Origin: Nanobdellati archaeon
Lineage (GTDB): Archaea; EX4484-52; WAPT01
NCBI GenBank assembly: GCA_015520605.1
Contig: WAPT01000024.1
Span: forward strand, 1 to 64,000
Length of the DNA stretch: 64,000 nucleotides
Direction: 5' to 3'
The notes beneath the pieces were generated by a model. That model was not told the DNA's origin. It saw nothing but the letters and a program-made list of their open reading frames with translations, and ran no database searches. How positions within the stretch are numbered: position 1 is the stretch's first letter; each line of letters opens with the position of its first letter. Position numbers and translations under genes: made by a program. This document shows positions 1 to 64,000 of the stretch, one piece after another.

Positions 1-104
1 AAATTGAGAATGTAAACTTTCTTTATGTTCCTCACGAGCTCTTTATTCATGGAATGTTTGAATACGGAATCCATATAAAAAGGTTGTTGCCGAACAGAAA
101 TGCT

Positions 105-574
105 ATGATGAAAATCCGTGAGGCGTCTTTGCAGGATGTTGAGGCCATAGTCGAATTAAACAAGCAGCTCGCAGATATACATGCAGAAATCGATGAGATT
201 TATAAGAAAGGGTGCGAAACTTCCGAGGGCTTTAGAAACCATGTTGAGAGCTTAATCTCCAGCGAGAATGCTTTAGTATTGGTTGCCGAAATAGATGGCA
301 GAATGGTGTGGGCTATATGATTGGGTTAATCGAGAAACCAAGACCGTTCTTAAAGCTTGAGAAAATTGGCAGGATTTCCAATGCGTGTGTTGACTTTGAC
401 TACAGAAGAAAGGGTGTCGGTAAAGCGCTTCTTAACAAGCTTTTTGAATGGTTCAGGAGTAATGGAGTTGAGTACATCACGCTTTCCGTTGATGTTAGAA
501 ACAGAGCTGGTTACTCTTTCTGGAGAAAGATGGGCTTTGATGACTGGATGGTAAGGATGATAAGGAGGGTTTAA
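105..574 (+). pseudogene. GNAT family acetyltransferase, split by a frameshift (pseudogene or sequence error)
   Basis: MKIREASLQDVEAI...VAEIDGRMV continues in another frame as GYMIG...VDFDYRRKGVGKALL (GNAT motif A). An extra TG at about 309-310 explains the shift. Confidence 0.8.
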
Positions 575-576
575 AG

Positions 577-855
577 ATGCTGGAAGAGATGGAAGATGGC
601 ACTGTATTGCACGTTATTGTAGTGCCAAACGCAAAAAAGAACGAGATTGTCGGAGTGGATGAAGCTAGAAGAAGGCTGAAGGTGAAGATAAGAGCACCTC
701 CTGTTGAAGGAAGAGCAAACAAAGAGCTTGTTAGCTTTCTCTCCAAACTTTTTGGCGCGAGAGTTGAAATTTTAAGAGGAGAGAAAAGCAGGGAGAAAGA
801 TGTGTTCGTTGCTGGAAAGAGTGTTGATGAGGTCAGAGCATTGCTGCATTTGTAA
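577..855 (+). CDS. DUF167/YggU (UPF0235) family protein
   Basis: VVPNAKKNEI...IRAPPVEGRANKEL...RGEKSREK signature. Confidence 0.9.
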   Translation: MLEEMEDGTVLHVIVVPNAKKNEIVGVDEARRRLKVKIRAPPVEGRANKELVSFLSKLFGARVEILRGEKSREKDVFVAGKSVDEVRALLHL

Positions 856-937
856 ATTATGAAGATTCGCAGCCCCTTTGCATGATCTTCCACACACTAA
901 AAAAGTTTTATAGTCGGAAATCATCACATTAAATAAA

Positions 938-2170
938 ATGTCTTGCTTCAAGAACCTGCGGGTTTTTTACATCAATTCGATACTGGACGAGATTCTGTAC
1001 GCGCTCCTCAACCCAATCTTCGTCATCTACATGCTAAATGCCGGCCTCACACAAATGCAGCTGGGCACATTGATGGCAATATATTTCCTCCTGCCAACGG
1101 TACTCATGCCTATCGTAAGCGCCGTTGCAGACGTATGGAGCAGGAAAAAAGTGGCTATGCTCTGCTTCTCGCTGTTCCCGTTTGCTTACCTTCTGATGTA
1201 TTATGGCAGTAGCTACCATACCTTCCTTCTTGCAATTCTGCTGATGGGGGCTGGTTCGACCGCAAATACATCCTTCACAGCATGGATGATGGACGAGATA
1301 AAGAGGCATTACGGCGAACATGCTTGGGTGGAGCACACGAGCAGGATCGAAAAGTATGGAAAAGTAAGTTTCGTTTTGGCAAGTTTGACAGCTTTTGTCT
1401 TCCTTTTCAGGATGAGCGAAATAAAGGGAGATGTTACCCGCATACTCAGGTATTTGTGGATCATAGCCATAGTTATCGAGTCCTCAAACCTCCTGAACAT
1501 CGCTCTTGCGGAGGAGGCGGTTGTGAGAAAAAAGATAGCGAAATTAAAGATGAAAGAACGCCTGCGGGGAATTTTAAAAGCTTACGGGCAGGCGATAAGG
1601 ACAATAAGAAGCTCCGCCATGCTCAAATATCTCATGCTAAGCTTTCTGCTTTACACAGCTGCTTACTCCATCCTCTTTGTTGGCTTTTTTCCTTACATAA
1701 AGAGCGTTCTCGCTATAAAGGAGCAGTTTTTCAATCTGATCTATCTCGCATCATCGACCATAGCAATTCTGCTCTACCATTACAATTCGCGCATAGTTGC
1801 AAAGATGAAAGGAGAGATACGGGCAATTATTTTTGTGGAACTGATCGTGCTGTTCCTTATCTTCATCCTGCTTTTTAATGTCAGCTCCTTGCTCGCTCTA
1901 TTCTTACTCGTTCTGATCATGGGGATAGAGGTCGGCACAACACCCATCTATAATTCGCTGATCAACAAGCCGATACCTTCAAAAATGAGGAGCACCCTGC
2001 TCTCGTTTATGGCTGTGCCCGCCGGTATTATGGGTGCATTTGCATCCCTGCTCTACGGATTTGTTGCGCAGAACTGTGGTATGACGGCGGTGCTTTTGCT
2101 GGTGTTCGCGCTGGCATGCCTTGGAGTTGTTCCTCTCTTCATCATCCTGCGGATGGACACCAAAACATAG
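938..2170 (+). CDS. MFS transporter
   Basis: About 12 hydrophobic segments; motif-A-like AVADVWSRKK and IPSKMRST. Confidence 0.8.
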   Translation: MSCFKNLRVFYINSILDEILYALLNPIFVIYMLNAGLTQMQLGTLMAIYFLLPTVLMPIVSAVADVWSRKKVAMLCFSLFPFAYLLMYYGSSYHTFLLAILLMGAGSTANTSFTAWMMDEIKRHYGEHAWVEHTSRIEKYGKVSFVLASLTAFVFLFRMSEIKGDVTRILRYLWIIAIVIESSNLLNIALAEEAVVRKKIAKLKMKERLRGILKAYGQAIRTIRSSAMLKYLMLSFLLYTAAYSILFVGFFPYIKSVLAIKEQFFNLIYLASSTIAILLYHYNSRIVAKMKGEIRAIIFVELIVLFLIFILLFNVSSLLALFLLVLIMGIEVGTTPIYNSLINKPIPSKMRSTLLSFMAVPAGIMGAFASLLYGFVAQNCGMTAVLLLVFALACLGVVPLFIILRMDTKT

Positions 2171-2255
2171 GTGTACAACACTTTTTAAGTTGTAAGTGAT
2201 AAAGCCTGTTCCCAAAGGAGACGAGTTTTCAACAGGCTGAACTGTAACATGGTAA

Positions 2256-2879
2256 TTACAATTCCGTCGCATATTTTTCCAAAATTTTTGAAACTTCGCC
2301 TTTTTCATCCCTCAATATTATTCGTTTCGGTAGTGTATCGAGAAATACCATAACTTTGCCGTTTGTTTTTTTATAACCTTTCACTTTTTCCCATTCTATA
2401 AATCTGACTCCGAAAACTATGCCTTTTTCGTAAATTTCATACGATCTTTTCATGCTGACGGCAATAAACCAGAAAGGAATCCAGAGGAATGAAAGGAGCG
2501 GAGACATGGATCCGATATCGGGGTTTTTCGTTGTGATGTGCTGAACCATACCGATTACTATTGCAACCGAACCCACAACCAGAACACCCAAAGTCATGAT
2601 CCATTCCCTCGTTTTATCTTTGAGAGGGTAACAAATGGCAGTGGCAAGCTTTTTACCTTTATCCAGTTTTTCAATTTCCCTTTTTGCTTTTTTTGCTTTG
2701 CTCAGCGAATAGACAAACAAAAATCCACCGAATCCTCCCATAAATCCGGCAATTACCAGGACAGTGTTCAAACCTATTTTTTGGGCACGTACCGCAAAGA
2801 AAATTATCGTCGCAACAACGACGGTTTCTACCACAAGAAGCACGATCACCTTAGCCGCAATATTATTTTTGGTTTTCAT
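2256..2879 (-). CDS. Hypothetical membrane protein (4 TM plus a PH-like C-terminal domain)
   Basis: Hydrophobic segments followed by YEIYEKGI...FIEWEKVKGY; start placed at the ATG of MKTKNN. Confidence 0.6.
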   Translation of the reverse strand: MKTKNNIAAKVIVLLVVETVVVATIIFFAVRAQKIGLNTVLVIAGFMGGFGGFLFVYSLSKAKKAKREIEKLDKGKKLATAICYPLKDKTREWIMTLGVLVVGSVAIVIGMVQHITTKNPDIGSMSPLLSFLWIPFWFIAVSMKRSYEIYEKGIVFGVRFIEWEKVKGYKKTNGKVMVFLDTLPKRIILRDEKGEVSKILEKYATEL

Positions 2880-2989
2880 TTCGTCCACCTTACGGGTGTT
2901 TCCGACAACGAGCGGAGTTTTTATCAACTCCGGATTATTCCATCAATCAAAGCGCAAACATTAAAAATCTTACCTACTTATATTTCTTT

Positions 2990-3107
<118 letters not shown>

Positions 3108-3196
3108 CTCCTTTTCCCCACCTTATATCGATTTTTACCATTTTGCATTTGACTTCTCTACTCTTGCCCAAAAAATAGAGAAAAAGGAAGGGGGGT

Positions 3197-3481
3197 TCAA
3201 ACCTTTCTCACAGTATATCCTACAATAACACCGTCCTTCAGCCATCTGGTAAGCAGATCATCCACCTCCCTGCTTCTCAAGGGCAGAACATCGTAAGGAC
3301 AGTCAAGAACCCTTTTCTTCCCGTTCTCCCTCACATAAACTTCAAGATGTGTTATCACAAACTCGTATTTTGGTACAGAATCCGGATCTCTAATTCTGTA
3401 GGGTTTCAAACTCTTTTTTAGAAAATCTTCATCTACTGGACCGTACACCACCCTCTTGCTGGGTTCCACAAAGACCCTCAC
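3197..3481 (-). CDS. Hypothetical protein
   Basis: 94-aa ORF with typical protein-like composition; no recognised family. Confidence 0.5.
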   Translation of the reverse strand: MRVFVEPSKRVVYGPVDEDFLKKSLKPYRIRDPDSVPKYEFVITHLEVYVRENGKKRVLDCPYDVLPLRSREVDDLLTRWLKDGVIVGYTVRKV

Positions 3482-3573
3482 CTGCCATTACATCACCTCC
3501 GTGCAATTTTTTTGTCCGGATAAATAGGAATAAGCTCCATGATATAAAAATTTTTCCACAGGAATTCAAAAGC

Positions 3574-4800
3574 ATGCATGCCTATAAAGCAAGGATCCTT
3601 TACGACGGAAATTCCGTGCTTAAGGATGTTTACGTTGTGGTGGAAAATACTAACATCGTGGAGGTTACACAGATAAAGCCAGAGTGTGAGGTTGTGGAAT
3701 GTGAAGTTATCACTCCTGCTTTCATTGATGGACACAGCCACATAGGTATGGCGAGACATGGCGAGCCTTATGAAGAAGATGAGACTAACGATATTCTTGC
3801 CCAAATAATACCCTCGAATAACCCCTTAAATTCCATATACTTCGATGACAGGGCTTTTGAGGAAGCCGTAAACCACGGTGTGCTTTACTCCATTGTTGTT
3901 CCCGGCAGCGGCAACCTGGTGGGAGGACAAGCGATACTCGTAAGGAACTTTGCAAGGAACAGAGCGGAAGGCTTTGTCAGGCAGGTAGGTTATAAAATGG
4001 CACTTGGTCATAACCCCCGCTCAACAACATCCTGGAAAGGCACGAGACCCTCGACAAGAATGGGAGTTTATGCCATGCTTGAGGCAAGGCTCGAGAGGTT
4101 GAAGGCAAAACTAAAGCTGCACGAGATGGAGAAGGAAAGGAAAAGAAAGAAGCTTCAGAAGATGGTGGATAAAGGAAAGATGAGCAGGGAGGAGATGGAG
4201 AATGAACTTAAAGAGATGGAGGAAGAATTTCAGCTCTCTCTCAGCGTTACAGAAAGGCACCTCATCTCTCTCCTCAGGAGGGAGAAACTCGCTAAGGTTC
4301 ATGTTCACAAGGAAGATGATGTTCTTTACCTTCTCGAGCTGAAGAAGAAATTCGGCATAAACTTCGTGGCGGACCACCTTTGTGATGTTTTCCGCAGGGA
4401 CATCTTTAATTTACTTGCCAAGGAAGGCGTGCCAGTAACTTATGGCCCGATAGATGCATTTGCATACAAGGTGGAGCTGAAGCACGAGAGCTACCGCAAT
4501 GTAAAGCAACTTGTGGAGTCCAACGCTTCATACTGCCTGATGACGGATCATCCTGTGGTGCTTGCAAGGAACCTGTTCTTACAGACCAGATATCTCCTCA
4601 TGTACGGGAAAGAGAAGCACGAAGTTATAGGCGTTAGTAGTAAGAAGGCTGCTGAAATCCACGGTTTCGATGATATTTTGGGCACGGTTGAAAAAGGTAA
4701 GCTTGCGAGCTTTCTTATTTGGGATGGAGATCCTTTTGTTCTCGGAAGCAAGGTTGTGGGTATGGTTGTTGAGGGTGAATACACGGATGTTGAACACTAA
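3574..4800 (+). CDS. Amidohydrolase family protein
   Basis: TPAFIDGHSHIG metal-binding HxH, KVHVH, MTDHPV, GTVEKGKLAS. Confidence 0.9.
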   Translation: MHAYKARILYDGNSVLKDVYVVVENTNIVEVTQIKPECEVVECEVITPAFIDGHSHIGMARHGEPYEEDETNDILAQIIPSNNPLNSIYFDDRAFEEAVNHGVLYSIVVPGSGNLVGGQAILVRNFARNRAEGFVRQVGYKMALGHNPRSTTSWKGTRPSTRMGVYAMLEARLERLKAKLKLHEMEKERKRKKLQKMVDKGKMSREEMENELKEMEEEFQLSLSVTERHLISLLRREKLAKVHVHKEDDVLYLLELKKKFGINFVADHLCDVFRRDIFNLLAKEGVPVTYGPIDAFAYKVELKHESYRNVKQLVESNASYCLMTDHPVVLARNLFLQTRYLLMYGKEKHEVIGVSSKKAAEIHGFDDILGTVEKGKLASFLIWDGDPFVLGSKVVGMVVEGEYTDVEH

Positions 4801-4841
4801 CTCCGTTTTCTGTTTAAAAATTTTGAACCCAAAGTATAAAC

Positions 4842-5504
4842 ATGCGCGGAGCACAAGCACTAATTTTGTTCGGACTGCTCACACTTGTTTTGATAACCTC
4901 TGGGTGCGTTTCTAACACGGATAGATCTGTAGGCATAACCGCAAATGAGAAATTGACCGTCAATCTCCCCGAAAAACCTCTCAACAAGAGCGCCCTTCTC
5001 ATAATAGCACCACAGAACTTCAGGGATGAGGAGTATTCCGTAACAATGAATGTATTGAAACGAAGCGGAGTGCGTGTTGTTGTCGCATCCCTCAAAACGG
5101 GCATGGTGAGGGGCATGCTGGGGATGAGGGTTATGGTTAACAACACCATCTATGATGTGAACGTATCCGAATTTGATGCCATCATTTTCATCGGAGGTAG
5201 TGGCTCCACAGTGTTTTATGACAACCCGAGAGCTTTGAAAATCGCGAGGGAGGCCTATGAGAGTGGTAAAGTGGTGGCAGCAATATGTCTTGCACCGGGC
5301 ATTCTGGCAAGAGCTGGTATACTCAAAGGTAAGCGTGCAACCATATGGAGCGGTGCAAAGGAAGTGCTGGAAAACGCCGGAGCGATTTATACGGGTAGGG
5401 ATGTTGAGGTGGATGGGAACATAGTAACGGCAAACGGGCCAAAGGCTGCGGAAAACTTCGCAATCACGATAGTTAAACTGCTGGCGAATCCGCCTACTCA
5501 TTAA
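4842..5504 (+). CDS. DJ-1/PfpI family protein with lipoprotein signal
   Basis: FRDEEY, FIGGSG, AAICLAP, TANGP motifs; N-terminal hydrophobic stretch ending in SGC. Confidence 0.9.
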   Translation: MRGAQALILFGLLTLVLITSGCVSNTDRSVGITANEKLTVNLPEKPLNKSALLIIAPQNFRDEEYSVTMNVLKRSGVRVVVASLKTGMVRGMLGMRVMVNNTIYDVNVSEFDAIIFIGGSGSTVFYDNPRALKIAREAYESGKVVAAICLAPGILARAGILKGKRATIWSGAKEVLENAGAIYTGRDVEVDGNIVTANGPKAAENFAITIVKLLANPPTH

Positions 5505-5879
5505 AAACTCGGTCAGGAAACCATTTCCATCAGTACCGTTCATCCAGCCCGTCCATCGAAACCGGTTCATTCTCGGGAATTCGTTCCGTCATATCCAAAA
5601 AAACGTGTTGAAAAAAGGACAACTGTGCTCCATACAATCGCAAACATCTCGATTCGTAAGTTATGGTCTTGTTTTTCGCTAAAAAAGTATAGACTCCTCG
5701 AACTTATCCTTCACAGCGATCATAAAAAAGCGGAGTTTCTTTTATCGATGAAGTATTTTTCAATTCTTTGATATAAAATAGGAGTTTCTTTATAATTTAT
5801 AATTATTTATCAAGTTTATTTTTCAAAAATTCCAATACTCCCTTTTTATTTTAGTGTTTTTCCGTTCCTCGTGATTTGG

Positions 5880-6856
5880 TCATTTCTTTCCAATCCACAC
5901 GTTTATGAGCATTTCATCTTTAGTCATGCTTCCGTGAGAACCCCGAAGCTTTTCTTCACTTCCAAAAGGATATCTGAAACCAACATTTTTTTCAGCAATC
6001 ACAACAACATTGCCAAAATTTTCGTAACATCTCTTTACAGGAGATCTGTAGATCTCTTCTAACTCGAAAACCTTTGCCGGAATTTTTCTTCTCTTTAAAA
6101 TTTTTTCAACATCTTCCTTTTTCGCTATGTAAAATGCCACCCTCCCCCCACCCACGGGATAACCATTTATGATGGGCAGTTTAACCTCTCTCTTAATTTC
6201 CGTCAGTCCATGATCGCTCATTATTATCAATTTGCTTTTACGCAGGATTTTTTTCCAAAGGATGGAAATGTAAAAATTGATCATTTTTGTTTCAACGCTG
6301 AAGGCCTCATCTTTAAACCTCTCGTGCAAGATCACGTCTATTGAAGGCCAGTAAATGAACGAAAAATCATGATCGCCCAGGGAAAAATCTCGGAAAAATA
6401 ATTTATTCCTCTTATTTCAGCACCCTTGCTTGTGGCTTTCGTAAAAACAGAATCTGCAAATGGTGTGTAATAACAAACAGAAAATCCTTTTTTTGAAAGA
6501 ATTTGGGACAAGGGTCTGAACGGAAACACATCTTTTTTTCTAATTTCCTTTCCGAGTTCTAATTCTTTTCCGGAAATAGTTTTCCAGGGAGGAATTGCCA
6601 CTATTTCATTTTTAAAGCGCATATACCATTCAAGATATCCGTGTTTTTCGGGAGGCAGCAAGGAATGAAATGTGTAGAAAAATGTAGGTGTACTTGAAGG
6701 AAAAACTGTCTGAAAAACAATTTTTCTGAAGTTTTTGCCTGGAGGATTTATTTTGTTTCTCCCCAGACCGTCTATTATTAAAAGAAAAACTTTTTCTTCC
6801 TCAACCATGGAAGGGATTTCTTTCAGGAATTGAAGGATGTTCTCCATAAAACTCAT
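5880..6856 (-). pseudogene. Alkaline phosphatase / type I phosphodiesterase family protein, frameshifted
   Basis: LIIDGLG and VFPSST in 6338-6856; IYWPSIDVILHE, MSDHG and GSHGS in the next frame; one-base shift near 6380. Confidence 0.75.
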
Positions 6857-7030
6857 TGATCCCGGGGTATTTTATAAGCATTTGTTCTGCGAAAGATTTA
6901 CAGTAAGAAAGTCGTTTAAGGTAACAAAGAAGGAAATAGTAGCTAAGATCTGGTACGAAATGAGCGGAGGGTTTTTCAGGTTCGGTGGAGACACCATCTA
7001 AAATTTTTTGAACTGCAAGCCCTCCAAACG

Positions 7031-7038
7031 TTTATATA
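7031..7038 (+). promoter_or_regulatory. TATA box of the pilin-like operon
   Basis: TTTATATA preceded by purine-rich AAACG, about 25 nt upstream of ATG 7063. Confidence 0.55.
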
Positions 7039-7062
7039 ACTCCGAAATTTTAAAATAGATCG

Positions 7063-7500
7063 ATGGCGGAAGAAAGCCTAACGATGATTGTTGTTGCGGG
7101 AATACTTGTTGTCACCATAATCGCAATGGCGGCGTTTTATTCAACCTCCGTAATGAAGATAAACATAGACAGGGTAACCCTCACAAAAAATACAGCATCA
7201 ACCATATATTCCCTTCTTCTGGAAGTGGCTTCATCCGAGCAGGGCTATGTGGTTTATGAAGCGATAACACCAAAATTCACCGTTAGTCTCACGGATAGAG
7301 AGCTAACGGTGTTGTTGCATACACCAACGGGGAACATACGGGTCTCCTATCCACACGATATCCCGTACGCTGTGAAATCAACCGTAAGTGGTGTGAATAA
7401 ATTATGCATAGTAAAAAAGATTGTTGACTGCACACCCATGCTGGAGATCTGTAATGCTGCAAACAAAACCTGCTGCAGGACGGTGGAGAACATATGCTAA
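7063..7500 (+). CDS. Pilin-like N-terminally anchored protein
   Basis: Single N-terminal hydrophobic helix and a Cys-rich C-terminus; first gene of the operon. Confidence 0.55.
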   Translation: MAEESLTMIVVAGILVVTIIAMAAFYSTSVMKINIDRVTLTKNTASTIYSLLLEVASSEQGYVVYEAITPKFTVSLTDRELTVLLHTPTGNIRVSYPHDIPYAVKSTVSGVNKLCIVKKIVDCTPMLEICNAANKTCCRTVENIC

Positions 7501-7988
7501 AGGGTAAAGAGGAAAAAGGGAAAAAGGGTGGTTTGCCCTACACGCAGGTTTTCAGTGCAATGATAATCATTGTTATGGCTTCCACAGCACTTCTTGTCTT
7601 TACATCAGAATCAAGCTTTAATGCTGAAATGGTCAATTTACTGGCAGAAAAAAGGATCGTTGAAGCATACGCCAACAAAATTATGACCGATAGCTGTATC
7701 ATAGCCAACACATCAATTGAAGGAAAGAGAATGTTCGTGCTCAACAGAAGCAAGATAGAGGCTCTTGATGACGGAGGGACGCTGGATTGCATAGACAATG
7801 ATAACGTAAAGTACGTGATCAAAATCACCGTATACTCTCCGGATTTTCAGTCAGTGATTATGAAAAAGACCCTGAAAAATGTGGAAAATAAAAACATGAA
7901 CCAGACCATAGTTTATCATGTAACCACCGATGACGGATTTCCGGCTGAAGTTGTTTTCGCTTATCTGAACATAACAAACATAATGTGA
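7494..7988 (+). CDS. Class III signal peptide (pilin-like) protein
   Basis: Basic leader KGKKG followed by a hydrophobic helix. Confidence 0.65.
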   Translation: MLKGKEEKGKKGGLPYTQVFSAMIIIVMASTALLVFTSESSFNAEMVNLLAEKRIVEAYANKIMTDSCIIANTSIEGKRMFVLNRSKIEALDDGGTLDCIDNDNVKYVIKITVYSPDFQSVIMKKTLKNVENKNMNQTIVYHVTTDDGFPAEVVFAYLNITNIM

Positions 7989-8003
7989 AGGTGATTCAGT
8001 TAT

Positions 8004-8690
8004 ATGGCGAAGCTACATGATGGTGGAAAGATAAAGGGTCTGGGTCTGGAGGTGCCGATTTTCCTGCTACTCTTCACACTCAGCACCGTCATTATGGTCT
8101 TTCTGCCGTGGACCGACAATATGAAGAAAATAGGCTCTGTGATTAGGTATTACGCGTTAGAACGAAATGGCACAGAGTATTTGATGTACTTTAACACACG
8201 ACCGATGTTGGATTCAGGAAAACAAAGCACTCTGGAGCTGGATGAACTCCTCGGAATCTATAGTTACGGTGCGAGCCACGTGTTGTTATCTCAGGTAAAG
8301 GGTTTCATTCCCAAATGGGGAGAGATTTACATAGATTATGGAAATGTTTCAGGAAAAATAAATCTCAAAGTTGCAGTTGAAAAAGCACTTCCACCCCTCA
8401 AAAAATATGACAGTTGCACACTACCGTCGTTATTATCTATTGGTAAAAAAAATAGACATTTCGTGAACAGAGTCTTTTATCCCGAAAATGTGGACAGCTT
8501 CACATGGGACAACTATATTAAGTATCCCTCTGATGTAGGGGCGTGTTTCGGGGGTAAATACCTCTTTAAGGAGGAGATGGACGTTCCAACACCCAATTAT
8601 GACCTGTCGGTAAGGTATGTGCTTATCTTCAACAATGTAAAGGAAAATGAAGTTCCCAAAGGAATAAATGTGGTCACGCTGGGCGGGTGA
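8004..8690 (+). CDS. Class III signal peptide (pilin-like) protein
   Basis: KIKG/LGLEVPIFLLLF. Confidence 0.65.
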   Translation: MAKLHDGGKIKGLGLEVPIFLLLFTLSTVIMVFLPWTDNMKKIGSVIRYYALERNGTEYLMYFNTRPMLDSGKQSTLELDELLGIYSYGASHVLLSQVKGFIPKWGEIYIDYGNVSGKINLKVAVEKALPPLKKYDSCTLPSLLSIGKKNRHFVNRVFYPENVDSFTWDNYIKYPSDVGACFGGKYLFKEEMDVPTPNYDLSVRYVLIFNNVKENEVPKGINVVTLGG

Positions 8691-8694
8691 GCGT

Positions 8695-10914
8695 ATGAGC
8701 GCAGGCGAAAAAAACAAGGCATTCGCATCTGTACTTGCTGTTGCAATTCTCCTCATGATGTGGGTGGGATTCGGTTTATGGATGCTCAGCAGAACGTTTG
8801 AGGGAATGCAGATCGTTGAGGGAGAGATCATAAGGAACTTTCTCGAGAAGGGGAAATACGAAATTGCGCTGATAAAAGAAAGTCAGGAGCAGCCCGCATT
8901 ACTGTTCGCCATGATGAAAACCGTTCTGGATTATGCATCTCACGGCATGGTAACATCCCGCATGATAACGGAGAGCGGAATAACAACGGACAATTCTGGA
9001 AGGAAGTTTGTTATGAACGTGAAGGTGAGGCTGGAAGGCACGGACAGAAGCTGTATGCGTGTTGAGAATGTGAACGGGGAGTATATCCTTTACTGGGTTC
9101 AGGCCGAAGGCACGGGAATGCAGGTTTACAAGCCAATAGCTTATTTCAGAGATTTCGACGGATGGCTGACAACAACACCGCTCAAGATAAACTTCGATGT
9201 TGATAACGGGTTTACTGTTGGGGAGGTCATGCTGACGCTTTACTTTATAAAGAGAGGAGAGGTAAGCATAATGTCCGACCACACTCTCCTGAAGAAAGCA
9301 ACCACCACTGGTGTTTATTTTATCAAGGGTGATGCGATCCACAACAATGAAATCGAGCTCATTGCTTCAAAAAACGGCACAGCGAAGCTGAGGGGTGTTG
9401 TCGCCACCATATATAAGTATGGTAATCCCAAGGATTTCAGAGTTGTAGACTGCGCAAGGGACATGATACAGGATCTCATGGAAAAGTATCTCGAGGAATA
9501 CTACACTAAGGGTACTAACTTTTACGGGATGAAATTCGTGGGTTCAAAGCCCAATGTGACATTCGATCCATCCACCAACTACATACACGGCAGCGTCTGG
9601 ATGAGTAAGGGGATGAATGTAACAATCAAGTACAGCGACGGAACTCCTATGGTCTTCCTGCATTCAAATATGTTCACGGAGACTAATCTTTCCACACGGC
9701 TGGGACTTCTGATCGATTACGGGAACACCTTTGTTGATCACATAAACGACTGGCTTGTGAGAAAAATTTTCGAGGAATCAAATAAACAGCTCAAAGATTT
9801 TGCCAAGGTCAGCGGTAAATGGGTATGTGGTCCGCTCACCTGCAAAGATTGCCCCGATGATCCGACACCAACCTACAGTAAAGCTGATTTTGAAAGGGTT
9901 ATCCTCACAGCTCTCAACGAGCTTGAATCGGATCTAAATGCAAGCTCAGCCAGAGGAATTGGATGGCGGTTAATATATTTGAGCAATAAGCACAGCTGGG
10001 AAAGTGTTAATGATAATAAAAAACCGTGTTGTGGCAGGGCGACACCAACTCAAACCACAGTGTTGTCTTATAAAGTTAGAGATGAAAACGCGGTAAACCT
10101 TATATCTCAATTTATATCGTATGGCAGTATCAGACTGAAATTCAAAGAACTGCTGAACAGTGTATGTAAAGACTTAAAGGTAACCAAAGAGGAGTGTGAA
10201 AACCTTGTTTCTAATTGCACTCCGCTTCAGAATGAAAAAGATATTCTATGCGATGGTGCATTTCCATCCTTGGAACTCCACGGTTCCTTTACCGAGCTGG
10301 ACGATTTTTGTCAGAACCCGTACGCCAATGAGCTATGTGAAGCTGTGGAGAACAACTGCAGTTCCGTCCTCAACAATAGGATAACAACAGAGGATTTTTG
10401 TGGGAATTTGAGCGAAGCGTACGGAGTGTATATGAAAAACATCGGAAATCTCATAAATAAACTTCGGGAAAACAGGAACGCTCTAACGATGATGACCATA
10501 ACCGACACGGTTACCGGTGGTTGTGGACTTGAGTTCGAGGGATTGAACAAAAATCTCATTCACGTGGAGAGACAGAAATTAATTCAGGTCGTGGGCGGTG
10601 ACTGTGGCATGTATTGCTGTGACGGTTGTAGAGTAGCGCGGAGTTACTGGCATAAGTGTATTATGGAATACTACCACAGATACGTCTTTAAGGATCTCAA
10701 AATACTCGTGGAGATTATTGACAACGATTACAAGGTATTTGATGTTGAAAAAAACAGGTGGGAGCCCGTGGTGCTGAGATTCATCGTAAATATAAATGTT
10801 GACGACAATAGGTGTGATGGTGACAGGGTCTGTATTTCTAATGACATAATTTCCAACGCTGCGATCACACCACAAACTTTTGGAACTTACTCAGTAACCT
10901 TACCAGAAGAGTGA
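8695..10914 (+). CDS. Large Cys-rich secreted protein with a class III-like signal peptide
   Basis: KNKA/FASVLAVAILLMMW leader; many Cys in the C-terminal half. Confidence 0.6.
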   Translation: MSAGEKNKAFASVLAVAILLMMWVGFGLWMLSRTFEGMQIVEGEIIRNFLEKGKYEIALIKESQEQPALLFAMMKTVLDYASHGMVTSRMITESGITTDNSGRKFVMNVKVRLEGTDRSCMRVENVNGEYILYWVQAEGTGMQVYKPIAYFRDFDGWLTTTPLKINFDVDNGFTVGEVMLTLYFIKRGEVSIMSDHTLLKKATTTGVYFIKGDAIHNNEIELIASKNGTAKLRGVVATIYKYGNPKDFRVVDCARDMIQDLMEKYLEEYYTKGTNFYGMKFVGSKPNVTFDPSTNYIHGSVWMSKGMNVTIKYSDGTPMVFLHSNMFTETNLSTRLGLLIDYGNTFVDHINDWLVRKIFEESNKQLKDFAKVSGKWVCGPLTCKDCPDDPTPTYSKADFERVILTALNELESDLNASSARGIGWRLIYLSNKHSWESVNDNKKPCCGRATPTQTTVLSYKVRDENAVNLISQFISYGSIRLKFKELLNSVCKDLKVTKEECENLVSNCTPLQNEKDILCDGAFPSLELHGSFTELDDFCQNPYANELCEAVENNCSSVLNNRITTEDFCGNLSEAYGVYMKNIGNLINKLRENRNALTMMTITDTVTGGCGLEFEGLNKNLIHVERQKLIQVVGGDCGMYCCDGCRVARSYWHKCIMEYYHRYVFKDLKILVEIIDNDYKVFDVEKNRWEPVVLRFIVNINVDDNRCDGDRVCISNDIISNAAITPQTFGTYSVTLPEE

Positions 10915-11683
10915 GAATAATTAGAATCAACACGGAAAGCAGCAGCACGAGATACGGAGGAAGCTTCCTCTGGATTCTCACGGTTTTTATTTCGTTTTTT
11001 TTCAGCACCTCTATTTCTTTTTTTTCAAGTCTTTTCCATGGATGCACAACAACCGAAGAACTAAGTTTAAGTAAATTCATTAAGATTCTAAGCTTTGAGA
11101 GGGACAAAGAATACCTACATACACCATTAGAAGAGATCCATATTGTCTCCGCGGGAAATTCACCAACCAGGTTATGAGTTACCTCAACCTCAAGTGTTGC
11201 AAATTCCGGGACGGTGTAAAAAATTGTAATCAAAAAAACAATTTTTAAAAAAATTTCAAGTACACCGAACCTGTATGAAAGCATACAACCAATTACGATT
11301 AAAATGATAGAAAAAAAACAAATCCAACTACTACAAAATGTATTATTTCCAAATCCGAACACTCCCTTAATCTTTTCAGATAAGAAGAAGATCGAGGAAA
11401 TTATTGCAAGTGACACCAAAAAAGCAATATGTTTTGCGATTCCCAGAAATAACATCGAACACAAAAAAATAGCAAGAAACCCTGCCGAATATCCCGAAAC
11501 ATACAGTAAAGATGTTTCGAAAGCAGAGGTCACAGATTTCCAACCGAACAACCACCCCACGGTTACTACAGTTGCTACGTACAGGGAGAGTATGCTCGCG
11601 ATCGTAGCATTATAGAAATCTCTGAAGAAGTGAATTGCAAGCGCGTAAAGCAGAATTACACCACCGACCTGAACCAGCCTCAT
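10865..11683 (-). CDS. Prepilin/preflagellin peptidase (A24)-like membrane protein, GxGD motif altered to GFGN
   Basis: Multi-TM protein; FRDFYNATI resembles the first-Asp motif; C-terminal EIEVLKK...VRIQRKLPPYL resembles the FlaK/EppA tail; ATG overlaps the upstream stop codon. Confidence 0.5.
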   Translation of the reverse strand: MRLVQVGGVILLYALAIHFFRDFYNATIASILSLYVATVVTVGWLFGWKSVTSAFETSLLYVSGYSAGFLAIFLCSMLFLGIAKHIAFLVSLAIISSIFFLSEKIKGVFGFGNNTFCSSWICFFSIILIVIGCMLSYRFGVLEIFLKIVFLITIFYTVPEFATLEVEVTHNLVGEFPAETIWISSNGVCRYSLSLSKLRILMNLLKLSSSVVVHPWKRLEKKEIEVLKKNEIKTVRIQRKLPPYLVLLLSVLILIILTLLVRLLSKFQKFVV

Positions 11684-13065
11684 CTCACCTCGTACCTCCC
11701 GCACAAATCAGAAATCAACTCACCGAAATTATCCCTGAAGAACTCGATGTTCTCAAAAACATAAGTGAAGAACAGTTTTTTGAACCTGCAATCCTCGCTT
11801 ATGAAGTGGTATGGCAGCACGGATTTCGCAACACCGTAATTCTCTCTCTTGCAAAAGCCGCAGAATCCAATAAAAGGACATGATGAGCACTCAGCGGCTA
11901 CATCCTGCGGATAAATCATGGACTGGAGGAGATTAATGTAAATTTTCTTGTAAGGATCCCTTAGAGATCCTAAAAAAAACTCGGGCAGGGTTTTCATGGA
12001 GTCGCAGGGATAAACGGTACCGTCGGGAGCTATTGTGAGATGCGTTATACCTGCCCCGCAGACATCCCGGAGGCAGGAATATTGACGCACCGTGGTAAAC
12101 ACATTTTTCAGGTAATATTCCACGAACTTGTCTCTGAATCTTATTCCGTGTTTTTTAAGCTTCACTACGTTATTTATGCTTCCCTTAACAAACGATAAAA
12201 ATTCTTCAGCACTCAAAAAAAGATTCTCGTTGCTTTGGGCACGTCCCGCGTTCATCACGGGCCTGTAAAATATGAACGGCCTTTTCCATCTCAAATATTC
12301 CTTGATCACCGCATCAGCACCGCCGTTCTCCATGGTGTGCTTGGTTATGGTGGCTGTGGAGGTTGAGCCCGCCCCTGCTTCTTCGAGTAGCTGGATGGAA
12401 CAAATAACATCCTCATAAGTGCCGTGTCCGTTCGGGTATATTCTGTGTTTATCGTGGATCTCTTTCGGACCGTCCAGCGATATCGAGATACTCATTCCGT
12501 TCTTGGCGGCCCATCGCGCGATGTCTTTATCGATGAGAGTACCATTCGATACCACGATTTTCCTCACAATTCTCTTTCCTTTTTTCCTCGCCGTCCCCTC
12601 AAGCTCCTGCAGGAACTCCTGCATCAAGTCAAACCTGAGGAACGGTTCCCCTCCCTGAAACTCAATCCCAATGTATTTTTTGGGAAGTTTTTCAATGAAC
12701 CTCACACAATCTCTCATGATTTCTCCGTCCATCTCCACGAACCTTTCGGGTGAGGATTCCGCATGGCAATACCTACATGCAAGATTACACCTCAGCGTTA
12801 GATTTATCTGAACGGTCACCATCGGCATCGAATGAATATAGCCCAACCTTTTAATTATGTTCTTCAACACCCTGTTGATATTTCCCTCCGTTATGACAAT
12901 GTTTCTTTCTTCTAACTTTTTCAGAAGGTCATCACTCACCTCTCCCCTCCTGAGCATCCTCAGCTCCTTTTTGTCCAGAATTATCCAGTCTCCGAATCTT
13001 GTGGTCAGGAGCACTTTTCCATTGCTTAATTTTTTCTCGAAACATTCATTGGGTAGGTAGCGCAT
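11680..13065 (-). CDS. Radical SAM/SPASM maturase, HxsB-like
   Basis: CNLACRYC, EFQGGEP, CLRDVCGAG...GTVYPCD, CSSCPFIGFCGFC; N-terminal LLTTRFGDW extension as in HxsB. Confidence 0.8.
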   Translation of the reverse strand: MRYLPNECFEKKLSNGKVLLTTRFGDWIILDKKELRMLRRGEVSDDLLKKLEERNIVITEGNINRVLKNIIKRLGYIHSMPMVTVQINLTLRCNLACRYCHAESSPERFVEMDGEIMRDCVRFIEKLPKKYIGIEFQGGEPFLRFDLMQEFLQELEGTARKKGKRIVRKIVVSNGTLIDKDIARWAAKNGMSISISLDGPKEIHDKHRIYPNGHGTYEDVICSIQLLEEAGAGSTSTATITKHTMENGGADAVIKEYLRWKRPFIFYRPVMNAGRAQSNENLFLSAEEFLSFVKGSINNVVKLKKHGIRFRDKFVEYYLKNVFTTVRQYSCLRDVCGAGITHLTIAPDGTVYPCDSMKTLPEFFLGSLRDPYKKIYINLLQSMIYPQDVAAECSSCPFIGFCGFCKRENYGVAKSVLPYHFISEDCRFKKLFFTYVFENIEFFRDNFGELISDLCGRYEVR

Positions 13066-13079
13066 CCCACCACCCTATT

Positions 13080-14003
13080 TTATTGGGTTATGGGCACGAT
13101 TTCATCAGCGCCGAAGTAATCGATATAAGAGTACCATACCCCCCAGCATTTACTCCTCATCACGCATTTCTCGCAGGGTTCCAGCAGCCCGTAATTGTCC
13201 TCGAAACGCCTGTTTATTATCTGTTTCGTGGGTGATTTGTAACCGTAAATGGTCTTCGGCTGCGGTGCGACAAACCTCCACAGGTGTTCCGGAAGGACGC
13301 AGTAGGGGAACCCGTAGAACTTAACTCTCAGTCCCGAGCTTTCCACGATCTCCGCGGCTCTGCTGAGGTTTTCGGTGATATCCGTCATTCTCACCGCAAA
13401 GAGCTCGGCATTTCTCAGAGCGTTTCCCGTTATGTCGAGAGCATGGAAGGAAAAAGCTTTAACATCGTCAAACATGCTCAGCACAAGGCTTGCGATTCTC
13501 TCCAGCTCCGTATAGTTTGCTTTCGTGACTATCGTCTTCAGCTCAACGTTCATCCCCGCATCGAGAGCGTTTCTCACACCATGAATTGTTTCTCTGAAGC
13601 TCCCTCTCGCTCCCGTGACCCAGTCGTGTTTTTCCTCCTTCCAGGAGTGAAGCGCCACTATAACATGAATTATAGGATAAGCTGAAAGTCTCTCGGCAAA
13701 ACAGCGCGAAGATAACCTCCTGCCGTTGGTGAGGAGAACGTAACTCAGCCCGGGCCTTCTCGATTTTATCCTCTCAAGTATCTCAAAGAAGTCGTTCCTC
13801 ACGGTTGGCTCGCCACCGGAAATTTCAAGGATTTGTATGTCTTCTGGCAGTGAAAGAACAAAATTCACAAGCTCGTTGGTACTTATTTTTTCCTTTTTCG
13901 CCCTCTCTCCGGAGCTCACCGCGCATATTTTGCAGTTATTGTTGCACTGATACCCGAAAACACAGTAGGCCTTTTTTATTTTCATCGTGCTCATATTCTT
14001 CAC
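13080..14003 (-). CDS. Radical SAM protein, HxsC-like
   Basis: CNNNCKIC, SGGEPT, LLTNGR, GFPYCVLP, CEKCVMRSKCWG. Confidence 0.8.
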   Translation of the reverse strand: MKNMSTMKIKKAYCVFGYQCNNNCKICAVSSGERAKKEKISTNELVNFVLSLPEDIQILEISGGEPTVRNDFFEILERIKSRRPGLSYVLLTNGRRLSSRCFAERLSAYPIIHVIVALHSWKEEKHDWVTGARGSFRETIHGVRNALDAGMNVELKTIVTKANYTELERIASLVLSMFDDVKAFSFHALDITGNALRNAELFAVRMTDITENLSRAAEIVESSGLRVKFYGFPYCVLPEHLWRFVAPQPKTIYGYKSPTKQIINRRFEDNYGLLEPCEKCVMRSKCWGVWYSYIDYFGADEIVPITQ

Positions 14004-14057
14004 ACATGAATGAATGCAAACTGAACTGTCCTTCTCAACAAAACCATCTGCGATATT

Positions 14058-14351
14058 TTAGTGTCCCCCATTACTCCAGTTACTCCAATCACACCATTCA
14101 CTCCAATCGTGCCAGTTTATCCAGTTGTTCCAGTGGTTGTTCAACCAGTTGTTGTACTCATTTTGGAGATCCTTCCAGCTCTGCTCGTTTGTAACGCAGT
14201 TATGGTGAGTGGATTGGGTGTGTGCAAGTTTTGAAAGGAGAGGGAGGGAACACACCGCAGTAAACAGGAGAAACATGTTCAGCGCCCCTTCACAGTCATC
14301 CTTGGATACCAGCATGGATCTCATTTTTCTAAACCGATCTCTCCAGCTCAT
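14058..14351 (-). CDS. Putative RiPP precursor with Trp-Xaa-Asn/Asp/Glu repeats
   Basis: C-terminus YNNWLNNHWNNWINWHDWSEWCDWSNWSNGGH; GAAGGTG SD-like site upstream; lies between the HxsD-like and HxsC-like genes. Confidence 0.75.
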   Translation of the reverse strand: MSWRDRFRKMRSMLVSKDDCEGALNMFLLFTAVCSLPLLSKLAHTQSTHHNCVTNEQSWKDLQNEYNNWLNNHWNNWINWHDWSEWCDWSNWSNGGH

Positions 14352-14700
14352 TCTCTACACCTTCATAATCTTCAGACTGTTTTGATATGTCCGGTATCAC
14401 CCCCTTTATCGCCAGCTCCAGCAGGAGTTTTCTTACATCTCCAAACCTGCGTAGATTCATCTCTTCCATCTCCGCCTGCAGCAGTTCAGCAAAGAACGCA
14501 TCAATGAGTTCCTCTGTGTTCTCCCCTTCAGGCGGCTTTAACTCCACAGTGATCTCCTCGATACCGTCTCCGAGCACACGAACTCTGCATGTCTCAAGCA
14601 TTCTGTATGCAGCTCTCATAACAGTGCTTTTTGAATAAAGTGTCGAAGGGAGCTTTATTTTAACAATACCGTCGGCAACTTCAACAGTTTTTTTATCCAT
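14329..14700 (-). CDS. HxsD-like accessory protein
   Basis: LYSKSTVMRAAY...FFAELL...GDVRKLLLELA pattern typical of HxsD; about 123 aa. Confidence 0.7.
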   Translation of the reverse strand: MDKKTVEVADGIVKIKLPSTLYSKSTVMRAAYRMLETCRVRVLGDGIEEITVELKPPEGENTEELIDAFFAELLQAEMEEMNLRRFGDVRKLLLELAIKGVIPDISKQSEDYEGVENELERSV

Positions 14701-14759
14701 ATTCCGATTATGGAATGGGGAATTTTTATTTTTAATTGATGGAAAGGGATAACCCAGTA

Positions 14760-14960
14760 TCATTTCGGCAACAGACCGGCCACATACTTCCCAATACCCA
14801 CGATCTTGCCAAGCCACCACCAGTTGGATTGAATGGCACTGATGATGGGGGATGCCACAGTTTCAAGCAGGATGTATGCGAGGGCGATACAGAGTATAAA
14901 CACGACAATATAAATTATCAGCATTATCTGCCCGCCGACCAGAGCCTTTCTTCTGACCAT
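14760..14960 (-). CDS. Small class III signal peptide protein
   Basis: MVRRKA/LVGGQIMLIIYIVVF. Confidence 0.65.
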   Translation of the reverse strand: MVRRKALVGGQIMLIIYIVVFILCIALAYILLETVASPIISAIQSNWWWLGKIVGIGKYVAGLLPK

Positions 14961-14972
14961 AAAATCGACCTT

Positions 14973-15128
14973 TCAGCCTCCAGCCTTTTCCCAAGGGAGG
15001 TCTGCGAGACCGAAGATTTTGTCCACAGAACCTTTACCTAATTTTATTATTATAAGTACCACGGCAGTCATTAATAATATAATAAAGATGATCTCCACCC
15101 AGGAGAGACCTTTATTGCTTCCGCGCAT
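14973..15128 (-). CDS. Small pilin-like protein (51 aa, absent from the ORF track)
   Basis: Translated by hand: MRGSNKG/LSWVEIIFIILLMTAVVLIIIKLGKGSVDKIFGLADLPWEKAGG; Glu at +5. Confidence 0.75.
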   Translation of the reverse strand: MRGSNKGLSWVEIIFIILLMTAVVLIIIKLGKGSVDKIFGLADLPWEKAGG

Positions 15129-15634
15129 CAGCACTCACCTGTTTTCCCACAAGTAGAATTAATGACTATACATATGCTCTGACAATTATCTTTGGTAATT
15201 GTGATATTAGTTTCCTTACCGTCTGCGGGTGCGGTAATTTCTGCGGTGCAGGTGCCGTCATCGGACACGGTGCACTCAGCTTCCGGCTTATCATTCGATT
15301 TTATAGTTACCGTGCCGCTTGTGGTGCCTGTGAGTTTCAGGTTTATAACGCACTTTCCATCGTTGTTCTTTGTTATGTCCTTCAGCTCAATTGAACATGA
15401 TGTGCTGCTGCCACCCCCCACGGTTTCATTGACTTTCTCCCCTATGCCCACGGTTGTCTGATTTATCGATTGTTTTGTGGATTTGAACGCAGGAAGCAGA
15501 GTACCGCCGTATACCCGTATTATAATCGCAGCCATTATCATGAGTATAAGAAGAATTATTATTATTTCCAAAAATGAAAGACCTTTTTTATACCAATCCC
15601 GTATGTTTTGTGTAAACATTTTGCGTTGGGGCAT
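15128..15634 (-). CDS. Pilin-like protein with a beta-rich, Cys/Thr-rich C-terminal domain
   Basis: KKG/LSFLEIIIILLILM; Glu at +5. Confidence 0.75.
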   Translation of the reverse strand: MPQRKMFTQNIRDWYKKGLSFLEIIIILLILMIMAAIIIRVYGGTLLPAFKSTKQSINQTTVGIGEKVNETVGGGSSTSCSIELKDITKNNDGKCVINLKLTGTTSGTVTIKSNDKPEAECTVSDDGTCTAEITAPADGKETNITITKDNCQSICIVINSTCGKTGEC

Positions 15635-15838
15635 TTACCATTTACCTCCTGTTATGTTCTTCATACCTTCCTGTACCGTCTGGTTAGATTTTTCTATACC
15701 CGAACTGACGAGTTCTCCGAACTTGTGCAGGTTGGCACCCCCTATTTTAATAATAATATATCCCATAACCATGGCGATTATGATAACTATAACTATCCAG
15801 AACACCTTCTCAAAACCCTTTCGCACACTTGCCATCAA
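15635..15838 (-). CDS. Small class III signal peptide protein
   Basis: VRKG/FEKVFWIVIVIIIA. Confidence 0.7.
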   Translation of the reverse strand: MMASVRKGFEKVFWIVIVIIIAMVMGYIIIKIGGANLHKFGELVSSGIEKSNQTVQEGMKNITGGKW

Positions 15839-16023
15839 ATCACCACTCCGAATTTCGCCCTTGCAACATCCATAATTTTGTCAAAAATACTCTTTATTTT
15901 TTCATCAAGTTTAACATTCCAGTGTTTGAAAAGTACAATAAAAATAAAGGTCAGAAACACAAGCAACAGTATAATAAACACAACTTCTATATGAGATGTG
16001 CCCTTCTTTCCCTGCTTGACCAT
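15835..16023 (-). CDS. Small pilin-like protein
   Basis: GKKG/TSHIEVVFIILLL; Glu at +5. Confidence 0.75.
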   Translation of the reverse strand: MVKQGKKGTSHIEVVFIILLLVFLTFIFIVLFKHWNVKLDEKIKSIFDKIMDVARAKFGVVI

Positions 16024-16057
16024 AACTTATAAATGTGATACTCACCTTAAATATATT
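16024..16057. promoter_or_regulatory. Compact bidirectional promoter
   Basis: CTTATAAA on + about 25 nt before ATG 16058; TATATTTAAG on - about 25 nt before ATG 16023. Confidence 0.5.
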
Positions 16058-16195
16058 ATGGTATTTCTCAGCACGAATAGTACAACATACAGAAAGGGTC
16101 TGCAGCTGTCGATATCTCTTCTCATAACTCTCCTGTTCGGAATCCTGCTCCTCTACGTGCTCTTTCACACAGCATTGACATATTTTGGAAGGTAG
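16058..16195 (+). CDS. Small class III signal peptide protein
   Basis: TYRKG/LQLSISLLITLLFGILLL. Confidence 0.6.
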   Translation: MVFLSTNSTTYRKGLQLSISLLITLLFGILLLYVLFHTALTYFGR

Positions 16196-16201
16196 TGGTT
16201 C

Positions 16202-16417
16202 ATGCCGGGAGGCACATTTAAAAGAAGGAAAGGTCTTGAATTGGGCCTAACGGAATTCGGGCTGATAATGCTGGCACTTTTCATAGGTATGATTATTTTT
16301 GTTTTTTTGACCAAGGAAGGCGGATTTCTGGATAAAGTCAGAGAAACGGGATGCGACCTCAGCAGTTTCATAACAGGTTTTCTGAAAATCATCGGTATCA
16401 ATACGTCCATTTGCTAA
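16202..16417 (+). CDS. Small class III signal peptide protein
   Basis: KRRKG/LELGLTEFGLIMLALFIG. Confidence 0.7.
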   Translation: MPGGTFKRRKGLELGLTEFGLIMLALFIGMIIFVFLTKEGGFLDKVRETGCDLSSFITGFLKIIGINTSIC

Positions 16418-16425
16418 TAAACGAG

Positions 16426-19400
16426 TCACGCCCCAATAATTCTGAATTTGATCCGGATTCCCTCAGTTTCAAATTCATCTCCGTCCTCCACAGTTTCAAA
16501 CCTAACGGATATATTGGTGTCCTTTTCAATCATTTCCTTCCATCTCTCCACGAACTCCTTACTTCCCTCAACAGCAACCACAGCCTTATCCTCAAACCTC
16601 AGACCAAGTTCCTTCCTCGCGAGCTGAATTCTCCTTATGAATTCCCTTGCGATACCCTCCTCCTTAAGCTCGGGTGTTAGTTCAACCTTAAGAAGCACGG
16701 CGGTGTTCTTCACCACTCTGCCGTCATAGCCTTCGGGCAGGGAAACCAACTTCACTCTAACATCGATCATGTCTCCTGTTAGTTCAAAACCACCAATCTC
16801 GATTCTTCCATCTTTTTCAAGAGCTTCGAGCACATCCTTTCCGTTTAGAGACTTGAGCGCCTCCACAACCTCTCTAGTTCTCTTTCCGAATCTGGGTCCT
16901 ATAACATCATACCTTGGTCTCACTTCGTAATCTAATTGGATGTCATCCCTTATTTTAACTCTCTTCACATTCGCGAGTTTCATGATTATCTCCTTTAGAT
17001 TACCAAGAGCTTCGGTGAGCTCATTCGCGGAGAGCACAACCTCTTCGAGAGGCCACCTGAGCCTTATATTGCGGCTCTGCCTCATGGAGTTTACCTCCTC
17101 CACCACACCCATGACAAGATCCATTTTGCTTTCCAGAGTTTCGTCGATTTCCTTTTCGTTCCATGAAGGCCAGGACAGCAGATGTATGGATCCCTCTCTT
17201 ACAATCTCTCTGAAAACCTTGAGATAGAGGTACTCAGCAACATACGGTGTAAACGGCGCAAGCATTTTCAACACTTCGAAGTAAGCTCTGGAGATGACGT
17301 AATCCATGGCATCCCTGTCCACACCTTCATCGTACCTCTCCTTTGCTATTTTCAGGTAGAATCGCGAGAAGTCTTCCATCACGAAGTTCACGATTTCCCT
17401 GGCAGCGTAATGGAAGTGGAAGGTGTCTATGTACTCAGTAACTCTTTTTATGGTTGAGTTCAACCTCGAGAGCAACCATCTGTCTTCGGCCCTGCTTACA
17501 TACTGTTGGTTATCAAGCCTTATCTTTACACCGTACATGTCGATGAAATTGGAAATATTGACAAGAATGTTCATGAAGCGGAAAAGCTCCTTTGCTTCAT
17601 TCATGCTGAACTTGTGCGTTTCCCATGGAGCTGTGCTGTAGCATACGTAAAGCCTTAGAACATCAGCACCAAGCTGCTCGAAGGCCTCCTCAGCCGAGAT
17701 CACGTTGCCCAAGCTTTTGCTCATCTTCTCTCCTTTTTCATCAAGAACCCATCCGTTCATGCACACAACATCGTATGGCCTCTCTTTGAAAGTTGCAGCT
17801 GACATGAAAAGCATCGCGTGGAACCATCCTCTTATTTGATCCTGAGATTCATCAACCAGATCAACGCGCCACAACTTGTTAAACAGACCGCTATCATTGT
17901 AAGGGTAGCCGAGTGATGCCCAAGGAGCGACACCGCTCTCCACCCATATATTTATTATGTCTGGAATCCTTTTCATTTCCCCTCCACACTTCTCGCAGCG
18001 CAGCACAACTTTATCAACGACATGCTTGTGAAGATCATCAAGCTTAACTTCATTTATCATTCTCTCATCCAACTCCTTTTTGCTGCCGATGGCAATCATG
18101 TGTCCACAGTTCTTACACTCCCAGATTGGGATCGGAGCTCCCCAGTAGCGCTGCGTGGATATACACCAATCCTCTTCATTCTCCACCCAATGCTTCATTC
18201 TCTCCCTTGCAAAATCAGGGAGCCACATTGTTTCTTCGTTGAATTTGAGCATGAGATCCTTTATCGGATCGATGCGGAAGAACCACTGGTCGGTGGTGCG
18301 ATAAATTAAAGGTGTCTTGCACCTCCAGCAGAGCGGGTAGCTGTGTACTATTCTCTCAGCATGGAAGAGCAAACCTTTTGCTCTCAGATGTTCTATTATC
18401 TCCTTATCGGCATCCTTCGCAAACTTACCTTTAAGCCATCCAGCCTCGCTGGTAAACCTGCCCTCATCATCAACAGGAGAGAGCACGGGCAGGTCATAAT
18501 GCTGCCCGAGCTTGTTATCCTCAGGCCCGTGGCCGGGGGCACAGTGCACTATCCCTGTACCGACATTCATCGTTACCATGTGGCCGAATACTTCCTCTTC
18601 ACTCTCCTTACTTTCGATCTCTTTCTTGACCATAACCTTAGAAGCAACTACTTTCTTCAGAATCGGTACAGACAGCACTACCCTATGGGCTCTCCCGCTC
18701 TTTGCAGCTTCCTGCTGAACCGGCAGCTCTGACATGAGGGGCTCATATTCTATCCCGTCAAGATCCTTACCCTTTAAGACTTCCACAACCTCATAACTTT
18801 CAATTCCCGCTCTTTTCATCACATCTTCAAGCCTTTTCTCAGCAAGAATGAGAATCTCATCATTGACCTTCACTTTAACGTAGTTCTCGTCTGGATGCAC
18901 AACGAGAGCTACATTGGCTGGCAGAGTCCACGGTGTGGTGGTCCACGCAAGGAGGTATTCATTCTCCTTGTCCTTAACCTTGAACTTAACATAAATGGAA
19001 GGGTCTGTGACATTCTTGTATGAATCCGTTGCCTCATACCCCGAAATGGAGGTCTGACACCTCGGGCACCAGTGGATTGGTTTTTTACCCTTGACCATCA
19101 ACCCTTCATCGAAGAGCTTCTTGACGGTCCACCATGTGCTCTCTATATAGTATGGCTCATAAGTCAAGTAGGGCTGTAGCCAACCCTTCCAGGCTGCAAG
19201 ATCTTTATAGTAGTTCATCCACTCGGTAAGATTCTGAGTGGCAAACTCCTTACACATCTTTATAAAGTTCTCAACACCAACTTTTTCTTCAATCTCCTTT
19301 TTGGATTGTATGCCAAGTCTCTTTTCCATCATGTTCTCAATTGGCAGTCCGTGGCAGTCAAAACCCGGCTGGAACCAGACAGCATAACCATTCATGAACT

Positions 19401-19608
19401 TAAACTTACCCCAGAGATCCTTGAAGACTATGGTCATGGCATGCCCGGCGTGGGGTGGCGCATTTGCATACGGAGGACCATCAAGTAGATAGAATTTCTT
19501 ACCCTTTTTCTTTAGATTCTCCTCGAAGTCCACAATTTTTTCTGGGACTTTGTTCTTCTCCCAGTACGCCTTAACTTCCTGCTCGATCTTTCTGAAATCG
19601 TACTGCAT
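16426..19608 (-). CDS. ileS: Isoleucine--tRNA ligase
   Basis: DGPPYANAPPHAGH (HIGH variant), GFDCHGLPIE, WTTTPWTLPAN, DQIRGWF, KMSKS. Confidence 0.97.
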   Translation of the reverse strand: MQYDFRKIEQEVKAYWEKNKVPEKIVDFEENLKKKGKKFYLLDGPPYANAPPHAGHAMTIVFKDLWGKFKFMNGYAVWFQPGFDCHGLPIENMMEKRLGIQSKKEIEEKVGVENFIKMCKEFATQNLTEWMNYYKDLAAWKGWLQPYLTYEPYYIESTWWTVKKLFDEGLMVKGKKPIHWCPRCQTSISGYEATDSYKNVTDPSIYVKFKVKDKENEYLLAWTTTPWTLPANVALVVHPDENYVKVKVNDEILILAEKRLEDVMKRAGIESYEVVEVLKGKDLDGIEYEPLMSELPVQQEAAKSGRAHRVVLSVPILKKVVASKVMVKKEIESKESEEEVFGHMVTMNVGTGIVHCAPGHGPEDNKLGQHYDLPVLSPVDDEGRFTSEAGWLKGKFAKDADKEIIEHLRAKGLLFHAERIVHSYPLCWRCKTPLIYRTTDQWFFRIDPIKDLMLKFNEETMWLPDFARERMKHWVENEEDWCISTQRYWGAPIPIWECKNCGHMIAIGSKKELDERMINEVKLDDLHKHVVDKVVLRCEKCGGEMKRIPDIINIWVESGVAPWASLGYPYNDSGLFNKLWRVDLVDESQDQIRGWFHAMLFMSAATFKERPYDVVCMNGWVLDEKGEKMSKSLGNVISAEEAFEQLGADVLRLYVCYSTAPWETHKFSMNEAKELFRFMNILVNISNFIDMYGVKIRLDNQQYVSRAEDRWLLSRLNSTIKRVTEYIDTFHFHYAAREIVNFVMEDFSRFYLKIAKERYDEGVDRDAMDYVISRAYFEVLKMLAPFTPYVAEYLYLKVFREIVREGSIHLLSWPSWNEKEIDETLESKMDLVMGVVEEVNSMRQSRNIRLRWPLEEVVLSANELTEALGNLKEIIMKLANVKRVKIRDDIQLDYEVRPRYDVIGPRFGKRTREVVEALKSLNGKDVLEALEKDGRIEIGGFELTGDMIDVRVKLVSLPEGYDGRVVKNTAVLLKVELTPELKEEGIAREFIRRIQLARKELGLRFEDKAVVAVEGSKEFVERWKEMIEKDTNISVRFETVEDGDEFETEGIRIKFRIIGA

Positions 19609-19949
19609 GGTGATCACACAGCTTAATGTTTAAGGGAGGAAAATTTTTAAGGGTAAACGAGACATGAGGAAAAACAAAATCACATTGTTGAATGAAAATT
19701 ATTTTAATTTTTAAAAGGTTTTAAAAGAAAAATTCCCGTAAACAGAACTGCGTACTGCATACTGATATTAAGTTAAGGAGCACAAGCTCGAGGTTAGTAA
19801 TATTCCTTTACTCTCTGAAGTCGGAATTGTATTGACGGTTTAAGACTGCCAATGGTTTGAAGGATAAGAAACAAAAAGTGAGAGATTCTACGAGAAAAAT
19901 TAATCTGGTCAATCGGTGTTAGCAGAAATAATGTTGAGGTGTCTGAAAT

Positions 19950-20873
19950 ATGAAAAACTACGAAAAAATTATGAAAAACATTGAACGGCTCGGTGAGAGA
20001 TATTGCAGAAGATATCTTGACCCGTGGAACAAAGAAAGGTTGCAGACCAATTGGTGGGAAGCGCTAAAATTCCTTCTTAGCCATTCGTTTATGAGAGGAA
20101 GACGAGACAAATTGTCTAACGAATATTATTATTTTACCATTGAAACTTTGAAAGATTATTTTTCCATCACTGATGGAGATCTGAACACATCTTATGAGAA
20201 GCTTAAAGAAAAGAAAAAATATTTTGACAAAGAATGTATTTTGAAGTTCAAGAAGAATAAAAATATTGGAAGAAAAAATAGCATTAAAGATCCAGATTTC
20301 AGGAAGGAAGTAGTAGGAAAAAATCCAATTGTAAAGCTTCTAATTACTCCAAAAGAAGTCAAAGTAAAATGGGACAACAAAACTTACAATAAGGTAACTT
20401 GCTTAGGTAATGATGAAGATATAATGATGGTTCTTGATGTTTTGAAGCTCATTTCAGATGATGATAAGAAGAATATTTACAATTATTTAAGAGATGCGAT
20501 TGTCAATTTCGGGGTTAAAGCAGCGTATGAAGAATTGATAAACATAAGAGCTGTTTCAGATAAAATCTCCACTTTCATCATCAGAGATATTGTTTTAATG
20601 AATCCACAAATAAAAATGACATATGAGGACGCCAAATGGGCATTTCCTATGGATACGTGGGTAATTAAAATTGCCCATAAGTTAGGTTGTAATAGTGAAG
20701 ATATCGAAAAAATCAAAAACCATCTAATTGATAGGTGTAGGGAATTGGGGGTAGATCCGTTAAAGTTTGTAGCAGGGCTATGGTTCTTGGGTTACCATTC
20801 GCTTGATATATTGCTAGAAAATTGTATAGGAGAGATCAAAATTGGGGACATTACTTCGGATAGCATCGGATAA
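19950..20873 (+). CDS. Hypothetical protein with an HhH-GPD glycosylase-like C-terminus
   Basis: IRAVSDKISTFIIRD and FPMDTWV resemble HhH and P-x-D motifs; visibly AT-rich gene. Confidence 0.5.
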   Translation: MKNYEKIMKNIERLGERYCRRYLDPWNKERLQTNWWEALKFLLSHSFMRGRRDKLSNEYYYFTIETLKDYFSITDGDLNTSYEKLKEKKKYFDKECILKFKKNKNIGRKNSIKDPDFRKEVVGKNPIVKLLITPKEVKVKWDNKTYNKVTCLGNDEDIMMVLDVLKLISDDDKKNIYNYLRDAIVNFGVKAAYEELINIRAVSDKISTFIIRDIVLMNPQIKMTYEDAKWAFPMDTWVIKIAHKLGCNSEDIEKIKNHLIDRCRELGVDPLKFVAGLWFLGYHSLDILLENCIGEIKIGDITSDSIG

Positions 20874-21060
20874 AAAGTTTTTCACCACATCCACCAAATT
20901 GTTTTCAGAATCCTTTTGTCCGCAAATCATCAATAGCGTTCGTAATTATTAATTTTTATTTCGATTTCTGGGACGTTAATTTCATGCAACGGTAAAACCA
21001 CCGTTAACGACACCAAAATTCAAAAACCCGAAAACATAACTTGAATGTCCGAAGCTTGGA

Positions 21061-21648
21061 CTATTTAAACTTAGGTGTGCCGTCATCATTGAAGTACTCG
21101 CTTTCATAGGGCAGGGAGCTTGATTTACCACTTTTCTCCGAGTTCCCCTCTCTTTCTTCCTCCTCATGGCCTTTCTGCTCTTTCTTTTCCTCACTCCTGA
21201 AGATGGGTTTTATTTCTTTGGTTAGTTTCACTTTCTCCGCTATATCGTTTAGCATGCTTTTCGCTTTTTCATCGACAGGGAACGCAACTTCAAAACCCAT
21301 TCCTTGTTTCTCATCCTTGTAGCGCGGAATTATGTGCACATGGAGATGGGGTACAACCTGCCCTGCCACTCTGCCGTTGTTTATCATAATGTTGTAGCCC
21401 GCTGCGCCCAAATTCTCCACAAGATTCTTTGCTATGTGTTTGACCACAACAAAAAGATGCGCTATTGCTTCATCACCCAGCTGGTCAAGTGTGGAAACGT
21501 GCACTTTAGGCACAACTAAAACATGGCCCTTAAACCTGGGATTTATATCTAGGAAAGAGATCACGTAAGGATCTTCATAGATGGTGGCCGAAGGTATTTT
21601 CTTTTCAATTATCTTACAGAACACACATTCCGTATCGTAGCTCATCAT
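21061..21648 (-). CDS. HIT family hydrolase with a charged C-terminal tail
   Basis: CVFCKI, GHVLVVPK, GQVVPHLHVHIIPR. Confidence 0.93.
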   Translation of the reverse strand: MMSYDTECVFCKIIEKKIPSATIYEDPYVISFLDINPRFKGHVLVVPKVHVSTLDQLGDEAIAHLFVVVKHIAKNLVENLGAAGYNIMINNGRVAGQVVPHLHVHIIPRYKDEKQGMGFEVAFPVDEKAKSMLNDIAEKVKLTKEIKPIFRSEEKKEQKGHEEEEREGNSEKSGKSSSLPYESEYFNDDGTPKFK

Positions 21649-21667
21649 AGCACCACCCTCTCATTTT

Positions 21668-21847
21668 TTATTTACAGGGGCTCCATCCACACGATGGGCA
21701 GAAGGCACAACCTTCTGCAGGGATCAGCTCTGTACCGCACTCCGGGCAAACCATTTCATCTTCATTTGCAGCTTCTCCAATGTTATCGACTTCCACGCTT
21801 CTCAGAAGCCTTTCCTTTATTTTTGATATCTCTTCCACGCCATCCAT
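21668..21847 (-). CDS. Small Zn-ribbon protein
   Basis: CPECGTELIPAEGCAFCPSCGWSPC. Confidence 0.7.
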   Translation of the reverse strand: MDGVEEISKIKERLLRSVEVDNIGEAANEDEMVCPECGTELIPAEGCAFCPSCGWSPCK

Positions 21848-22253
21848 AGCACCACCACTTAACCATAGCGCTGCCAAAAAATATTAAGTTATGGTTTTGG
21901 TTCAGGAACTGATACTTAGTCACTGAAAAATTCAGGCACTAAAAGACTTTGAATTCAAAACCTTGGATGGCTTCTGGAAAATTTTTGACCTTTTGCATTG
22001 GATTTGAATGTGGTTCGGAGTCTGACACAATGTGTCAAATTTAAAAAATTTGCATATAATACAGTGATGTTAGCTAATTTTGCATTTTATTGCTTTTATG
22101 GTAAAAGGGCACCAGTCAATTGGTGGTTGGGGGCACCTTCACCAAAATATTTAAATCTTATTATTTTCATGATAACAAATCTCCTCCTGTAGGGATTAGT
22201 TGCCCCATTGGTGGAAGCACATTCCATCTTAAAATCCCCAATATGTGGTTGAA

Positions 22254-23255
22254 ATGTCAAGTAGATACCACCCGAGAAGAGGATCTCTCCAGTACTCTCC
22301 AAGAGTGAGAGCCAAAAGGATCTACCCGAGGGTAAGGCATGTTCCTGTGGTTGAAGGCAAGAATGTTGTGGAGTTTGCAGGCTATAAGGTTGGGATGCTC
22401 CAAGTGGATTATATTGAGAAGAGAAAAAATAGGTTCACCAATAGAGAGGTTGTGGAGCCTGCAACGTTAATAGAAGCTCCCCCGCTCAAGGTTCTTGCCG
22501 CTAGGTTCTACGAAAAGACTCCTTATGGTTCCAGAACAGTAACGGAGCTCTGGAGCGATAAAATAGAGAATAATGTGGCGAGGAAGATAACTGGAATAAA
22601 GCCCAACAAGGATAAAGATAGCGTTCTGGACAAGATAAAGGAAGGGTTCGATAAAATAAAGCTGATCGTGGCAACACAGCCGAAGCTGGCAGGAATAGGA
22701 AAGAAGGCACCAGAGGTATTTGAGATTCACTATTTCCCCACAACCCCTCTCCCTTCTGAGCCTTCTTCTGATAACTCCTCCCAACTCCTCGATGAGATTT
22801 CCTCTCTTCTTGGCAACGAAATCTGCGTGGGTGATGTTTTCGCTCCCGGTGTTTTTGTTGATGTTATAACCGTTACCAAAGGTAAAGGCTTTCAGGGTTC
22901 CGTTAAGAGGTTCGGTGTGAAGCTACTCTCCCACAAAGCGAGAAAGATCAGGAGGAAAGCAGGAACTCTCGGTCCGTGGCACCCTGCAAAGACCAGATGG
23001 ACCGTGCCGCAGACGGGTCAGATGGGTTTCCACACGAGAACCGAGTTCAATAAGTGGGTTATAGAAGTTGGAGATGAACCTTCTCGTGTTTCTAAATCTG
23101 GTGGGTGGAAGCACTACGGTGTTGTGAAATCCGATTACATCATCCTTCACGGCTCGGTTCCCGGCCCGTCAAAGAGACTGATAAGGTTAAGATATGCAAT
23201 AAGGTGCCATGAGCCCCCAACAGAAGCGCCCGAGATAAAGCAGCTTATATGGTGA
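22254..23255 (+). CDS. rpl3: 50S ribosomal protein uL3
   Basis: PRRGSLQYSPRVRA, FAGYKVGM, TKGKGFQG, GQMGFHTRTEFNK. Confidence 0.97.
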   Translation: MSSRYHPRRGSLQYSPRVRAKRIYPRVRHVPVVEGKNVVEFAGYKVGMLQVDYIEKRKNRFTNREVVEPATLIEAPPLKVLAARFYEKTPYGSRTVTELWSDKIENNVARKITGIKPNKDKDSVLDKIKEGFDKIKLIVATQPKLAGIGKKAPEVFEIHYFPTTPLPSEPSSDNSSQLLDEISSLLGNEICVGDVFAPGVFVDVITVTKGKGFQGSVKRFGVKLLSHKARKIRRKAGTLGPWHPAKTRWTVPQTGQMGFHTRTEFNKWVIEVGDEPSRVSKSGGWKHYGVVKSDYIILHGSVPGPSKRLIRLRYAIRCHEPPTEAPEIKQLIW

Positions 23256-23262
23256 GAATGTT

Positions 23263-24084
23263 ATGGATGATCTGAAGGTGCCTGTTTACGACCTTGAAGG
23301 AAAGAAAAAGAGCGAGATAACCCTGTCGGAGCAGTTCAGATATGAGTTCAGACCGGATCTCATAATCAGAGCTTTCCTTGCCACCATGAGTCACAAAAGG
23401 CAGCCCTACGGAGCTGATCCGATGGCTGGAAAGAGGACGAGCGCCGATTACAGAGGGAGAAGAGGAGCATATGGATCTTGGATAAACCGCGGCCTCGCAA
23501 GGCTGCCGAGGATAAGGGTTAAGTCCGGCCACATGACCGGAGTGGTGAGATTTGTGCCTCATGCTGTTAAAGGTAGGAAGGCTCACCCGCCAAAAGCCGA
23601 GAAGAAGTGGGAACAAAAAATAAATATAAAGGAGAGGAGAAAAGCCATACTCTCAGCTATATCCGCACTTACTAACAAGATGCTTGCTATTAAGAGGGGA
23701 CATAAGGTAGAGAAGGTGGAAAAGCTACCGATAGTTGTGGTCAGTGATCTCGAAAGCGTCAAGAGGACCAGACAGCTGGAAAACTTGCTGAGAAAGCTTG
23801 GACTTGATGAAGAGCTTGAGAGAACGAGGGAGAAGAGATACAGAGCTGGCAAGGGCAAGATGCGCGGCAGGAGGTACAAGAAAAGAAAGGGCCCACTCAT
23901 AGTGGTTAGTAAGGATGAGGGCATATTCAAGGCAGCCAAGAATATTCCCGGTGTGGATATCTGCCTTGTTAAGGATCTCAACGTTGAGCTGCTTGCTCCT
24001 GGTGGGCATGCAGGCAGGGTAAGCGTTTGGAGCGAGAGCGCGATAAAGGAGCTTGAGGAGAAAAGGCTCTTCATGGTGAGCTAA
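23263..24084 (+). CDS. rpl4: 50S ribosomal protein uL4
   Basis: [32 protein letters not shown]. Confidence 0.97.
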
Positions 24085-24085
24085 C

Positions 24086-24355
24086 ATGGCATCCAAAAAA
24101 GCTTTTGAAGTACTGCTTTATCCCCTTATGACAGAGAAGGCCATATCTCTCATAGAGAGGGAGAACACCATAACCTTCATCGTGGACAGGAAGGCAAACA
24201 AGCAGGAGATAAAGAAAGCATTTGAGGAAATGTTTAAGGTTAAGGTCAGGAAGGTTAGAACTCTTGTGGACACAAAAGGAAGGAAGAAAGCATACATAGC
24301 CATAAGTAAGGAACACAACGCAGCAGATATAGCTGCAAAGCTTGGAATGATGTGA
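24086..24355 (+). CDS. rpl23: 50S ribosomal protein uL23
   Basis: [21 protein letters not shown]. Confidence 0.96.
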
Positions 24356-24375
24356 TGATGGAGCTGTGATGTCGT

Positions 24376-25089
24376 ATGGGGAGAAGAATACTCGTGCAGA
24401 GGAGGGGAAGAGGAGTATCCAAGACTTTTCTAGCGCCGAGCTTTAACTATGTTGCTGATGTTAAGTACCCCCCAATTCAGCGAGGAAGCTTGAAGGGTAA
24501 GGTCATAGACATAGTGGATGATCCCGGAAGGACAGCTCCCCTTGCACTTGTAAAGTTTGACGGCTCTTCCGAAAAGTGGTATTTCATAGCAAGTGAGGGT
24601 GTAAAAACAAACGACACCATAAAGGTTGGAGAAGGTGCATCCATCAAGATCGGAAATGTACTCTTCCTGAAGGACATCCCTGAAGGTACGCCGGTATTTA
24701 ACATCGAGGTTGTTCCTGGGGATGGAGGGAAGCTCGTGAGGGCGAGTGGAGGTTATGCTATAGTGCTCTCAAAGGATGCCGATAAAGTCACGATTCAGCT
24801 CCCATCCAGAAAAATAAAATCCCTAAACCCTAACTGCAGAGCCACTATAGGAATAGTTGCTGGAGGTGAAAGGCCCAAGAAACCGTTTGTTAAAGCCGGC
24901 AATAAATGGCATGCCATGAAGGCAAGGGGTAAGAAGTATCCCAAGACCAGAGCAAAGGCGAAGAACGCATGCGATCACAAGTTTGGAGGTAAGAGCTTCG
25001 GTGTGCCAAAGACCGTTAGCAGGCATGCACCACCAGGAAGGAAGGTTGGTAGCATAGCTGCAAGAAGAACCGGCAGGAGGAAGAGGTGA
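24376..25089 (+). CDS. rpl2: 50S ribosomal protein uL2
   Basis: [36 protein letters not shown]. Confidence 0.97.
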
Positions 25090-25097
25090 AACTGAAT

Positions 25098-25487
25098 ATG
25101 GCTAAAAAGGAGTTCAGGTTTAGAGGATACACACTTGAAGAGCTCCAAAAAATGAGCCTTGAGGAGTTTGCCGAGCTACTCACAGCCAGAGTAAGAAGAC
25201 ACTTGAGGAGGGGGCTCACCCATGCCGAAAAGAAGCTCCTGGAGAAAATAAGAAAAACTTCTAAGGACAAGTTCATAAAAACACATGCGAGAGACATGAT
25301 AATACTGCCTGAAATGGTCGGCAGAACCATTGGTGTTCACAACGGAAAGGAGTTCGTACCGGTCACCATAACCCCAGAAATGATAGGTCACAGGCTTGGT
25401 GAGTTCGCTTTGACAAGAAAGCCTGTACAGCACAGTGGTCCTGGTATAGGAGCATCCAAGTCCACAAAGCATGTGGGTAGGAAGTGA
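25098..25487 (+). CDS. rps19: 30S ribosomal protein uS19
   Basis: [24 protein letters not shown]. Confidence 0.97.
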
Positions 25488-25499
25488 TGGTGATGGCCT

Positions 25500-25940
25500 A
25501 TGTACAATGTTGAGAATTATGATCCCGCAAAGATGTCGAGGGCATGCAAGCGCTACGTGAGGATCTCGTGGAAAGCGTGTGTTGAGATAGGTAAAGTGAT
25601 AAAGGGAATGAAAGTGGATAAAGCAAGAAGGCTGCTCCAAGACGTAATTGAGATGAAGAGATCTATACCTTTCACCCGCTTCACTGAAGGTGCTGGTCAC
25701 AAGCCGGGAGCTGGGCCGGGAAGGTATCCCGTAAACGCCGCAAGGGAAATACTTGACTTGATAAACAGCGCTGTCAAGAATGCTGAATATCAGGGGCTTG
25801 ATAGTTCAAGGCTTTACATCAAGTCGTTCCTCGTCATGAAAGCGCCAACGTTTTACAGACCGAGAAGATCCCCACTTAGGGGGCAGAAGAGAAAGAACGT
25901 ACACATATCCGTGGTGTTGGAAGAGGGTGAAGGAAAATGA
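25500..25940 (+). CDS. rpl22: 50S ribosomal protein uL22
   Basis: GRYPVNAA, NAEYQGLD; position in operon. Confidence 0.95.
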   Translation: MYNVENYDPAKMSRACKRYVRISWKACVEIGKVIKGMKVDKARRLLQDVIEMKRSIPFTRFTEGAGHKPGAGPGRYPVNAAREILDLINSAVKNAEYQGLDSSRLYIKSFLVMKAPTFYRPRRSPLRGQKRKNVHISVVLEEGEGK

Positions 25941-26710
25941 TCGAGAGGAAGTTCGTCCAGGAGGGCATAGTGAACATGAAGATTGCGGAATTCCTTGACA
26001 AAGAGCTTGACAGGGCAGAGTATAGCGGGTGCGAGATAAGAAGAACACCCCTTGCAACACGCATTGTGATTCGTGCCGGTAGACCGGCGATAATAATAGG
26101 TAGAGGAGGTGAAAGAATAGCAAGACTCCAGCAAACCTTGAAGGAGAAATTCGGATTGGAGAACCCACAGATAGAAGTGAAGGGAGTAGATAATCCCTAT
26201 CTTGATGCAAAGATAGTTGCCAAGAGGATAAAGTTCGCCCTTGAGCGGGGGCTGAATTACAGAAGAGTCGTTAACATGTTTCTCTCGAGAGTCATGGAAG
26301 CCGGTGCTGTTGGCGTGGAAATAGATGTGAGCGGTAAGCTCACAGGGGAAAGACACAGGACGGAAAAGTACTTTGCGGGATATGTGATGAAATGTGGCTT
26401 TCCCGCTCAAACGTATGTTGATGTTGTTCAGGAACAGGCTGTACTAAAACCGGGAGTTATAGGGATAAAAGTGCACATCATGCCCTTTATGCCACCCGAG
26501 ATGGAAATGGAGAAAAAGGTCGCAAAAGGAGATGTAGAAATAAAAGAAGAGGTCATAAAGAAGCTTATGCCGAAGAAAGAAGAGGAGGAAAATAAGGAGG
26601 GTGAAGGTGTAAAGTCAGAAGAAAAGGAAGCAGAAACTGAAGAAAAGACTGAAAAGGAAAAGGAAGGTGATGAGAAGAAAAAAGAAGATAAGGTTAGTAA
26701 GGGTGAATGA
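25937..26710 (+). CDS. rps3: 30S ribosomal protein uS3 with a charged tail
   Basis: IIIGRGG KH domain, SGKLTGER, KPGVIGIKV. Confidence 0.97.
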   Translation: MIERKFVQEGIVNMKIAEFLDKELDRAEYSGCEIRRTPLATRIVIRAGRPAIIIGRGGERIARLQQTLKEKFGLENPQIEVKGVDNPYLDAKIVAKRIKFALERGLNYRRVVNMFLSRVMEAGAVGVEIDVSGKLTGERHRTEKYFAGYVMKCGFPAQTYVDVVQEQAVLKPGVIGIKVHIMPFMPPEMEMEKKVAKGDVEIKEEVIKKLMPKKEEEENKEGEGVKSEEKEAETEEKTEKEKEGDEKKKEDKVSKGE

Positions 26711-26925
26711 TTATGGCTATCCTCAGAGCTAAGCAGATGAGGGAAATGAGTGATGAAGAGCTTGATAAAAAGCTTGCAGATCTTCGAATGGAGCTCATGA
26801 AAGAGAGGGCAAAGGCGAAAGTTGGCGGTGTGCCAGACAATCCCGGAAGAATGAGGGAAATAAGATTAACAATCGCCAGGATACTCACAATCAAAAAAGA
26901 ACGAGAGGTGCTTAACAAGAGATGA
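26707..26925 (+). CDS. rpl29: 50S ribosomal protein uL29
   Basis: [17 protein letters not shown]. Confidence 0.95.
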
Positions 26926-27227
26926 CCGAGATCTGTCCGGTCTGCGGGCTCCCAAAGGAGCTCTGTGTGTGTGAGACGATAGCCAGAGAGCAGCAGAGAA
27001 TAAAAATTTATGTTGAAAAAAGGAAGTTCGGCAAGACCATGACCATAATAGAAGGTCTTGACGGGAAAAGCATCGATATAAAATCTCTCCTGAAGAAGTT
27101 CAAGAAAAAACTGGCATGTGGAGGCACATACAAGGATGGCAGGATTGAGCTACAGGGCGATCACAGGCTGAAGGTCAAAAAGCTGCTGATCGATGAGGGC
27201 TTTCCCCCGAGCTCAATAGTTGAGTGA
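26922..27227 (+). CDS. Translation initiation factor SUI1/aIF1
   Basis: [27 protein letters not shown]. Confidence 0.95.
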
Positions 27228-27232
27228 GTCGG

Positions 27233-27538
27233 ATGCCAACAACTCCAAAAAACTTGATAAGACACGAGCTCATAGGCCTCAGGGTTAAGATAGCGAAGAG
27301 CAGAGATCCCTCACTGATCAACGTTGAGGGAGTGGTGGTTGATGAGACCAAAAATACGCTGGTGATAAGAAAGCAGAACGGCAGGGAGATAATGGTGCAG
27401 AAAGATATCTGTGTGTTCCATTTCATGCTCGATGATGACAATGCTGTCGAGGTCAGTGGTGAGGTACTGGTGGCGAGACCCGAGGACAGGATAAAGAAAA
27501 GAGTTCCTAAGAAGCTGTGGGGTGGACTGGATGGCTGA
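27233..27538 (+). CDS. rnp1: RNase P protein Rpp29
   Basis: RHELIGL, GVVVDETKN, RPEDRIK. Confidence 0.93.
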   Translation: MPTTPKNLIRHELIGLRVKIAKSRDPSLINVEGVVVDETKNTLVIRKQNGREIMVQKDICVFHFMLDDDNAVEVSGEVLVARPEDRIKKRVPKKLWGGLDG

Positions 27539-27953
27539 AAAAATTCGCTCCAAAAAATCCTCCAACGCAGAAGTAAAAGTGGAAAAGAAAAAGACTGAAA
27601 AAAAGGTGGAAATGGTGAAAATCGGAGATATAGGTATAGATGTTAAGAACCCGCCAACGGAAGTCTGCAACGATGATAAATGCCCCTATCATGGTCACCT
27701 CAAAATAAGAGGTAGGATATTCCAGGGCGTTGTGATTTCAGACAAGATGAATAAAACCGTTGTTGTGGGCTGGGAATACCTCCGGATGATTAAGAAACTC
27801 AATAGGTATATGCGCTGCAGAACCAAAGTGATAGCGCACAATCCACCCTGTATAAACGCGAGGGAGGGCGATATCGTCAGGATAGCTGAGTGCAGGCCCC
27901 TTAGCAAGACCAAAAGCTTTGTGGTTATAGAGGTCGTTAAGAGAGCGCAGTAA
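27531..27953 (+). CDS. rps17: 30S ribosomal protein uS17
   Basis: CNDDKCPYHG, AHNPPC, ECRPLSKTK. Confidence 0.96.
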   Translation: MAEKIRSKKSSNAEVKVEKKKTEKKVEMVKIGDIGIDVKNPPTEVCNDDKCPYHGHLKIRGRIFQGVVISDKMNKTVVVGWEYLRMIKKLNRYMRCRTKVIAHNPPCINAREGDIVRIAECRPLSKTKSFVVIEVVKRAQ

Positions 27954-27967
27954 GCGGTGGTGGTTTT

Positions 27968-28366
27968 ATGAAGGCCATAAGCACAAGGCCAATAAAGGCC
28001 GTGCAGATAGGAACCGTGCTTAAATGCATAGACAACACAGGAGCAAAGTTGCTCAAGGTTATAGGTGTTAAGGGATATAAAAGCACAAGAAGAAGGCTGG
28101 CCAAAGCGGGAGTGGGTGATGTTGTCATCTGCACCGTGATAAAGGGTACCGAAAAACTGAGAAATGAAATCGTTCATGCTGTCGTTGTCAGGCAGAGGAG
28201 AAAATACAGGAGGAAGAACGGTATGTTCGTATGTTTTGAGGACAACGCAGCTGTGTTGATAAACGAGAGGATGGAGCCGAGAGGAAGAGAGATAAAGGGT
28301 GTCGTCGCAAAGGAAGCTGTGGAAAGGTTTCCGGCAGTGGGCAAGATAGCGAGTATGGTAGTGTGA
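27968..28366 (+). CDS. rpl14: 50S ribosomal protein uL14
   Basis: [14 protein letters not shown]. Confidence 0.96.
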
Positions 28367-28367
28367 G

Positions 28368-28793
28368 GTGAGAAAAGTGAAGGTAAAGTTTTCACGTAAC
28401 TGGGTGAGAAGCAGAAGTCCCAGAAAGCAGAGAAAGTATATAGCAAATGCTCCACTTCATATTAGAAAAAAGTTCCTATCCGTCAACATTTCAAAGGAGC
28501 TCAGGGAAAAGTACAACACACGCAACGTTGTTGTCAGAAAAGGTGATGTTGTTAGAGTGATGCGCGGCTCCTTTAAGGGTGTTGAAGGAAAAGTGGTCAG
28601 AGTTGATATCAAGAAAATCAGGGTCTATGTTGATGCTGTGAAAAGGAAAAAAACTGACGGAAGCGAGGTGCTTGTTCCAATCCACCCGTCAAATCTGCAA
28701 ATAATCGAGCTCAACCTCGAGGATGAAAAAAGAATTAAAAAACTTAGGGAGAAAAGAGCCTCCGCCAAGCCTGGAAAAGAGGTGAGTAGCTGA
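28368..28793 (+). CDS. rpl24: 50S ribosomal protein uL24
   Basis: PRKQRK...[21 protein letters not shown]. Confidence 0.96.
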
Positions 28794-29515
28794 TGCCACA
28801 CTTGAAAAGATATGCAGCCCCTCCATGTTACAGCATACCTGTGAAGGTTAAGAAGTTCGCACCCGTGATAATGGGGGGAGGACACCCGCACGATAGAGCC
28901 ATACCTCTCAGGATTATCCTCAGAGATATGCTCGGCTACGCAAGAAATACGAGGGAAGTAAAGAAGATAGTCTCCGCTGGTAAGGTCATCGTGGATGGTG
29001 TGGTGAGGAAGGATGATAGGTTTGGGGTTGGGGTTATGGATGTTATATCATTGCCTGATGTTGGTGTGCACTTTAGAGTCTTGCCTAGGAAGGAGAAGCT
29101 CGTGCTGGTTGAAATTCCCGAGAAAGAGGCAAACATCAAGTTGTGCAGAATAATGAACAAGACGGTAGTGAGAGGTGGGCACATCCAGCTCAATCTTCAT
29201 GATGGAAGGAACATACTCATAAGAGTTAAGGATCCATGCAACCCTGTTGAGGATGTTTACAAAACGATGGACTCACTCCTCATAAGCCTACCCGACCAGA
29301 AGATTCTGAAGCATATAAAGATGGAGGAAGGTAAGATTGCTATGATTTACAGAGGTAAACGAGCAGGAGAAATGGGCAAGGTTGAAAAGATCGAAATAAT
29401 TAGAGGTTTTGACCCCAACAGGATAACACTCCAGACAAAGAAAGGCTGTGTTACATCTCCAGCGGATTACGTATTCGTTGTTGGTGATACGACTCCGGAG
29501 ATAACGATAGAGTGA
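28793..29515 (+). CDS. rps4e: 30S ribosomal protein eS4
   Basis: HLKRYAAP, VDGVVRKD, QLNLHDGRN. Confidence 0.96.
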   Translation: MPHLKRYAAPPCYSIPVKVKKFAPVIMGGGHPHDRAIPLRIILRDMLGYARNTREVKKIVSAGKVIVDGVVRKDDRFGVGVMDVISLPDVGVHFRVLPRKEKLVLVEIPEKEANIKLCRIMNKTVVRGGHIQLNLHDGRNILIRVKDPCNPVEDVYKTMDSLLISLPDQKILKHIKMEEGKIAMIYRGKRAGEMGKVEKIEIIRGFDPNRITLQTKKGCVTSPADYVFVVGDTTPEITIE

Positions 29516-30108
29516 TGAGCGTGATGATTATGACCAAGAATCAGACCGTGGCGGAGGTAAAGACGAAGGGTGAGGATAAAAAGAGCAAGGATGCTAATCC
29601 AATGAGGCAGATAAGGATCGGGAAGGTTGTGATCAACATAGGAGTGAAGGATCCTATTGCTGAGGTGGAAAAAGCGTACAGGTTGTTAGAAAAAATCACG
29701 GGTAAGAAGCCTGTAAAGACCAAGGCCACAAGAAAGGCGAGGACCTTTGGTATAAGAAGAGGTCTTCCGATCGGTGTTAAGGTCACCATCCGTGGTGGGG
29801 GGGCTGAAGAACTTGCAGAAAAGCTCCTCGAAGCTGTGGATAAAAAACTTAAGATAACAAGCTTTGATAATGAGGGTAACGTTAATTTTGGGATAAAGGA
29901 ATACCTTGATATTCCTGGTGTAAAGTATGATCCTACCATCGGTATCTTTGGAATGGATGTTGCCATACAGCTTGAAAGACCCGGCTTCAGGGTTAAGAGA
30001 AGAAGACTCGGGAGAGCAAGGATTGGTAAGCACCACAGAATAAGGAGAGAGGAAGCCATCCGCTTCATGAAGGAGAGGTTTGGTATAGAGGTTGTTGAGG
30101 AAAGGTGA
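29512..30108 (+). CDS. rpl5: 50S ribosomal protein uL5
   Basis: NPMRQIRIGKVVINIG, FGIKEYLDIPGVKYDP. Confidence 0.96.
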   Translation: MMSVMIMTKNQTVAEVKTKGEDKKSKDANPMRQIRIGKVVINIGVKDPIAEVEKAYRLLEKITGKKPVKTKATRKARTFGIRRGLPIGVKVTIRGGGAEELAEKLLEAVDKKLKITSFDNEGNVNFGIKEYLDIPGVKYDPTIGIFGMDVAIQLERPGFRVKRRRLGRARIGKHHRIRREEAIRFMKERFGIEVVEER

Positions 30109-30114
30109 TGATGT

Positions 30115-30345
30115 ATGGGTGGTCATTACACAAAATGTCTCAAGATTTACATGAACAAACCTGGAAAGCTTAAGAAGGTGCTCAGGCACAACTCCAGAAA
30201 GGAAAGGACCACCGGTTATGCTACAGCACGCTGCATAAGATGCGGTAGAATGGGAAGAGGTCTGATAAGAAAGTACGGCCTGAACATCTGCAGACAGTGC
30301 TTTAGAGAAGTTGCCAAAGAGATGGGATGGAAAAAGCTTGAGTGA
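30115..30345 (+). CDS. rps14: 30S ribosomal protein uS14 (Zn-binding, N-terminally extended)
   Basis: CIRCG...[13 protein letters not shown]. Confidence 0.95.
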
Positions 30346-30356
30346 GGTGCGCAACC

Positions 30357-30740
30357 ATGAGACATGATTTGCTCTCTGATGTCATGTCAGCAATTAAAAA
30401 TGCCGAGAAGGTTGGAAAGAAGGAGTGTGTGGTTCCAGCGTCTAACCTTGTGAAAAACGTGCTGAAGGTCATGCAGGAACACGGCTATATAGGCAACTTC
30501 GAGTATATCGATGATGGAAGGGGTGGAAAGTTCAGGATAGAGTTAAAGGGAAGAATAAATGAATGTAATGCCATAAGGCCAAGATTTTATGTTAAAAAGG
30601 ACGAGTTCGACATGTGGGAAAAACAATACCTCCCAGCAGCCGGGGTGGGAATACTTATAGTCACAACTGACGAGGGCGTTGTTGCCCACACGAAGGTTAA
30701 AGGTAGAAAGGGAGGAGCATTACTGGCTTATGTCTATTAG
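30357..30740 (+). CDS. rps8: 30S ribosomal protein uS8
   Basis: FEYIDDGRGG, GGALLAYVY. Confidence 0.96.
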   Translation: MRHDLLSDVMSAIKNAEKVGKKECVVPASNLVKNVLKVMQEHGYIGNFEYIDDGRGGKFRIELKGRINECNAIRPRFYVKKDEFDMWEKQYLPAAGVGILIVTTDEGVVAHTKVKGRKGGALLAYVY

Positions 30741-30817
30741 ATGACATCGGGCATCCCTTATCATAACTTTTCATATTCATTCATCTAATCCCCTTCAATG
30801 CTGAAGCGTGATCGGTT

Positions 30818-31393
30818 ATGGCGGAGCAAAAGCAGGAAGTTATGGCAATTCGGAGGGAAATAAAGATCCCTGAAGGTGTAGAGGTAAGGCTGGAGAATGA
30901 AGAGCTTGTGGTGAAGGGTCCCAAAGGCGAGCTGAGGAGAGTGTTCTCTCACCCGAGGGTGAGGGTTGAAGTAGCTGATGGTGTTGTGAGTGTGATTAGT
31001 GATTCCACCAGAAGGAAGGACAAAGCGATAGTCGGAACCTGGGTGTCTCACATTAAAAACATGATGTATGGTGTCGTGAAGGGTTTTCAGGCAAAGCTAA
31101 AGATAGTTTACACACACTTCCCCATGAACGTAAAGCAAGAGGGTGATTACATAATCATAAGTAACTTCATGGGTGAGAAGGGGATAAGAAAGGCCAAGAT
31201 CTTTGGAAACGTCACGGTCAAGATAGACAAGGAGGAAATAATGGTGGAGGGAATAAACATAGAGGAGGTGGGACAGACAGCTGCCAATATCGAGCAGGCA
31301 TGCAAGTACAGAGCTAATAGAGATCCAAGGATCTTCTTTGACGGAATATACATCTATCAAAAGCCGAAGAGGAGTGATGATCTATGGCAATGA
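30818..31393 (+). CDS. rpl6: 50S ribosomal protein uL6
   Basis: VKGPKG, HFPM, GQTAANIEQ, DPRIFFDGIY. Confidence 0.96.
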   Translation: MAEQKQEVMAIRREIKIPEGVEVRLENEELVVKGPKGELRRVFSHPRVRVEVADGVVSVISDSTRRKDKAIVGTWVSHIKNMMYGVVKGFQAKLKIVYTHFPMNVKQEGDYIIISNFMGEKGIRKAKIFGNVTVKIDKEEIMVEGINIEEVGQTAANIEQACKYRANRDPRIFFDGIYIYQKPKRSDDLWQ

Positions 31394-32100
31394 AGGAGCT
31401 TGTGAAGCTCAGGGAGGAAGTCAAGAAAAGGAAACCTGAGTTTAGGAGATATCTGGCTGATAGGATAAAGAAACTCAGTAGAAGCGGCTACAGAAGGCCT
31501 AAAGGCATACAGAATAAGATGAGAAAGAGAATCTTTGGAAAGCCGAAAATGCCATGCGCTGGTTATGGAGGTCCGAGAGAAGCAAGGCACCTTCACCCTT
31601 CAGGTTATAGAGAGGTACTTGTATATAATCCTGCTGATCTCGATAAAATAGACAAGGAAAATGAGGCTGTGAGAATAGCTTCGTGCGTTGGCACAAAAAA
31701 GAGGCTGGAAATTTTGAAGAAAGCTGAAGAGCTTGGAATAAAGGTGCTCAACCCGAGAATAAAGAGGAGAGCTTATCTCGAGCTTAAGAGAAGGGAAGAA
31801 GAAAAGAAGAAGAAAGAGAAGGAAAAAGCTGAGGAAGCAAAGGAGGAAAAAGCAGAAAAATCTGAGGAAAAGGAAGAGAAGAAGAAAGTCTCGGAGAAAA
31901 AGGAGAAAGCAGAGGAATCCATTGCTCAGCAAAAGGAAGGTGTTGAAAAATCGAAGGATGAAATAGAAGAGGCGAAGAAGGGAAGAAAGAAAAAGAACAC
32001 CACACCTCAAAAACGCGCTGAAACATCCGCCAAGAAAGGTGGAAAGAGATCCAGCAGATCTTCTCCAGCTTCCAAAACAAAAAGGGGTGAGAAGTCATGA
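31384..32100 (+). CDS. rpl32e: 50S ribosomal protein eL32 with a long Lys/Glu-rich C-terminal extension
   Basis: RRPKGIQNK, HLHPSG, GIKVLN followed by about 110 charged residues. Confidence 0.93.
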   Translation: MAMKELVKLREEVKKRKPEFRRYLADRIKKLSRSGYRRPKGIQNKMRKRIFGKPKMPCAGYGGPREARHLHPSGYREVLVYNPADLDKIDKENEAVRIASCVGTKKRLEILKKAEELGIKVLNPRIKRRAYLELKRREEEKKKKEKEKAEEAKEEKAEKSEEKEEKKKVSEKKEKAEESIAQQKEGVEKSKDEIEEAKKGRKKKNTTPQKRAETSAKKGGKRSSRSSPASKTKRGEKS

Positions 32101-32279
32101 TCATCGAAATACCTTTCGTTCACTTTCATGAAAGAATCTGTCCTGCATGCGGAGCTCTGACAAGAGAGCTGAAAATTGAAGGTGTCACTATTTATTCATG
32201 CAAAAGGTGTGGGATTGCCTATACAAGGGAGGCTATTATCCTTACACAACAGAGAGATATAGAACCAGTGAATAATTAA
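32097..32279 (+). CDS. Small Zn-ribbon hypothetical protein
   Basis: CPACG...CKRCG; overlaps both flanking genes. Confidence 0.65.
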   Translation: MIIEIPFVHFHERICPACGALTRELKIEGVTIYSCKRCGIAYTREAIILTQQRDIEPVNN

Positions 32280-32296
32280 TGGTCGTGGTGATCGCA

Positions 32297-32761
32297 ATGA
32301 ATTTGAGAACACAGAAAAGGATGGCCGCACAGATACTTAAGTGTGGGATCCACAGAGTGTGGATTGATCCAGAGCATGTGGATGAAGTAGCAGAAGCCAT
32401 CACTAAGGATGACATAAGAAGACTTATAAGGGAGGGCAAGATAGGAGTGCTGCCCAAGCAGGGTGTGAGTACAGCACGCGCTAAATACATAAAAATGCAG
32501 AAGAAGAAGGGTAGGAGAAGAGGACATGGATCAAGAAAGGGTAAGAAAACTGCGAGAATGCCAAGAAAGCTCGCATGGATGATCAGAATCCGCGCTTTGA
32601 GGAGACTCCTGAGAGAGCTCAGGGCCAGGGGAGAGATAACCCGCTCTGAATACAGGATGCTATATGCTCATGCTAAGGGTGGTATGTTCAGATCGAAAGC
32701 TCACCTTCTTCAGAGGGTTGAGAAGCTGAAGGAGATGAGAAGCAAGGAAGCAGAGGCGTGA
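32297..32761 (+). CDS. rpl19e: 50S ribosomal protein eL19
   Basis: QKRMAA, RVWIDP, GHGSRKG. Confidence 0.96.
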
Positions 32762-33318
32762 TGAGTATGGCGAGAGCAGGCTATGTCATGAAGTTCAGGA
32801 GAAGGAGGGAAGGTAAAACAGACTATAGAAAAAGGCTTGCTCTTGTGAAGAGTGGTAAGCCCATACTTACCGTCAGGAGAACGAACACACAGATAATTAC
32901 CCACATAAGGGAGTTTAATCCTGCTGGAGACATAACAAGAGTTATGATAACCTCAAAGAAGCTTGCTGAATATGGGTGGGAACACTCATCATTCAAGAAC
33001 ACACCCGCAGCCTACCTTACTGGATATCTTATAGGCAAAATGGCGCTGCAGCAGGGAATAAAGGAGGCCATACTCGACATTGGCAGGCATGCTGCCACAA
33101 AAGGAGCGAGGGTCTTTGCAGTGCTCAAAGGGGCTGTTGACGCTGGCCTTGAAATCCCCCATTCAGATGATAAGGTACCCGATGAGAGCAGGATTAGAGG
33201 AGAGCATATAAGCGATGATGTTGTGGAAATGTTCAAAAAGGTTAAGGAAAATATTGATAAGATGTTTTCCGAAGCAGGAAGTGCACAAAAAAAGAAGAAA
33301 TCTAGTAAGAAGGAGTGA
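32761..33318 (+). CDS. rpl18: 50S ribosomal protein uL18
   Basis: [27 protein letters not shown]. Confidence 0.96.
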
Positions 33319-33324
33319 TGCTCA

Positions 33325-34026
33325 ATGCCAGTGAAAATGTCTCTTGAGGATTGGGTGCCAAGGACCGAGCTTGGGAGGATGGTGAAGGAGGGAAAGATTA
33401 AGTCGATAGAGGAAATTTTCCAGAAAGGATACGTTATAAGAGAGGCCGAAATCGTTGATTATCTCGTACCTGACCTCAAGGAGGAACTCATAAATATAGG
33501 TGGTGTTAGCGGTAAAGGTGGTGGTAAGAGAAGAGTGCCTGTAAGGTCGACGGTTAGGATGCACAAATCTGGTAGGAGAAGAACCCTTCATGCTGCTGCA
33601 GTAGTTGGCAACGAAAACGGCCTTATAGGGTTCGGTGTAGCAAGGGGAAAGAGTGCGAGAGAGGTTATAGAAAAAGCAATAAGGAATGCAAAGCTCAACA
33701 TCTTCCCAGTAAGGAGGGGTTGTGGATCGTGGGAATGTGGTTGCAGAACGCCACACTCCATTCCCTTTAAAGCTGAGGGCAAGATGGGAAGCGTTAGGGT
33801 TATCCTTATGCCCGCTCCTAAAGGTGTGGGTCTTGTCATAGGGGATGAGTTGAAGAAAGTTATGAGACTCGCTGGGATCAAAGATGTATGGTCAAAATCT
33901 TTTGGAGATACGAGAACTAGACTCAACTCTGTAGGAGCGGCTATTAAAGCCTTCAAAAACCTTAACAAGATGAAGATCACAGAGGAAGATATCGAAAAGA
34001 CAGGGATGGTTCAGGGTGCTGTGTGA
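33325..34026 (+). CDS. rps5: 30S ribosomal protein uS5
   Basis: WVPRTELG, RGCGSWEC, PAPKGVG. Confidence 0.97.
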   Translation: MPVKMSLEDWVPRTELGRMVKEGKIKSIEEIFQKGYVIREAEIVDYLVPDLKEELINIGGVSGKGGGKRRVPVRSTVRMHKSGRRRTLHAAAVVGNENGLIGFGVARGKSAREVIEKAIRNAKLNIFPVRRGCGSWECGCRTPHSIPFKAEGKMGSVRVILMPAPKGVGLVIGDELKKVMRLAGIKDVWSKSFGDTRTRLNSVGAAIKAFKNLNKMKITEEDIEKTGMVQGAV

Positions 34027-34457
34027 TGTACGCTGTGGTGAGGGTTAGAGGTACTGTCGGAGTAAGGGAAGATATAGAGAGAACATTAAAATTTCTCAAC
34101 CTTAATAAGCCACACCACTGCACAGTTGTGCCCAAGACATCTTCATACGAGGGTATGATATTCAAGGTAAAGGACTACGTTACTTGGGGGGAGATTAATG
34201 AAGAAACGCTCAGACTACTAGTTGGGAAAAGAGGTGAGCTCGAGCGCGGAGGCAGAGTACCTCCTGAAAAGGTTGATGAGCTCGTTGAGAGGATAAAGGA
34301 ATTTGGGCTCAAAAAAGCCGGTCTGAAGCCGGTATTCCGTCTTTCTCCTCCCAGAAGGGGGTACGAAAGGAATGGAATAAAGAAACCGTTTAAACTGGGT
34401 GGAGCTCTTGGTTACAGGGGGGAAAAGATAAACGATCTGATAAAACGGATGGTATAA
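34026..34457 (+). CDS. rpl30: 50S ribosomal protein uL30
   Basis: AVVRVRG, VTWGE, FRLSPPRRG, GYRG. Confidence 0.96.
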   Translation: MYAVVRVRGTVGVREDIERTLKFLNLNKPHHCTVVPKTSSYEGMIFKVKDYVTWGEINEETLRLLVGKRGELERGGRVPPEKVDELVERIKEFGLKKAGLKPVFRLSPPRRGYERNGIKKPFKLGGALGYRGEKINDLIKRMV

Positions 34458-34466
34458 GAAAGGTGG

Positions 34467-34979
34467 GTGATGATGGTCGTCCGGAGGAAGAAAAGGAAGA
34501 CCAACAAGTTCAGAGGATCAAAGACGCACGGTTGGGGGTCAAAGAAGAAACACAGGGGTAAGGGTTCGAGGGGGGGTAAGGGAAACGCAGGGATGGGTAA
34601 GAGAGGACAACAGAAGCTTACAGTGCTGTATGCCGAGGGCAAACTCCCGCTTGGCAGAGCTGATAAAGGCTTTACAAGACACAAATCTCTGATCAGGGAG
34701 AAGAAATACATAAACGTTGGAGATTTGGAACTCTATCTTGAAAGGTTTGAGGCTATGGGCGTAGCGGAAAAGAAGGGTGATGTTTACTCTGTTGATCTGG
34801 AAAAGGCAGGTTACGATAAGCTATTGGGGGCGGGTAAGATCACCATTTCCATAGAGGCAAGGATAGCTGAAGCCACACCTAAAGCCATTCGGAAAGTTGA
34901 AGCCGCCGGAGGTAAGGTTGTGATCTCATCTCGGGGTGAGGGTGAAGAAGCCATCGAGTCTGCACCAACCACCGAGTAG
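34467..34979 (+). CDS. rpl15: 50S ribosomal protein uL15
   Basis: RGSKTHGWG, GSRGGKGNAG, KLLGAG. Confidence 0.96.
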   Translation: MMMVVRRKKRKTNKFRGSKTHGWGSKKKHRGKGSRGGKGNAGMGKRGQQKLTVLYAEGKLPLGRADKGFTRHKSLIREKKYINVGDLELYLERFEAMGVAEKKGDVYSVDLEKAGYDKLLGAGKITISIEARIAEATPKAIRKVEAAGGKVVISSRGEGEEAIESAPTTE

Positions 34980-36397
34980 TGCCTTCAAGGTTGTTCGAAA
35001 TGGACTGGGAAAGTATTTTTCAACTTCTGCCTGGAGTAGAACACCCGAAAAAAAAGCTCACGCTTAATGAGAGGCTCAAATGGACAGGTATAATTCTCAT
35101 TCTTTACTTTATCCTCATAGAAATAAAGGTATATGGTATAAGTCCTGAAATTGCGGAGCGCTTTGCTGAGTGGGAGATGCTCCTTGGGGCAAGAACAGGC
35201 AGCCTCATGACTCTCGGTATAGGTCCGATAGTAACAGCGTCCATCCTCCTGCAGATGCTGGTCGGGGCAAGAATAATTAACTGGGATCTTAACACGACAC
35301 ATGGCAGAATTATGTTCCAAGGTGCACAGAAGCTTCTTGCCATCATAATAACAGTAATGGAAGCGACCGCATGGGTACTCTTCGGGCCAATAAAGCCAGC
35401 TGAATACACGCTCTGGAACACCCTCATAGTGATCCTCCAGCTCTGCATAGGCGGGTGGCTGGTTATTTTCATGGATGAGGTTGTGAGCAAGTGGGGGTTC
35501 GGTAGCGGAATTTCACTTTTCATTGTCGGAGGGATTTCACGACAGCTTTTCATAAAGCTGTTCAGTTTTGAAAGCGCCGGCGAATATTACGCAGGAAGGC
35601 TTCTCGCTTTCATTCAGATGCTGATCCAGGGTAACCCGCAATGGGTACTCCTCGTGCCGATAATAACAACATTTCTGATCTTCATAATAGCGGTCGTGGC
35701 CCAGGGCATGAGGGTCGAGATACCTCTTGCGTTTGGAACACTCAGAGGTTTCGGAAGAAAATGGCCGCTGCGATTCATTTACACCAATGTCATACCTGTT
35801 ATTCTGGTAACAGCACTCCTCATCAACATAGAGATGACGGGCCAGATGATCGCTCATCCCGTTGAAGGCTCCCTCTCCCTAAGGTGCGGCCCGCTGGGAT
35901 GCTTTGACGAGCATGGTCGTCCGAAAAGCGGACTGGTATATTACATCACACCTCCATACAACTTTATGATTTCCCTTATTTATGGGAGCATTACCACCCG
36001 AGAGTTAATCAGAGCTATTATTTATCTTTTGATAATGATTTTTGGTACCGCTCTGTTCTCATACTTCTGGGTTATGACCTCAGGTATGGATGCTAAAAGC
36101 GTCGCTGAACAGATACAGGCTGCAAGCCTGCAGATACCGGGTTTCAGAAAAGATCCGAGGGTTATTGAAAAGGTTCTTGACAGGTACATAACACCGCTAG
36201 CGATCATGGGCGGAGCTTTTGTCGGATTCCTTGCAGCCATAGCCGATCTTATGGGGGCGCTTGTCAGAGGCACGGCAATCTTGCTTGCCGTGATGATAGT
36301 GTACAACATGTATGAAATGCTGGCCGTTCAGCAGCTTGAGGAGGCTCATCCGCTTGTGAGAAAGCTCATGAGCTCAGCCAGGGGGAAAGGCGAATGA
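34979..36397 (+). CDS. secY: Preprotein translocase SecY
   Basis: LGIGPIVTASI, SGISLFI, YTNVIP, IPGFRKD. Confidence 0.97.
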   Translation: MPSRLFEMDWESIFQLLPGVEHPKKKLTLNERLKWTGIILILYFILIEIKVYGISPEIAERFAEWEMLLGARTGSLMTLGIGPIVTASILLQMLVGARIINWDLNTTHGRIMFQGAQKLLAIIITVMEATAWVLFGPIKPAEYTLWNTLIVILQLCIGGWLVIFMDEVVSKWGFGSGISLFIVGGISRQLFIKLFSFESAGEYYAGRLLAFIQMLIQGNPQWVLLVPIITTFLIFIIAVVAQGMRVEIPLAFGTLRGFGRKWPLRFIYTNVIPVILVTALLINIEMTGQMIAHPVEGSLSLRCGPLGCFDEHGRPKSGLVYYITPPYNFMISLIYGSITTRELIRAIIYLLIMIFGTALFSYFWVMTSGMDAKSVAEQIQAASLQIPGFRKDPRVIEKVLDRYITPLAIMGGAFVGFLAAIADLMGALVRGTAILLAVMIVYNMYEMLAVQQLEEAHPLVRKLMSSARGKGE

Positions 36398-36415
36398 TGA
36401 TGGGGGTGGTAATGG

Positions 36416-36862
36416 ATGCAGATTCTTGAATACTTATCCTCCGTTGATCCGCTCATTGGTGTGACAGCTTTCTCCATCTTCATGGCTTTTCTGTTCCCTC
36501 TGATCTATCTCTTCATCATCGACGTTGAGAGGGCGAAAGAACTCAAAAGGAAAGCAAAGGATTACCAGAAGAGGATGAGGGAAGCGAGAAAACGTGGGGA
36601 TGAAAAAGAATTAAAAGATTTGCTTGAAAAAAATATGAGTCTCCTAGGCGAGCAGATGAGTCTAACCCAGAAACAGCTTATATGTACCCTCGCGATAATT
36701 ATAGTTGTTTTCCCAATCCTAAAGCGGCTGTACGGTAATGCGACATTTAAACTTCCATTCCCACTACCCTTCGTGGGAAGCGATGTGGGGATAATAGGGC
36801 TCTACATAATCATATCAATTCCTGCATCAATGTTTTTCAGAAAGCTGCTTCGTGTGGATTGA
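36416..36862 (+). CDS. DUF106 / EMC3-TMCO1 family membrane protein
   Basis: TM, coiled coil, then further TMs; located directly after secY. Confidence 0.8.
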   Translation: MQILEYLSSVDPLIGVTAFSIFMAFLFPLIYLFIIDVERAKELKRKAKDYQKRMREARKRGDEKELKDLLEKNMSLLGEQMSLTQKQLICTLAIIIVVFPILKRLYGNATFKLPFPLPFVGSDVGIIGLYIIISIPASMFFRKLLRVD

Positions 36863-36873
36863 GGTGAGATGAA

Positions 36874-37140
36874 ATGAGGCCATCACTCAGAGGCGGTAAA
36901 TGGAAGAGAGTAAGGACCCCGGGAGGAAGACTTGTAATTCGTAGGGTTGAGAGAAAGGTTAACTTTGTAAGATGCGGACTGTGTGGCACAATTCTTAGTG
37001 GTGTGCCCAGAGAGAGGACCCACACCTTCAAGGGTCTCGCAAAAACAAAGAAAAGACCCGAAAGGATGTACGGAGGTGTACTTTGCCCATCCTGTCTTAA
37101 GAAAAAAATAGTTGAGGCGGTCATAAAACTTAATGAATAA
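36874..37140 (+). CDS. rpl34e: 50S ribosomal protein eL34
   Basis: RTPGG, RPERMYGGVLC. Confidence 0.95.
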   Translation: MRPSLRGGKWKRVRTPGGRLVIRRVERKVNFVRCGLCGTILSGVPRERTHTFKGLAKTKKRPERMYGGVLCPSCLKKKIVEAVIKLNE

Positions 37141-37158
37141 AATGGCGGGTGAGTGTGG

Positions 37159-37434
37159 ATGCTTGAGGTGGGTAGAGTCTGTGTTAAGAATGCAGGAAGA
37201 GATGCGGGAAGCTTTTGTGTTGTGATAGATGTTATAGATGATAACTTCGTCATGATCACGGGGCCAAAAAGCCTTACCGGCGCGAGAAGAAAAAGGTGCA
37301 ACATAAGACATCTTGAGCCGACACCTTACAAGGTGAAAATAAATAAAAATGCGAGCGATGAGGAAGTGCTGAATGCGATAAAGGAAGCTGGCATTGAGGA
37401 TCTTATGAGTAAGAGAATTAAAATAGAGGTCTAA
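37159..37434 (+). CDS. rpl14e: 50S ribosomal protein eL14
   Basis: EVGRVCVKNAGRDAG, RKRCNIRHLEP. Confidence 0.95.
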   Translation: MLEVGRVCVKNAGRDAGSFCVVIDVIDDNFVMITGPKSLTGARRKRCNIRHLEPTPYKVKINKNASDEEVLNAIKEAGIEDLMSKRIKIEV

Positions 37435-37455
37435 CTTTCAAAAATTTATTAAAAG

Positions 37456-38451
37456 ATGCTCTCTACTTCTATCTGCATGCTGCTTGTGAGAGAAAAAGTA
37501 GAAACATCGGAAAAGTATGGATATTATCCTCATGAAAGGCCCGTAGAACAGCTTTTGAACTATGGCGCTGTCATAATCGACAAGCCACGCGGACCCACAA
37601 GCCACCAGGTTGTTGCGTGGGTTAAAGAAATTCTTGGCATAGCAAAAGCGGGTCAGACAGGCACTCTTGATCCAAACGCTACAGGAGTTCTTGTCATTCT
37701 TCTCAACCACAGTGTAAAGATCACACAGATACTTGCAAGAAGTGATAAGGAATACGTTGCTCTGATGAAACTACACGCTGATGTCGAGCCCGAGAGGGTG
37801 ATGGATGCTGTGAAGCGATTTGAGGGTACAATAACGCAGATACCTCCAGTCAGAAGTGCTGTCGCCAGAAAACCAAGGAAAAGGAGAATATACTATATAA
37901 ACGTTCTTGAAATGGAGGGAAGGTACGTCCTCTTGCATGTGAAGTGTGAAGCAGGCACTTACATAAGAAAGTTATGCGTTGATATAGGCAAGACCTTGGG
38001 TGTGAATGCAAACCTCCAGGAGCTGAGGAGAATTGCGGTGGGACACATAAGCGAGGATAAATCCCACTATCTTCAGGATTTGGTTGATGCTTACGTGCTT
38101 TGGAAGGAAAAAGGTGATGACTCGCTCTTACGAGAGGTTGTGCTGCCTGTGGAATATCTCCTGAAGGATGTTAAGAAGGTTCTAATTAAGGATAGTGCCA
38201 TTTCACCCATATGTTATGGGGCTCAGCTCCATGTGGGTGGGATCTCAATGGTGGACTCTACCATAAGGAAAGGAGACACGGTTGCGATAATGAGTCTGAA
38301 GGGCGAGCTTGTTGCGATTGGTAAAGCTGAAATGAGCGCCGAGGAGATGGTCAATAGAAAGAAAGGCGTGGCTTGCACCATAAAAAGAGTCATAATGGAG
38401 AAGGACACCTATCCAAAACTGTGGAAGACTCAGAAAAGCGAAATAAAATAA
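37456..38451 (+). CDS. cbf5: RNA-guided pseudouridine synthase Cbf5
   Basis: DKPRGPTSHQV, GTLDP, GTYIRKL, PUA domain. Confidence 0.95.
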   Translation: MLSTSICMLLVREKVETSEKYGYYPHERPVEQLLNYGAVIIDKPRGPTSHQVVAWVKEILGIAKAGQTGTLDPNATGVLVILLNHSVKITQILARSDKEYVALMKLHADVEPERVMDAVKRFEGTITQIPPVRSAVARKPRKRRIYYINVLEMEGRYVLLHVKCEAGTYIRKLCVDIGKTLGVNANLQELRRIAVGHISEDKSHYLQDLVDAYVLWKEKGDDSLLREVVLPVEYLLKDVKKVLIKDSAISPICYGAQLHVGGISMVDSTIRKGDTVAIMSLKGELVAIGKAEMSAEEMVNRKKGVACTIKRVIMEKDTYPKLWKTQKSEIK

Positions 38452-38490
38452 TAAAAATGATCAGAACTTAATGGTTTGGAGGTGTTGTAT

Positions 38491-38697
38491 ATGGGTGTTG
38501 ATAAGAGACTGCTTGAGATTCTTGCTTGTCCGAAGTGTAAGGGAAATGTGGTTGAGAAGGGCATGTTTCTGGTGTGTGAGAAATGCAAGCTTGCTTTTCC
38601 AGTGCTTGATGGAGACGTGCCGGATATGTTACTTGAGGACGCATGGGAACTGGAGAAAGCTGAAGAAGCGGGGTTCAAGCACAATCTCAAACTTTAA
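38491..38697 (+). CDS. Trm112 family methyltransferase activator
   Basis: LLEILACPKCKG...CEKC...DGDVPDML. Confidence 0.88.
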   Translation: MGVDKRLLEILACPKCKGNVVEKGMFLVCEKCKLAFPVLDGDVPDMLLEDAWELEKAEEAGFKHNLKL

Positions 38698-38728
38698 AGA
38701 TTTTCCAATACCAACAATTACCTTAAGT

Positions 38729-38971
38729 ATGACAGATTATATGTTTGCCTACAAAGAACTAATAAAGGCAGGATATCAAGACCCTCCTGTCGACTTCTGC
38801 CCTGCGTGTCCGTTTTTTGAAGATGACTATCTGCCGCTGTGCAACCACCCTGGGTATGGAGAAGTAAAAGAAGTAAAATGGAACGGAACTGCGATTCTTG
38901 TGAGTTGTCCACTTCAACTTGAGTACCTCGATAAGTTGGAAAAAGAAAATTTAAAAATACAGCTTCAATAA
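38729..38971 (+). CDS. Small Cys-containing hypothetical protein
   Basis: MTDYMFAY...CPACPFF...LCNHP...SCPL (3' part of ORF 38471-38971). Confidence 0.5.
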   Translation: MTDYMFAYKELIKAGYQDPPVDFCPACPFFEDDYLPLCNHPGYGEVKEVKWNGTAILVSCPLQLEYLDKLEKENLKIQLQ

Positions 38972-38995
38972 AGGAACTAATTAGGCTTCTTTTGT

Positions 38996-39082
38996 GCCGC
39001 GGTCGCATAGCCTGGTAGTGCGCCGGCCTTGAGAGCCGGTGCCCGCAAGGGCGCGCAGGTTCAAATCCTGCCCGCGGCGCCA
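38996..39082 (+). tRNA. tRNA-Ser(TGA)
   Basis: Cloverleaf; anticodon loop CTTGAGA; long variable arm; encoded CCA. Confidence 0.95.
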
Positions 39083-39257
39083 TTGATAACTTTTTAAATT
39101 TTACGTGAGTATAAATTGTCACGTTTTTAATACTGAAAATAGTCACCTGGACTGTGGTCCGGTGGCCTCCAGAAAGGATCACTGGGAGCATAAATCCGGG
39201 CCGGTTCTTAGGGGGAGCAGTGCTGTTAATGATATTAAAACCGTTTGGTGTGGAGTC

Positions 39258-39716
39258 ATGGCAGCGAGAGAGGTTAAGGCTGAAGAGGTAGTACGTATAG
39301 CCGGTACGGATCTCAACGGCGACTATTACGTTTATATGGCACTCCAGGGTATAAAGGGTGTTGGTTACAATTTTGCGAGAGCTCTCGTTAGGCTTCTTGG
39401 GATAGACGAAAGCAAGAAGTTGAAAGAACTCGGTGAGGAGGAGATTAAGAAGATAGAAGACGCTCTTAAAAACCCTATGAAATACGGGATGCCTGCGTGG
39501 ATGCTCAACAGGAGAAAAGATAGAGAAACTGGAAAGGACATGCACCTGATCGGTACGGATCTTGAGCTTCAGGTTAAGGAGGACATAAATAGGCTTATTC
39601 GTATAAGGTGTTATAGAGGAATAAGACACCAGATGGGTCTGCCGGTTAGGGGACAGCGTACAAGGACAGGGTTCAGGAAGGGTATGACTGTTGGTGTGCA
39701 AAGAAAGAAGAAGTGA
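39258..39716 (+). CDS. rps13: 30S ribosomal protein uS13
   Basis: [25 protein letters not shown]. Confidence 0.97.
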
Positions 39717-39726
39717 CGTGGTCGAT

Positions 39727-40272
39727 ATGGGAGATCCTCGAAGGATAAGAAGGAAATGGAAACCACCACGCAAGAGGTGGGATGCTGAGAGGATTAGAGA
39801 AGAGAGAAAGTTGATGAGACAATACGGCTTAAGGAGAAAGAAGGAGATAAGGAGAGCAGAGGAAATTGTGAGGAGGCTTAGAAGGAGGGCAAGGAGCCTC
39901 ATAGCAAATCCAAACGAGGAGGAGGAAAAATCTCTCATAAAGAAAGCCTATGAGATGGGCCTTGTTGATGAAAACGCGACTCTTGATGACATCCTCAGCA
40001 TAACAGTTAAGGATCTCCTTGAAAGGCGACTTCAGACGATGGTTTACAGACTGGGATTAGCAAGAACCATAAAACAGGCGAGACAGTTTATAGTTCACGG
40101 ACACATCATGGTGGATGGACAAAGGGTGGTGACTCCCAGCTATATAGTTCATAGAGATGAGGAAAACACCATAGATTTCCATCCAAACTCTCCAATAAAG
40201 GAAATGTACGAAAAGGGCTTTGGTATTTTTGCTGATTTCAAGAATAAGGGAGCAGAGGTTCAAAACCAATAA
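39727..40272 (+). CDS. rps4: 30S ribosomal protein uS4
   Basis: [23 protein letters not shown]. Confidence 0.97.
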
Positions 40273-40291
40273 ATCCAAGTGGTGATATTTC

Positions 40292-40696
40292 ATGGCCACA
40301 GAAAAACAGAAGCAGGAAAGGTGGGGGATAGCACACATTTACAGCAGCTTTAACAACACCATAGTACATATAACGGATATAACCGGGGCTTATACGATCT
40401 CTAGGGTTTCCGGAGGATTCGTTACGGACAAGGGCAGACTTAAGGGTGCCCCCTATCAAGCTATGCTCGCTGCTAAAAGAGCAGCCGAGGAGGCTCTTGA
40501 AAAGGGCATTACAGCTGTACATGTTCGTGTTAGAGCGCCGGGCGGACACCTTTCGAGGATCCCAGGTCCTGGAGCGCAACCGGCCATCAGGGCGCTTATA
40601 CAGGCGGGGTTGAAGATTGGAAAGATTGAGGATGTAACGCCAATTCCTCACGACCGCACGAGAAAACCCGGAGGAAGGAGAGGTAGGAGAGTGTGA
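40292..40696 (+). CDS. rps11: 30S ribosomal protein uS11
   Basis: [29 protein letters not shown]. Confidence 0.97.
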
Positions 40697-40701
40697 TGTG
40701 A

Positions 40702-41520
40702 ATGGCTGGGGCAAGAACATCTTCTTCATCTTTTGACATCAAGATTCTTGAAAGTGATAATGGGAGGATAAGATTTGAGGTTAGCGGGATAAATCCGGCG
40801 ATAGCTAACGCTATAAGGAGGGCAACGTATTCGGAAGTGTACGTTATGGCTATAGAGTATGTCGATATTGTCAAGAACACATCAGCCCTTTACAACGAGT
40901 TGCTTGCCCATAGAATAGGGCTCATACCTCTGACTTTTGACCCGCTTCGCTATACCCCCAGGGAGAAGTGTGACTGCAAAGGAGAAGGATGTATGAAGTG
41001 TCAGGTCAAACTCGTGTTGAAGAAGAAGGGCCCGTGTGTTGTTTACGCTAGAGATCTTGAATCCACAAATCCGGATGTTAGGCCTGTCTATGGTGGTGAG
41101 ATAATCGTCAAGCTGCTTGACGGTCAGGAAATAGAGCTGGAAGCGGTTGCAATACTCGATAAGGCTGATAGACACGCAAGATGGCAGAGTGCGGTTGTGG
41201 GTTATCAGTATTACCCTGTCATTGAGAGCGAGGAGCTTGATGGCAATGCTAATGCATCAAAGCTCTGCCCAAAGGGGGCTCTGGAGATAAAGGATGGCAA
41301 AGCTGTAGTGAAAGATCCTTACCTCTGCGACCTCTGCGGACTATGTGAGGAGAGATCTAATGGTAAAATAAAGGTTGTAGGTGACCCCTCAAGAATCATA
41401 TTCAACATAGAAAGTGTTTGTGGTCTCACCCCTGCACAGATAGTGTTGAGTGCTATCAACGGGATAAGGGAAAGACTGCAGGAGTTTGAAAATCAATTTA
41501 AAGCTCAGCTTAAAAAGTAA
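40702..41520 (+). CDS. rpoD: RNA polymerase subunit Rpo3 (D) with an Fe-S insertion
   Basis: ANAIRR, LAHRIGLIP, HARWQ, CPKG...CDLCGLC. Confidence 0.95.
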   Translation: MAGARTSSSSFDIKILESDNGRIRFEVSGINPAIANAIRRATYSEVYVMAIEYVDIVKNTSALYNELLAHRIGLIPLTFDPLRYTPREKCDCKGEGCMKCQVKLVLKKKGPCVVYARDLESTNPDVRPVYGGEIIVKLLDGQEIELEAVAILDKADRHARWQSAVVGYQYYPVIESEELDGNANASKLCPKGALEIKDGKAVVKDPYLCDLCGLCEERSNGKIKVVGDPSRIIFNIESVCGLTPAQIVLSAINGIRERLQEFENQFKAQLKK

Positions 41521-41533
41521 GGCTGTGCTCTGT

Positions 41534-41674
41534 GCAGGGGTGGCCGAGAGGTCAAAGGCGCCGGACTTAAGAGGCCTGTCATCCTGCTAAGAAATCCGGT
41601 GGGCGCAGGCCCGTCGTGGGTTCGAAGCACTCCTGCACGAGGCAGGAGTGTCGAGATTCCCACCCCCTGCACCA
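41534..41674 (+). tRNA. tRNA-Leu(TAA) with two introns (41572-41593 at 37/38; about 41627-41657 in the T-loop)
   Basis: Removing both segments restores the CCGGA-CTTAAGA-TCCGG anticodon arm and the GTGGG-TTCGAAT-CCCAC T arm; CCA encoded. Confidence 0.88.
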
Positions 41675-41705
41675 ATCGAAATAATTCACCGAAGGTGAAA
41701 ACACC

Positions 41706-42071
41706 ATGAAGCCAACAGGTCCGACAAATCCTGTACTCAGAAGCCTGATAAGAACGCTAATAAAGGCCAGCCGTGAGAATAAAGCACCCATTTGGAGGGC
41801 GGTTGCTGAGGAGCTGGAAAGACCGAGGAGAGTCAAGAAGCCCGTTAATGTGGGCAAGCTTGAGAGATACTGCCGGGAGGGAGAGGTTGTTGTTGTACCT
41901 GGTAAGCTCTTGGGAGGGGGTGTACTTACAAAAAAAATCACAGTAGCATCTTTCCAGGTATCTCCCCTTGCCATAAAGAAGCTGGAGAAAGCGGGAGGGA
42001 GGTGGATGAGTATTGAGGGGCTTATAAAGGAAAATCCCACCGGCAGCAACGTGAGGGTAATGAAAGGGTGA
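41706..42071 (+). CDS. rpl18e: 50S ribosomal protein eL18
   Basis: TGPTNP, VNVGKL, VVPGKLLG. Confidence 0.95.
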   Translation: MKPTGPTNPVLRSLIRTLIKASRENKAPIWRAVAEELERPRRVKKPVNVGKLERYCREGEVVVVPGKLLGGGVLTKKITVASFQVSPLAIKKLEKAGGRWMSIEGLIKENPTGSNVRVMKG

Positions 42072-42493
42072 GTCTAATGATAGTTATAGATGCTACCGAT
42101 ACAATCCTTGGGAGGATGGCGTCATTTGCTGCTAAGAAGGCTCTGGAAGGAGAGACTATAGTCATAGTTAACGCTGAGAAGGCGGTTATTAGCGGTAATA
42201 AAAACAACATAAAGAGGAAATACAAAACGAGGAGGGAAGTTGGCGACAGGTACAAGGGTCCGTTCTTTCCCAGGATGCCTGATAGAATAGTCAGGAGAGC
42301 CATAAGGGGTATGCTTCCTCACAAGACAAGGAGAGGTAGAGAAGCTTACAGGAGGGTTAAGGTTTTCATCGGCGTGCCCAAAGAGTTTGAGAACGCTGAG
42401 AAACTCAGACTCGAGTGGACTGTTGATAAACTGAAGCACAGAAAATATATAACAGTCGAGGAGCTCACAAGATGGCTGGGTGCAAGGTGGTGA
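42068..42493 (+). CDS. rpl13: 50S ribosomal protein uL13
   Basis: ILGRMAS, NAEKAVISG, IRGMLP. Confidence 0.96.
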   Translation: MSLMIVIDATDTILGRMASFAAKKALEGETIVIVNAEKAVISGNKNNIKRKYKTRREVGDRYKGPFFPRMPDRIVRRAIRGMLPHKTRRGREAYRRVKVFIGVPKEFENAEKLRLEWTVDKLKHRKYITVEELTRWLGARW

Positions 42494-42497
42494 TCTC

Positions 42498-42905
42498 ATG
42501 AAGCCGTTCGTCACAGTCGGTAAGAGAAAAACCGCGGTAGCAAGAGTATATGTTAAGGGAGGTAATGGTATAATCAGGATAAACAAGGTGCTGCTCAATA
42601 TTTACAAACCGGAGCTGCTGAAGCTTAGAATAATGGAGCCTATCATATTGGCTGGAGAGGATAAAATAAAGAACGTTGACATAGATGTCGTGGTGCAGGG
42701 AGGTGGAATAAACGCTCAGGCAGAAGCGGCAAGACAGGCTATAGCAAGAGCCATAGTCAGGTTAACGAAAAGCGAGACAATAAAGAGAAAGTTCCTCGAG
42801 TATGACAGGAGCATGTTGGTTTATGATCCAAGAAGGACAGAACCCCACAAGCCGTCAAGATCCAAGAAGGGTGCAAGGAGAATCAGACAGACGAGCTACA
42901 GGTGA
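42498..42905 (+). CDS. rps9: 30S ribosomal protein uS9
   Basis: GKRKTAVAR, GGGINAQA, DPRRTE, SYR. Confidence 0.96.
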   Translation: MKPFVTVGKRKTAVARVYVKGGNGIIRINKVLLNIYKPELLKLRIMEPIILAGEDKIKNVDIDVVVQGGGINAQAEAARQAIARAIVRLTKSETIKRKFLEYDRSMLVYDPRRTEPHKPSRSKKGARRIRQTSYR

Positions 42906-42949
42906 TGAATACACCCTCTTCATTCCATTTCCTTGTGAGGTGTTTCGAG

Positions 42950-43186
42950 ATGATCATTCCCATAAGGTGCTTTTCATGCGGTAAGGTGCTTGCCGATAAG
43001 TGGGAGAAGTTTCAGGAAGAGATTAAAAAGGGTAAGGAACCAGCGGAGGTTCTTGATGAACTGGGGATAACAAGATACTGCTGCAGGACAGTGATGATTA
43101 CCCATAAGGATTTCATAGATGAGATAGCAAAATACAGAAGATTTCTTTTACCTGCAGAAGAAAGGGAGGGTGCGGGGAAGAAATAA
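42950..43186 (+). CDS. rpoN: RNA polymerase subunit Rpo10 (N)
   Basis: MIIPIRCFSCGK, RYCCR. Confidence 0.96.
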   Translation: MIIPIRCFSCGKVLADKWEKFQEEIKKGKEPAEVLDELGITRYCCRTVMITHKDFIDEIAKYRRFLLPAEEREGAGKK

Positions 43187-43237
43187 AGGTGAAGTCTTTA
43201 AATAATTTCTATTTATTTATTTTCTTAACATTCTCTC

Positions 43238-43311
43238 GCCCCCGTAGTCTAGTCAGGCAAGGATATCGGCCTCTCGAGCCGATGGCCCGGGTTCAAATCC
43301 CGGCGGGGGCA
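43238..43311 (+). tRNA. tRNA-Glu(CTC)
   Basis: Cloverleaf; anticodon loop CTCTCGA. Confidence 0.95.
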
Positions 43312-43361
43312 TACATTTTTAGATTTAGAAAATAAAAATATACAAAAAATAAAAAAATCCA

Positions 43362-43946
43362 TTAGAACTCTTCACACCTGAATTGGAAATAGTTATATGG
43401 ATGCTCACAGGAAGGGCATTTGGCTGGGGGCTCTGCGCCCACATGAACGTAACCGCACTTTCTGCAGACCCATACGACTTCTTTACCTCTCTTGAAGAAT
43501 TTACCTTCCCTCACGAGCTCCAGCAACTTTCTGTATCTTTCTTCATGATGTTCTTCAGCCTTGGCTATGGCTCTGAGTCTCTCTGCAATGTCCTTCAGGC
43601 CTTCTTCTTCTGCAACTCTGGCAAATTCGGGATACATTTCAGCATTCTCGTAATGTTCACCTTCTATGGCTGCCTGTAAATTCTGGATAGTGTCTCCGAT
43701 AACAAGCGGGGCTTCAACCTCAACCCTCATACTGCTTACGCTCTTGTCGGATTTCTTCAACAATTCCTGGATCATGGTCATGAGCCACTTTGCATGCTCC
43801 CTCTCGTTTTCAGCCGTTATCTCAAAAATTTCTGCAATCTGTTCGTATCCCTCTCTCTTAGCGATTTTGGCATACATACTGTAACGGTTTCTTGCCTGAC
43901 TCTCTCCTATGAATGCCTTAACGAGGTTCTCCAGAGTTCTTTCCAT
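43362..43946 (-). CDS. rbr: Rubrerythrin
   Basis: GESQARNRY, ENEREHA, GEHYE, CRKCGY...CPSC. Confidence 0.95.
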   Translation of the reverse strand: MERTLENLVKAFIGESQARNRYSMYAKIAKREGYEQIAEIFEITAENEREHAKWLMTMIQELLKKSDKSVSSMRVEVEAPLVIGDTIQNLQAAIEGEHYENAEMYPEFARVAEEEGLKDIAERLRAIAKAEEHHEERYRKLLELVREGKFFKRGKEVVWVCRKCGYVHVGAEPPAKCPSCEHPYNYFQFRCEEF

Positions 43947-44031
43947 TTCACATCACCTTTTCGAAAATTTTGGTTTTTATTATAAACATAAAATGCAAAG
44001 ATTTAAAAAATTTAAGTTCGATATACGAACT

Positions 44032-44463
44032 ATGCGAAAAATAAACGACAAGCTGCTGGTAAGGGTATTGATAAGGAATCCGCGTCTTCCCAACACTGCG
44101 ATAGCAAAGCTATTTGGTGTTAGTGAAGCGGCGGTACGAAAAAAAATCGAAAAACTTGAGAACGATGGTACTGTCATAGGATACACAACGATCGTTGATC
44201 CAACGAAGGCGGGGCTTGCAATTTCTTATACGGGCATAGACGTCAGGCCAGAAAAGATGATGGAAATTTACGAAAAACTTCAAGAACTCAGGGAGGCCGA
44301 GGTGATATTTTTAACTTCAGGAGATCACAACATTCTGGTTAAACTAGTGTGTAACAGTATGAATGAGCTTATGGAAGTGCACAAAAGGATAGAGAAGATG
44401 AACGGTGTGACGAGAGTATGCCCCGCTGTCATCACAAGTGTCTGGAAGAGAGGCCGGAAGTGA
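44032..44463 (+). CDS. Lrp/AsnC family transcriptional regulator
   Basis: IAKLFGVSEAAVRKKIEKL HTH, TSGDHN; divergent from rubrerythrin. Confidence 0.9.
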   Translation: MRKINDKLLVRVLIRNPRLPNTAIAKLFGVSEAAVRKKIEKLENDGTVIGYTTIVDPTKAGLAISYTGIDVRPEKMMEIYEKLQELREAEVIFLTSGDHNILVKLVCNSMNELMEVHKRIEKMNGVTRVCPAVITSVWKRGRK

Positions 44464-45095
44464 TAAGAGCGATCCGCGAAAGAATCTTGAGGTTTCTGGA
44501 ACTCGGAAAAAAAGGTAAAACGTGGTTCGATTTCAAACCTTACTGTGAAATCGAGTTCGAGTCATCCACAGCATCGGAGCTTGTATTCTGTATTTCAGCT
44601 GCAAATTCGTCAGCAATTTCGGCGCTCAAACTTCAGCAAAAGATATACGAGAAAGGTATTGATATGAAAGATGAGAAATGGATTATGGAGTTGATGAAGG
44701 AGTGTGGTGTGAGGTTTTACAGAAGAAAAACAAAGTATGTAATAAGTGCCTTGGAAAGGCTGGAGGAAATTGAGGGGATAATCGGGACTTATGATCCCGT
44801 TTTGGCCAGAGAGTGGCTGGTGTTGAACGTAAAAGGGTTGGGTTATAAAGAGGCCAGCCACTTTTTAAGAAATACTGGTAAGTTTGATGTTGCTATAATC
44901 GACAGACACACACTTAGATGGATGGAGAAAGAGAATTACATACCTTCTTTCATAAAGCCCGTTAACCCTTCCAGACGCAGAGACTACTTTTTGCTGGAAA
45001 AATTGCTCGCGGGTATCGCACACTATCAGAACATGTCTGTGGGGGAACTTGATCTCCTTATCTGGTGGCACGCTACAAAGAAAGTGTTGAAATAA
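44460..45095 (+). CDS. ogg: 8-oxoguanine DNA glycosylase/AP lyase (archaeal Ogg)
   Basis: ELVFCI, KGLGYKEASHFLRN, IIDRH, C-terminal VLK. Confidence 0.92.
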   Translation: MIRAIRERILRFLELGKKGKTWFDFKPYCEIEFESSTASELVFCISAANSSAISALKLQQKIYEKGIDMKDEKWIMELMKECGVRFYRRKTKYVISALERLEEIEGIIGTYDPVLAREWLVLNVKGLGYKEASHFLRNTGKFDVAIIDRHTLRWMEKENYIPSFIKPVNPSRRRDYFLLEKLLAGIAHYQNMSVGELDLLIWWHATKKVLK

Positions 45096-45098
45096 TTC

Positions 45099-45175
45099 TG
45101 GTGGACCGGCCGGGATTTGAACCCGGGGTCTCCGCCTTGCGAAGGCGGCGTCCTTCCAGGCTAGACTACCGGCCC
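45099..45175 (-). tRNA. tRNA-Ala(CGC)
   Basis: Cloverleaf on the minus strand; loop TTCGCAA; G3-U70 pair; CCA encoded. Confidence 0.95.
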
Positions 45176-45302
45176 ATTGCGACAGGATTATGTGGTAGAC
45201 TTTATTTAAATTTTTATTTTTAGAAAATAATCAGGAGAAATTTCCCATAAACAAAAAGAAAAATAAAAATGGAAAAATCATAGAAATTATTTTTATACTA
45301 GA

Positions 45303-45608
45303 TCAATCTTCGATGTAGTATGCGTAATAAAGAGTCTCCGCTTCATCTGGCCTTAGTGGTGCGTTCCAGTCTTTGCTATCTATGATGTGCTTAAGAACAG
45401 CCCCTATAATTTCTTCAAGGTCGATAATATCCATACACGCTTTCCCTGAGTTTATCACTCCTGCTCTTTTCCCGTACTCCAACAGTTCTTGTATTTGTTC
45501 CCTAGACAATTCTACTAGAATCCCTATCCAGTCGAACCCCGGAATTTTCTTTCTCCTACTTATCTCACCTTTTTCCATTTCCAGATCTCTTCCGCTCCCG
45601 ACCATCAC
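45303..45608 (-). CDS. Hypothetical protein
   Basis: ORF with GAGGTGA SD-like site, directly downstream of the 45610-45732 ORF. Confidence 0.55.
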   Translation of the reverse strand: MMVGSGRDLEMEKGEISRRKKIPGFDWIGILVELSREQIQELLEYGKRAGVINSGKACMDIIDLEEIIGAVLKHIIDSKDWNAPLRPDEAETLYYAYYIED

Positions 45609-45609
45609 C

Positions 45610-45732
45610 TCACCTCCCCAAACTCAACAATGACTTCTCCTTCGGGTTATGGTATATTCTACACACCACATATTCGTCTGTCTCACACAACTTCATTCCG
45701 GCTTTCGGACAACAACATCTAAACGGACACAT
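45610..45732 (-). CDS. 40-aa Cys-rich protein
   Basis: MCPFRCCCPKAGMKLCETDEYVVCRIY; strong GGAGGTGA SD. Confidence 0.55.
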   Translation of the reverse strand: MCPFRCCCPKAGMKLCETDEYVVCRIYHNPKEKSLLSLGR

Positions 45733-45757
45733 TTCTTCACCTCCTTTCACAAAACCC

Positions 45758-45799
45758 GCGGCCGCCCGGACTCGAACCGGGAAAACACCTTTCGGCCGC
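45758..45799 (-). ncRNA. Anticodon-less tRNA-like element (acceptor stem plus T arm)
   Basis: GCGGCCG-AAAGGTGTTTT-CCCGG-TTCGAGT-CCGGG-CGGCCGC: perfect 7-bp and 5-bp stems with a canonical T-loop. Confidence 0.6.
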
Positions 45800-45906
45800 A
45801 TTTGGGACAAGCAGAAAGAGAAATACCGCTACCGATTTATCCCATAAAATCCCCACAGACATTCGCATTATCTATCCTTATTCATTCTCATATCTGTTTT
45901 ACAACA

Positions 45907-45942
45907 GAGAAGTAGGTAACTATGGAGAAGTAGGTAACTATG
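45907..45942. repeat. Perfect 18-bp tandem duplication
   Basis: GAGAAGTAGGTAACTATG x2. Confidence 0.9.
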
Positions 45943-45949
45943 AAAAACT

Positions 45950-46417
45950 TTAAAGCTTTTTGATCCGCCTGGCTTTCGGTATGAGGTTTTTGATAAACCT
46001 TCCCTGCTTGAGCCCTATACCGAGAATGTGTTCCTTGTATTTTAAAATCACGTAACCATCTTCAGCATCGCACTCAATATCGTAGAGATTGAGGCCACAG
46101 AGAACATCGTGCACTTTACCCTCACTTACTTCTACAACATTTTTTGTTGCATGCATGCCGAACATCTGTGCACCGTTCGTTGTTAGCTTTATTCGTTCCT
46201 TCTTCTTCTCCCATCTTAGGAACAACATTCCCACAGCTTCTACATTCAGACCGGAGAAGTTCTTATCCACAACATCCCTGTTTGTTATCCAGATTTTCCT
46301 TCCACTCTTGACAAAAACGTAGTCCTCGAAGAGTTCTTTCTTCAAACCAAATCTCTCCTCCAGATACTTCAACATTTCTCCCTTTTCCTCCTCACTCATT
46401 ATTTTAAGCTTGCTCAT
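45950..46417 (-). CDS. NIP7 / RsmF C-terminal-like PUA-domain protein
   Basis: YLEERFG, GMHATKNVVE, DGYVIL, NLIPK; adjacent to the m5C methyltransferase. Confidence 0.7.
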   Translation of the reverse strand: MSKLKIMSEEEKGEMLKYLEERFGLKKELFEDYVFVKSGRKIWITNRDVVDKNFSGLNVEAVGMLFLRWEKKKERIKLTTNGAQMFGMHATKNVVEVSEGKVHDVLCGLNLYDIECDAEDGYVILKYKEHILGIGLKQGRFIKNLIPKARRIKKL

Positions 46418-46423
46418 CTCCCA

Positions 46424-47359
46424 TCACTCTTTTCTCAGCCTCGCAACAAAAAACCCCTCACTGTTATTGTCCTGAGGCCAAATACGCAAGCAGTTCTTCA
46501 CACTCTTATCGAATTCCTGCCCCTCCCATTCCAGTATTCCGTGCCGTGCTTTAAGACCCCTGACCTTAACTTTTTCAACCACCAGTCCATGCTTCCTTAC
46601 AGCATAATCCACTACAGCTTCATTTTCCTCTGGCGCCATCGTACAGGTTGAGTATACAAGCACATCTCCTCTCTTTAAAGTTACGGCAGCAGCATCTATC
46701 AACCTCTTTTGAAGTCGTGCCATCTCCTTTATAAAACGAATGTTCCACCTCGAAAATGCCTTCCAATCTTTCCTCATTATGCCCTCTGATGAGCACGGAG
46801 CATCAAGCAATACCTTATCAAAACGCTCCCTGAACTTTATGAACCTCCTGCCATCCATTCTCGTCACAACCGCGTTTATTACGCCAAGCTTCTCGAGGTT
46901 GAAGCGCAGAATCTTAATTCTCTGAATCTGAATGTCGTTGGCAACTATGCACCCTTTGTTCCTCATCATCTCTGCCATCTGTGTTGTTTTTGAGCCCGGT
47001 GCAGCCGCTAAATCAAGCACGAAGTCCCCTTCCTCTGGTTGTAGTACAACAGGTGGAATCATCGATGAGGCTTCCTGAACGTAAAAGTATCCCATGAAAT
47101 GCTCGAGTGTGTTGCCGAGCTGCTCCTCGTTTCTGTTCTCCACCCAGAAACCATTCTCATACCAAGGCACGGGTTTGAGCTCCCAGCCTTTTGCCTCTAA
47201 CATCCTGAGACACTTCTCCCTCTCGATCTTCAGAGTGTTTATCCTGATACTTTTCCTCAGTGGCTTTAAACAATACTCTACCAGGGTTTTTACCTCATCC
47301 CCTAAAATTCGTCTGTACCTTTCCCTGAAAAGCCGCGGGACATTTATTTTGTGGGTCAT
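46424..47359 (-). CDS. RsmB/NOP2 family RNA m5C methyltransferase
   Basis: QEASSM, AAAPGSKT, DAPCS, YSTCT. Confidence 0.95.
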   Translation of the reverse strand: MTHKINVPRLFRERYRRILGDEVKTLVEYCLKPLRKSIRINTLKIEREKCLRMLEAKGWELKPVPWYENGFWVENRNEEQLGNTLEHFMGYFYVQEASSMIPPVVLQPEEGDFVLDLAAAPGSKTTQMAEMMRNKGCIVANDIQIQRIKILRFNLEKLGVINAVVTRMDGRRFIKFRERFDKVLLDAPCSSEGIMRKDWKAFSRWNIRFIKEMARLQKRLIDAAAVTLKRGDVLVYSTCTMAPEENEAVVDYAVRKHGLVVEKVKVRGLKARHGILEWEGQEFDKSVKNCLRIWPQDNNSEGFFVARLRKE

Positions 47360-47958
47360 AATCTGACTTCCCTCACCTCTCCTTTCTCAAGCTCCACAAG
47401 GTATATTTTTCTGGATGGTGTTGCGGCACAGTTAACAAAGATCGTATTATTCTTTATGATATATCCGTTATCCTCATGTATGTGCCCGAAAGCATGCAAA
47501 ATTGGCTTTGCTCTCTGATCAAACTCAAGATAACCTTCATAACCCACATGCTCGTTTGACCATATCCTGTCCAATATGCTTTTGGGAGGATAATGTGTAA
47601 CGAAAACAAGCCTACTGCTATCTATTCCCTTCACATCACTTAGAGCCTCATCAAGTGAGAATGGATAGGTCGCGCTAACAAGCAGAAAGCGATACCCCCC
47701 TATCCTTCTCAGCCCGTAGATGACAATCTCAGCCTTCTTTCCTTCATACACGAAGCCCATATCAAGATTACCACAGACTGCAAGAGCATAAACACCGGTC
47801 TCATTTTCAACTCTGCTGAGCAGTTCTTCTGCATAGCTCTGAAACACGAAATCTCCGCAGTAAAGGAAGACATCAACATCATGCTTCTGGATGGCATCGA
47901 TCGTACTGTCTATAAAGTGGTGGTTACCGTGATAATCCGAAGCGCACAGCACTCTCAT
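47356..47958 (-). CDS. Metallophosphoesterase
   Basis: SDYHG, CGD, GNLD, THYPP, GHIHE. Confidence 0.9.
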   Translation of the reverse strand: MRVLCASDYHGNHHFIDSTIDAIQKHDVDVFLYCGDFVFQSYAEELLSRVENETGVYALAVCGNLDMGFVYEGKKAEIVIYGLRRIGGYRFLLVSATYPFSLDEALSDVKGIDSSRLVFVTHYPPKSILDRIWSNEHVGYEGYLEFDQRAKPILHAFGHIHEDNGYIIKNNTIFVNCAATPSRKIYLVELEKGEVREVRL

Positions 47959-48008
47959 CTCACTCACCGTAATATTTTCTTGAAAAATCAATAGCATAGA
48001 TAGATGGT

Positions 48009-48596
48009 TCAGAAAGCGCCGATATTCTCGAGTTTTTTCCTGAGCTTCTGCACGGCCCTCTTCACTTCATCAAGCGATCTTGCGCCTGTGCACACAAGTC
48101 TGCCGGAGTTGAAAATCAGGAAAACCACGCGTGGTTCTTCCATCCTGTGCACAAGCCCGGGAAACTGCTCCGGCTCGTACTCACAATCTTCGAGTTCATA
48201 AACTATTTTGTTGAGGTCAAACCTGGACTTGAGGTTTGCTGATGCTACCAGATTCTCAACCTTGAGCTCTGGCTCTCCTTTTATTTCGATTCCTATTTTC
48301 TTGAGATCTTCTATCACTTTCTTTATAGCCTCCATCGCTATGTCCTTGGACCTTGTTCCCGCACAGATTATCTTACCGGTGGTGAATATGAGCAGAGAGG
48401 CTTTAGGCTCTTTTATTCTGTAAACAAGTCCCGGAAAGCTTTCAGGCTCGTATTCTGCCCCCTCAAACTCCATCGCTATCTTTTCCAGTGGGAGCTTGGT
48501 TTTGAGATCGGCAGACACAACAACGTTCTCTATCTTTATCTCATCTTCTCCTATAACTTCCCCTGCCTTGAAATCCTCGCTTTCTTTTTTTGTCAT
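48009..48596 (-). CDS. tbp: TATA-box binding protein
   Basis: Two repeats of ENVVVS...YEPESFPGLVYR / YEPEQFPGLV. Confidence 0.97.
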   Translation of the reverse strand: MTKKESEDFKAGEVIGEDEIKIENVVVSADLKTKLPLEKIAMEFEGAEYEPESFPGLVYRIKEPKASLLIFTTGKIICAGTRSKDIAMEAIKKVIEDLKKIGIEIKGEPELKVENLVASANLKSRFDLNKIVYELEDCEYEPEQFPGLVHRMEEPRVVFLIFNSGRLVCTGARSLDEVKRAVQKLRKKLENIGAF

Positions 48597-48740
48597 GTGA
48601 GCATCACCCAGTATCTTTAAATTTCATGTGTATCTTTAAATGTTTATTTGTTTTAAATTGTGATCATCAAAAAGTAACAAAAAATTTAAATAGTTTAGCC
48701 GACCATTATAATAACAACAAGACTTGGGGGTGATCGTAAA

Positions 48741-49046
48741 ATGAGTTCTTTGGAGAGACCTAATGAAGTGATTAGGAAGGAAAGAAATAAAGCATATCAA
48801 GAGCTTAAGGAAATTTACACTCTCCTTAAAATTCTTTCAAGGTCGGGAGGAGAGGACGTAGGAGATGGAGAGTCCATTATGGACCATGTGAACAAGAGAC
48901 TGAGGTATGTTAGTTCAGTGTACGGATTTCCGACTCCTCAGCCAAAAACCCCACAGCAGGCTTTGGAAGTAGCAGAACTCTACATAGACATGATAAGAAA
49001 GAAGCAGGAACAGCTGTGCGCAAAATACGGCATTGACAGAATTTAA
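48741..49046 (+). CDS. Hypothetical protein
   Basis: GGGGTGA SD, helical ORF divergent from tbp. Confidence 0.6.
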   Translation: MSSLERPNEVIRKERNKAYQELKEIYTLLKILSRSGGEDVGDGESIMDHVNKRLRYVSSVYGFPTPQPKTPQQALEVAELYIDMIRKKQEQLCAKYGIDRI

Positions 49047-49096
49047 TATAGTGTGGTTGAAATTTCTTGTTTTATTATTTTCTTCGAGAAATCTAA

Positions 49097-49255
49097 TCAA
49101 CCTTGCAATAACTTCAAAATCTCCCCTTTGGCAAGTTTAACGTCCCTTATGGTGAGCTCCTCCCCGCAGATGTCGCACACACCTTTCTGACGGCCCCATT
49201 TCCATTCGAACGTACCTCCACATTTAGAACATATTACCTTAACGTATATGACCAA
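49097..49255 (-). CDS. Small Zn-finger protein
   Basis: CSKCGG...CDICG; TTG start after GAGGTGA. Confidence 0.55.
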   Translation of the reverse strand: MVIYVKVICSKCGGTFEWKWGRQKGVCDICGEELTIRDVKLAKGEILKLLQG

Positions 49256-49343
49256 GGATCTCACCTCTCGACTATCCGGGACGGAGCACTTTATGATATG
49301 TTGACATATTGTGAGTCTAAAAACCTTTATATAAGTTACAGTT

Positions 49344-50450
49344 TTACCACTCTCGTTCTCGTTCAGAATGTTCTCGAAGATGCCCGCCGTCCAAAGAGTC
49401 GCACCATATTCTGCACGCGCCTTCAATACTTACCATGCACGGACCCACGGGGTTGGACGGACTGCAAACCCTGCCGAAGAGAGGGCAGTCCTCCGGCGTT
49501 ATGTTTGCTAGTAGAACGTCCCCACACCTGCAGAGTTTTTTAGCAGGATCCTCACGAAATTCGAACTTTTGAAAAATTTTCTCAAAAACCTTTTCAGCAT
49601 CTCTATCCTCCCATTTCTTTTTGATCGTAGGTTTGCTGTTTTTTATTTTTCCGAGTCCTCTCCACTCACAATCACAGCTTCCGAACACCATTCTTATGAG
49701 TTTCTTTGCCTCCACATTACCGTTTTCCCTCACAACACGTCCGTACTGGTTGATCACATCCGTTTCTCCCTCTACCAAAAGATCAAGGACTATTTTTACC
49801 GACTCCAGCACATCGAGCGCTTCAAACCCGGAGACAACCATCGGGAGGGGAAAGCGACGGAGAATGCTTCTGTAAGGTCTGATGCCAGTTATGGCTGAAA
49901 CGTGTCCCGGGCATATGAGAGCATCGACTTTCCTTTTTGTTGAAGATAGAAGCGCAGGTATCGCAGGTATGAAAAATCGATGAGCATTGAAAACATAAAA
50001 GTTGGAGGGCGCTTCCAGGATTGCTATTGCGGTTGAAGGCAGGGTGGTTTCAAACCCAACGGCTATGTGAACGATATCCTTGCTCTTATTTTTTTCGGCA
50101 ATTTTCACCGCATCGAAAATGCTGTAGACGATTTTTATTTTTGAGCCTCCTGCCGTTGCAAGAGATATGCCGTGGTATTTCAGCTGCGAGACATCCCCAA
50201 AACAGGTTACTATCCCATCAAAATTCTCAATAAAATACAGAAATCTTGCGATCTCTTCATCATTTATCACACATACAGGGCAGCCCGGACCCGGCACAAG
50301 CTTGATGCATGAAGGGACAATTTGCCTTATTCCGTATTTGGATATTGTATTTTCGTGTGTTCCGCAAAGGGAAAGGATCGTGATGTTTTTCCCAACTGTG
50401 GATGCAAGGTTCCTGATCTCTTCGAGCAGTTTTTTTGCATCATTCCTCAT
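49344..50450 (-). CDS. hypD: Hydrogenase maturation protein HypD
   Basis: CGTHE, GPGCPVC, GFETT, PGHVS, GPCMVSIEGAC. Confidence 0.95.
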   Translation of the reverse strand: MRNDAKKLLEEIRNLASTVGKNITILSLCGTHENTISKYGIRQIVPSCIKLVPGPGCPVCVINDEEIARFLYFIENFDGIVTCFGDVSQLKYHGISLATAGGSKIKIVYSIFDAVKIAEKNKSKDIVHIAVGFETTLPSTAIAILEAPSNFYVFNAHRFFIPAIPALLSSTKRKVDALICPGHVSAITGIRPYRSILRRFPLPMVVSGFEALDVLESVKIVLDLLVEGETDVINQYGRVVRENGNVEAKKLIRMVFGSCDCEWRGLGKIKNSKPTIKKKWEDRDAEKVFEKIFQKFEFREDPAKKLCRCGDVLLANITPEDCPLFGRVCSPSNPVGPCMVSIEGACRIWCDSLDGGHLREHSEREREW

Positions 50451-50619
50451 GAACGTCCCTCACCTTTTCTATGGCAAAACCGGCATGCACCACCACTTTG
50501 TCCCCCACCTTGACGTCTGGTACGAGATCTACACGCACAAATCTTCTTGCCCCTCCAAAATTCACGAGAGCTTCCTTTTCCTTGATTTTTTCAACAATTC
50601 CCACGACACCAATACACAT
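50440..50619 (-). CDS. hypC: Hydrogenase chaperone HypC (59 aa, absent from the ORF track)
   Basis: Translated by hand: MCIGVVG...VNFGG...VGDKVVVHAGFAI. Confidence 0.92.
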   Translation of the reverse strand: MCIGVVGIVEKIKEKEALVNFGGARRFVRVDLVPDVKVGDKVVVHAGFAIEKVRDVHEE

Positions 50620-50673
50620 AATCAGATATTTTTTCAGAAAATACTAATTAACTTTTTGCAAATAATCTGTTAG

Positions 50674-53025
50674 ATGGATGCATGGAGAATTATCATAAAA
50701 GGAACAGTTCAGGGTGTTGGCTTTAGACCGACTGTTGCCAGAGTGGCACGAAAACTGAAAGCGAGAGGGTATGTCAGAAACCTTGGAGGAGGGGAGGTTG
50801 AAATAGTGACCGATTTTCACCCTGAGAAATTTATCGAGAAACTATACAATAACCTTCCGAGACTTGCGAGGATTGAGGAAGTAAGGGCGGAAAAGATCAG
50901 CACATATTCCTTGCCGGATCCTTTCGCAATTCTTAAGAGCACATCTTTTTCCTCAGAGGTCGAAGAAACGATAAGACTGCCTCCTCCCGATGCGGCGATA
51001 TGTGAGATTTGCCTTGCGGAGGTATTTTCGGAGGACAACAGAAGATACCTGTATGCTTTCACTTCCTGTACTGCCTGCGGACCGAGGTTTACAGCGTTTC
51101 TTGGACTTCCCTTCGACAGGGAGAATACAACTTTTGGCTCTTTCCCGCTCTGTGCAGATTGCACCAGAGAATACGAGGATGAAATTAACAGAAGGTACCA
51201 TGCACAGACCACGTGCTGTCCTGTGTGTGGGCCAACATATTCCTTGGTATCATCCGGTGGCAAAACTATCGCAGAAGGTCTTGAAGCCATAAGGATGGCC
51301 GCCAGAATGGTGGATGATGGCGAGATTCTAGCTGTGAAGGGATGGGGAGGTTATCACCTTGTCTGCGACGCGGAAAAAGATGGTAGTGTCAGCAGATTGA
51401 GGGAGAAGTTGAAGAGGCTCCAACAACCATTCGCAATAATGGCGAGGGATATGAATGCGGTTAAGAGGATCTGCATCCTTAATGAGCGGGAAGCGGAGGA
51501 ACTTTCCAGTCCAGCAAGGCCGATCGTGATCCTGAGAAAGAAGGAACCATCCATTATGAAGGAGGTGGCTCCCATGCTTCACACTCTTGGTATGATGCTC
51601 CCTTATTCGGCGCTACATCACATTTTGTTTTCACATCTCAATACAGACTTCATTGTGGTTACATCTGCAAACCTTCCCGGAGAACCAATGATGATCGACG
51701 AAAAGATAATCAAAAAAATCAAAGTGGATGCCTATCTCATCCACAATTTGAGGATAGCGAACAGGTGCGATGACTCCGTTCTCAGGGTGGTTGATGAAAG
51801 AAGGGTTTTTGTGAGGAGATCTAGAGGTTTCGTACCATTTTCCCTCGAGCTTGGAAAAAAGACTAACGCTCTCTGCCTTGGGGCGGAACTTTTCAATTCA
51901 GTATGTTTCGTCAAAAACGGCAGAGCGTATCTCAGTCAGTATCTCGGAGACACTTCAAATTACCTCACCTACAAAGAGCATTTCATCCCCACCATCCAGA
52001 AATGGAGAAAATGGCTCTCCCTCGATAAGTGTGATGCAATTGTGTGTGACCTCCATCCCTCTTACACCACAACCTTCTTTGCGGAAAACGTTGCGGAGAG
52101 TCTTGATATCCCTCTCTACAGACTTCAGCATCACTTTGCACATGCGATGGGAGTGATGTTCGAGCATAACCTTGAGAGAGCTGTTGCTATATGCTGTGAT
52201 GGCACTGGATACGGTTTGGATGGCGGTGTGTGGGGTGGGGAAGTCCTTTATATTGATTTTGAAAAACATGAGTTTGCGCGTGTCGGCCGCCTTGAAAATT
52301 TCCATCTTGTCGGAGGAGATAGTGCAACTCTAAATCCGAGAAGGATAGGAGCATCCCTGCTTTTCTTAGCAGGGATGGAAAAAGAGGCGGCAGCACTTCT
52401 TGAGGAAAAGGAAAGGGAACTCGTCATGGCAGCCATCCAGAACAAAATAAATGTGGTGGAGTGTTCCTCAGCAGGCAGAGTTTTTGATGGTGTGGCATCA
52501 ATCCTTAACATTTACAATAAGAGAACTTATGAGGGCGAGGGGGCAATGAAACTTGAGACCATGGCATCTCTGGCGGAGGGGAAATGCAAGGAAGTTGAGA
52601 GCTTAAAACCAAAAATCGCAACCACACAGGAAGCTACAAGATACAGGAACCCTTACTTAATGGAAGGATGTGAAGGAAATCCGCGAGCAACACAATTTCC
52701 GATAAAGGTACTTAAAATTTCGAAATTAATAAAAGAAGCTTTTGAAAAATTGAAAGAAGGATGGGAGATGGAAAGGATAGCCTTCGAAACGTTTTCTTAT
52801 GTAGGGCGGGGACTTGCCACAATAGCCGTTGAGACAGCAAAGAGACGTAACTGTAAAATAATTCTCGCTGGAGGATGTATGGTAAATCCCATCTTTGTGG
52901 AAAGCATTATGAATGTTACGAGAACTGGTGGGGTTGAAACAGCACTCCCTCAAGAAGTGCCCATTGGAGATAACGGGATAAGTATGGGACAGGCGTATTT
53001 GCTCAAATTCGTTGAGACGAGGTGA
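50674..53025 (+). CDS. hypF: Carbamoyltransferase HypF
   Basis: VQGVGFRP, CTACGPR, HAQTTCCPVCGP, QHHFAH, DGTGYG, GDNGISMGQ. Confidence 0.96.
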   Translation: MDAWRIIIKGTVQGVGFRPTVARVARKLKARGYVRNLGGGEVEIVTDFHPEKFIEKLYNNLPRLARIEEVRAEKISTYSLPDPFAILKSTSFSSEVEETIRLPPPDAAICEICLAEVFSEDNRRYLYAFTSCTACGPRFTAFLGLPFDRENTTFGSFPLCADCTREYEDEINRRYHAQTTCCPVCGPTYSLVSSGGKTIAEGLEAIRMAARMVDDGEILAVKGWGGYHLVCDAEKDGSVSRLREKLKRLQQPFAIMARDMNAVKRICILNEREAEELSSPARPIVILRKKEPSIMKEVAPMLHTLGMMLPYSALHHILFSHLNTDFIVVTSANLPGEPMMIDEKIIKKIKVDAYLIHNLRIANRCDDSVLRVVDERRVFVRRSRGFVPFSLELGKKTNALCLGAELFNSVCFVKNGRAYLSQYLGDTSNYLTYKEHFIPTIQKWRKWLSLDKCDAIVCDLHPSYTTTFFAENVAESLDIPLYRLQHHFAHAMGVMFEHNLERAVAICCDGTGYGLDGGVWGGEVLYIDFEKHEFARVGRLENFHLVGGDSATLNPRRIGASLLFLAGMEKEAAALLEEKERELVMAAIQNKINVVECSSAGRVFDGVASILNIYNKRTYEGEGAMKLETMASLAEGKCKEVESLKPKIATTQEATRYRNPYLMEGCEGNPRATQFPIKVLKISKLIKEAFEKLKEGWEMERIAFETFSYVGRGLATIAVETAKRRNCKIILAGGCMVNPIFVESIMNVTRTGGVETALPQEVPIGDNGISMGQAYLLKFVETR

Positions 53026-54059
53026 GCGTGATGAGCTGGCAGGAGAGGGTAGGTGACGTGGGAGATGGTGGGAGAAGAATGATGGAATTTCTTGAAAAGT
53101 ACATTTTTCCGAAAATTAATGTAGAGAGCAGAGAGGATGCGGGAATAGTGAACGAAGATTTCATCATAACAACCGATAGTTACACTATTAAGCCCATAAT
53201 TTTTCCCGGCGGCAGTATAGGGAAGCTTGCCATCTGCGGGTCAGCAAATGATGTAGCCGTGATGGGCGCAAAACCTACATACTTTCTTCTATCTTTAATA
53301 GCAGACGAGAACCTTGAGATGAACAAGTTTTTGCATGTTGTTGAAGATATCTCGAAATATCTGAGAGAGATTGATGGCAGGATGCTTGGCGGAGATCTCA
53401 AAACACTTAAGGGAGATGGAGAGGAAATTTATGTAAATACCACATGCATAGGAACGCGAAACAGATGGCTTGAATTAAATCTCGAAGTGGTGAGAAATTA
53501 TCGCAACTATCCACACTCATGGATAAGGAATTGTGGCGCTGGAGAGGACGAGGTGGTGATAATAACTGGAAACATCGCGGAGCACGCCACAGCAATTTTG
53601 CTTGCAAGGGAGGAGCTTGGTTTCCAGCTGGATGTATCCTCGGATTGCAAACATCTATGGTTTCCAATAAGAAAAGCGATGGAGGAGGGTGGCATAACGG
53701 CAATGAAAGATGCTACTCGCGGTGGTATTGCGTCTGCGCTCAACGAGATAGCGGAGCAAAGCGGTGTGGGTATGGTAATTGAGGAAAACAAAATACCAAT
53801 AAGGGAAGAGGTAAGGAGTTTCTGCGAGGTGCTTGGACTTGATCCCTATGCAATGGCAAACGAGGGTGTGAGTGTGATGACCGTTGTGCGGGAAATGGCT
53901 GAGGATGTGCTTGAAGCTCTTCACAAAGCGGGAGAGAAAAATGCGAGGATTGTGGGCTACACAACCGCAGAACATAGAGAGGTTATTCTGAGAACCGAGC
54001 TTGGAAGCGAGAGAATTCTTCATATGCCTTACGGAAGCACAGTGCCCAGAATATGTTGA
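53022..54059 (+). CDS. hypE: Hydrogenase maturation protein HypE
   Basis: FPGGSIGKLA, KDATRGG, ANEG, C-terminal PRIC. Confidence 0.95.
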   Translation: MSVMSWQERVGDVGDGGRRMMEFLEKYIFPKINVESREDAGIVNEDFIITTDSYTIKPIIFPGGSIGKLAICGSANDVAVMGAKPTYFLLSLIADENLEMNKFLHVVEDISKYLREIDGRMLGGDLKTLKGDGEEIYVNTTCIGTRNRWLELNLEVVRNYRNYPHSWIRNCGAGEDEVVIITGNIAEHATAILLAREELGFQLDVSSDCKHLWFPIRKAMEEGGITAMKDATRGGIASALNEIAEQSGVGMVIEENKIPIREEVRSFCEVLGLDPYAMANEGVSVMTVVREMAEDVLEALHKAGEKNARIVGYTTAEHREVILRTELGSERILHMPYGSTVPRIC

Positions 54060-54110
54060 TCAAAACTCATTAATGAAACAAATTTCCCGAAAATACAAAA
54101 AACAAAACAA

Positions 54111-54338
54111 TTAAAAATAAAAAATAATATAAAACTTATAGCCATTTTCAAGCTTAACTTTTTCAAAACCAACTACATATCGTTTCCGTTTTTTTGAGAA
54201 TATGCAGATTTCTGTCACATCCTCAAAGGCTATTGGTGTATGTTTCAGAATTTCCCTTATTCTTTTAGGTTCTTCATTCAGAGCCTTGCACGCATCCTCA
54301 AAACTCCACATCACAACCGGCTCTATCCCGTTCAACAC
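54111..54338 (-). CDS. Hypothetical protein
   Basis: 75-aa ORF with GGGGTG SD-like site. Confidence 0.35.
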   Translation of the reverse strand: MLNGIEPVVMWSFEDACKALNEEPKRIREILKHTPIAFEDVTEICIFSKKRKRYVVGFEKVKLENGYKFYIIFYF

Positions 54339-54665
54339 CCCACCCCCTCTTAGAACTAATTAGGATCCCGCGTCCCAACATTTTCAAGAAAACGGGTTTT
54401 TTACACCATAAATCAAGAAAGTAAACTTTAAGAGTGCTACTTGTAGTTCTCGATTTCCACCCACGACAAATGTCGAATGTTTTACTACCAAACTTGTATA
54501 ACATTTTTAAGTGTGTGTTGGATTTTAACTATTATCAATCAAAATAATGAAAAGTTCGAAAAATGGAATTCAGAAAATTAAAGGATGTCTGACGCATTCT
54601 TAGCGATGTTCATCCTTTCTTTCTGTCCCAACTCTCCTAGTAATTCCGCGGCCCTTGGATTTTTA

Positions 54666-54740
54666 TGGGGCCGCCCGGATTTGAACCGGGGTCACCGGCG
54701 CCCGAGGCCGGGATGATGGACCAAGCTACACCACGGCCCC
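54666..54740 (-). tRNA. tRNA-Pro(CGG)
   Basis: Cloverleaf on the minus strand; loop CTCGGGC. Confidence 0.95.
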
Positions 54741-54816
54741 GAGATTACCTCGTGGCGTTAATGCAATAGACTCTATCGGATGAAATTTTTTAAATGCGTG
54801 GTTTGGGGGTGAGAGT

Positions 54817-55602
54817 TTGGAGGTCCGGAAGGTATTGTGTGTTGTGGCCGTGTTTCTGCTGGTGTGTGGTGTTGTGCTCCCACCTGCTGTTGCCGGCGGT
54901 CTGTGGGAGCATGTAAAGGAAAAATGGAGCGAAGTCAAGGAGAAAGTTTCCGAGAAGTATCGTAGAACCAAGGAAAGGGTCTCGCACGGGTGGAACAGGA
55001 TCAAGGAGGGAACACGGGAGAGATATGAAGAGACAAAAGAAAAGATCAAGCAGAAAGTTTCGGAGGGAAAGGAGAGACTCGAGCATAGACTCGAGCATGA
55101 GTGGAACGAAATAAAGTCCAGAGCAAAGTTCAAATCACAGAGGGTTGCAACAAGAGCCTGGGAAACATGGAAAAACATGCCGGAGGAGGACAGGAAAAAA
55201 GTGAAAATGGCTCTGATAGGTGGAGCCGTTCTTGTGGGAGTGACATATATGGCGGTGCATCACCCCGGTGCTGTGGCTACAGCTGCGAAATATGCAACAG
55301 CGATAATGATCAAAGACGGCAAGCTTGCCGTTTATGATCCAGAAACAAAGGAAATCATTGAGTCGGCAGCAATGCAGGAAATCTCAAATAAGACGCACGG
55401 GCTTGTCAAATCGAACAATTTTGAGGTTGAGAGTGTTGAAAAGATGCCCGATGGCAAGTACAGAATCAAGGTAAGCGCTGATGTCAATCTCTTCTGGTTG
55501 ATTCCATGGAAACTCGAGAAGGACATCATCATCGATCCCGCAACCGGAAAAGCCCAGGTGGATATGGCGTGGTGGGAGACCCCGCCTTTCTATACCGCTT
55601 GA
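54817..55602 (+). CDS. Secreted protein with 11-mer amphipathic repeats
   Basis: Signal peptide ending AVA, xKE repeats every 11 aa, internal hydrophobic segment. Confidence 0.7.
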   Translation: MEVRKVLCVVAVFLLVCGVVLPPAVAGGLWEHVKEKWSEVKEKVSEKYRRTKERVSHGWNRIKEGTRERYEETKEKIKQKVSEGKERLEHRLEHEWNEIKSRAKFKSQRVATRAWETWKNMPEEDRKKVKMALIGGAVLVGVTYMAVHHPGAVATAAKYATAIMIKDGKLAVYDPETKEIIESAAMQEISNKTHGLVKSNNFEVESVEKMPDGKYRIKVSADVNLFWLIPWKLEKDIIIDPATGKAQVDMAWWETPPFYTA

Positions 55603-55623
55603 TTTTCTAAAATTTTTTAGGAG

Positions 55624-56634
55624 GTGTGGGAAATGGAGGATGTAGAGGATGTAGGGGAGATTAAGGATGAGGATGTTAAGTACCTGGAAAAAAAGTACCT
55701 GGAAAAAATGATAAAGAACAACAGTATGTTCTTCACAAAGAAAGCTTCCATCTATCCCATCGTGGGCGGGATTCAGGGAGCGCTGTTCCTAATCGTCGGA
55801 GCTGTGCCGACCTTCGTTGCTTTTCTGACGTTCCTTATCCTACGATCCGGTGCGGGGATATTTCTAAGTTTCGCCGGAGAAAGGGTGATATGGAGCGTAA
55901 TGCTGCGGATAATCCTAACTTTCATGTTCGGTCTGTGGATGCTCGCGTTCCTACATTCCGCTGTACTTAGAGAGTTTATGCGTTCGTCTATCGGAGCTCT
56001 TATCGGCGGGCTTATCAGCGTTTTCATGACACCCCAAGCTTTTCCAGAAGTGAAAACTGCAGGACTTCTTCTTATCTTCTCAAGCTTTGTGACCATGGCC
56101 TGCATCGTGATATGTAATGAAGAGGCCAAGAGGATAGCAAAGAGGAAAGTGAGGATAAAACAGGTGGATGAGGAGACTCTGAAGCTCATCAGGATCATGG
56201 AGAACATAAAGTCGTCCGCGGATTTCTATGCGAGGATCGTGAACGCACTCTACTACATCTGCACAGGACTCGGGGTGCTTTTCGTGGGCAGCATGACTGT
56301 ATTTTCCCATATTCCAGTTTATTCATACGTCCATGTAACATCACACCATCCCAATTTCTGGAGCATACTGTTATTTTCACTGGCATTCACCATGCCGCTG
56401 GCATTGGTGTTCTCATTCCGAAAATACCTTTACTGGACAGGCGTCGCATTCTTCAGTATCCTGGCCGTCGTTTTGGTAGCTAAGGCCGTATCCAGCAGAC
56501 TGTACATAAACGTCTTGGGACTGATAGCTCTGGTAGCTGCTGTAGCAATGCCTGTCCTGGCACTGATGTTATCACCTATCCTGAAGCATCAGAGGCTAAG
56601 GGAGAAGGTGATGGAGATAGGAGAACTGCTTTAG
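55624..56634 (+). CDS. Multi-pass membrane protein
   Basis: About 8 hydrophobic segments. Confidence 0.7.
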   Translation: MWEMEDVEDVGEIKDEDVKYLEKKYLEKMIKNNSMFFTKKASIYPIVGGIQGALFLIVGAVPTFVAFLTFLILRSGAGIFLSFAGERVIWSVMLRIILTFMFGLWMLAFLHSAVLREFMRSSIGALIGGLISVFMTPQAFPEVKTAGLLLIFSSFVTMACIVICNEEAKRIAKRKVRIKQVDEETLKLIRIMENIKSSADFYARIVNALYYICTGLGVLFVGSMTVFSHIPVYSYVHVTSHHPNFWSILLFSLAFTMPLALVFSFRKYLYWTGVAFFSILAVVLVAKAVSSRLYINVLGLIALVAAVAMPVLALMLSPILKHQRLREKVMEIGELL

Positions 56635-56748
56635 CATTCTCATATTTTTATTTTATTATTTTTTCTTATGTTTTGTTGGAAAATATTCCCATAAATTCAG
56701 ATTATAACATTAAAAAATTCCGGCCACTTAATTTCCTCCACGATTCTC

Positions 56749-58512
56749 ATGCTGGTGGGTGAAGTTTTCGGCAAGACCGGTACCAAAACCTTCCAGTTTC
56801 GAGCTTACAAGGAGGTCAACAGAATGGATTTTGTTACTGTGAAGAGTGTTGATGACCACTGGCTTCTCTGCCGGATTGAGGATGTGGAGATGTATCCTGA
56901 CGGTAAGATAATCGGCAAAGCAAGGATAATCGGTTACAGAGAAGATGGGATACTGAAGATCCCAAAGGTCCCCATTAAGCCCAACAGCCTTGTTTACAAA
57001 GCAGACAAGGGAATCATAACTGAAGTTCTCAATTTGAAAATGGACGGCCTTTACATAGGCGTGCTTGAGGCTAATGAGGATGTGAAGGTATACCTTGATC
57101 CGCAGGAGCTCATATCAAAGCATGTTGCCGTGCTTGCCGCCACCGGATCGGGTAAGTCTTACACGGTCGGTGTGCTCATAGAGGAGATAGCGGAGAGGAG
57201 GATTCCGATCGTGGTGATCGATCCCCATGGCGAGTACACATCCATGAGGTTTCCGAATGATCAGAAGGATGTTAAGGCTTTCAAGAAATTTGGAGTGAAT
57301 CCGAAGGGTTATGATGTGCAACACTACAGCCCCGATCCCCGCGTTAACCCCGGTGCTATGCAGCTCAGCTTTGGTTACGATGAGATAGATCCGAGAGAGA
57401 TAGGCATGCTGTTTCCCTCAAAGCCCACAGCTTCTCAGCTCGCCTTGCTTTATGCGGCTTTTAAGAGAATAAAATCCACAAAAAAGAACTTCACACTCGA
57501 TGATATTATAGCGGATGTGGAACAGAGTCAGAGCCAGAGCAAGTGGAACGTAATAAACATGCTCGAGATGCTGAAGGATATGAGAATTTTCAGCGGGAAT
57601 CCCACCCCCGTCACAAAACTGGTGGTGCCGGGAAAGATAACCGTTATTAACCTGAGAGGGGTAACGCAAGAAGTTCAGGCCTACGTCGTGTACAAGATGG
57701 TTGAAAGGTTGTTCGAAGCAAGAAAAATAGGGATGATAAATCCATGTTTCCTTGTGATTGAGGAAGCGCACAACTTCGTGCCGCAGAGCGAGGCAAAGAT
57801 AAGCTCAAAGATAATAAAAAACGTTGCTTCCGAAGGAAGGAAGTTCGGTTTGGGGCTTTGTGTAATAAGCCAGAGACCGGCAAGGATAGACAAGAACGTG
57901 CTGAGCCAGTGCAACACACAGATAATCCTAAGGATGATGAATCCAAACGATTTGAAAGCTGTGAGCTATGCTGAAGGGCTTAGCGCTGAGCTGGAGAAGG
58001 AGATAAAGAACCTCAACACAGGCACCGCTCTTATGATAGGGCAGGAATTTCCCATCATAGTTAAGATAAGGGTCAGGAGGAGCAAGCACGGCGGAACAAC
58101 TCAAGACGTTACGGAGCAGAGAGAAAATACGATCCCAATATTCCTACCTCTCAAACCAGTTCAGCACGTGCCGTCTGGAAGCAAGGTTTACTATCCCTGC
58201 TGGGTTTTCAATTCTGAGGGGAAGCGCTATGTTATGGACGCGGTACAGGGTAAGTTCCTCTTCTTTGATGGAAACGTCGTCAGAGAGCAAAACGGAAGTG
58301 GGAGTATATTAGAAATGAATATAGAGCACGGCACAGAAGAGATTGTCGGTAGAGTTATAAGGGCTGAAATAGGTCACAAACGGGCATTGAGCATCGGGAA
58401 GAAATTCTTTGGCAGAATTGATAGTGTACAACTTGTTTACTATCCTTACATTGTAACGGAGGATGAGCTCATCGATCTTGTAACCGGAGCGATGAAAAAG
58501 TTGGGAAGATAA
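56749..58512 (+). CDS. HerA/DUF87 family ATPase
   Basis: HAS-barrel-like N-terminus, ATGSGKS, DPHGEY, IEEAHNF, EGRKFG, SQRP. Confidence 0.9.
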   Translation: MLVGEVFGKTGTKTFQFRAYKEVNRMDFVTVKSVDDHWLLCRIEDVEMYPDGKIIGKARIIGYREDGILKIPKVPIKPNSLVYKADKGIITEVLNLKMDGLYIGVLEANEDVKVYLDPQELISKHVAVLAATGSGKSYTVGVLIEEIAERRIPIVVIDPHGEYTSMRFPNDQKDVKAFKKFGVNPKGYDVQHYSPDPRVNPGAMQLSFGYDEIDPREIGMLFPSKPTASQLALLYAAFKRIKSTKKNFTLDDIIADVEQSQSQSKWNVINMLEMLKDMRIFSGNPTPVTKLVVPGKITVINLRGVTQEVQAYVVYKMVERLFEARKIGMINPCFLVIEEAHNFVPQSEAKISSKIIKNVASEGRKFGLGLCVISQRPARIDKNVLSQCNTQIILRMMNPNDLKAVSYAEGLSAELEKEIKNLNTGTALMIGQEFPIIVKIRVRRSKHGGTTQDVTEQRENTIPIFLPLKPVQHVPSGSKVYYPCWVFNSEGKRYVMDAVQGKFLFFDGNVVREQNGSGSILEMNIEHGTEEIVGRVIRAEIGHKRALSIGKKFFGRIDSVQLVYYPYIVTEDELIDLVTGAMKKLGR

Positions 58513-58665
58513 TGCTCACAGGCAGACCAAAACACACACATCTAATGGAAATGTTTCGGATCAAAATTTTTAAACCTTCATGTTTTATTACCATTTAGAG
58601 ATATCAAAGCGCATTTCTTTGCTGGGACAATAAATGTAGTGTCATTTATGCACTCTGTCTCGCCT

Positions 58666-58728
58666 GACCCGCGGCAGAAAGGCAGAGATATACTTCATTA
58701 AACGTCCGTTAAACGTCCGCGGGGATGA
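58666..58728 (+). repeat. Copy 1 of a duplicated K-turn hairpin element (with an internal 11-nt duplication)
   Basis: Identical to 61529-61580 apart from a second TTAAACGTCCG. Confidence 0.85.
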
Positions 58729-58772
58729 TGGTTGTTGGTGTGGAAGAGAATTTTTAGAGGAGGTGGTGTGGT

Positions 58773-59363
58773 TTGAAGTCCAAGACCAAGATAGTTAGGG
58801 TATTTCAGCTTCTAGTTCTCGTCTTTTTTGTAGTTCAGGGAATGTACATAGCGCACTCGATAATCCAACATCACCACTATCTTCAGTCACTCCCAGATAC
58901 CACACAGGAAATGTATTTAAATCAGGAAATTCTGAAGTGGGCTCGTCAGCAGAACATATCGGTCATTTTCGATGAGAACTACAAACCATTTATGAAAGTG
59001 AAGAACAGCAAAGAACTGATAACGAATTTTGAAGAAATTAAAGAAATAAAGACAGCGCTGATAATCTCAGTAATACCTAGAGAGCGGATTAATGATGCTT
59101 TCAAACCAGATCTCTTGATCAAATACTATCTAATATCTCCCGCCGGTATACGTTACTATGAGGACTATTACATAGCGCCGACAGGATACACGATAGTCAA
59201 GTACAACCAAAACGGTGTCGTTATTCTGAAAAAGGACGTCACACTAGGGTGGCTCAGGACAATCACTCATGGAAGAAATGTTCTTGTGGGGATAGTGATG
59301 CTATTCATCGATGTGACCCTTCTGAGAGTAGCATTTCCGAAGGGAGAGAACACAGATGTCTAG
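58773..59363 (+). CDS. Hypothetical 2-TM membrane protein
   Basis: N- and C-terminal hydrophobic helices; GGAGGTG SD. Confidence 0.6.
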   Translation: MKSKTKIVRVFQLLVLVFFVVQGMYIAHSIIQHHHYLQSLPDTTQEMYLNQEILKWARQQNISVIFDENYKPFMKVKNSKELITNFEEIKEIKTALIISVIPRERINDAFKPDLLIKYYLISPAGIRYYEDYYIAPTGYTIVKYNQNGVVILKKDVTLGWLRTITHGRNVLVGIVMLFIDVTLLRVAFPKGENTDV

Positions 59364-59419
59364 AGAGAACACCGAAGTGAGAGTTATTTTCCTTATTTTT
59401 TCTTTTATTTTTAGGAAAC

Positions 59420-60313
59420 TTATCCAACTTTCAAATCCACCGCAACCCGATAATGATACGGTGCAACGGCCCCGCATTTCCTGAAGAAAACGACTCTTGC
59501 ATCTTTTCCCGCATTTCTGCAACGTTCTTCAACCCTTCTTATCACATCCCTGCTCTCAATTTCCTCCTCGCTTGCAAATGTGTAAAGATGTGTCATACCT
59601 CCTTTTTTCACCTTTTCAAGCGCAAGCTCAAGGTAGTCTGGAGCGTCCTTCGGAGCGGGCATAACGATGCGGTCAAATTTTCCTTCAAGCCTCGGTACCA
59701 CTTCAGCAACATCCCCTTCAATAACCCTCACCCTGTCCTCAACTTTGTTCAACACGACATTCTTTCTAAAGTATTCAACAGCATGTGGATTAAGCTCAAC
59801 TCCGATTACTTCTCTTGGTTTGGCATTCTTGGATATCACTATGGCAAACGGCCCAACTCCGGCAAACATAACGAGAACCCTCTCACCATCCTTAACCATT
59901 TCCGCGATCCTTTTCCTCTCAAACCCCAGCCTTGAGGAAAAGTAGACTTTAGCCACATCGAGCAGAAACCTGCATCCGTGCTCCGTGTGCACAGTCTCGG
60001 TTATTTTTTTTGGCCGGAATTCCTTTTTTATGGTGGGAAAGTCTCTCTCTTCCGGCTTTGCCAAGATAACCTCAAATTCAGGTACCCTAAACTTGCCTGC
60101 AACATCCCCTGTTTTGTTGAGCACCACTTTAACATTCCTGTTGAGTTGCATTATTGCTTTTGCTATCAACTCGGCATGCTTTCTCGCGACTTCATCCAAT
60201 TCTACTATTGCAATATCCCCGATTATCTCGAAGGCCCGTGGGATGTGTTCAAGTTCATCCCTCCTTACATCCCCTTCCAGCAGTTTACGGATGTTCAGCT
60301 TATCTCCGCTCAT
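59420..60313 (-). CDS. Trm5/Taw2-family tRNA SAM-dependent transferase
   Basis: IIGDIAI, KVYFSSRL, MFAGVGPF, ELNPHA, DRIVM. Confidence 0.88.
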   Translation of the reverse strand: MSGDKLNIRKLLEGDVRRDELEHIPRAFEIIGDIAIVELDEVARKHAELIAKAIMQLNRNVKVVLNKTGDVAGKFRVPEFEVILAKPEERDFPTIKKEFRPKKITETVHTEHGCRFLLDVAKVYFSSRLGFERKRIAEMVKDGERVLVMFAGVGPFAIVISKNAKPREVIGVELNPHAVEYFRKNVVLNKVEDRVRVIEGDVAEVVPRLEGKFDRIVMPAPKDAPDYLELALEKVKKGGMTHLYTFASEEEIESRDVIRRVEERCRNAGKDARVVFFRKCGAVAPYHYRVAVDLKVG

Positions 60314-60373
60314 ATTCCACCAGCTACTTCCTGTTTTCCCAACTTTTTAAATATCCTCCTTCAAAGCTTCTTT

Positions 60374-61126
60374 ATGCTCTGGCTTATTGGGTTGGGGGTT
60401 GGAGATGAAAGGGATATGAGTATAAAGGGGCTTGAAGCATGCAAAAGAGCGGATGTGATTTTTCTGGAGAGGTACACCTCTCCGGTAAAGATAAACGTCG
60501 GGAACCTAAGAAAGCTTGTGGGAAAGGACGTTATTGAGCTCAGCAGGGAGGATGTGGAGGAAAAAAACCTCGTGGTTAGGGAGGCGGAAAAGAGGAATGT
60601 GGCTTTTCTCGTTCCCGGAGACCCGCTCTTCGCAACAACCCACAAGGAAATCGTGAGAGAATGCATGCTAAGAAAAATAAGAGTAGAGGTAATCCATGCC
60701 TCTTCCATTCTAACAGCTGTCGGGGAGAGTGGTCTTTCTCTCTACAAGTTCGGAAGGGTGGTAAGCCTCCCTTTCCCGCAGGAAAACTACTTTCCTCTGA
60801 GTCCTTATGACCACATCCTGACAAATTTAAAAGCGGGTCTGCACACACTTATCCTCCTCGATATTGGGATGGATGTACACACAGCCATTGATGTGCTGCT
60901 GAGAATGGAAGAGAAAAAGAAAGGAAGAATATTTACGCAGGATACGAAGCTCGTGGTTCTGTCAAGACTCGGCAGCCCTAACAAATCCATACTTTATAGT
61001 TCGATTTCGAAACTAAAAAGTATTGATTTCGGAGAATCACCTCACTCTCTTGTCATACCGGCTGAGCTAGAACATCATGAGAAAGAATTCCTTGAGCTCT
61101 TTGAGGTGGAAAATGAGCAGCGATAA
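60374..61126 (+). CDS. dph5: Diphthine synthase
   Basis: LIGLG, ERYTS, GDPLFATTH, LYKFGR, GLHTLILLD. Confidence 0.95.
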   Translation: MLWLIGLGVGDERDMSIKGLEACKRADVIFLERYTSPVKINVGNLRKLVGKDVIELSREDVEEKNLVVREAEKRNVAFLVPGDPLFATTHKEIVRECMLRKIRVEVIHASSILTAVGESGLSLYKFGRVVSLPFPQENYFPLSPYDHILTNLKAGLHTLILLDIGMDVHTAIDVLLRMEEKKKGRIFTQDTKLVVLSRLGSPNKSILYSSISKLKSIDFGESPHSLVIPAELEHHEKEFLELFEVENEQR

Positions 61127-61364
61127 CCTTAAAGACGAGCTGATAAGAGAAACGGAAAAGTGGCTGGAAAGGCTGGAAAGCATAGAAATAGAACTCCTTA
61201 ACAGCTCTCATAAGGACTTTGTTGAAAATATAAAAGCATACATTGAGGATGCACGTTATTTTCTGGAAAAGCGGGACTATATAAGGGCATTCGAAGCTGT
61301 TGTGTGGGCTTGGGCTTGGCTTGAGATCGGCGAGAGGGTTGGGTTGCTGAGAAGAAAGGTTTAA
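61113..61364 (+). CDS. DUF357 family protein
   Basis: AYIEDARYFLEK...AFEAVVWAWAWLE. Confidence 0.88.
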   Translation: MSSDNLKDELIRETEKWLERLESIEIELLNSSHKDFVENIKAYIEDARYFLEKRDYIRAFEAVVWAWAWLEIGERVGLLRRKV

Positions 61365-61528
61365 ACAATAATTCATGAAATCGTAAAAACACGAGTAGAA
61401 AACTTTTTAAATTTTCTTGTTTAATCACAAATTCGTACTAAAACCAGAAATTCTCTGACTCATCGGGATCGGATACTTCCATACAGATAGTGTGGCTTCT
61501 GACTTTTTCTTGTCCCCGCTATCCCGGC

Positions 61529-61580
61529 GACCCGCGGCAGAAAGGCAGAGATATACTTCATTAAACGTCCGCGGGGATGA
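61529..61580 (+). repeat. Copy 2 of the duplicated K-turn hairpin element
   Basis: GACCCGCGGCAGAAAGGCAGAGATATACTTCATTAAACGTCCGCGGGGATGA. Confidence 0.85.
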
Positions 61581-61625
61581 GGTCGTGCGGTTTTTGATGG
61601 GTGGTGTAAAGGAAAAACTGGGGAG

Positions 61626-62069
61626 GTGAGAAAATTGGAGAAGAAAAAGGAAGCCCCACTAGGAATAAAGATACTGGCAGCACTATACTTTATTTCCCTT
61701 GCATTCTATCTTTTCGGTTTAGCGGTTCTGATACCCAGGCTCGGCTTCCTCTTCAGCTACAACCCAATGGTGGCTCTGCTGATAGTGATAACCACCATCA
61801 TAATGATTGCACTGGCGGGTATGTGGTACGGGCTCTTGAAGCTAAATCCAACAGCATGGAGAGTTGCGATGGTTTTGTATGGCGTTGGATTGATCATCAA
61901 TCTCCTCTCTCTGAATGTAATTGCTGTGATAGTGGGGATCATAATACTATGGTACCTTTATTCCAAGAAGGAACTCTATCTGGGTCCTTCTGAGGTGGCT
62001 GGTGGAACCCCGGCAGCTCTTCAGACCCAAGAAGAACAGGGTTCACAGACTCCAGAAGAACAGGGGTAA
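61626..62069 (+). CDS. Hypothetical 4-TM membrane protein
   Basis: PLGIKILA...GLLKLNPTAW...LWYLYSK. Confidence 0.7.
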   Translation: MRKLEKKKEAPLGIKILAALYFISLAFYLFGLAVLIPRLGFLFSYNPMVALLIVITTIIMIALAGMWYGLLKLNPTAWRVAMVLYGVGLIINLLSLNVIAVIVGIIILWYLYSKKELYLGPSEVAGGTPAALQTQEEQGSQTPEEQG

Positions 62070-62190
62070 ACCACAAAGAACAACCCTTGACCCAACTTCA
62101 ATTTTTTAATTTTTTTATTTTCAAAAATGGGAAAAATTTCCTATATTACTATTCCGGTGGAGTGTTGTCCCTCAAGAACAACCCACATTT

Positions 62191-62892
62191 TTATCTCCCG
62201 AACCTTCTCTCCCTCCCGAAAAAATCTTTCAGCGCTTTTCCAAACTCATCCCTGCTGAACTCGGGCCAGAGAGCATCGCTGAAGTAAAGCTCGGAATATG
62301 CGGCCTGCCACAAAAGAAAGCCAGACAACCTTTTCTCACCGCCGGTCCTTATTATGAGGTCGGGATCCGGCATACCATTCGTATAGAGATATTTTTGGAA
62401 AAGTCCTTCATCTATGCTTCGTCTATCGATCTTCCCACCCTTCAAGTCATTCAGCAGTTTTTTGACACCATCAACTATTTCGGCTCGCCCTCCATAGGCT
62501 ATCGCAAAATTGACAACATAATCATCGTAATCTTTCGTTGATTCCACAGCCCTTTTTATGGCATCTTTAACATTAGATGGAAGCAGGTGAATCCTGCCTA
62601 TCACGTTTATTCTAACACGGTTTTCATGAATTTCCTTATCCCTTGGAATTGCGTCGAATTCCTTTTTGAATATCCTCATCAGCATTTCAAGCTCTCTTTT
62701 TGGCCTCTTTGTGAAATTTTCAAGCGATAAAGAATAGAGAGTCACATATTTGACATCAAGATCTCTGCACCACCTAAGCACTTCCCTGACCTTTTTGGCA
62801 CCCCACTCGTGTCCCTTCCACGGCTTCTGCATTAAACGTCTGGCAAATCTCCTGTTCCCGTCCATGACGAAGGCTATGTGCTGAATCTCCAT
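62191..62892 (-). CDS. uppS: cis-prenyltransferase (UppS family)
   Basis: HIAFVMDGNRR, SLENF, YGGR, PDLIIRTGGEKRLSGF. Confidence 0.95.
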   Translation of the reverse strand: MEIQHIAFVMDGNRRFARRLMQKPWKGHEWGAKKVREVLRWCRDLDVKYVTLYSLSLENFTKRPKRELEMLMRIFKKEFDAIPRDKEIHENRVRINVIGRIHLLPSNVKDAIKRAVESTKDYDDYVVNFAIAYGGRAEIVDGVKKLLNDLKGGKIDRRSIDEGLFQKYLYTNGMPDPDLIIRTGGEKRLSGFLLWQAAYSELYFSDALWPEFSRDEFGKALKDFFGRERRFGR

Positions 62893-62930
62893 ACTTCCCT
62901 TTTAAAGAAGGAAAAATTTATATGTGGCGT

Positions 62931-64000
62931 TTATCTCAAGATGGTGGCGAGCTTTATCAGCTTCGGTCTCCTCAGAAGGATTTTGGCAAGCTTTCTCAGG
63001 TTCTTGCCTCCGGCAAAATCAATTATATCCTGAACTGTCAGCTCATCAGCCAGGAAATTGAGGTCGTCATCGCTCATCCTTTCTATTACCTGCCTGAGTT
63101 TCTCAATCCTCCTGAGCTTTTCTCCCCTTTCCTTCCACCACAGCTCGTTAAACTTCGCTAAAGCATCATGACTGACATCCTCCCTATTCAGACACTCACA
63201 AATTACTTCAGCGGCTATCTCTCCGGCTCTCGTACCCTCATCCATGCCTCCGCCGTGTATGGGATTTACTGTATGGGCAGCATCACCAATAACAACAAAT
63301 CCGTCCCTCACCATGTCCTTGAGCAACCCTCCAACAGGTATGCCGCCGGCGTTCTCCTCTATTACGCTTGCATCAGCAAAAATCTCTGGATGGTTCTCTA
63401 TCCATGAGTCAAGGTACTCCTTTGCTTTTCTCTTGACTCCAGCCCCTCCCCCTATTCCTATGCCCACGTTCGCAACATGGTCTCCCTTGGGGAATATCCA
63501 GATGTAGCCTCTTGGAGCAATCTCGTTGCCGAGATAGAAGTAAAGCTTGTTTGCGTCTTTCAGCTTTAAGTTAGCCATCTCGTACTGGTAGCCGCTATCC
63601 ACATTGATAAGCTTATTTGTGTTGTCTATGCCGGCTTTTCTTGCCATTTTCCCCTCTATACCCTCGGCTGAAACGACCACCCTGGCCTTTACCTCAAAGA
63701 CATCTTCCCCGTACTTGATAACAACACCGCTTATTGCTCCATTATCCTTAAGCAGATCTACTACCTCTATCTTGGTGAATACCTTTGCTCCGGCTTTGGC
63801 GGCATCATAAGCTAAGAATTTATCGAAAACCTTCCTCTCAACCACACAACCTTGGGGTGAACCGTAATCCATCACGAATTCCTTGCCGTTTGGAGCGTAA
63901 AGGTAAAAGCCATCAATGTACTGTGCAACAAACCTTTCATTACCGTTATAACCCATTCTCTGCAGAGCCTTGACACCTATGCCCTCCGCACATCTCTTGG
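62931..64000 (-). CDS. Geranylgeranyl reductase family protein (5' end outside the window)
   Basis: KRCAEG, RKVFD, PRGYIWIFPKG, GDAA...GGG. Confidence 0.9.
   Translation of the reverse strand, partial: KRCAEGIGVKALQRMGYNGNERFVAQYIDGFYLYAPNGKEFVMDYGSPQGCVVERKVFDKFLAYDAAKAGAKVFTKIEVVDLLKDNGAISGVVIKYGEDVFEVKARVVVSAEGIEGKMARKAGIDNTNKLINVDSGYQYEMANLKLKDANKLYFYLGNEIAPRGYIWIFPKGDHVANVGIGIGGGAGVKRKAKEYLDSWIENHPEIFADASVIEENAGGIPVGGLLKDMVRDGFVVIGDAAHTVNPIHGGGMDEGTRAGEIAAEVICECLNREDVSHDALAKFNELWWKERGEKLRRIEKLRQVIERMSDDDLNFLADELTVQDIIDFAGGKNLRKLAKILLRRPKLIKLATILR

Follow-up and report, generated by a model that had tools for sequence, protein, structure and literature searches.

A predicted Trp-repeat variant of the Hxs system with a pseudo-prepilin peptidase, encoded within a pilin-like locus of the archaeon WAPT01

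Gene content of the cassette and related Hxs systems

In bacteria, the HXS system (HxsA, HxsB, HxsC and HxsD) was shown in 2026 to be an anti-phage defence system (Li et al., Nat Commun, PMC13128918). The HxsA protein undergoes export and a non-canonical N-terminal processing that depends on HxsB, HxsC and HxsD; in the available part of that article, the route by which the effector is trimmed is given as not known, and the words archaea, protease and pili do not occur. The bacterial gene order is D-B-C-A in 99.6% of systems, and 99.7% of the systems reported there belong to Pseudomonadota. Related systems represented in NCBIfam comprise HxsA4/HxsA3, HxsC4 and HxsD-like proteins, and the cyclophane synthases (triceptides), in the portion of the sources available, place a SPASM-type radical SAM enzyme beside a precursor with an aromatic residue at every third position.

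The window, that is, the whole 64,000-nt stretch of DNA analysed here, comes from the tiny hydrothermal-vent archaeon WAPT01. On its minus strand lies a cassette of five genes, encoding an HxsD-like protein, a precursor peptide with a Trp-Xaa-Xaa repeat, HxsC-like and HxsB-like enzymes and a 272-aa membrane protein. The features of the cassette are as follows.

14721..14735, minus strand: A/T-rich, TATA-like box within the 59-nt spacer, lying 21-35 nt ahead of the ATG of HxsD
14329..14700, minus strand, ATG at 14700: HxsD-like protein, 123 aa (TIGR03976)
14058..14324, minus strand, alternative ATG at 14351: precursor peptide, 88 aa (sequence; alignment of 10 precursors)
13080..14003, minus strand: HxsC-like radical SAM enzyme, 307 aa (TIGR03977)
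11680..13065, minus strand: HxsB-like radical SAM/SPASM maturase, 461 aa (TIGR03978, PF04055, PF13186)
10865..11683, minus strand: 272-aa membrane protein, a truncated paralogue of the class III signal (prepilin) peptidases, catalytically dead by its residues (Arc_PepC, hhalign)

The HxsB-like protein scored 250 bits against TIGR03978 (cut-off 370, not reached), the highest value among 75 families, with PapB as the runner-up at 143 bits. The best match of the HxsC-like protein was TIGR03977, with 183 bits, under the cut-off of 268 (267.9). TIGR03976 was the sole family matched by the HxsD-like protein, at 32 bits (cut-off 50); the same model reached 52 bits at a related locus, and the motifs LYP...RAAYR and EE..ARRYAD were kept in the HxsD-like proteins of relatives. 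The window enzymes scored far better on the HxsB and HxsC models than on the cyclophane synthase models listed (YhhB 75 bits, WgkB 75 bits). The precursor consists of a leader, an invariant Gly, a hydrophobic stretch of about 17 residues, an invariant Cys and a C-terminal Trp-Xaa-Xaa repeat; in an alignment of 10 precursors, G13, C43, W65, W68, W77 and W80 were invariant. It matched no NCBIfam model, the HxsA models included.

The archaeal cassette shares with bacterial HXS two radical SAM enzymes, HxsD, and a period-3 repeat precursor with a hydrophobic N-terminal export signal. It differs in that all of its scores lie under the NCBI cut-offs, the repeat is based on Trp with no tandem His-Xaa-Ser, a peptidoglycan-binding domain is absent, and the gene order is D-A-C-B plus a fifth gene, the pseudo-prepilin peptidase. 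Canonical His-Xaa-Ser precursors occur in relatives from the same phylum: the loci L038, L050 and L039 matched HxsA4 (one of them above the NCBIfam cut-off, 61 versus 55 bits) and HxsD or HxsD-like models, and their type of HxsB-like enzyme shares 30-33% identity with that of the window. These HxsA4-type loci contain neither the pseudo-peptidase nor the 748-aa partner protein described below, and sometimes contain a real A24 peptidase; only the window's type has both the pseudo-peptidase and the 748-aa partner. PADLOC found nothing in the cassette beyond generic radical SAM similarity to viperins. In the main texts of the freely accessible literature covered (radical SAM enzymes and DPANN pili, pseudo- or inactive prepilin peptidases, and HxsB/HxsC), the arrangement is not described. 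Judged by its sequence, the cassette adds a Trp-repeat variant to the known Hxs systems.

The fifth gene, a prepilin peptidase paralogue

The 272-aa gene overlaps the HxsB stop with its start and, at its 3′ end, shares 50 nt with the 748-aa gene. The initial annotation called it prepilin-peptidase-like, a description that holds for its ancestry and fails for its catalysis. In hhalign, its family aligned with 21 A24 peptidases at 99.7% (E 3.7e-25) over 269 columns, positions 10-293 of the former corresponding to positions 70-356 of the latter; the alignment with four local A24 peptidases, at 96.9%, comprised the C-terminal 93 columns. Both the Arc_PepC domain and the final membrane helix fall within the homologous region. 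Arc_PepC (PF06819) was matched by five of nine members, one of them above the cut-off, and PF01478 by none of the nine. Among 20 sampled distant matches (341-383 aa), PF01478 was found in 14 and PF06819 in 17; archaeal enzymes that combine Peptidase_A24 with Arc_PepC are presumably of the PibD/FlaK/EppA type.

The protein lacks the first ~70 residues of the A24 enzymes, and hence the region of catalytic Asp 1. A Ser/Thr aligns with the Asp of the GxGD motif (catalytic Asp 2), and a search for any conserved Asp in 13 members of the family found none, whereas the local true A24 peptidases retain D25 and D87. Because both catalytic Asp residues are missing, this membrane protein is no working prepilin peptidase, and that role was ruled out for the gene. 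The real class III peptidase of the WAPT01 genome is encoded on another contig (C10). On these alignments, the 272-aa protein is truly homologous to the archaeal class III signal peptidases and is a pseudo-peptidase. The homology extends over about 270 columns; its gene, unlike those of the archaeal A24 enzymes, forms part of a radical SAM cassette.

The predicted structure of the membrane protein had a pLDDT of 70.5, and Foldseek returned no PDB match at E ≤ 0.001. A wide VIA-align search with this model gave best Z scores of 7.7 and 6.5, all matches being to small domains or helices, and an A24/FlaK chain was absent among the matches listed. Neither outcome speaks against the homology. A word-indexed homologue search with the family yielded two matches, both annotated as "hypothetical protein [Nanoarchaeota archaeon]".

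The pilin-like neighbourhood

The cassette is physically embedded in a locus of pilin-like genes, as first proposed. These genes are listed below, with a slash placed before the hydrophobic stretch.

7063..7500, plus strand: 145-aa protein with a hydrophobic N-terminus, canonical KG motif absent, first gene of the left operon (ORF)
7494..7988, plus strand: 164-aa class III-signal-like (pilin-like) protein, KKG/GLPYTQVFSAMIIIV (motif; orthologues in G002 and G001)
8004..8690, plus strand: 228-aa class III-signal-like protein, KIKG/LGLEVPIFLLLF (motif)
8668..10914, plus strand: 748-aa Cys-rich surface protein, KNKA/FASVLAVAILL (class III-like N-terminus; orthologues)
14760..14960, minus strand: 66-aa pilin-like protein, ALVG/GQIMLIIY (ORF; relatives)
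14973..15134, minus strand: 53-aa pilin-like protein, NKG/LSWVEIIF (motif scan; relatives)
15128..15634, minus strand: 168-aa pilin-like protein whose C-terminal domain is rich in Cys, KKG/LSFLEIII (motif scan; relatives)
15635..15838, minus strand: 67-aa pilin-like protein, RKG/FEKVFWIV (ORF; relatives)
15835..16023, minus strand: 62-aa pilin-like protein, KKG/TSHIEVVF, first gene of the minus-strand array (ORF; relatives)
16058..16195, plus strand: 45-aa pilin-like ORF, YRKG/LQLSISLL (kept in both congeners)
16202..16417, plus strand: 71-aa pilin-like protein, RRKG/LELGLTEF, tail-to-tail with IleRS (ORF; relatives)

The layout given in the initial annotation was borne out in the sequence. 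Five same-strand pilin-like genes run from 16023 down to 14760, the stop of the last one, and are separated from the HxsD-like ATG at 14700 by a spacer of 59 nt (14701-14759). The HxsB-like stop (11682-11680) overlaps the ATG of the next gene (11683-11681) as ATGA. Four genes converge from the left, three of them with a [KR][GA]/hydrophobic motif and the 7063-7500 gene with a hydrophobic N-terminus only, and two plus-strand genes diverge at the right (16058-16195 and 16202-16417). By eye, the class III motif (a short basic N-terminus, [KR][GA] and about 20 hydrophobic residues) fits 8 of the 11 genes, the exceptions being 7063-7500 (none), 14760-14960 (LVG/G) and the 748-aa gene (NKA/F, with a longer leader). 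No pilin-like protein matched the curated pilin or archaellin N-terminal families of Pfam and NCBIfam at E ≤ 0.01, and the 168-aa protein scored 17.7 bits against a prepilin-type domain model, below its cut-off of 86; since no pilin family is matched by the small genes, the label "pilin-like" refers to the N-terminal motif only. The 145-aa protein had no Pfam or NCBIfam match; its orthologues in the congeners share 92% and 52% identity, and weaker homologues occur in L033, L043 and L046. Counterparts of the 45-aa ORF were found in G002 (89% identity) and G001 (a 45-aa ORF), and small class III genes likewise adjoin IleRS in L038 and L042.

A loose motif scan of the whole genome flagged 76 of 1056 greedy ORFs, in several clusters, so that pilin-like genes are common in WAPT01; their density at the locus (11 of 16 genes) is far over this background. 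A pilus ATPase, a platform protein and an active peptidase were sought within the window and none was found. T2SSE matches above the family cut-off lie outside it, on contigs C1, C7, C8 and C10. DPANN type IV filament genes are rarely found in one locus and are usually scattered, according to the available part of PMC13705601.

The 748-aa protein is the largest of these neighbours and heads or ends a pilin-like operon. Its orthologues have invariant residues along a core of about 620 aa, the protein has conserved Cys residues, and no Pfam family was matched. The model (mean pLDDT 62) predicted an N-terminal helix of 75 residues and, after it, domains rich in beta structure. In Foldseek, whole-chain TM scores were 0.06-0.11, and the matches were confined to beta-sandwich modules of the CBM, CUB and enterotoxin C-domain type (target-normalised TM 0.25-0.46). 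An adhesin-like nature of the protein may be taken from this model as a lead, nothing more. In the ESM Atlas, the best scores, 0.85-0.87, went to hypothetical archaeal clusters and to DUF7286; they were too low to count, and DUF7286 was unconfirmed by Pfam.

Linkage across the phylum and possible roles of the cassette

We analysed 42 genomes of this DPANN phylum, which are all that it holds (a phylum-wide search accordingly brought no extra genomes), and 19 outgroup genomes. HxsB was present in 28 of the 42, and the pseudo-peptidase in 20, all of them HxsB-positive; it was found in none of the 14 HxsB-negative genomes of the phylum and in none of the outgroup genomes. Of the 22 places with a pseudo-peptidase gene, this gene immediately follows HxsB at 18 and is tail-to-tail with the 748-aa orthologue at 19, in the families f1, f5, f6 and f8, although these counts are not independent, because the genomes are related. 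Two further places are cut by contig ends, and in G017 the pseudo-peptidase is on a separate contig. The identity matrices are congruent (Spearman 0.73-0.83), which is compatible with simple co-inheritance. By these sequence comparisons, the five-gene Hxs radical SAM maturation variant is conserved in the phylum. The five upstream pilin genes are tied to the cassette in all three genomes of the genus and are missing upstream of HxsD in the other families. Thus, of the linkage of the cassette with the pilin cluster as a whole, the part concerning the 748-aa gene and the pseudo-peptidase holds in relatives, whereas the upstream five are confined to the genus. Since linkage holds in relatives, the link between cassette and pilin-like genes is no quirk of one genome, and the cassette is probably tied functionally to this locus.

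The explanation that we favour, and to which we give about an even chance of being right, is that of an Hxs variant whose precursor is cross-linked, escorted by the pseudo-peptidase and active at the pilin-like surface locus. HxsB and HxsC, with HxsD, would act in the cytoplasm and cross-link the precursor at its period-3 Trp repeat. The pseudo-peptidase, left with the Arc_PepC domain and the non-catalytic body of an enzyme that normally recognises pilin N-termini, would hold the hydrophobic segment of the precursor at the membrane. The matured peptide would then be exported to the cell surface and act together with the pilin-like proteins that the adjacent operons encode, or alongside them, possibly in host contact or, by analogy with bacterial HXS, in blocking virus entry. 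As the pairing with pilus-like surface genes is kept across the phylum, the cell surface is probably where the peptide acts, and the peptide may be displayed on, or delivered by, a pilus. The explanation is weakened by the absence from the window of a pilus ATPase, a platform protein and an active peptidase, by the tail-to-tail arrangement, since genes so placed cannot be co-transcribed, by the missing matches of the pilin-like proteins to curated families and by the occurrence of the 748-aa family in HxsB-negative genomes.

Alternatively, cassette and pilin-like genes could be independent neighbours: a self-contained accessory or defence module would sit in a variable surface-protein island, and the pseudo-peptidase would serve the cassette only (in leader handling, export or immunity) and no pilus. 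We consider this somewhat unlikely. It is supported by two congeners: G014 and G009 have the same flanks, including the 748-aa orthologue, and everything from HxsD through the membrane gene is missing in G014, where the interval measures 390 nt instead of 5.6 kb, so that the cassette was probably gained or lost as one unit. On either explanation, the cassette probably has its own promoter, as had been cautioned for the region near 14730. A TTAAAAAT box lies at 14735-14728 within a longer A/T run, is identical in G002 and similar in G001, and stands at the same distance from its gene as comparable boxes preceding 16023, 7063 and the IleRS start. Moreover, the 748-aa family is present in 28 of the 42 genomes, five of which are HxsB-negative; the pilin-like genes of WAPT01 are many and scattered, in line with the rare clustering of DPANN filament genes (PMC13705601, available part); and bacterial HXS works without a pilus, as far as the available part of PMC13128918 goes. 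Against independence, the 748-aa partner is constant in four families while the other flank, upstream of HxsD, varies between them, and the pairing of this partner with the pseudo-peptidase outlasts a displacement of HxsB by 2 kb (G034:C63 and G035:C36). The descent of the cassette's membrane protein from a pilin-processing enzyme likewise argues against a mere coincidence of neighbours.

It is improbable, in our view, that the precursor is itself a pilin-type subunit, which the genome's active class III peptidase would cut after the Gly, the pseudo-peptidase serving as an adaptor, and which would be built into a pilus-like fibre with its cross-linked Trp repeat exposed. In all 10 precursors the Gly directly precedes the hydrophobic residues, and A24-type genes are found with three different Hxs architectures of archaea. 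Real A24 genes with both Asp residues kept, which also count for the favoured explanation, occur in or near 3 of 12 other (non-Trp-type) Hxs loci, in one of which the A24 stop overlaps the HxsD start; this rate is uncertain, since most of the other nine loci are contigs of 2.8-8 kb. A predicted complex of pseudo-peptidase and precursor also points weakly in this direction, as well as towards the favoured explanation, with a score of 0.52 against 0.00 for the best control, for a pairing of a membrane protein with a hydrophobic peptide. At least 78% of the contacts agreed between runs and the partner pLDDT was at least 53. Of 157 solved complexes, 116 attained the mark set for this score, as did 2 of the 215 mismatches; 18 of those 157 complexes and both mismatches did so with 0.60 or less. 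On the other hand, the -2 basic residue typical of class III signals is absent (EKTG/VV; in the WAPT01 genome DDCEG/AL, with no basic residue anywhere near the Gly), the leader of 12-40 residues is long, a pilin helix would call for a longer hydrophobic stretch, and the pseudo-peptidase partner is incapable of cleavage. With about 17 hydrophobic residues followed by an AxA-like site, an ordinary Sec signal fits equally well; this and the missing basic residue also count against the favoured explanation.

That the radical SAM enzymes act on the neighbouring pilins or the 748-aa protein rather than on the Trp-repeat ORF, for which proximity and the conserved Cys of the 748-aa protein speak, is highly implausible: every complete Hxs locus has a repeat-bearing small ORF between HxsD and HxsC or after HxsB (Trp in one locus type, His-Xaa-Ser in the other), the five upstream pilins are genus-specific, and no local pilin contains a Trp or His repeat, which leaves the earlier suggestion that these enzymes modify pilins unsupported.

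An extended form of the favoured explanation, in which the cross-linked Trp-repeat peptide would be processed and delivered via the class III pathway under escort of the dead peptidase and attached to, or placed next to, a pilus-like fibre with the 748-aa protein at its head, is a long shot. If true, it would make the peptide the first pilus component with a RiPP-type modification and would place an archaeal counterpart of HXS at a surface structure for host contact or viral entry. For the Hxs family, the archaeal repeat would present a different target chemistry, with Trp in place of His and Ser, and the pseudo-peptidase is a concrete candidate for the membrane handling of Hxs-type effectors as well as a putative rare case of a prepilin-peptidase pseudo-enzyme. 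Through this locus, a connection of peptide modification with the surface structures that these tiny symbiotic archaea depend on becomes testable.

Organization of the cassette and its neighborhood

The cassette constitutes a novel variant of the Hxs system, with five genes and a Trp-repeat precursor; the best NCBIfam matches of its proteins were HxsB, HxsC and HxsD, all under the curated cut-offs. The window covers positions 1–64000 of contig C24, and the genome that carries it (863 kb, 27 contigs, completeness 90.7%) belongs to a GTDB phylum of 42 species genomes in a single order. DNA of the window was present in hydrothermal-vent metagenome runs, one homologue cluster bears the NCBI name "Nanoarchaeota archaeon", and the window also contains a ribosomal protein cluster and IleRS. 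The initial annotation had placed the cassette inside a pilin-like gene cluster, and an ORF listing together with direct sequence reading bore out all of its coordinates.

Features of the locus (window coordinates)
7063–8690, plus strand: three genes preceding the 748-aa gene
8668–10914, plus strand: gene of the 748-aa protein, which has a class III-like N-terminus
11683–11680, minus strand: ATGA overlap of the HxsB-like stop and the start of the membrane-protein gene
3′ of the precursor ORF, minus strand: HxsC-like, HxsB-like and membrane-protein genes, in this order
between the HxsD-like and HxsC-like genes, minus strand: 88-aa precursor ORF with the C-terminal end NNWLNNHWNNWINWHDWSEWCDWSNWSNGGH
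ATG at 14700, minus strand: HxsD-like gene, starting 59 nt past the stop of the last small pilin-like gene
16023 to 14760, minus strand: five pilin-like genes (62, 67, 168, 53 and 66 aa)
16058–16195, plus strand: 45-aa ORF diverging from the minus-strand array, kept in both congeners
16202–16417, plus strand: 71-aa gene diverging from the same array

The arrangement itself also held, with five class III signal-peptide genes running into the HxsD-like gene on the same strand, four plus-strand genes approaching from the left and two diverging to the right. The five minus-strand products begin with a short basic segment that terminates in KG or VG, after which come about 20 hydrophobic residues. 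Since no pilin-like protein here matched a curated pilin family (Pfam, NCBIfam), "pilin-like" denotes the N-terminal motif only; a loose genome-wide scan for class III motifs returned 76 of 1056 ORFs, in several clusters. The 748-aa gene and the membrane-protein gene overlap at their 3′ ends by 50 nt (10865–10914), and the same pair overlaps by an identical length in the congener G001 (L029:11426–11475). To the left, adjacent minus-strand ORFs of 172 and 151 aa (5880–6856) correspond to a single 322-aa gene in the other congener, G002 (L028:3421–4389); the frame changes near residue 157 in the window copy, indicating either a frameshift in the gene or a fault of assembly.

The caveat that the cassette might have its own promoter near 14730 gained ground. 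The 59-nt spacer contains TTAAAAATAAAAATT at 14735–14721, 21–35 nt ahead of the HxsD ATG; this box is identical in G002, a similar one occurs in the otherwise diverged spacer of G001, and comparable boxes lie about 20–40 nt ahead of the first pilin gene (16023) and of the 7063 and IleRS starts. Read against the general pattern of archaeal promoters, the box fits a promoter of the cassette's own, with a leader that is short or missing. Because no oligo-T run was seen in the spacer, read-through from the pilin array into the cassette is also possible.

A truncated peptidase paralogue downstream of HxsB

The gene following HxsB had been described as prepilin-peptidase-like. Its product alone matched nothing in Pfam or NCBIfam. 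When it was aligned with the same-position genes of relatives (nine sequences), five members matched Arc_PepC (PF06819), the C-terminal domain of archaeal A24 (class III signal) peptidases, one of them above the cut-off (38 versus 23.4 bits). Queried as a profile against 1.84 billion representatives, the family recovered about 18 members of 258–304 aa, followed by a long tail of proteins of 341–383 aa, their alignments beginning at residue ~60–120; among 20 of the latter, 14 contained PF01478 and 17 PF06819. Profile–profile comparison with 21 such peptidases gave 99.7% probability (E = 3.7e-25, 269 columns), aligning family positions 10–293 with peptidase positions 70–356. Homology to A24 peptidases was thereby upheld, but both catalytic aspartates are gone: the first ~70 peptidase residues, with catalytic Asp 1 (invariant D23), have no counterpart, and the GxGD aspartate (D83) lies opposite Ser/Thr (Thr27 in the window protein). 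Among 13 aligned members, the membrane part contained no conserved Asp, and the conserved residues (L..G...AE, R, Q) all fell within the Arc_PepC-like domain. The AlphaFold model (pLDDT 70.5) has six helices, a small beta domain and a final helix; fold searches with it (Foldseek, VIA-align) singled out no clear structural relative. Judged by these alignments, the protein is a truncated, catalytically dead class III signal peptidase paralogue; the real peptidase of this genome (PF01478 plus PF06819) is encoded on another contig, C10.

Distribution and synteny among relatives

HxsB-like genes were found in 29 of 61 genomes searched: one outgroup genome and 28 of the phylum's 42. BLAST and profile searches mapped a first set of 13 long loci and a second set of 15, and two cassette types could be told apart. 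Type 1, to which the window belongs, has the order HxsD, Trp-repeat precursor, HxsC (sometimes doubled or fused), HxsB and pseudo-peptidase. At E ≤ 1e-15, the pseudo-peptidase occurred in 20 of the 42 phylum genomes, every one HxsB-positive, and in none of the 14 HxsB-negative phylum genomes or 19 outgroup genomes. It lay immediately downstream of HxsB in 18 of 22 places, ~2 kb away on the opposite strand in two, and on an HxsB-free contig in two.

Type 2 loci (L036–L040, L049–L055) lack the pseudo-peptidase and have canonical His-Xaa-Ser precursors with up to 17 repeats (NCBIfam HxsA4 matches, one above cut-off); HxsD-like genes number two, and the HxsC-like genes are scattered. In 3 of the 12 there is a genuine A24 peptidase gene that keeps both aspartates, many of the other nine being short contigs; in one locus it lies directly upstream of HxsD, stop and start overlapping. 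An outgroup archaeon encodes a 426-aa precursor with a large C-terminal domain (L039:9256–10536). Outside the type 2 set, the HxsD-like protein of G009 (L032:6378–7043) has a Cys-rich C-terminal extension with weak Fe-S/corrinoid-type matches (RnfB, CdhE-like models) far under cut-offs. A peptidase U32 family gene lies within or adjoining several Hxs loci (L031:6815–7873, L037:11822–12829, L045:1020–2069), in family f6 between HxsD and the precursor, and is a possible further processing enzyme.

The proposed linkage of cassette and pilin locus stood for the 748-aa partner, which is tail-to-tail with the pseudo-peptidase in 19 of 22 places (contig ends cut two more), but not for the five upstream pilin genes, which are kept solely in the genus (three genomes); genes upstream of HxsD are unrelated from family to family. 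The tail-to-tail pairing spans families f1, f5, f6 and f8, between which identity is 30–46% for HxsB and 20–28% for the large protein. In G017 the pseudo-peptidase is elsewhere and HxsB directly faces the large gene. The large-protein family has invariant residues over a ~620-aa core besides its class III-like N-terminus, further pilin-like genes precede it in several genomes, and it also occurs in five HxsB-negative genomes. In G014 its gene lies 390 nt from two flanking genes, whereas in the congener G009 a 5.6-kb cassette separates it from the same two; the cassette, pseudo-peptidase included, is therefore acquired or lost whole, at the large gene's 3′ end. A serious rival to a functional tie with the pilin locus, less likely than not in our estimate, is that the cassette is a self-contained accessory module within a variable surface island.

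IleRS (16426–19617 in the window) adjoins small class III-signal genes again in another family (L038, L042), which suggests that the IleRS–pilin neighborhood is old and that both types of Hxs cassette settled into it or next to it.

The precursor and a probable tie to surface machinery

In each of ten type 1 precursors, a Lys-rich leader is followed by an invariant Gly, mostly as EKTG, and then at once by ~17 hydrophobic residues rich in Gly and Ala; an invariant Cys and a C-terminal run with Trp at each third position complete the peptide. The Gly with its hydrophobic stretch recalls a class III signal; the basic residue usual at −2 is absent, and an AxA-like site past the hydrophobic stretch would make Sec-type cleavage an equally good fit. 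Complex prediction for pseudo-peptidase and precursor scored 0.52 (best control, 0.00), with contact agreement between runs of at least 78% and partner pLDDT of at least 53. The mark used admits 116 of 157 solved complexes along with 2 of 215 mismatches, and scores of 0.60 or less comprise just 18 of those solved complexes plus both mismatches; the predicted complex lends weak support and counts for little in our assessment.

According to PMC13128918, the bacterial HXS system acts in anti-phage defence, with 99.7% of systems in Pseudomonadota and the order D-B-C-A in 99.6%; HxsA, which bears a signal peptide, is an exported protein whose N-terminal cleavage, distinct from ordinary signal-peptide removal, requires HxsB, HxsC and HxsD. 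Nowhere does that paper's text use the words archaea, protease or pili. Archaeal type IV filament systems were surveyed in 2026 (PMC13705601); according to that survey, the genes of these systems seldom share one locus in DPANN, and the word "radical" is absent from its text. Our further literature searches, made at the level of listings, showed no description of this cassette–pilin arrangement.

Actual display of the modified peptide on a pilus, one of the initial proposals, is a minority reading that we regard as improbable. Because a pseudo-prepilin peptidase is built into the cassette and a pilin-type surface protein is its conserved neighbor, we give a little better than even chances to a functional tie between the cassette and class III-signal surface machinery.

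Follow-up and report, generated by a model that had tools for sequence, protein, structure and literature searches.

Gene organisation of the locus

The window, a stretch of 64,000 nucleotides, comes from a small archaeon of the symbiotic (DPANN) type with a genome of 863 kb. Five genes follow one another on its minus strand, encoding an HxsD-like small protein (14329..14700; 123 aa when read from ATG 14700), a 97-aa peptide that is the candidate precursor (14058..14351, stop codon included), an HxsC-like radical SAM enzyme (13080..14003; 307 aa), an HxsB-like radical SAM/SPASM enzyme (11680..13065; 461 aa) and a polytopic membrane protein (10865..11704; 279 aa). The HxsD-like gene runs 23 nt into the peptide gene, gaps of 54 and 14 nt separate the peptide gene from the HxsC-like gene and the latter from the HxsB-like gene, and the membrane-protein gene overlaps the stop end of the HxsB-like gene by 25 nt. 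The original prediction described the first four genes as co-oriented, tightly packed and arranged in this order, with which the ORF coordinates and the spacing agree; in treating them as a four-gene cassette, however, it overlooked the fifth, co-oriented gene. A large Cys-rich surface protein of 748 aa is encoded convergently on the plus strand (8668..10914).

Enzymes related to the Hxs families

HMM searches returned the Hxs models as the best match for all three proteins, in line with their initial naming as HxsB-, HxsC- and HxsD-like, but every score fell below the curated cut-off. The HxsB-like protein, which contains the Pfam domains Radical_SAM and SPASM, matches TIGR03978 best among 75 families (E 3.6e-74, 249.7-250.2 bits, model positions 7-452 of 466), with 250 bits against a cut-off of 370 bits; its cluster cysteines (C93, C97, C100, C336, C354, C393, C396, C402, C405 and C426) are invariant across 26 homologues. 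For the HxsC-like protein (Pfam Radical_SAM and Fer4_12), TIGR03977 scores 182.8 bits (E 6.4e-54; cut-off 267.9 bits), the next best family reaches 83 bits, and the motifs CX3CX2C and CX2CX5C lie near the N-terminus and at the C-terminal end, respectively. None of the 61 related genomes searched holds an HxsC match above the cut-off. These scores count against direct equivalence with Hxs, and to that extent against the explanation that we favour below. PADLOC 2023 gave generic viperin-model matches only.

TIGR03976 is the sole NCBIfam match of the HxsD-like protein (E 1e-7, 32.2 bits, cut-off 50 bits). An alignment of 14 homologues has Y22, G44, D45, F69, E72, L73 and R90 invariant; the HxsD motifs LYW and LLNDYxLRE are loosely kept, with L-Y-S/P and F-x-x-E-L as their invariant forms. 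The AF2 model (pLDDT 78) has a beta-beta-alpha-beta-beta-long-helix fold, and several HxsD-like proteins end in Cys-containing C-terminal tails. By homology with L001, a locus from a 96% relative, translation most likely starts at ATG 14700, and the longer ORF from GTG 14820 (14329-14820) is probably unused.

The second-best NCBIfam family of the HxsB-like protein is that of the ranthipeptide maturase PapB (143 bits, 107 bits below HxsB); SCIFF and other Cys-peptide maturases are also listed, and the CteB and PapB families are named there as thioether maturases (SCIFF and ranthipeptide). The closest solved structure is 5wgg (179 bits), which we take to be CteB, a SCIFF thioether enzyme. The GrrM/OscB model TIGR04261 yields 61.3 bits over the radical SAM core only (cut-off 310), so that the enzyme does not belong to this triceptide maturase family, and other cyclophane-type references score 75 bits (YhhB model) and 70 bits (ChlB structure sequence). 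The DarW and DynA models give 64 and 108 bits. By these scores, the HxsB-like enzyme is placed outside the characterised families of three-residue cyclophane-forming maturases.

A conserved Trp-repeat peptide gene

The C-terminal end of the 97-aa peptide reads ...SWKDLQNEYNNWLNNHWNNWINWHDWSEWCDWSNWSNGGH. As had been predicted, and as can be seen in the ORF translation, it is a Trp-rich repeat, with 9 Trp within the last 40 residues and seven back-to-back W-x-(N/D/E) triplets; aromatic-x-(N/D/E) triplets number 10 in all, so that the peptide carries aromatic-x-x motifs of the triceptide type. Read in six frames, the 863-kb genome yields 4,948 stop-to-stop frames that are 60 aa or longer; of these, the peptide frame alone has 9 Trp in a 40-residue window, the next best value being 7 (2 frames), and the Trp frequency over the long frames of the genome is 0.97%. 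The Trp density is thus far above chance. The DNA that encodes the repeat shows weak periodicity (period 9, 77-85% matches, TRF scores 32-44) and is therefore no recent microsatellite. The peptide belongs to no NCBIfam or Pfam family (NCBIfam E up to 0.01) and contains neither an H-x-S triplet nor a peptidoglycan-binding domain.

A profile of the peptide matched 22 loci in 19 of the 42 genomes of the phylum, covering seven of 13 genera and five families, and none of 359 other archaeal genomes. Among 1.84 billion proteins, just 17 cluster representatives of this type were retrieved (E up to 3.7e-10). Comparison of coordinates placed the peptide gene on the same strand and directly upstream of the HxsC-like match at all 22 loci, in each case between the HxsD-like and HxsC-like genes, and the order D-peptide-C-B-membrane protein recurs in related loci. 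Weak profile matches (P0138-P0141) are peptides with a signal peptide and WGNWGN repeats; P0138 reaches the GrrA/OscA1 model (TIGR04260) exactly at its cut-off, and P0122, P0135 and P0137 do not match that model.

The frame is short and lacks a family match, which might suggest a chance reading frame rather than a gene. Yet it is kept over five families, in which the profile matches have E-values between 1e-21 and 1e-38, and its Trp content is unlike that of any other frame of the genome. Compared with L001, 10 of 11 substitutions fall at codon position 3 (9 synonymous, 2 non-synonymous), and a single 3-nt indel is in frame. With this family-wide conservation and substitution pattern, a chance frame is effectively refuted, its probability being close to nil. 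The pattern indicates that the peptide evolves as a coding gene under purifying selection, and the expectation that the small ORF would be conserved beside homologous enzymes was borne out.

Core variation and the conserved cysteine

In the precursor alignment, M1, G22 and W74 are invariant and W83 nearly so. Cys52 (14196-14198, minus strand), just upstream of the core, is also one of just four invariant positions. The core itself (residues 59-97; 14061..14177, minus strand) is marked by its Trp density and conserved Trp positions, and in most members it opens with a W-x-N-[H/N]-[C/H/S/Y]-W motif (W-x-N-H-C-W in short). At the second position after Trp, the 28 family members have N (63), D (55), W (42) or H (25) in 185 of 216 cases; N, D and E together account for 123 of the 216. 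Trp spacing depends on the lineage, with a period of 3, 2 (WNWSWCWSW) or 5 (CWWDH), and no single three-residue motif therefore defines the family. The back-to-back W-x-N/D triplets of the window peptide are thus not a family-wide feature, and the proposed stack of up to about 10 cyclophanes is one possibility and no family rule.

In most members the Trp region holds additional Cys (NHCW, WCW, WCDW). Together with the invariance of Cys52 and the affinity of the HxsB-like enzyme to PapB, to other Cys-peptide maturases and to the 5wgg structure, this raises the alternative that the same operon acts on the same substrate, with a thioether of the sactionine or ranthionine type formed from the conserved Cys as the key modification and Trp repeats that serve structure or binding without being cross-linked. 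L029 and P0135, however, have no Cys inside their Trp repeats, Trp positions are the best-conserved feature of the core, and the HxsB score exceeds that of PapB by more than 100 bits. Two radical SAM enzymes are present, moreover, so both chemistries could coexist. We regard a thioether as the key modification as improbable, while giving it real weight.

A predicted export signal

The leader (residues 1-44; 14220..14351, minus strand) consists of a basic n-region, the invariant Gly22 and a 19-residue hydrophobic segment. The n-region measures 21-31 aa, unusually long for a signal peptide, and has a net charge of +1 to +7 in 27 of 28 members, the 28th (P0125) being left out of this range for its miscalled upstream start. 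All 28 have a 19-aa hydrophobic window with KD values of 1.5-2.2, followed in most by a small-x-small (A-x-A-like) motif. Hydropathy, charge and the A-x-A pattern fit a predicted signal peptide, which agrees with the earlier suggestion that the hydrophobic leader serves membrane targeting or export.

A membrane protein and surface-protein neighbours

At all nine related loci examined, the HxsB-like gene is followed immediately, on its own strand, by an ORF of 249-310 aa with four to seven predicted transmembrane segments. Six of these nine membrane proteins match Pfam PF06819 (Arc_PepC; best E 1.7e-9); the protein of the window has no PF06819 match. The homologues have neither a match to the Peptidase_A24 catalytic domain, which carries two conserved Asp, nor an invariant Asp; a canonical A24 gene is located elsewhere in the genome (G000:C10:31108-31788). 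These matches suggest a relationship between the fifth-gene product and the C-terminal domain of A24 peptidases from archaea.

The 748-aa surface protein belongs to no Pfam or NCBIfam family, and its N-terminus resembles a class-III signal. Its homologues, detected with phmmer, adjoin the cassette in 10 of 20 fetched loci (G001, G006, G007, G009, G012, G034 on two contigs, G035, G036 and G041), and all seven N-termini examined have K/R-G/A followed by a hydrophobic stretch. Whether this protein is a member of the system is uncertain. In the host genus, the operon lies among pilin-like genes with class-III-type signals.

These surroundings also bear on whether the Trp-rich protein is a radical SAM substrate at all. 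It might instead be a co-transcribed, small secreted or membrane-anchored surface protein of pilin-like character, the enzymes having another target, such as the large surface protein nearby or the C-terminal tails, with their Cys, of HxsD-like proteins. The pilin-like genes around the operon, the large pilin-like neighbour at half of the fetched loci, the A24-related membrane protein, the tails themselves and the invariant Gly just before the hydrophobic segment, which is prepilin-like, would all suit this reading. The residues up to that Gly, however, are K-T-G, D-D-G and C-E-G, unlike the K/R-G/A class-III site of the neighbouring pilin-like proteins, and the position between the HxsD-like and HxsC-like genes, constant at every locus in all five families, is typical of a precursor. 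Radical SAM peptide substrates have as their standard architecture a conserved leader followed by a repeat-rich C-terminal core, and the peptide has this layout. We hold it quite unlikely that the peptide is a bystander, more so than that its key modification is a thioether.

Proposed maturation and its implications

We infer that the peptide is the substrate of the enzymes encoded beside it, and consider it rather probable that the five-gene operon matures and exports a Trp-rich peptide, cross-linking Trp residues in its core. Both radical SAM enzymes would install radical-mediated cross-links in the core while the peptide is in the cytoplasm, with the HxsD-like protein pairing with the HxsC-like enzyme as its bacterial counterpart does. 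In the likeliest link, the ring of a Trp would be bonded to the beta carbon of the second residue after it (N, D, H or a further W). OscB forms a bond between Trp C7 and an Asn or Asp beta carbon, and XncB one between Trp C6 and an Arg or Asn beta carbon, in the accessible part of the account (PMC11002830). Because OscB cross-links Trp to Asn or Asp, cyclophane formation on the Trp core is plausible by analogy; against it stand the distance of the HxsB-like enzyme from the known cyclophane synthases, with CteB and PapB nearest, the variable Trp spacing and the +8 Da shift reported for bacterial Hxs.

Export of the modified peptide and removal of the signal segment would follow, leaving a rigid extracellular product about 50 residues long, and the membrane protein would probably aid processing or export. 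In the bacterial HXS system (HxsA-D; TIGR03976-03979), HxsA has a signal peptide, and its export follows a maturation that depends on HxsBCD, as far as the available sections of its description extend (PMC13128918); there, enzymes without signals act on a substrate with an export signal, which implies modification before export. The same source, of 2026, to that extent presents HXS as a system of antiphage defence that has an exported effector, and this changes the likely biology of the archaeal operon.

Rather than a diffusible antibiotic, the product could, tentatively, be an envelope component: cross-linked and exported, processed with the aid of the A24-related membrane protein, and presented either at the cell surface or on filaments resembling pili, as an archaeal counterpart of the HxsA gatekeeper that forms a barrier to viral genome entry or takes part in host attachment. 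We see this as a minority possibility. It fits the conserved large pilin-like neighbour, the predicted export signal and the retention of the operon in small genomes (roughly 0.6-2.2 Mb and mostly close to 1 Mb). That about half of the genomes of the phylum retain the operon speaks for an important function in the envelope, in defence or in host interaction, and against an optional secondary metabolite.

In gene content and linkage, the archaeal operon is a genuine and conserved new variant of the Hxs type of peptide maturation, and it points to a candidate family of Trp-rich peptides, modified by enzymes and exported, that has yet to be described. The literature searched yielded no paper describing the combination in archaea, as the original prediction had supposed, and this would be, as far as the literature found goes, the first family of radical SAM-modified Trp-repeat peptides in that domain. 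Hxs-type enzyme pairs are widespread, and the sole chemistry reported for them, in the accessible part of the HXS description (PMC13128918), is an unexplained +8 Da shift on one His-x-Ser motif, SHRSS, with no -2 Da cyclophane. An enzyme of the same lineage with a highly repetitive Trp substrate would be expected to produce large, easily mapped mass changes, and Hxs chemistry therefore becomes directly testable. The lineage-specific repeat periods (2, 3 and 5) would provide a natural series on the choice of cross-link partner.

Comparison with known systems

Like HXS, the archaeal operon combines a pair of radical SAM enzymes, from the HxsB and HxsC lineages, with a small HxsD-like protein and with a substrate that has short repeats of the aromatic-x-polar type and, here as a prediction, a signal for export at its N-terminus. 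According to the available part of its description (PMC13128918), HXS has the order D-B-C-A in 99.6% of cases and lies in Pseudomonadota in 99.7% of systems, unlike the order D-peptide-C-B-membrane protein in a DPANN-type archaeon; the archaeal operon also has the extra membrane-protein gene. Unlike HxsA, its substrate is a 97-aa Trp-repeat peptide with neither a His-x-Ser repeat nor a peptidoglycan-binding domain.

With the GrrA/OscA1-OscB (GrrM) and XncB triceptides, as portrayed in the accessible parts of two reports (PMC11002830, PMC11499958), it shares a core rich in W-x-N and W-x-D, and with the GrrA/OscA1-OscB systems a SPASM radical SAM enzyme adjoining the precursor gene. It differs from the latter in a maturase that scores 61 bits against the 310 of TIGR04261 and in a window peptide that does not match TIGR04260 (cut-off 31 bits), and from triceptides generally in having a second radical SAM enzyme, an HxsD-like protein and relatives with W-x-W and CWWDH repeats instead of W-x-N. 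CteB (5wgg/5why) and PapB resemble the HxsB-like enzyme in their radical SAM and SPASM architecture, but act on Cys-rich substrates without Trp repeats and have no HxsC or HxsD partners.

Darobactin, whose core has seven residues, differs from the archaeal system in its single enzyme, its bacterial host and its lack of Hxs-type proteins. According to the accessible part of one report, its radical SAM/SPASM enzyme, DarE, links Trp to residues two away, including a Trp-Trp link (PMC9055067), which sets a precedent for the W-x-W-x-W cores seen in part of the archaeal family.

A five-gene operon with Hxs-type enzymes

The four co-oriented, tightly packed ORFs of the original prediction are present on the minus strand. 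They comprise an HxsD-like gene (ORF 14329-14820, with the most likely start at the ATG at 14700, judging from the sequence and from the 96%-identical related locus L001), a gene for a 97-aa peptide (14058-14351), an HxsC-like radical SAM gene (13080-14003, 307 aa) and an HxsB-like radical SAM/SPASM gene (11680-13065, 461 aa). The original prediction lacked a fifth gene of the same orientation, which encodes a polytopic membrane protein of 279 aa (10865-11704) and overlaps the end of the HxsB-like gene by 25 nt. Classification with phmmer across 20 fetched loci showed that the order HxsD-like, peptide, HxsC-like, HxsB-like recurs. The HxsC-like component varies with lineage: in genomes G009 and G040 the peptide gene is preceded by an additional HxsC-like gene, and in G006, G012 and G041 two HxsC copies are fused in tandem into one protein of 587-611 aa; no HxsD-like gene adjoining the cassette was seen in G006 or G012. 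This organism's DNA is contained in sequencing runs X1 and X2, which carry the label hydrothermal vent metagenome.

The assignment of the three proteins to the Hxs families stood in part: HxsB, HxsC and HxsD are their top NCBIfam matches, but every score lies under the curated cut-off. The 461-aa protein matched HxsB over nearly its full length (250.2 bits, E 3.6e-74; cut-off 370), with PapB second at 143 bits. The 307-aa protein matched HxsC (182.8 bits; cut-off 267.9), the runner-up family scoring 83 bits, and HxsD was the sole match of the small protein (32.2 bits; cut-off 50). By Pfam, both enzymes have a Radical_SAM domain, and the larger one also has SPASM. Both radical SAM enzymes contain CX3CX2C, and the SPASM cysteines of the HxsB-like enzyme are invariant across 26 homologues. 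In a search of 5.8 billion proteins, the nearest named homologues came from Aenigmarchaeota/Aenigmatarchaeota metagenome bins, and some of the DPANN proteins among them already carry the name HxsB from NCBI or JGI. Judged by these homologue names, the host is a DPANN-type archaeon and probably a member of the Aenigmatarchaeota. PADLOC returned only generic viperin radical SAM matches.

An RRE/PqqD-like peptide-binding domain was considered for the HxsD-like protein, but such a fold is not supported: its AF2 model (pLDDT 78) had no PDB match at E <= 0.001. The best PDB rows were RNA polymerase Rpb11/L-like subunits (E 1.2e-3, TM about 0.45-0.55), a lead only, from a predicted model, towards a possible protein-protein interaction fold. 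In an alignment of HxsD-like proteins (A4), many members from Trp-peptide cassettes have short Cys-containing C-terminal tails (SNSC, KCGCC, TKNCK) and two contain an inserted, Cys-rich segment of some 70 residues (KQNCG.CG.DCE...); examples are encoded at L026 5478-6140, L038 3799-4497, L034 3583-4095, L036 7116-7670 and L029 7448-7894.

Other cassette types were also observed. Three loci (L022 in G038:C33, L023 in G016:C23 and L024 in G028:C17) contain five to six HxsC-like radical SAM paralogues in tandem, some of them fused into double-length proteins of 635-674 aa; neither an HxsB-like gene nor a Trp-rich peptide was detected within the fetched stretch. A second cassette subtype (L031 4048-7372, L040 4107-7509 and L041 1467-3648) encodes an HxsD-like protein extended by a C-terminal tail (...KPW...), the last residue of which is Cys in L031 and L041, and an extra ORF of 88-93 aa just upstream of the HxsB-like gene, which in L031 and L040 lies between the HxsC-like and HxsB-like genes and in L041 resembles, by eye, a second HxsD-type protein. 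These three loci have no Trp-rich peptide; HxsD itself may carry the substrate as a fusion.

The peptide gene is conserved and linked to HxsC-like genes

The Trp-repeat tail held up fully. The last 40 residues of the peptide contain 9 Trp, with seven consecutive W-x-(N/D/E) triplets, and in a six-frame scan of the 863-kb genome (4948 frames >= 60 aa; background Trp frequency 0.97%) no other frame reached 9 Trp per 40-residue window, the next-best frames having 7. The repeat is weakly periodic at the DNA level (TRF scores 32-44).

Searching with the single peptide sequence recovered only a 98% relative, the family becoming visible only with a profile. An HxsC-like search of related genomes matched 46 of 61 at E 1e-10 or better, none over the cut-off; 8 of 14 control genomes also matched, so only strong matches are meaningful. 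Scanning the surroundings of these HxsC-like genes revealed, in many genera, adjacent peptides of about 100 aa that are rich in Trp at the C-terminus. Fourteen of these peptides were aligned (A1) and made into a profile; four positions of the alignment are invariant: M1, G22, C52 and W74. The profile retrieved 22 loci (E 1e-21 to 1e-38) in 19 of the 42 genomes of the phylum, which corresponds to one order in the genome collection used, and in 7 of its 13 genera. No match was found among 359 other archaeal genomes. Against 1.84 billion representatives, the profile gave 21 matches at E <= 0.001, 17 of them of the peptide's type. Relatives of the peptide were absent from the viral contigs searched, and the ESM Atlas gave no usable match for it.

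Coordinate comparison placed all 22 peptide genes directly upstream of an HxsC-like match on the same strand. Three of the 22 profile matches carried a TGA flag (G034:C64, G035:C9 and G022:C50), which in the first two reflects the profile alignment running past the natural stop. Between the peptide ORF and its counterpart in L001 there are 11 substitutions, 10 of them at codon position 3 (9 synonymous, 2 non-synonymous), and one in-frame indel of 3 nt, a pattern of coding constraint. The original prediction therefore passes its own check that the ORF be conserved beside homologous enzymes. The Trp-repeat peptide system is real, conserved and restricted to the phylum.

Precursor architecture and repeat periods

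The leader is conserved among the 28 non-identical members. An n-region of 21-31 residues with a net charge of +1 to +7 is found in 27 of them, the remaining one (peptide P0125) having a miscalled upstream start. All 28 share an invariant Gly, a 19-residue hydrophobic window (KD hydropathy 1.5-2.2) and a polar stretch, usually with an A-x-A-like motif (EAEA, EASA, EVEA, EAHA and others), followed a few residues later by an invariant Cys, a variable linker and the Trp region. This layout is predicted to be that of a signal peptide whose n-region is conserved and unusually long, and it may combine enzyme recognition with export.

The Trp region opens with W-x-N-[H/N]-[C/H/S/Y]-W in most members, and the period of the repeat that follows varies by lineage: 3 (W-x-N/D) in the genus of the window and in G006, G012, G017 and G041; 2 (WNWSWCWSWGW) in G007, G034 and G035; and 5 (CWWDH) in G009, G013, G018 and G040. 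Trp spacings across the 28 members were 3 (73 cases), 2 (42), 5 (28), 1 (19) and 4 (19). The original interpretation is supported in part: the predicted cassette and precursor hold, but the stacking of W-x-(N/D) units is not an invariant feature of the family. The residue two positions past Trp (n=216) was N in 63 cases, D in 55, W in 42 and H in 25, that is, one of these four in 185 of 216.

The membrane protein and neighbouring genes

In all nine loci examined, the ORF after the HxsB-like gene lies on the same strand and encodes 249-310 aa with 4-7 predicted TM segments. Six of the nine members matched Arc_PepC (best E 1.7e-9), a domain that forms the C-terminus of archaeal A24 peptidases, the copy in the window not being among them; the homologues contain neither an A24 catalytic domain nor an invariant Asp. 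A low-confidence AF2 model of the membrane protein (pLDDT 57.6) gave no Foldseek match against the PDB at E <= 0.001, and the leads found for it in the ESM Atlas, all below 0.9, were to Arc_PepC and Peptidase_A24 clusters. A canonical A24 prepilin-type peptidase (Peptidase_A24, 36.6 bits, plus Arc_PepC) is encoded on another contig of the genome (L064, G000:C10:31108-31788); the membrane protein of the operon is, therefore, an additional, divergent relative.

A large Cys-rich protein is encoded convergently to the operon. Homologues of this protein lie beside the cassette in 10 of the 20 fetched loci, and all seven examined have a class-III-signal-like N-terminus (K/R-G/A followed by hydrophobic residues). 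Small proteins of 53-228 aa with class-III-signal-like N-termini (K/R-G, then about 20 hydrophobic residues) occur on both sides of the operon, at 14760-16023 (minus strand), 16202-16417 (plus) and 7494-8690 (plus). The same set is present in L025, a locus from the same genus, and looks like a pilin-like gene cluster. Further away are a DJ-1/PfpI family protein (4842-5504, plus strand; 134.7 bits, just below the cut-off of 139), whose N-terminal signal ends in ...TSGC and looks like a lipoprotein signal, and a 1063-aa ORF (16426-19617, minus strand) with HAGH and KMSKS motifs, which by these class I synthetase signatures looks like an isoleucyl-tRNA synthetase.

Proposed maturation chemistry

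The 97-aa peptide would be the substrate of the radical SAM enzymes. It would be modified in the cytoplasm and then exported, since the enzymes lack a signal and depend on Fe-S clusters and SAM. The HxsC-like and HxsD-like proteins may work as a pair, by analogy with bacterial HxsC and HxsD, which pair in pull-downs (PMC13128918). Complex prediction for the HxsB-like enzyme and the peptide, each entered as an alignment, scored 0.00 and was informative neither way.

We favour cross-links that join the Trp ring to the beta carbon at position i+2, because W-x-N/D is linked in this way by OscB and W-x-R/N by XncB (PMC11002830), because N, D, H or W occupies that position in most cases, and because DarE offers a precedent for Trp-to-Trp links (PMC9055067). 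Poly-cyclophane chemistry is, by this analogy, plausible, though it would not be an invariant feature of the family. Against it, the enzymes fall outside the cyclophane-synthase families: the GrrM/OscB model reached 61 bits on the HxsB-like enzyme, over the radical SAM core alone, and the triceptide synthase ChlB 70 bits. Also counting against it, the sole bacterial Hxs chemistry reported is +8 Da on SHRSS (PMC13128918). The kinship of the HxsB-like enzyme suggests that thioether bonds could be formed instead. The closest solved structure, CteB (5wgg), scored 179 bits, followed by an anaerobic sulfatase maturase at 169 bits; the NCBIfam list names both CteB and PapB, the second-best family, as thioether maturases, and one Cys is invariant in the precursor family. 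With two radical SAM enzymes in the operon, both the favoured Trp cross-link and thioethers could be made. The biology may be envelope-related rather than antibiotic-like, and the system is directly testable.

Comparison with known systems

The original prediction knew of no description of the combination in archaea, and searches of the main text of openly accessible papers found neither Trp-repeat peptides with Hxs-type enzymes nor such an archaeal system. Large genome-mining tables, including the supplements of PMC13128918 and of triceptide papers, could list archaeal or Trp-repeat Hxs-like clusters.

The core of the archaeal peptide resembles triceptide precursors of the GrrA/OscA1 type. 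Model searches assigned neither the peptide of the window nor its maturase to the GrrA/OscA1 or GrrM/OscB families. Four weak profile matches (peptides P0138-P0141) are about 100 aa long and consist of a classical signal peptide, then a helical linker and, at the C-terminus, a run of the type WGNWGNWPNW...; P0138 scored exactly at the TIGR04260 (GrrA/OscA1) cut-off of 31 bits.

The operon would work like the bacterial HXS (HxsA-D) system, yet it lies outside that system's definition. Besides enzyme scores below the HXS cut-offs, its peptide has neither His-x-Ser repeats nor a peptidoglycan-binding domain, and it includes an added membrane protein. Its gene order also differs from the D-B-C-A order of 99.6% of HXS systems, 99.7% of which, according to PMC13128918, are in Pseudomonadota, whereas the host here is an archaeon.

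Follow-up and report, generated by a model that had tools for sequence, protein, structure and literature searches.

What is the top half of a tRNA doing directly in front of protein-coding genes? The question is raised by a 42-nt element on the minus strand of a 64,000-nt stretch of archaeal DNA (the window), which has an acceptor stem and a T-arm but lacks the D and anticodon arms. It was first read, from the sequence alone, as a tRNA top-half mimic in the 5' leader of protein-coding genes, and both its structure and its position have borne this out. The elements of the locus, from the upstream side, are as follows.

45835..45850, minus strand: A/T-rich stretch ATTTTATGGGATAAAT, possibly an archaeal TATA region, lying 36-51 nt before the element and partly conserved in the sister genome G002
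45800..45823, minus strand: 5' leader, 24 nt, pyrimidine-rich, identical in G002, with T at -1 and containing the 11-mer TTCTCTTTCTG
45758..45799, minus strand: mini-tRNA (acceptor/T-arm minihelix), read from the sequence, included in the MFE fold and in agreement with the RNAalifold consensus
45799-45793, minus strand: acceptor 5' strand of the mini-tRNA
45792-45782, minus strand: linker
45781-45777 and 45769-45765, minus strand: T-stem
45776-45770, minus strand: T-loop
45764-45758, minus strand: acceptor 3' strand
45757..45757, minus strand: G at the discriminator position, with no CCA encoded after it (GGGTTTT)
45744-45737, minus strand: Shine-Dalgarno (SD) sequence GGAGGTGA of the first ORF, beginning 13 nt past the element
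45610..45732, minus strand: 40-aa Cys-rich ORF (7 Cys), a putative gene, strain-specific, absent in the sister genomes G002 and G001
45610..45617, minus strand: second SD GGAGGTGA, which overlaps the 40-aa ORF's stop codon
45303..45605, minus strand: 100-aa ORF with ATG at 45605 (the alternative GTG at 45608 gives 101 aa), the conserved downstream gene

The element and the genes behind it

Read from 45799 to 45758, the mini-tRNA is GCGGCCG / AAAGGTGTTTT / CCCGG / TTCGAGT / CCGGG / CGGCCGC, with 12 Watson-Crick pairs. The earlier note on this DNA had described perfect stems of 7 and 5 bp, a TTCGAGT loop and an 11-nt linker, which is exactly what the sequence contains. The T-arm, GGTTCGAGTCC, fits the GGTTCRANYCC motif.

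The element is not a tRNA gene by the usual standards, since just 11 nt of linker stand where the D and anticodon arms would be. No tRNA is called there by ARAGORN, and neither the Rfam tRNA family (RF00005) nor the mascRNA-menRNA family (RF01684) matches it at E<=10, the regional matches of the latter falling only on two true tRNAs. Both acceptor strands lie on one piece, a point that bears on split, permuted or intron-bearing tRNAs, and the linker, 3-18 nt long and variable among orthologues, seems to leave too little space for two splice motifs. Split-tRNA, BHB and K-turn readings were dropped on inspection of the sequence, with neither paired 3-nt bulges nor G.A pairs being found. The genome of the window carries many disrupted tRNAs.

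Could such an element arise by chance? A descriptor (7-bp stem, 3-21 nt linker, then a 5-bp stem closed by a 7-nt T....A loop and directly adjoining the 3' strand, with 8 or more G-C pairs) was run on the whole 863-kb genome and gave six matches, four within true tRNAs and two stand-alone, namely the window copy and C14:19550-19588. The same descriptor found 0, 0, 1, 0 and 0 matches in five locally shuffled genomes. In the scan for copies in the genus, the shuffled genomes yielded 0-3 structural matches, none of them followed by an SD. The mini-tRNA is thus beyond chance, and it is not a one-off. Its folding energy is not distinctive, with z = -1.46 and 17 of 200 shuffles folding equally well for the window region, and an uninformative z = -1.33 for the G002 region, so that the case for the element stands on comparative data.

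A strong SD followed by a 40-aa Cys-rich ORF about 25 nt after the element had also been noted, and the coordinates agree: the ATG lies at 45732-45730, 25 nt from the element. The proposal of a two-gene operon is not supported. The 101-aa gene is a conserved partner of the element, but neither sister genome has the 40-aa ORF, which leaves the 101-aa gene as the sole conserved partner. In place of the 40-aa ORF, G002 has a 104-nt non-coding hairpin insert, while in G001 the element is followed directly by an SD and a homologue of the 101-aa ORF. A MITE identity of the G002 insert was considered and rejected, as the insert is single-copy in the three genomes. The 40-aa ORF has no Pfam match, and tblastn retrieves the ORF itself alone.

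The DNA just 3' of the element thus varies by strain, being the 40-aa ORF, the 104-nt insert, or nothing. A search for sequencing runs with the locus returned six DNA-contig runs from two studies, one of them probably the source, and no RNA run. Weak hints of the same variation come from these DNA contigs: a loose end at 45758 in the X4 contigs matches the G002-type insert, and one low-depth X3 contig seems to run from 45617 directly to 45758, skipping 140 nt (short side 23 nt).

The 101-aa protein belongs to a genus-restricted family predicted to form a small helical bundle. Its orthologues share 76% (G002) and 39% (G001) identity with it, and the N-domain of a paralogue 31%. It has no Pfam match. 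A search of 5.8 billion proteins returned two relatives, one being the query, and the genome-contig collection two loci; in the ESM Atlas the best score was 0.89, with no family. The AF2 model has a pLDDT of 72.1, and Foldseek found no match in the PDB at E<=0.001.

Copies in the genus and their likely source

Across the three genomes of the genus (G000, that of the window, and its sisters G001 and G002), nine copies were counted, representing eight distinct sequences of 34-49 nt. Their geometry is constant: all eight have 7 bp, 5 bp, a 7-nt loop and a T-stem joined to the acceptor 3' strand with 0 nt in between, the acceptor stem being coaxial with the T-arm as in t-elements. The linker that takes the place of the D/anticodon domain is free to change, both in length (3 to 18 nt) and in sequence. 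A GG dinucleotide in the linker had been likened to G18-G19 of the D-loop; this likeness is not borne out by the family, where only four of the eight distinct copies have a GG.

Pairing is kept while the stems are rewritten. Over the eight distinct copies, 94 of 96 stem positions are paired, and at least two Watson-Crick pair types occur at 8 of the 12 pairs (acceptor 2, 3, 4, 6 and 7; T-stem 49, 50 and 51), these pair counts being partly due to construction, given that the alignments and the scans that found the copies favour pairing. The five-sequence alignment A5 has 98.3% of its cells paired and two-sided changes at 7 of 12 pairs; none of 500 shuffles equalled the observed value and slid controls paired at 36-53%. 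RNAalifold arrives on its own at the identical consensus structure. Homologues with compensatory changes, whose absence would have spoken against the first interpretation, do therefore exist within the genus. Six different acceptor stems are found (GCGGCCG, GGGGCGC, GCCCCTG, GGGCCGG, GAGCCGG and GCTCCCG), and the discriminator is G, C or T.

The pairs G53-C61 and G52-C62, together with the T and A of the loop, are hallmarks of tRNAs. Both pairs are invariant among the distinct copies, and T at loop position 1 and A at position 5 are found in all eight, although these two bases were a scan requirement for the copies found by scan. The canonical T-loop announced for the window copy is indeed there, but it does not extend to the whole family: four of the eight copies match GGTTCRANYCC, and the other four deviate at loop positions 2/3 (G at position 2 in four copies, A at position 3 in one), so that their T-loops (TGCAATT, TGAAAAT, TGCAAGT) are not canonical.

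Coupling to a downstream gene is another recurrent feature. In six of the eight distinct copies, a GGAGG-type SD starts 6-19 nt past the element and is followed by a start codon on the same strand; the exceptions are the G001 copy at C3:64041, with no SD within 50 nt, and one G002 copy whose SD is 110 nt away. At least three unrelated ORF families are found behind the elements. In two of them the element is kept before the orthologues despite stem changes: the 101-aa family (G000, G002, G001 and a G001 paralogue, that is four of the nine copies) and a TM-protein family (G000 C14, G002 C9 and G001 C4).

How far the family extends was probed in several ways. BLASTN in 41 genomes matched G002 alone. 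The pattern GGGTGMAADTCCC, searched in 42 genomes of the phylum sample, gave four matches outside the genus, none of them a minihelix, and the 39 other genomes of this sample yielded no mini-tRNA. The covariance model R2, run on 61 genomes, gave 15 non-seed matches that were inspected; they are 3' halves of true tRNAs, bar one further G001 copy. The covariance models give the window mini-tRNA 61.6 and 55.4 bits but are sequence-biased, the C14 copy getting only 13.9 bits, so divergent copies may exist elsewhere. As these elements escape both tRNA finders and Rfam, such leaders are probably under-annotated in small archaeal genomes.

A likely ancestor is found in G001. Between the same flanking genes as those of the window element, this genome has a full-length tRNA-Gly(UCC)-like gene, with the acceptor stem GCGGCCG/CGGCCGC of the window copy, no CCA, and A in place of U33; it stands 22 nt before an SD and a zinc-ribbon ORF. 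Canonical tRNA-Gly(UCC) and tRNA-Gly(CCC) genes are found elsewhere in G001. Judging from these sequences, the divergent tRNA-Gly-like gene is likely the ancestor of the mini-tRNA family, which probably arose from such a leader gene and then shed the D and anticodon arms, these not being needed by the tRNA-maturation enzymes.

A proposed processing signal and its rivals

The explanation that best accounts for these data, and which may be given about an even chance, is that the mini-tRNA is a t-element, a tRNA-mimic processing signal in an mRNA leader. A promoter would not fit into the 25-nt gap before the ATG or into the G+C-rich element, so that transcription presumably starts upstream and runs through the element. 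The tRNA-maturation enzymes that read the top half alone would then act on the leader transcript, with RNase P cutting at the U(-1)/G(+1) junction of the element and RNase Z after the discriminator. Cleavage would free a minihelix of about 42 nt, which the CCA-adding enzyme could tag, and would leave the mRNA with a 5' end 6-20 nt upstream of the SD. The mRNA would in this way be parted from the upstream read-through transcript, a tRNA-style punctuation from which the cell would presumably benefit.

The host has genes for such processing, with scores above curated cut-offs for RNase Z (352 bits, C26:16861-17769), the archaeal CCA-adding enzyme (431 bits, C26:8318-9520) and the RNase P protein Rpp30 (105 bits). 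Against this, the RNase P RNA (RF00373) was not detected in this genome, which is 90.7% complete, the best match being 10 bits. The top half of a tRNA is enough for RNase P and the CCA-adding enzyme (PMC4033280), and in Haloferax both RNase P and tRNase Z cleave t-elements (PMC4326828). Those of plant mitochondria, for which GGTTCRANYCC served as a search motif, define mRNA ends, and the freed elements bear non-encoded C/A (Forner et al. 2007, PMC1920247).

The immediate flanks differ from those of true tRNA genes. T is found at -1 in all eight mini copies, versus 12 of the 26 true tRNAs of the genome. An encoded CCA, which blocks RNase Z, is present in 20 of these 26 genes and in none of the mini copies, where CCA would therefore need adding. 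Directly after the discriminator, all eight minis have a purine, versus T or C in the six CCA-less true tRNAs; the mini flank is thus no simple copy of the local RNase Z substrates, which speaks against the t-element.

Further upstream, the leader is more conserved than would be expected if it were to be discarded, and a structured or regulatory leader fits this feature at least as well. The minihelix could thus stay on the mRNA, uncleaved, as a stabiliser against 5'-3' exonucleases, as an on/off element formed with the leader and the SD, or as an operator for a protein, possibly the downstream product. This alternative is rather unlikely, but it has several observations on its side. All 24 leader nucleotides are conserved at the window locus, and all but one of 103 aligned upstream nucleotides are identical between genomes at the C14 copy, while the ORF behind differs. 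The 11-mer TTCTCTTTCTG is common to two otherwise unrelated leaders of the window genome: it has five exact copies there, two of them upstream of the two minis (window and C14). Its reading as a transcription start site was dropped, the distance to the A/T box being unequal at the two loci. MFE folds pair the pyrimidine-rich leader with the purine-rich SD region, and a single protein family follows four of the nine copies. This leader-SD pairing, however, does not reach significance (z -1.3 to -1.5) and is absent from the G001 copies, and at least three unrelated ORF families have an element in front of them. The linker, the part most accessible to a protein, varies from 3 to 18 nt. A generic stabiliser or operator also gives no reason why 7+5 bp, a 7-nt T....A loop, G53-C61, a 0-nt junction and T(-1) should be kept while the stems are rewritten.

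The freed, CCA-tagged minihelix could itself be the product, for instance as a regulator of tRNA-binding enzymes, as a decoy for them or as an aminoacylated minihelix, in which case the locus would be a small-RNA gene whose promoter is shared by the ORFs. The promoter-like A/T stretch lies at the distance seen in true tRNA genes of the genome, where A/T boxes are also found about 30-50 nt upstream, and the structure is under purifying selection. The window copy and the G001 tRNA-Gly-like gene have their first three acceptor pairs in common, and some synthetases can charge minihelices in vitro (PMC11392972, PMC4033280). The six acceptor stems and the three discriminators nevertheless mean that the copies share neither one aminoacylation identity nor a sequence-specific target, and a free-standing small RNA leaves the repeated coupling to an SD and an ORF (6/8) unexplained. 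Such a gene is an unlikely explanation.

A more elaborate scenario, improbable as a whole, would join the two roles in genuine minihelix genes. The tRNA-Gly-like gene would have been pared to its enzyme-read half and used for gene-by-gene mRNA punctuation, the freed CCA-tagged minihelix would persist with a role of its own (decoy or charged minihelix), and the position 3' of the cut site would serve as a slot for coding or non-coding inserts swapped between strains.

That the element is merely a decaying tRNA pseudogene or an integration (att) remnant, functionless today, appears quite improbable. Its kinship with the tRNA-Gly-like gene that occupies this place in G001 is clear, the strain-variable DNA directly 3' of it recalls insertion beside tRNA genes, and the family is restricted to one genus. 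Decay is contradicted by the two-sided changes, which preserve pairing among orthologues and paralogues alike even as the linker drifts. An att duplication would copy a contiguous tRNA end, and not two acceptor strands with an internal deletion; no such contiguous copy is seen. The full tRNA with identical arms that would have betrayed a recent deletion was searched for in the window genome, with none found (the nearest 24-mers differ at three positions). The element is surrounded by housekeeping genes (RsmB/F methyltransferase and PUA protein, Ogg, Lrp, TBP), and no integrase is among them. It is located on the 5' side of a tRNA-Ala gene rather than at its 3' end, and the G002 insert is single-copy.

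A terminator or insulator of the upstream PUA-domain gene, suggested by the G+C hairpin and the T-run GGGTTTTG directly after the window element, is very improbable, since the other seven distinct copies have no T-run (TTTT follows the hairpin in the window copy only), the element lies 150 nt beyond the stop of that gene, behind the promoter-like A/T stretch, and it is always oriented with, and near, the downstream ORF.

If cleavage of the proposed t-element were confirmed, tRNA-maturation enzymes would be seen to shape the 5' ends of archaeal mRNAs in a natural setting, a role in RNA-end formation so far documented for plant mitochondrial mRNAs and Haloferax 5S rRNA, not yet for archaeal mRNAs. 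The genus would also offer a living series that begins with a full tRNA-like leader (G001) and ends with a top-half minihelix of 34-49 nt. The features that survive under selection by processing enzymes alone would then be 7+5 bp, G53-C61, the U..A of the T-loop and U(-1), which bears on minimal RNase P/Z substrates and on 'minihelix first' ideas of tRNA origin.

Comparison with known systems

A close parallel is with the t-elements of plant mitochondria, which combine a tRNA-like fold with the GGTTCRANYCC T-arm motif and are found immediately before the 5' ends of mRNAs; RNase P/Z use both canonical tRNAs and reduced t-elements as cut sites there (PMC1920247). Similarly, the window copy stands before an SD and an ORF, and a full tRNA-Gly-like gene occupies the equivalent position in G001. 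In contrast with the plant case, the mini-tRNA is on an archaeal chromosome of free-living type (a DPANN MAG), not in an organelle. It is reduced to the top half, with a 3-18 nt linker, and half of the copies have a non-canonical loop. It also belongs to a small covarying family bound to particular gene families, and its cleavage is proposed on the basis of sequence.

In Haloferax volcanii, there is an archaeal tRNA-like structure, a t-element upstream of the 5S rRNA (Hoelzle et al.), where the 3' cut by tRNase Z makes the 5' end of the downstream RNA. These t-elements are substrates of RNase P and tRNase Z in vivo and have been used for making crRNAs. The downstream RNA is 5S rRNA or an engineered crRNA in that system, whereas it would be a natural mRNA with an SD here.

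In the mascRNA / MEN-beta system, RNase P and RNase Z cut a tRNA-like module out of a longer transcript and the module is tagged with CCA, giving a small RNA and a processed long RNA. This system is eukaryotic, lies at the 3' end of lncRNAs, and retains an anticodon-like arm.

Finally, in tRNA punctuation, known from the bacterial tRNA-tufB operon and from animal mitochondria, tRNA excision sets the ends of neighbouring mRNAs, as proposed here. Even contig C11 of G001, likely a bacterial contaminant, has such an order, with an SD and an ORF beginning MAKAKF behind its tRNA cluster. The known systems make use of functional full tRNAs, whereas in the present locus the tRNA would have been pared down to the part that the processing enzymes read.

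The window element and its surroundings

The minus strand at 45799-45758 reads GCGGCCG / AAAGGTGTTTT / CCCGG / TTCGAGT / CCGGG / CGGCCGC, letter for letter the sequence and structure of the earlier note, which had described an anticodon-less mini-tRNA leading a two-gene operon. Its 12 Watson-Crick pairs form a 7-bp and a 5-bp stem, with a one-sided linker of 11 nt, a 7-nt loop on the 5-bp stem and zero gap to the 3' strand. The following features lie downstream.

45757, minus: G at the discriminator position
45744-45737, minus: Shine-Dalgarno (SD) sequence GGAGGTGA, 12 nt beyond the discriminator G
45732-45610, minus: Cys-rich ORF of 40 codons with ATG start, behind the first SD
minus, overlapping the stop of the 40-codon ORF: second SD GGAGGTGA
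45605/45608-45303, minus: ORF of 100/101 codons (the 101-aa ORF), behind the second SD
45175-45099: tRNA-Ala(CGC), after the 100/101-codon ORF

Upstream, the A/T-rich stretch 45850-45835 is a candidate TATA region. The element is called neither by ARAGORN nor by Rfam, and its folding energy is not better than that of shuffled sequences (z = -1.46, equalled by 17 of 200 shuffles); energy is not used as an argument, since shuffles fold as well. A weak Rfam tRNA match (25.3 bits, 104 nt) is found elsewhere in the window, at 41534-41637. Directly past the stop of the PUA-domain gene, a perfect 18-bp tandem duplication, CATAGTTACCTACTTCTC twice (45907-45942, minus), may be a regulator binding site. 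One slightly different copy of this unit is present in G002, one of the two other genomes of the genus, and a similar motif, CTACTTCT, lies upstream of the mini copy at C3:65276 of the other, G001.

A family of mini-tRNAs in one genus

A structure-only scan of the window's own genome (G000) gave 51 matches, nearly all A/T-rich. With a T....A loop and eight or more G-C pairs as added requirements, six remained, four within true tRNAs and two stand-alone; of five genomes shuffled locally and scanned in the same way, one gave a single match and the other four gave none. The second stand-alone match, on contig C14, has the same layout with another sequence, and the architecture thus recurs in this genome.

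When the locus was compared by BLASTN with 41 related genomes, only G002 gave a match. Its element differs from that of the window by one stem change, giving a G.U pair, and by a different linker, longer by 2 nt; the 24 nt upstream are identical. The strains begin to differ precisely where the mini-tRNA ends on its 3' side, and metagenome contigs hint likewise. In G001, the flanks of the locus match those of the window (PUA-domain gene on one side, tRNA-Ala and Ogg on the other). Four features stand between them: a tRNA-Gly(UCC)-like gene of full length, with an SD and a zinc-ribbon ORF behind it; a degenerate mini copy, which precedes an SD and a membrane ORF; a tRNA with an intron; and another mini copy. 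An extra G001 copy was retrieved with a covariance model made from three copies, and two more by a structure scan of all of G001. Nine copies, eight of them distinct, are thus known from all three genomes of the genus.

Mini copies outside the window (acceptor strand / linker / T-stem / loop / T-stem / acceptor strand)
G002, window locus: GCGGCCG / TCAGGTTGTGTTT / CCCGG / TTCGAGT / CCGGG / CGGTCGC
G001, window locus: GCGGCCG / 14 nt / CCGGG / TGCAATT / CCCGG / CGGCCGC; then SD and 101-aa ORF homologue
G001, model search: GGGGCGC / 16 nt / TCCGG / TTCGAGT / CCGGA / GCGCCCC; precedes a longer paralogue of the 101-aa family
G001 C4:86463-86496, structure scan: GAGCCGG / TCC / GAGGG / TGCAAGT / CCCTC / CCGGCTC; precedes the orthologue of the C14 membrane ORF
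G001 C3:64041-64089, structure scan: the one distinct copy of the eight for which no SD was seen
G000 C14 19588-19550, minus: GGGCCGG / AGAATAAC / GAGGG / TGAAAAT / CCCTC / CCGGCCC; 6 nt further GGAGGTGA, then ATG of a small membrane-protein ORF
G002, C14 counterpart: identical sequence

In the membrane ORF orthologue of G001 (C4, about 86350-86430, minus), codon 20 is followed by an in-frame stop; the ORF could be a pseudogene or start later, or the stop could be an error of sequencing.

Searches of archaeal genomes, among them the covariance-model search proposed in the earlier note, found the family in all three genomes of the genus and nowhere in the rest of the phylum sample (39 genomes) or in 19 more distant archaeal genomes, the search tools being sequence-biased, so that divergent copies could escape them. 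The 101-aa protein family is likewise genus-restricted. None of the papers listed by a literature search joins t-elements (tRNA-mimic processing signals) with DPANN, and the available part of a review of tRNA gene diversity treats minihelices solely as models (PMC4033280).

Conserved pairing, gene context and probable origin

Across the eight distinct copies 94 of 96 stem positions are paired, and in a model-made alignment of five copies 98.3% of cells pair, with two-sided change at 7 of 12 pairs; these values come from an alignment fitted to the model, from copies related by descent and, for three of them, from a scan that demands pairing. None of 500 shuffles of the five-copy alignment reached the observed values, sliding the partner strand lowered pairing to 36-53%, and RNAalifold yields the same structure. 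Two or three Watson-Crick pair types occur at 8 of the 12 pairs (acceptor 2, 3, 4, 6 and 7; T-stem 49, 50 and 51), while G52-C62, G53-C61 and G1 are invariant. Orthologous positions, found independently across genomes, differ by compensatory changes: acceptor pair 2 is G-C in the C14 copy and A-U in its G001 C4 counterpart, and T-stem pair 51 is C-G in the window and G-C in G001. The homologues with compensatory changes sought by the earlier note are thus present.

Stem and loop lengths are constant, and the linker varies from 3 to 18 nt without conserved sequence. The proposed mimicry of G18-G19 by a linker GG is weak, this dinucleotide being found in only four of eight copies, even if in three of the four with a TTC-type loop. 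Half of the copies also have non-canonical loops.

A GGAGG-type SD starts 6-19 nt downstream of six of the eight distinct copies, followed by a same-strand start codon; shuffled genomes gave 0-3 structural matches, with an SD beside none. In G002 the SD lies 110 nt from the element, behind a 104-nt hairpin-rich insert. This G+C-rich two-hairpin sequence (G002 C22:8434-8537), with no second copy in the three genomes, stands where the window has the 40-aa ORF. Comparison of the window with G002 and G001 does not retain this ORF as a conserved member, and the two-gene operon is not supported. A T precedes the element in 8/8 copies against 12 of 26 true tRNAs, a purine is next to the discriminator (3' side) in all eight, and encoded CCA, present in 20 of 26 true tRNAs, is absent from every mini copy. 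Since the element is G+C-rich and at most 25 nt from several start codons, the promoter must be upstream of it, and we infer that the primary transcript includes the element.

The G001 tRNA-Gly(UCC)-like gene (C3:58040-58110; Rfam tRNA score 55.5 bits) has the same acceptor stem as the window element, and its T-arm is almost identical. The gene encodes no CCA, its anticodon loop TATCCAG has A at the U33 position, and 22 nt beyond it come an SD and a zinc-ribbon ORF of 59 aa. Elsewhere G001 carries canonical tRNA-Gly(UCC) and tRNA-Gly(CCC) genes, which have introns in the T-loop and encode CCA, and the gene at the locus is thus an extra, divergent copy. The simplest history suggested by these sequences would be that a tRNA-Gly duplicate served as a leader and afterwards lost its D and anticodon arms.

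The host is a DPANN archaeon with archaeal genes (TBP, Lrp, Ogg, RsmB/F); its assembly, in which the window is contig C24, comprises 863 kb in 27 contigs (44% G+C, 90.7% complete), and introns disrupt many of its tRNA genes. T-loop introns of about 45 nt are seen at G001 C2:32001-32123 and C2:81687-81809 and at G000 C10:19490-19547, and ARAGORN counts only 16-22 tRNAs per genome in the genus. A tRNA-Thr, Tyr, Gly, Thr cluster at G001 C11:165-495, with an SD and then an ORF beginning MAKAKF behind it, resembles the bacterial tRNA-tuf arrangement; the contig, 9 kb long, probably entered the MAG as bacterial contamination.

Proposed processing of the leader and known analogues

RNase Z (352 bits), the RNase P protein Rpp30 (105 bits) and the archaeal CCA-adding enzyme (431 bits) are encoded in G000, each scoring over its curated cut-off. 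Although Rpp30 is present, RNase P RNA was not detected in G000 with RF00373 (best 10 bits) and may be divergent or unassembled. Cleavage of the element by RNase P/Z, freeing an mRNA with a short SD-bearing leader, is the favoured reading, to which we give about an even chance.

The main rival, an uncleaved structural or regulatory leader, is rather unlikely, with a strikingly conserved 5' leader in its favour: 24/24 nt at the window copy and, at the C14 copy, 103 aligned upstream nt identical but one, while the ORF diverges. The 11-mer TTCTCTTTCTG common to both G000 leaders points the same way. It occurs five times in this genome, twice upstream of the mini-tRNAs (window 45812-45822, 12 nt from the element; C14:19629-19639, 40 nt). 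A free-standing small RNA is doubtful, a neutral relic somewhat more so, and a terminator highly improbable.

Cleavage by RNase P/Z is preferred because the features kept are those read by top-half enzymes, and because t-elements offer analogues. Everything required of a decoding tRNA is gone from the element, while the available part of the review indicates that enzymes reading the top half use features that it keeps (PMC4033280). The known analogues of the mini-tRNA leader are found in plant mitochondria and Haloferax. According to the accessible part of one report, plant mitochondrial t-elements, found through GGTTCRANYCC, fall on the ends of mRNAs, carry non-encoded C/A once released and function alongside full tRNAs (PMC1920247). 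In Haloferax, as described in parts of two papers, tRNase Z cuts a t-element before 5S rRNA, which is usable together with RNase P for RNA excision in vivo (PMC4326828, PMC3296008).
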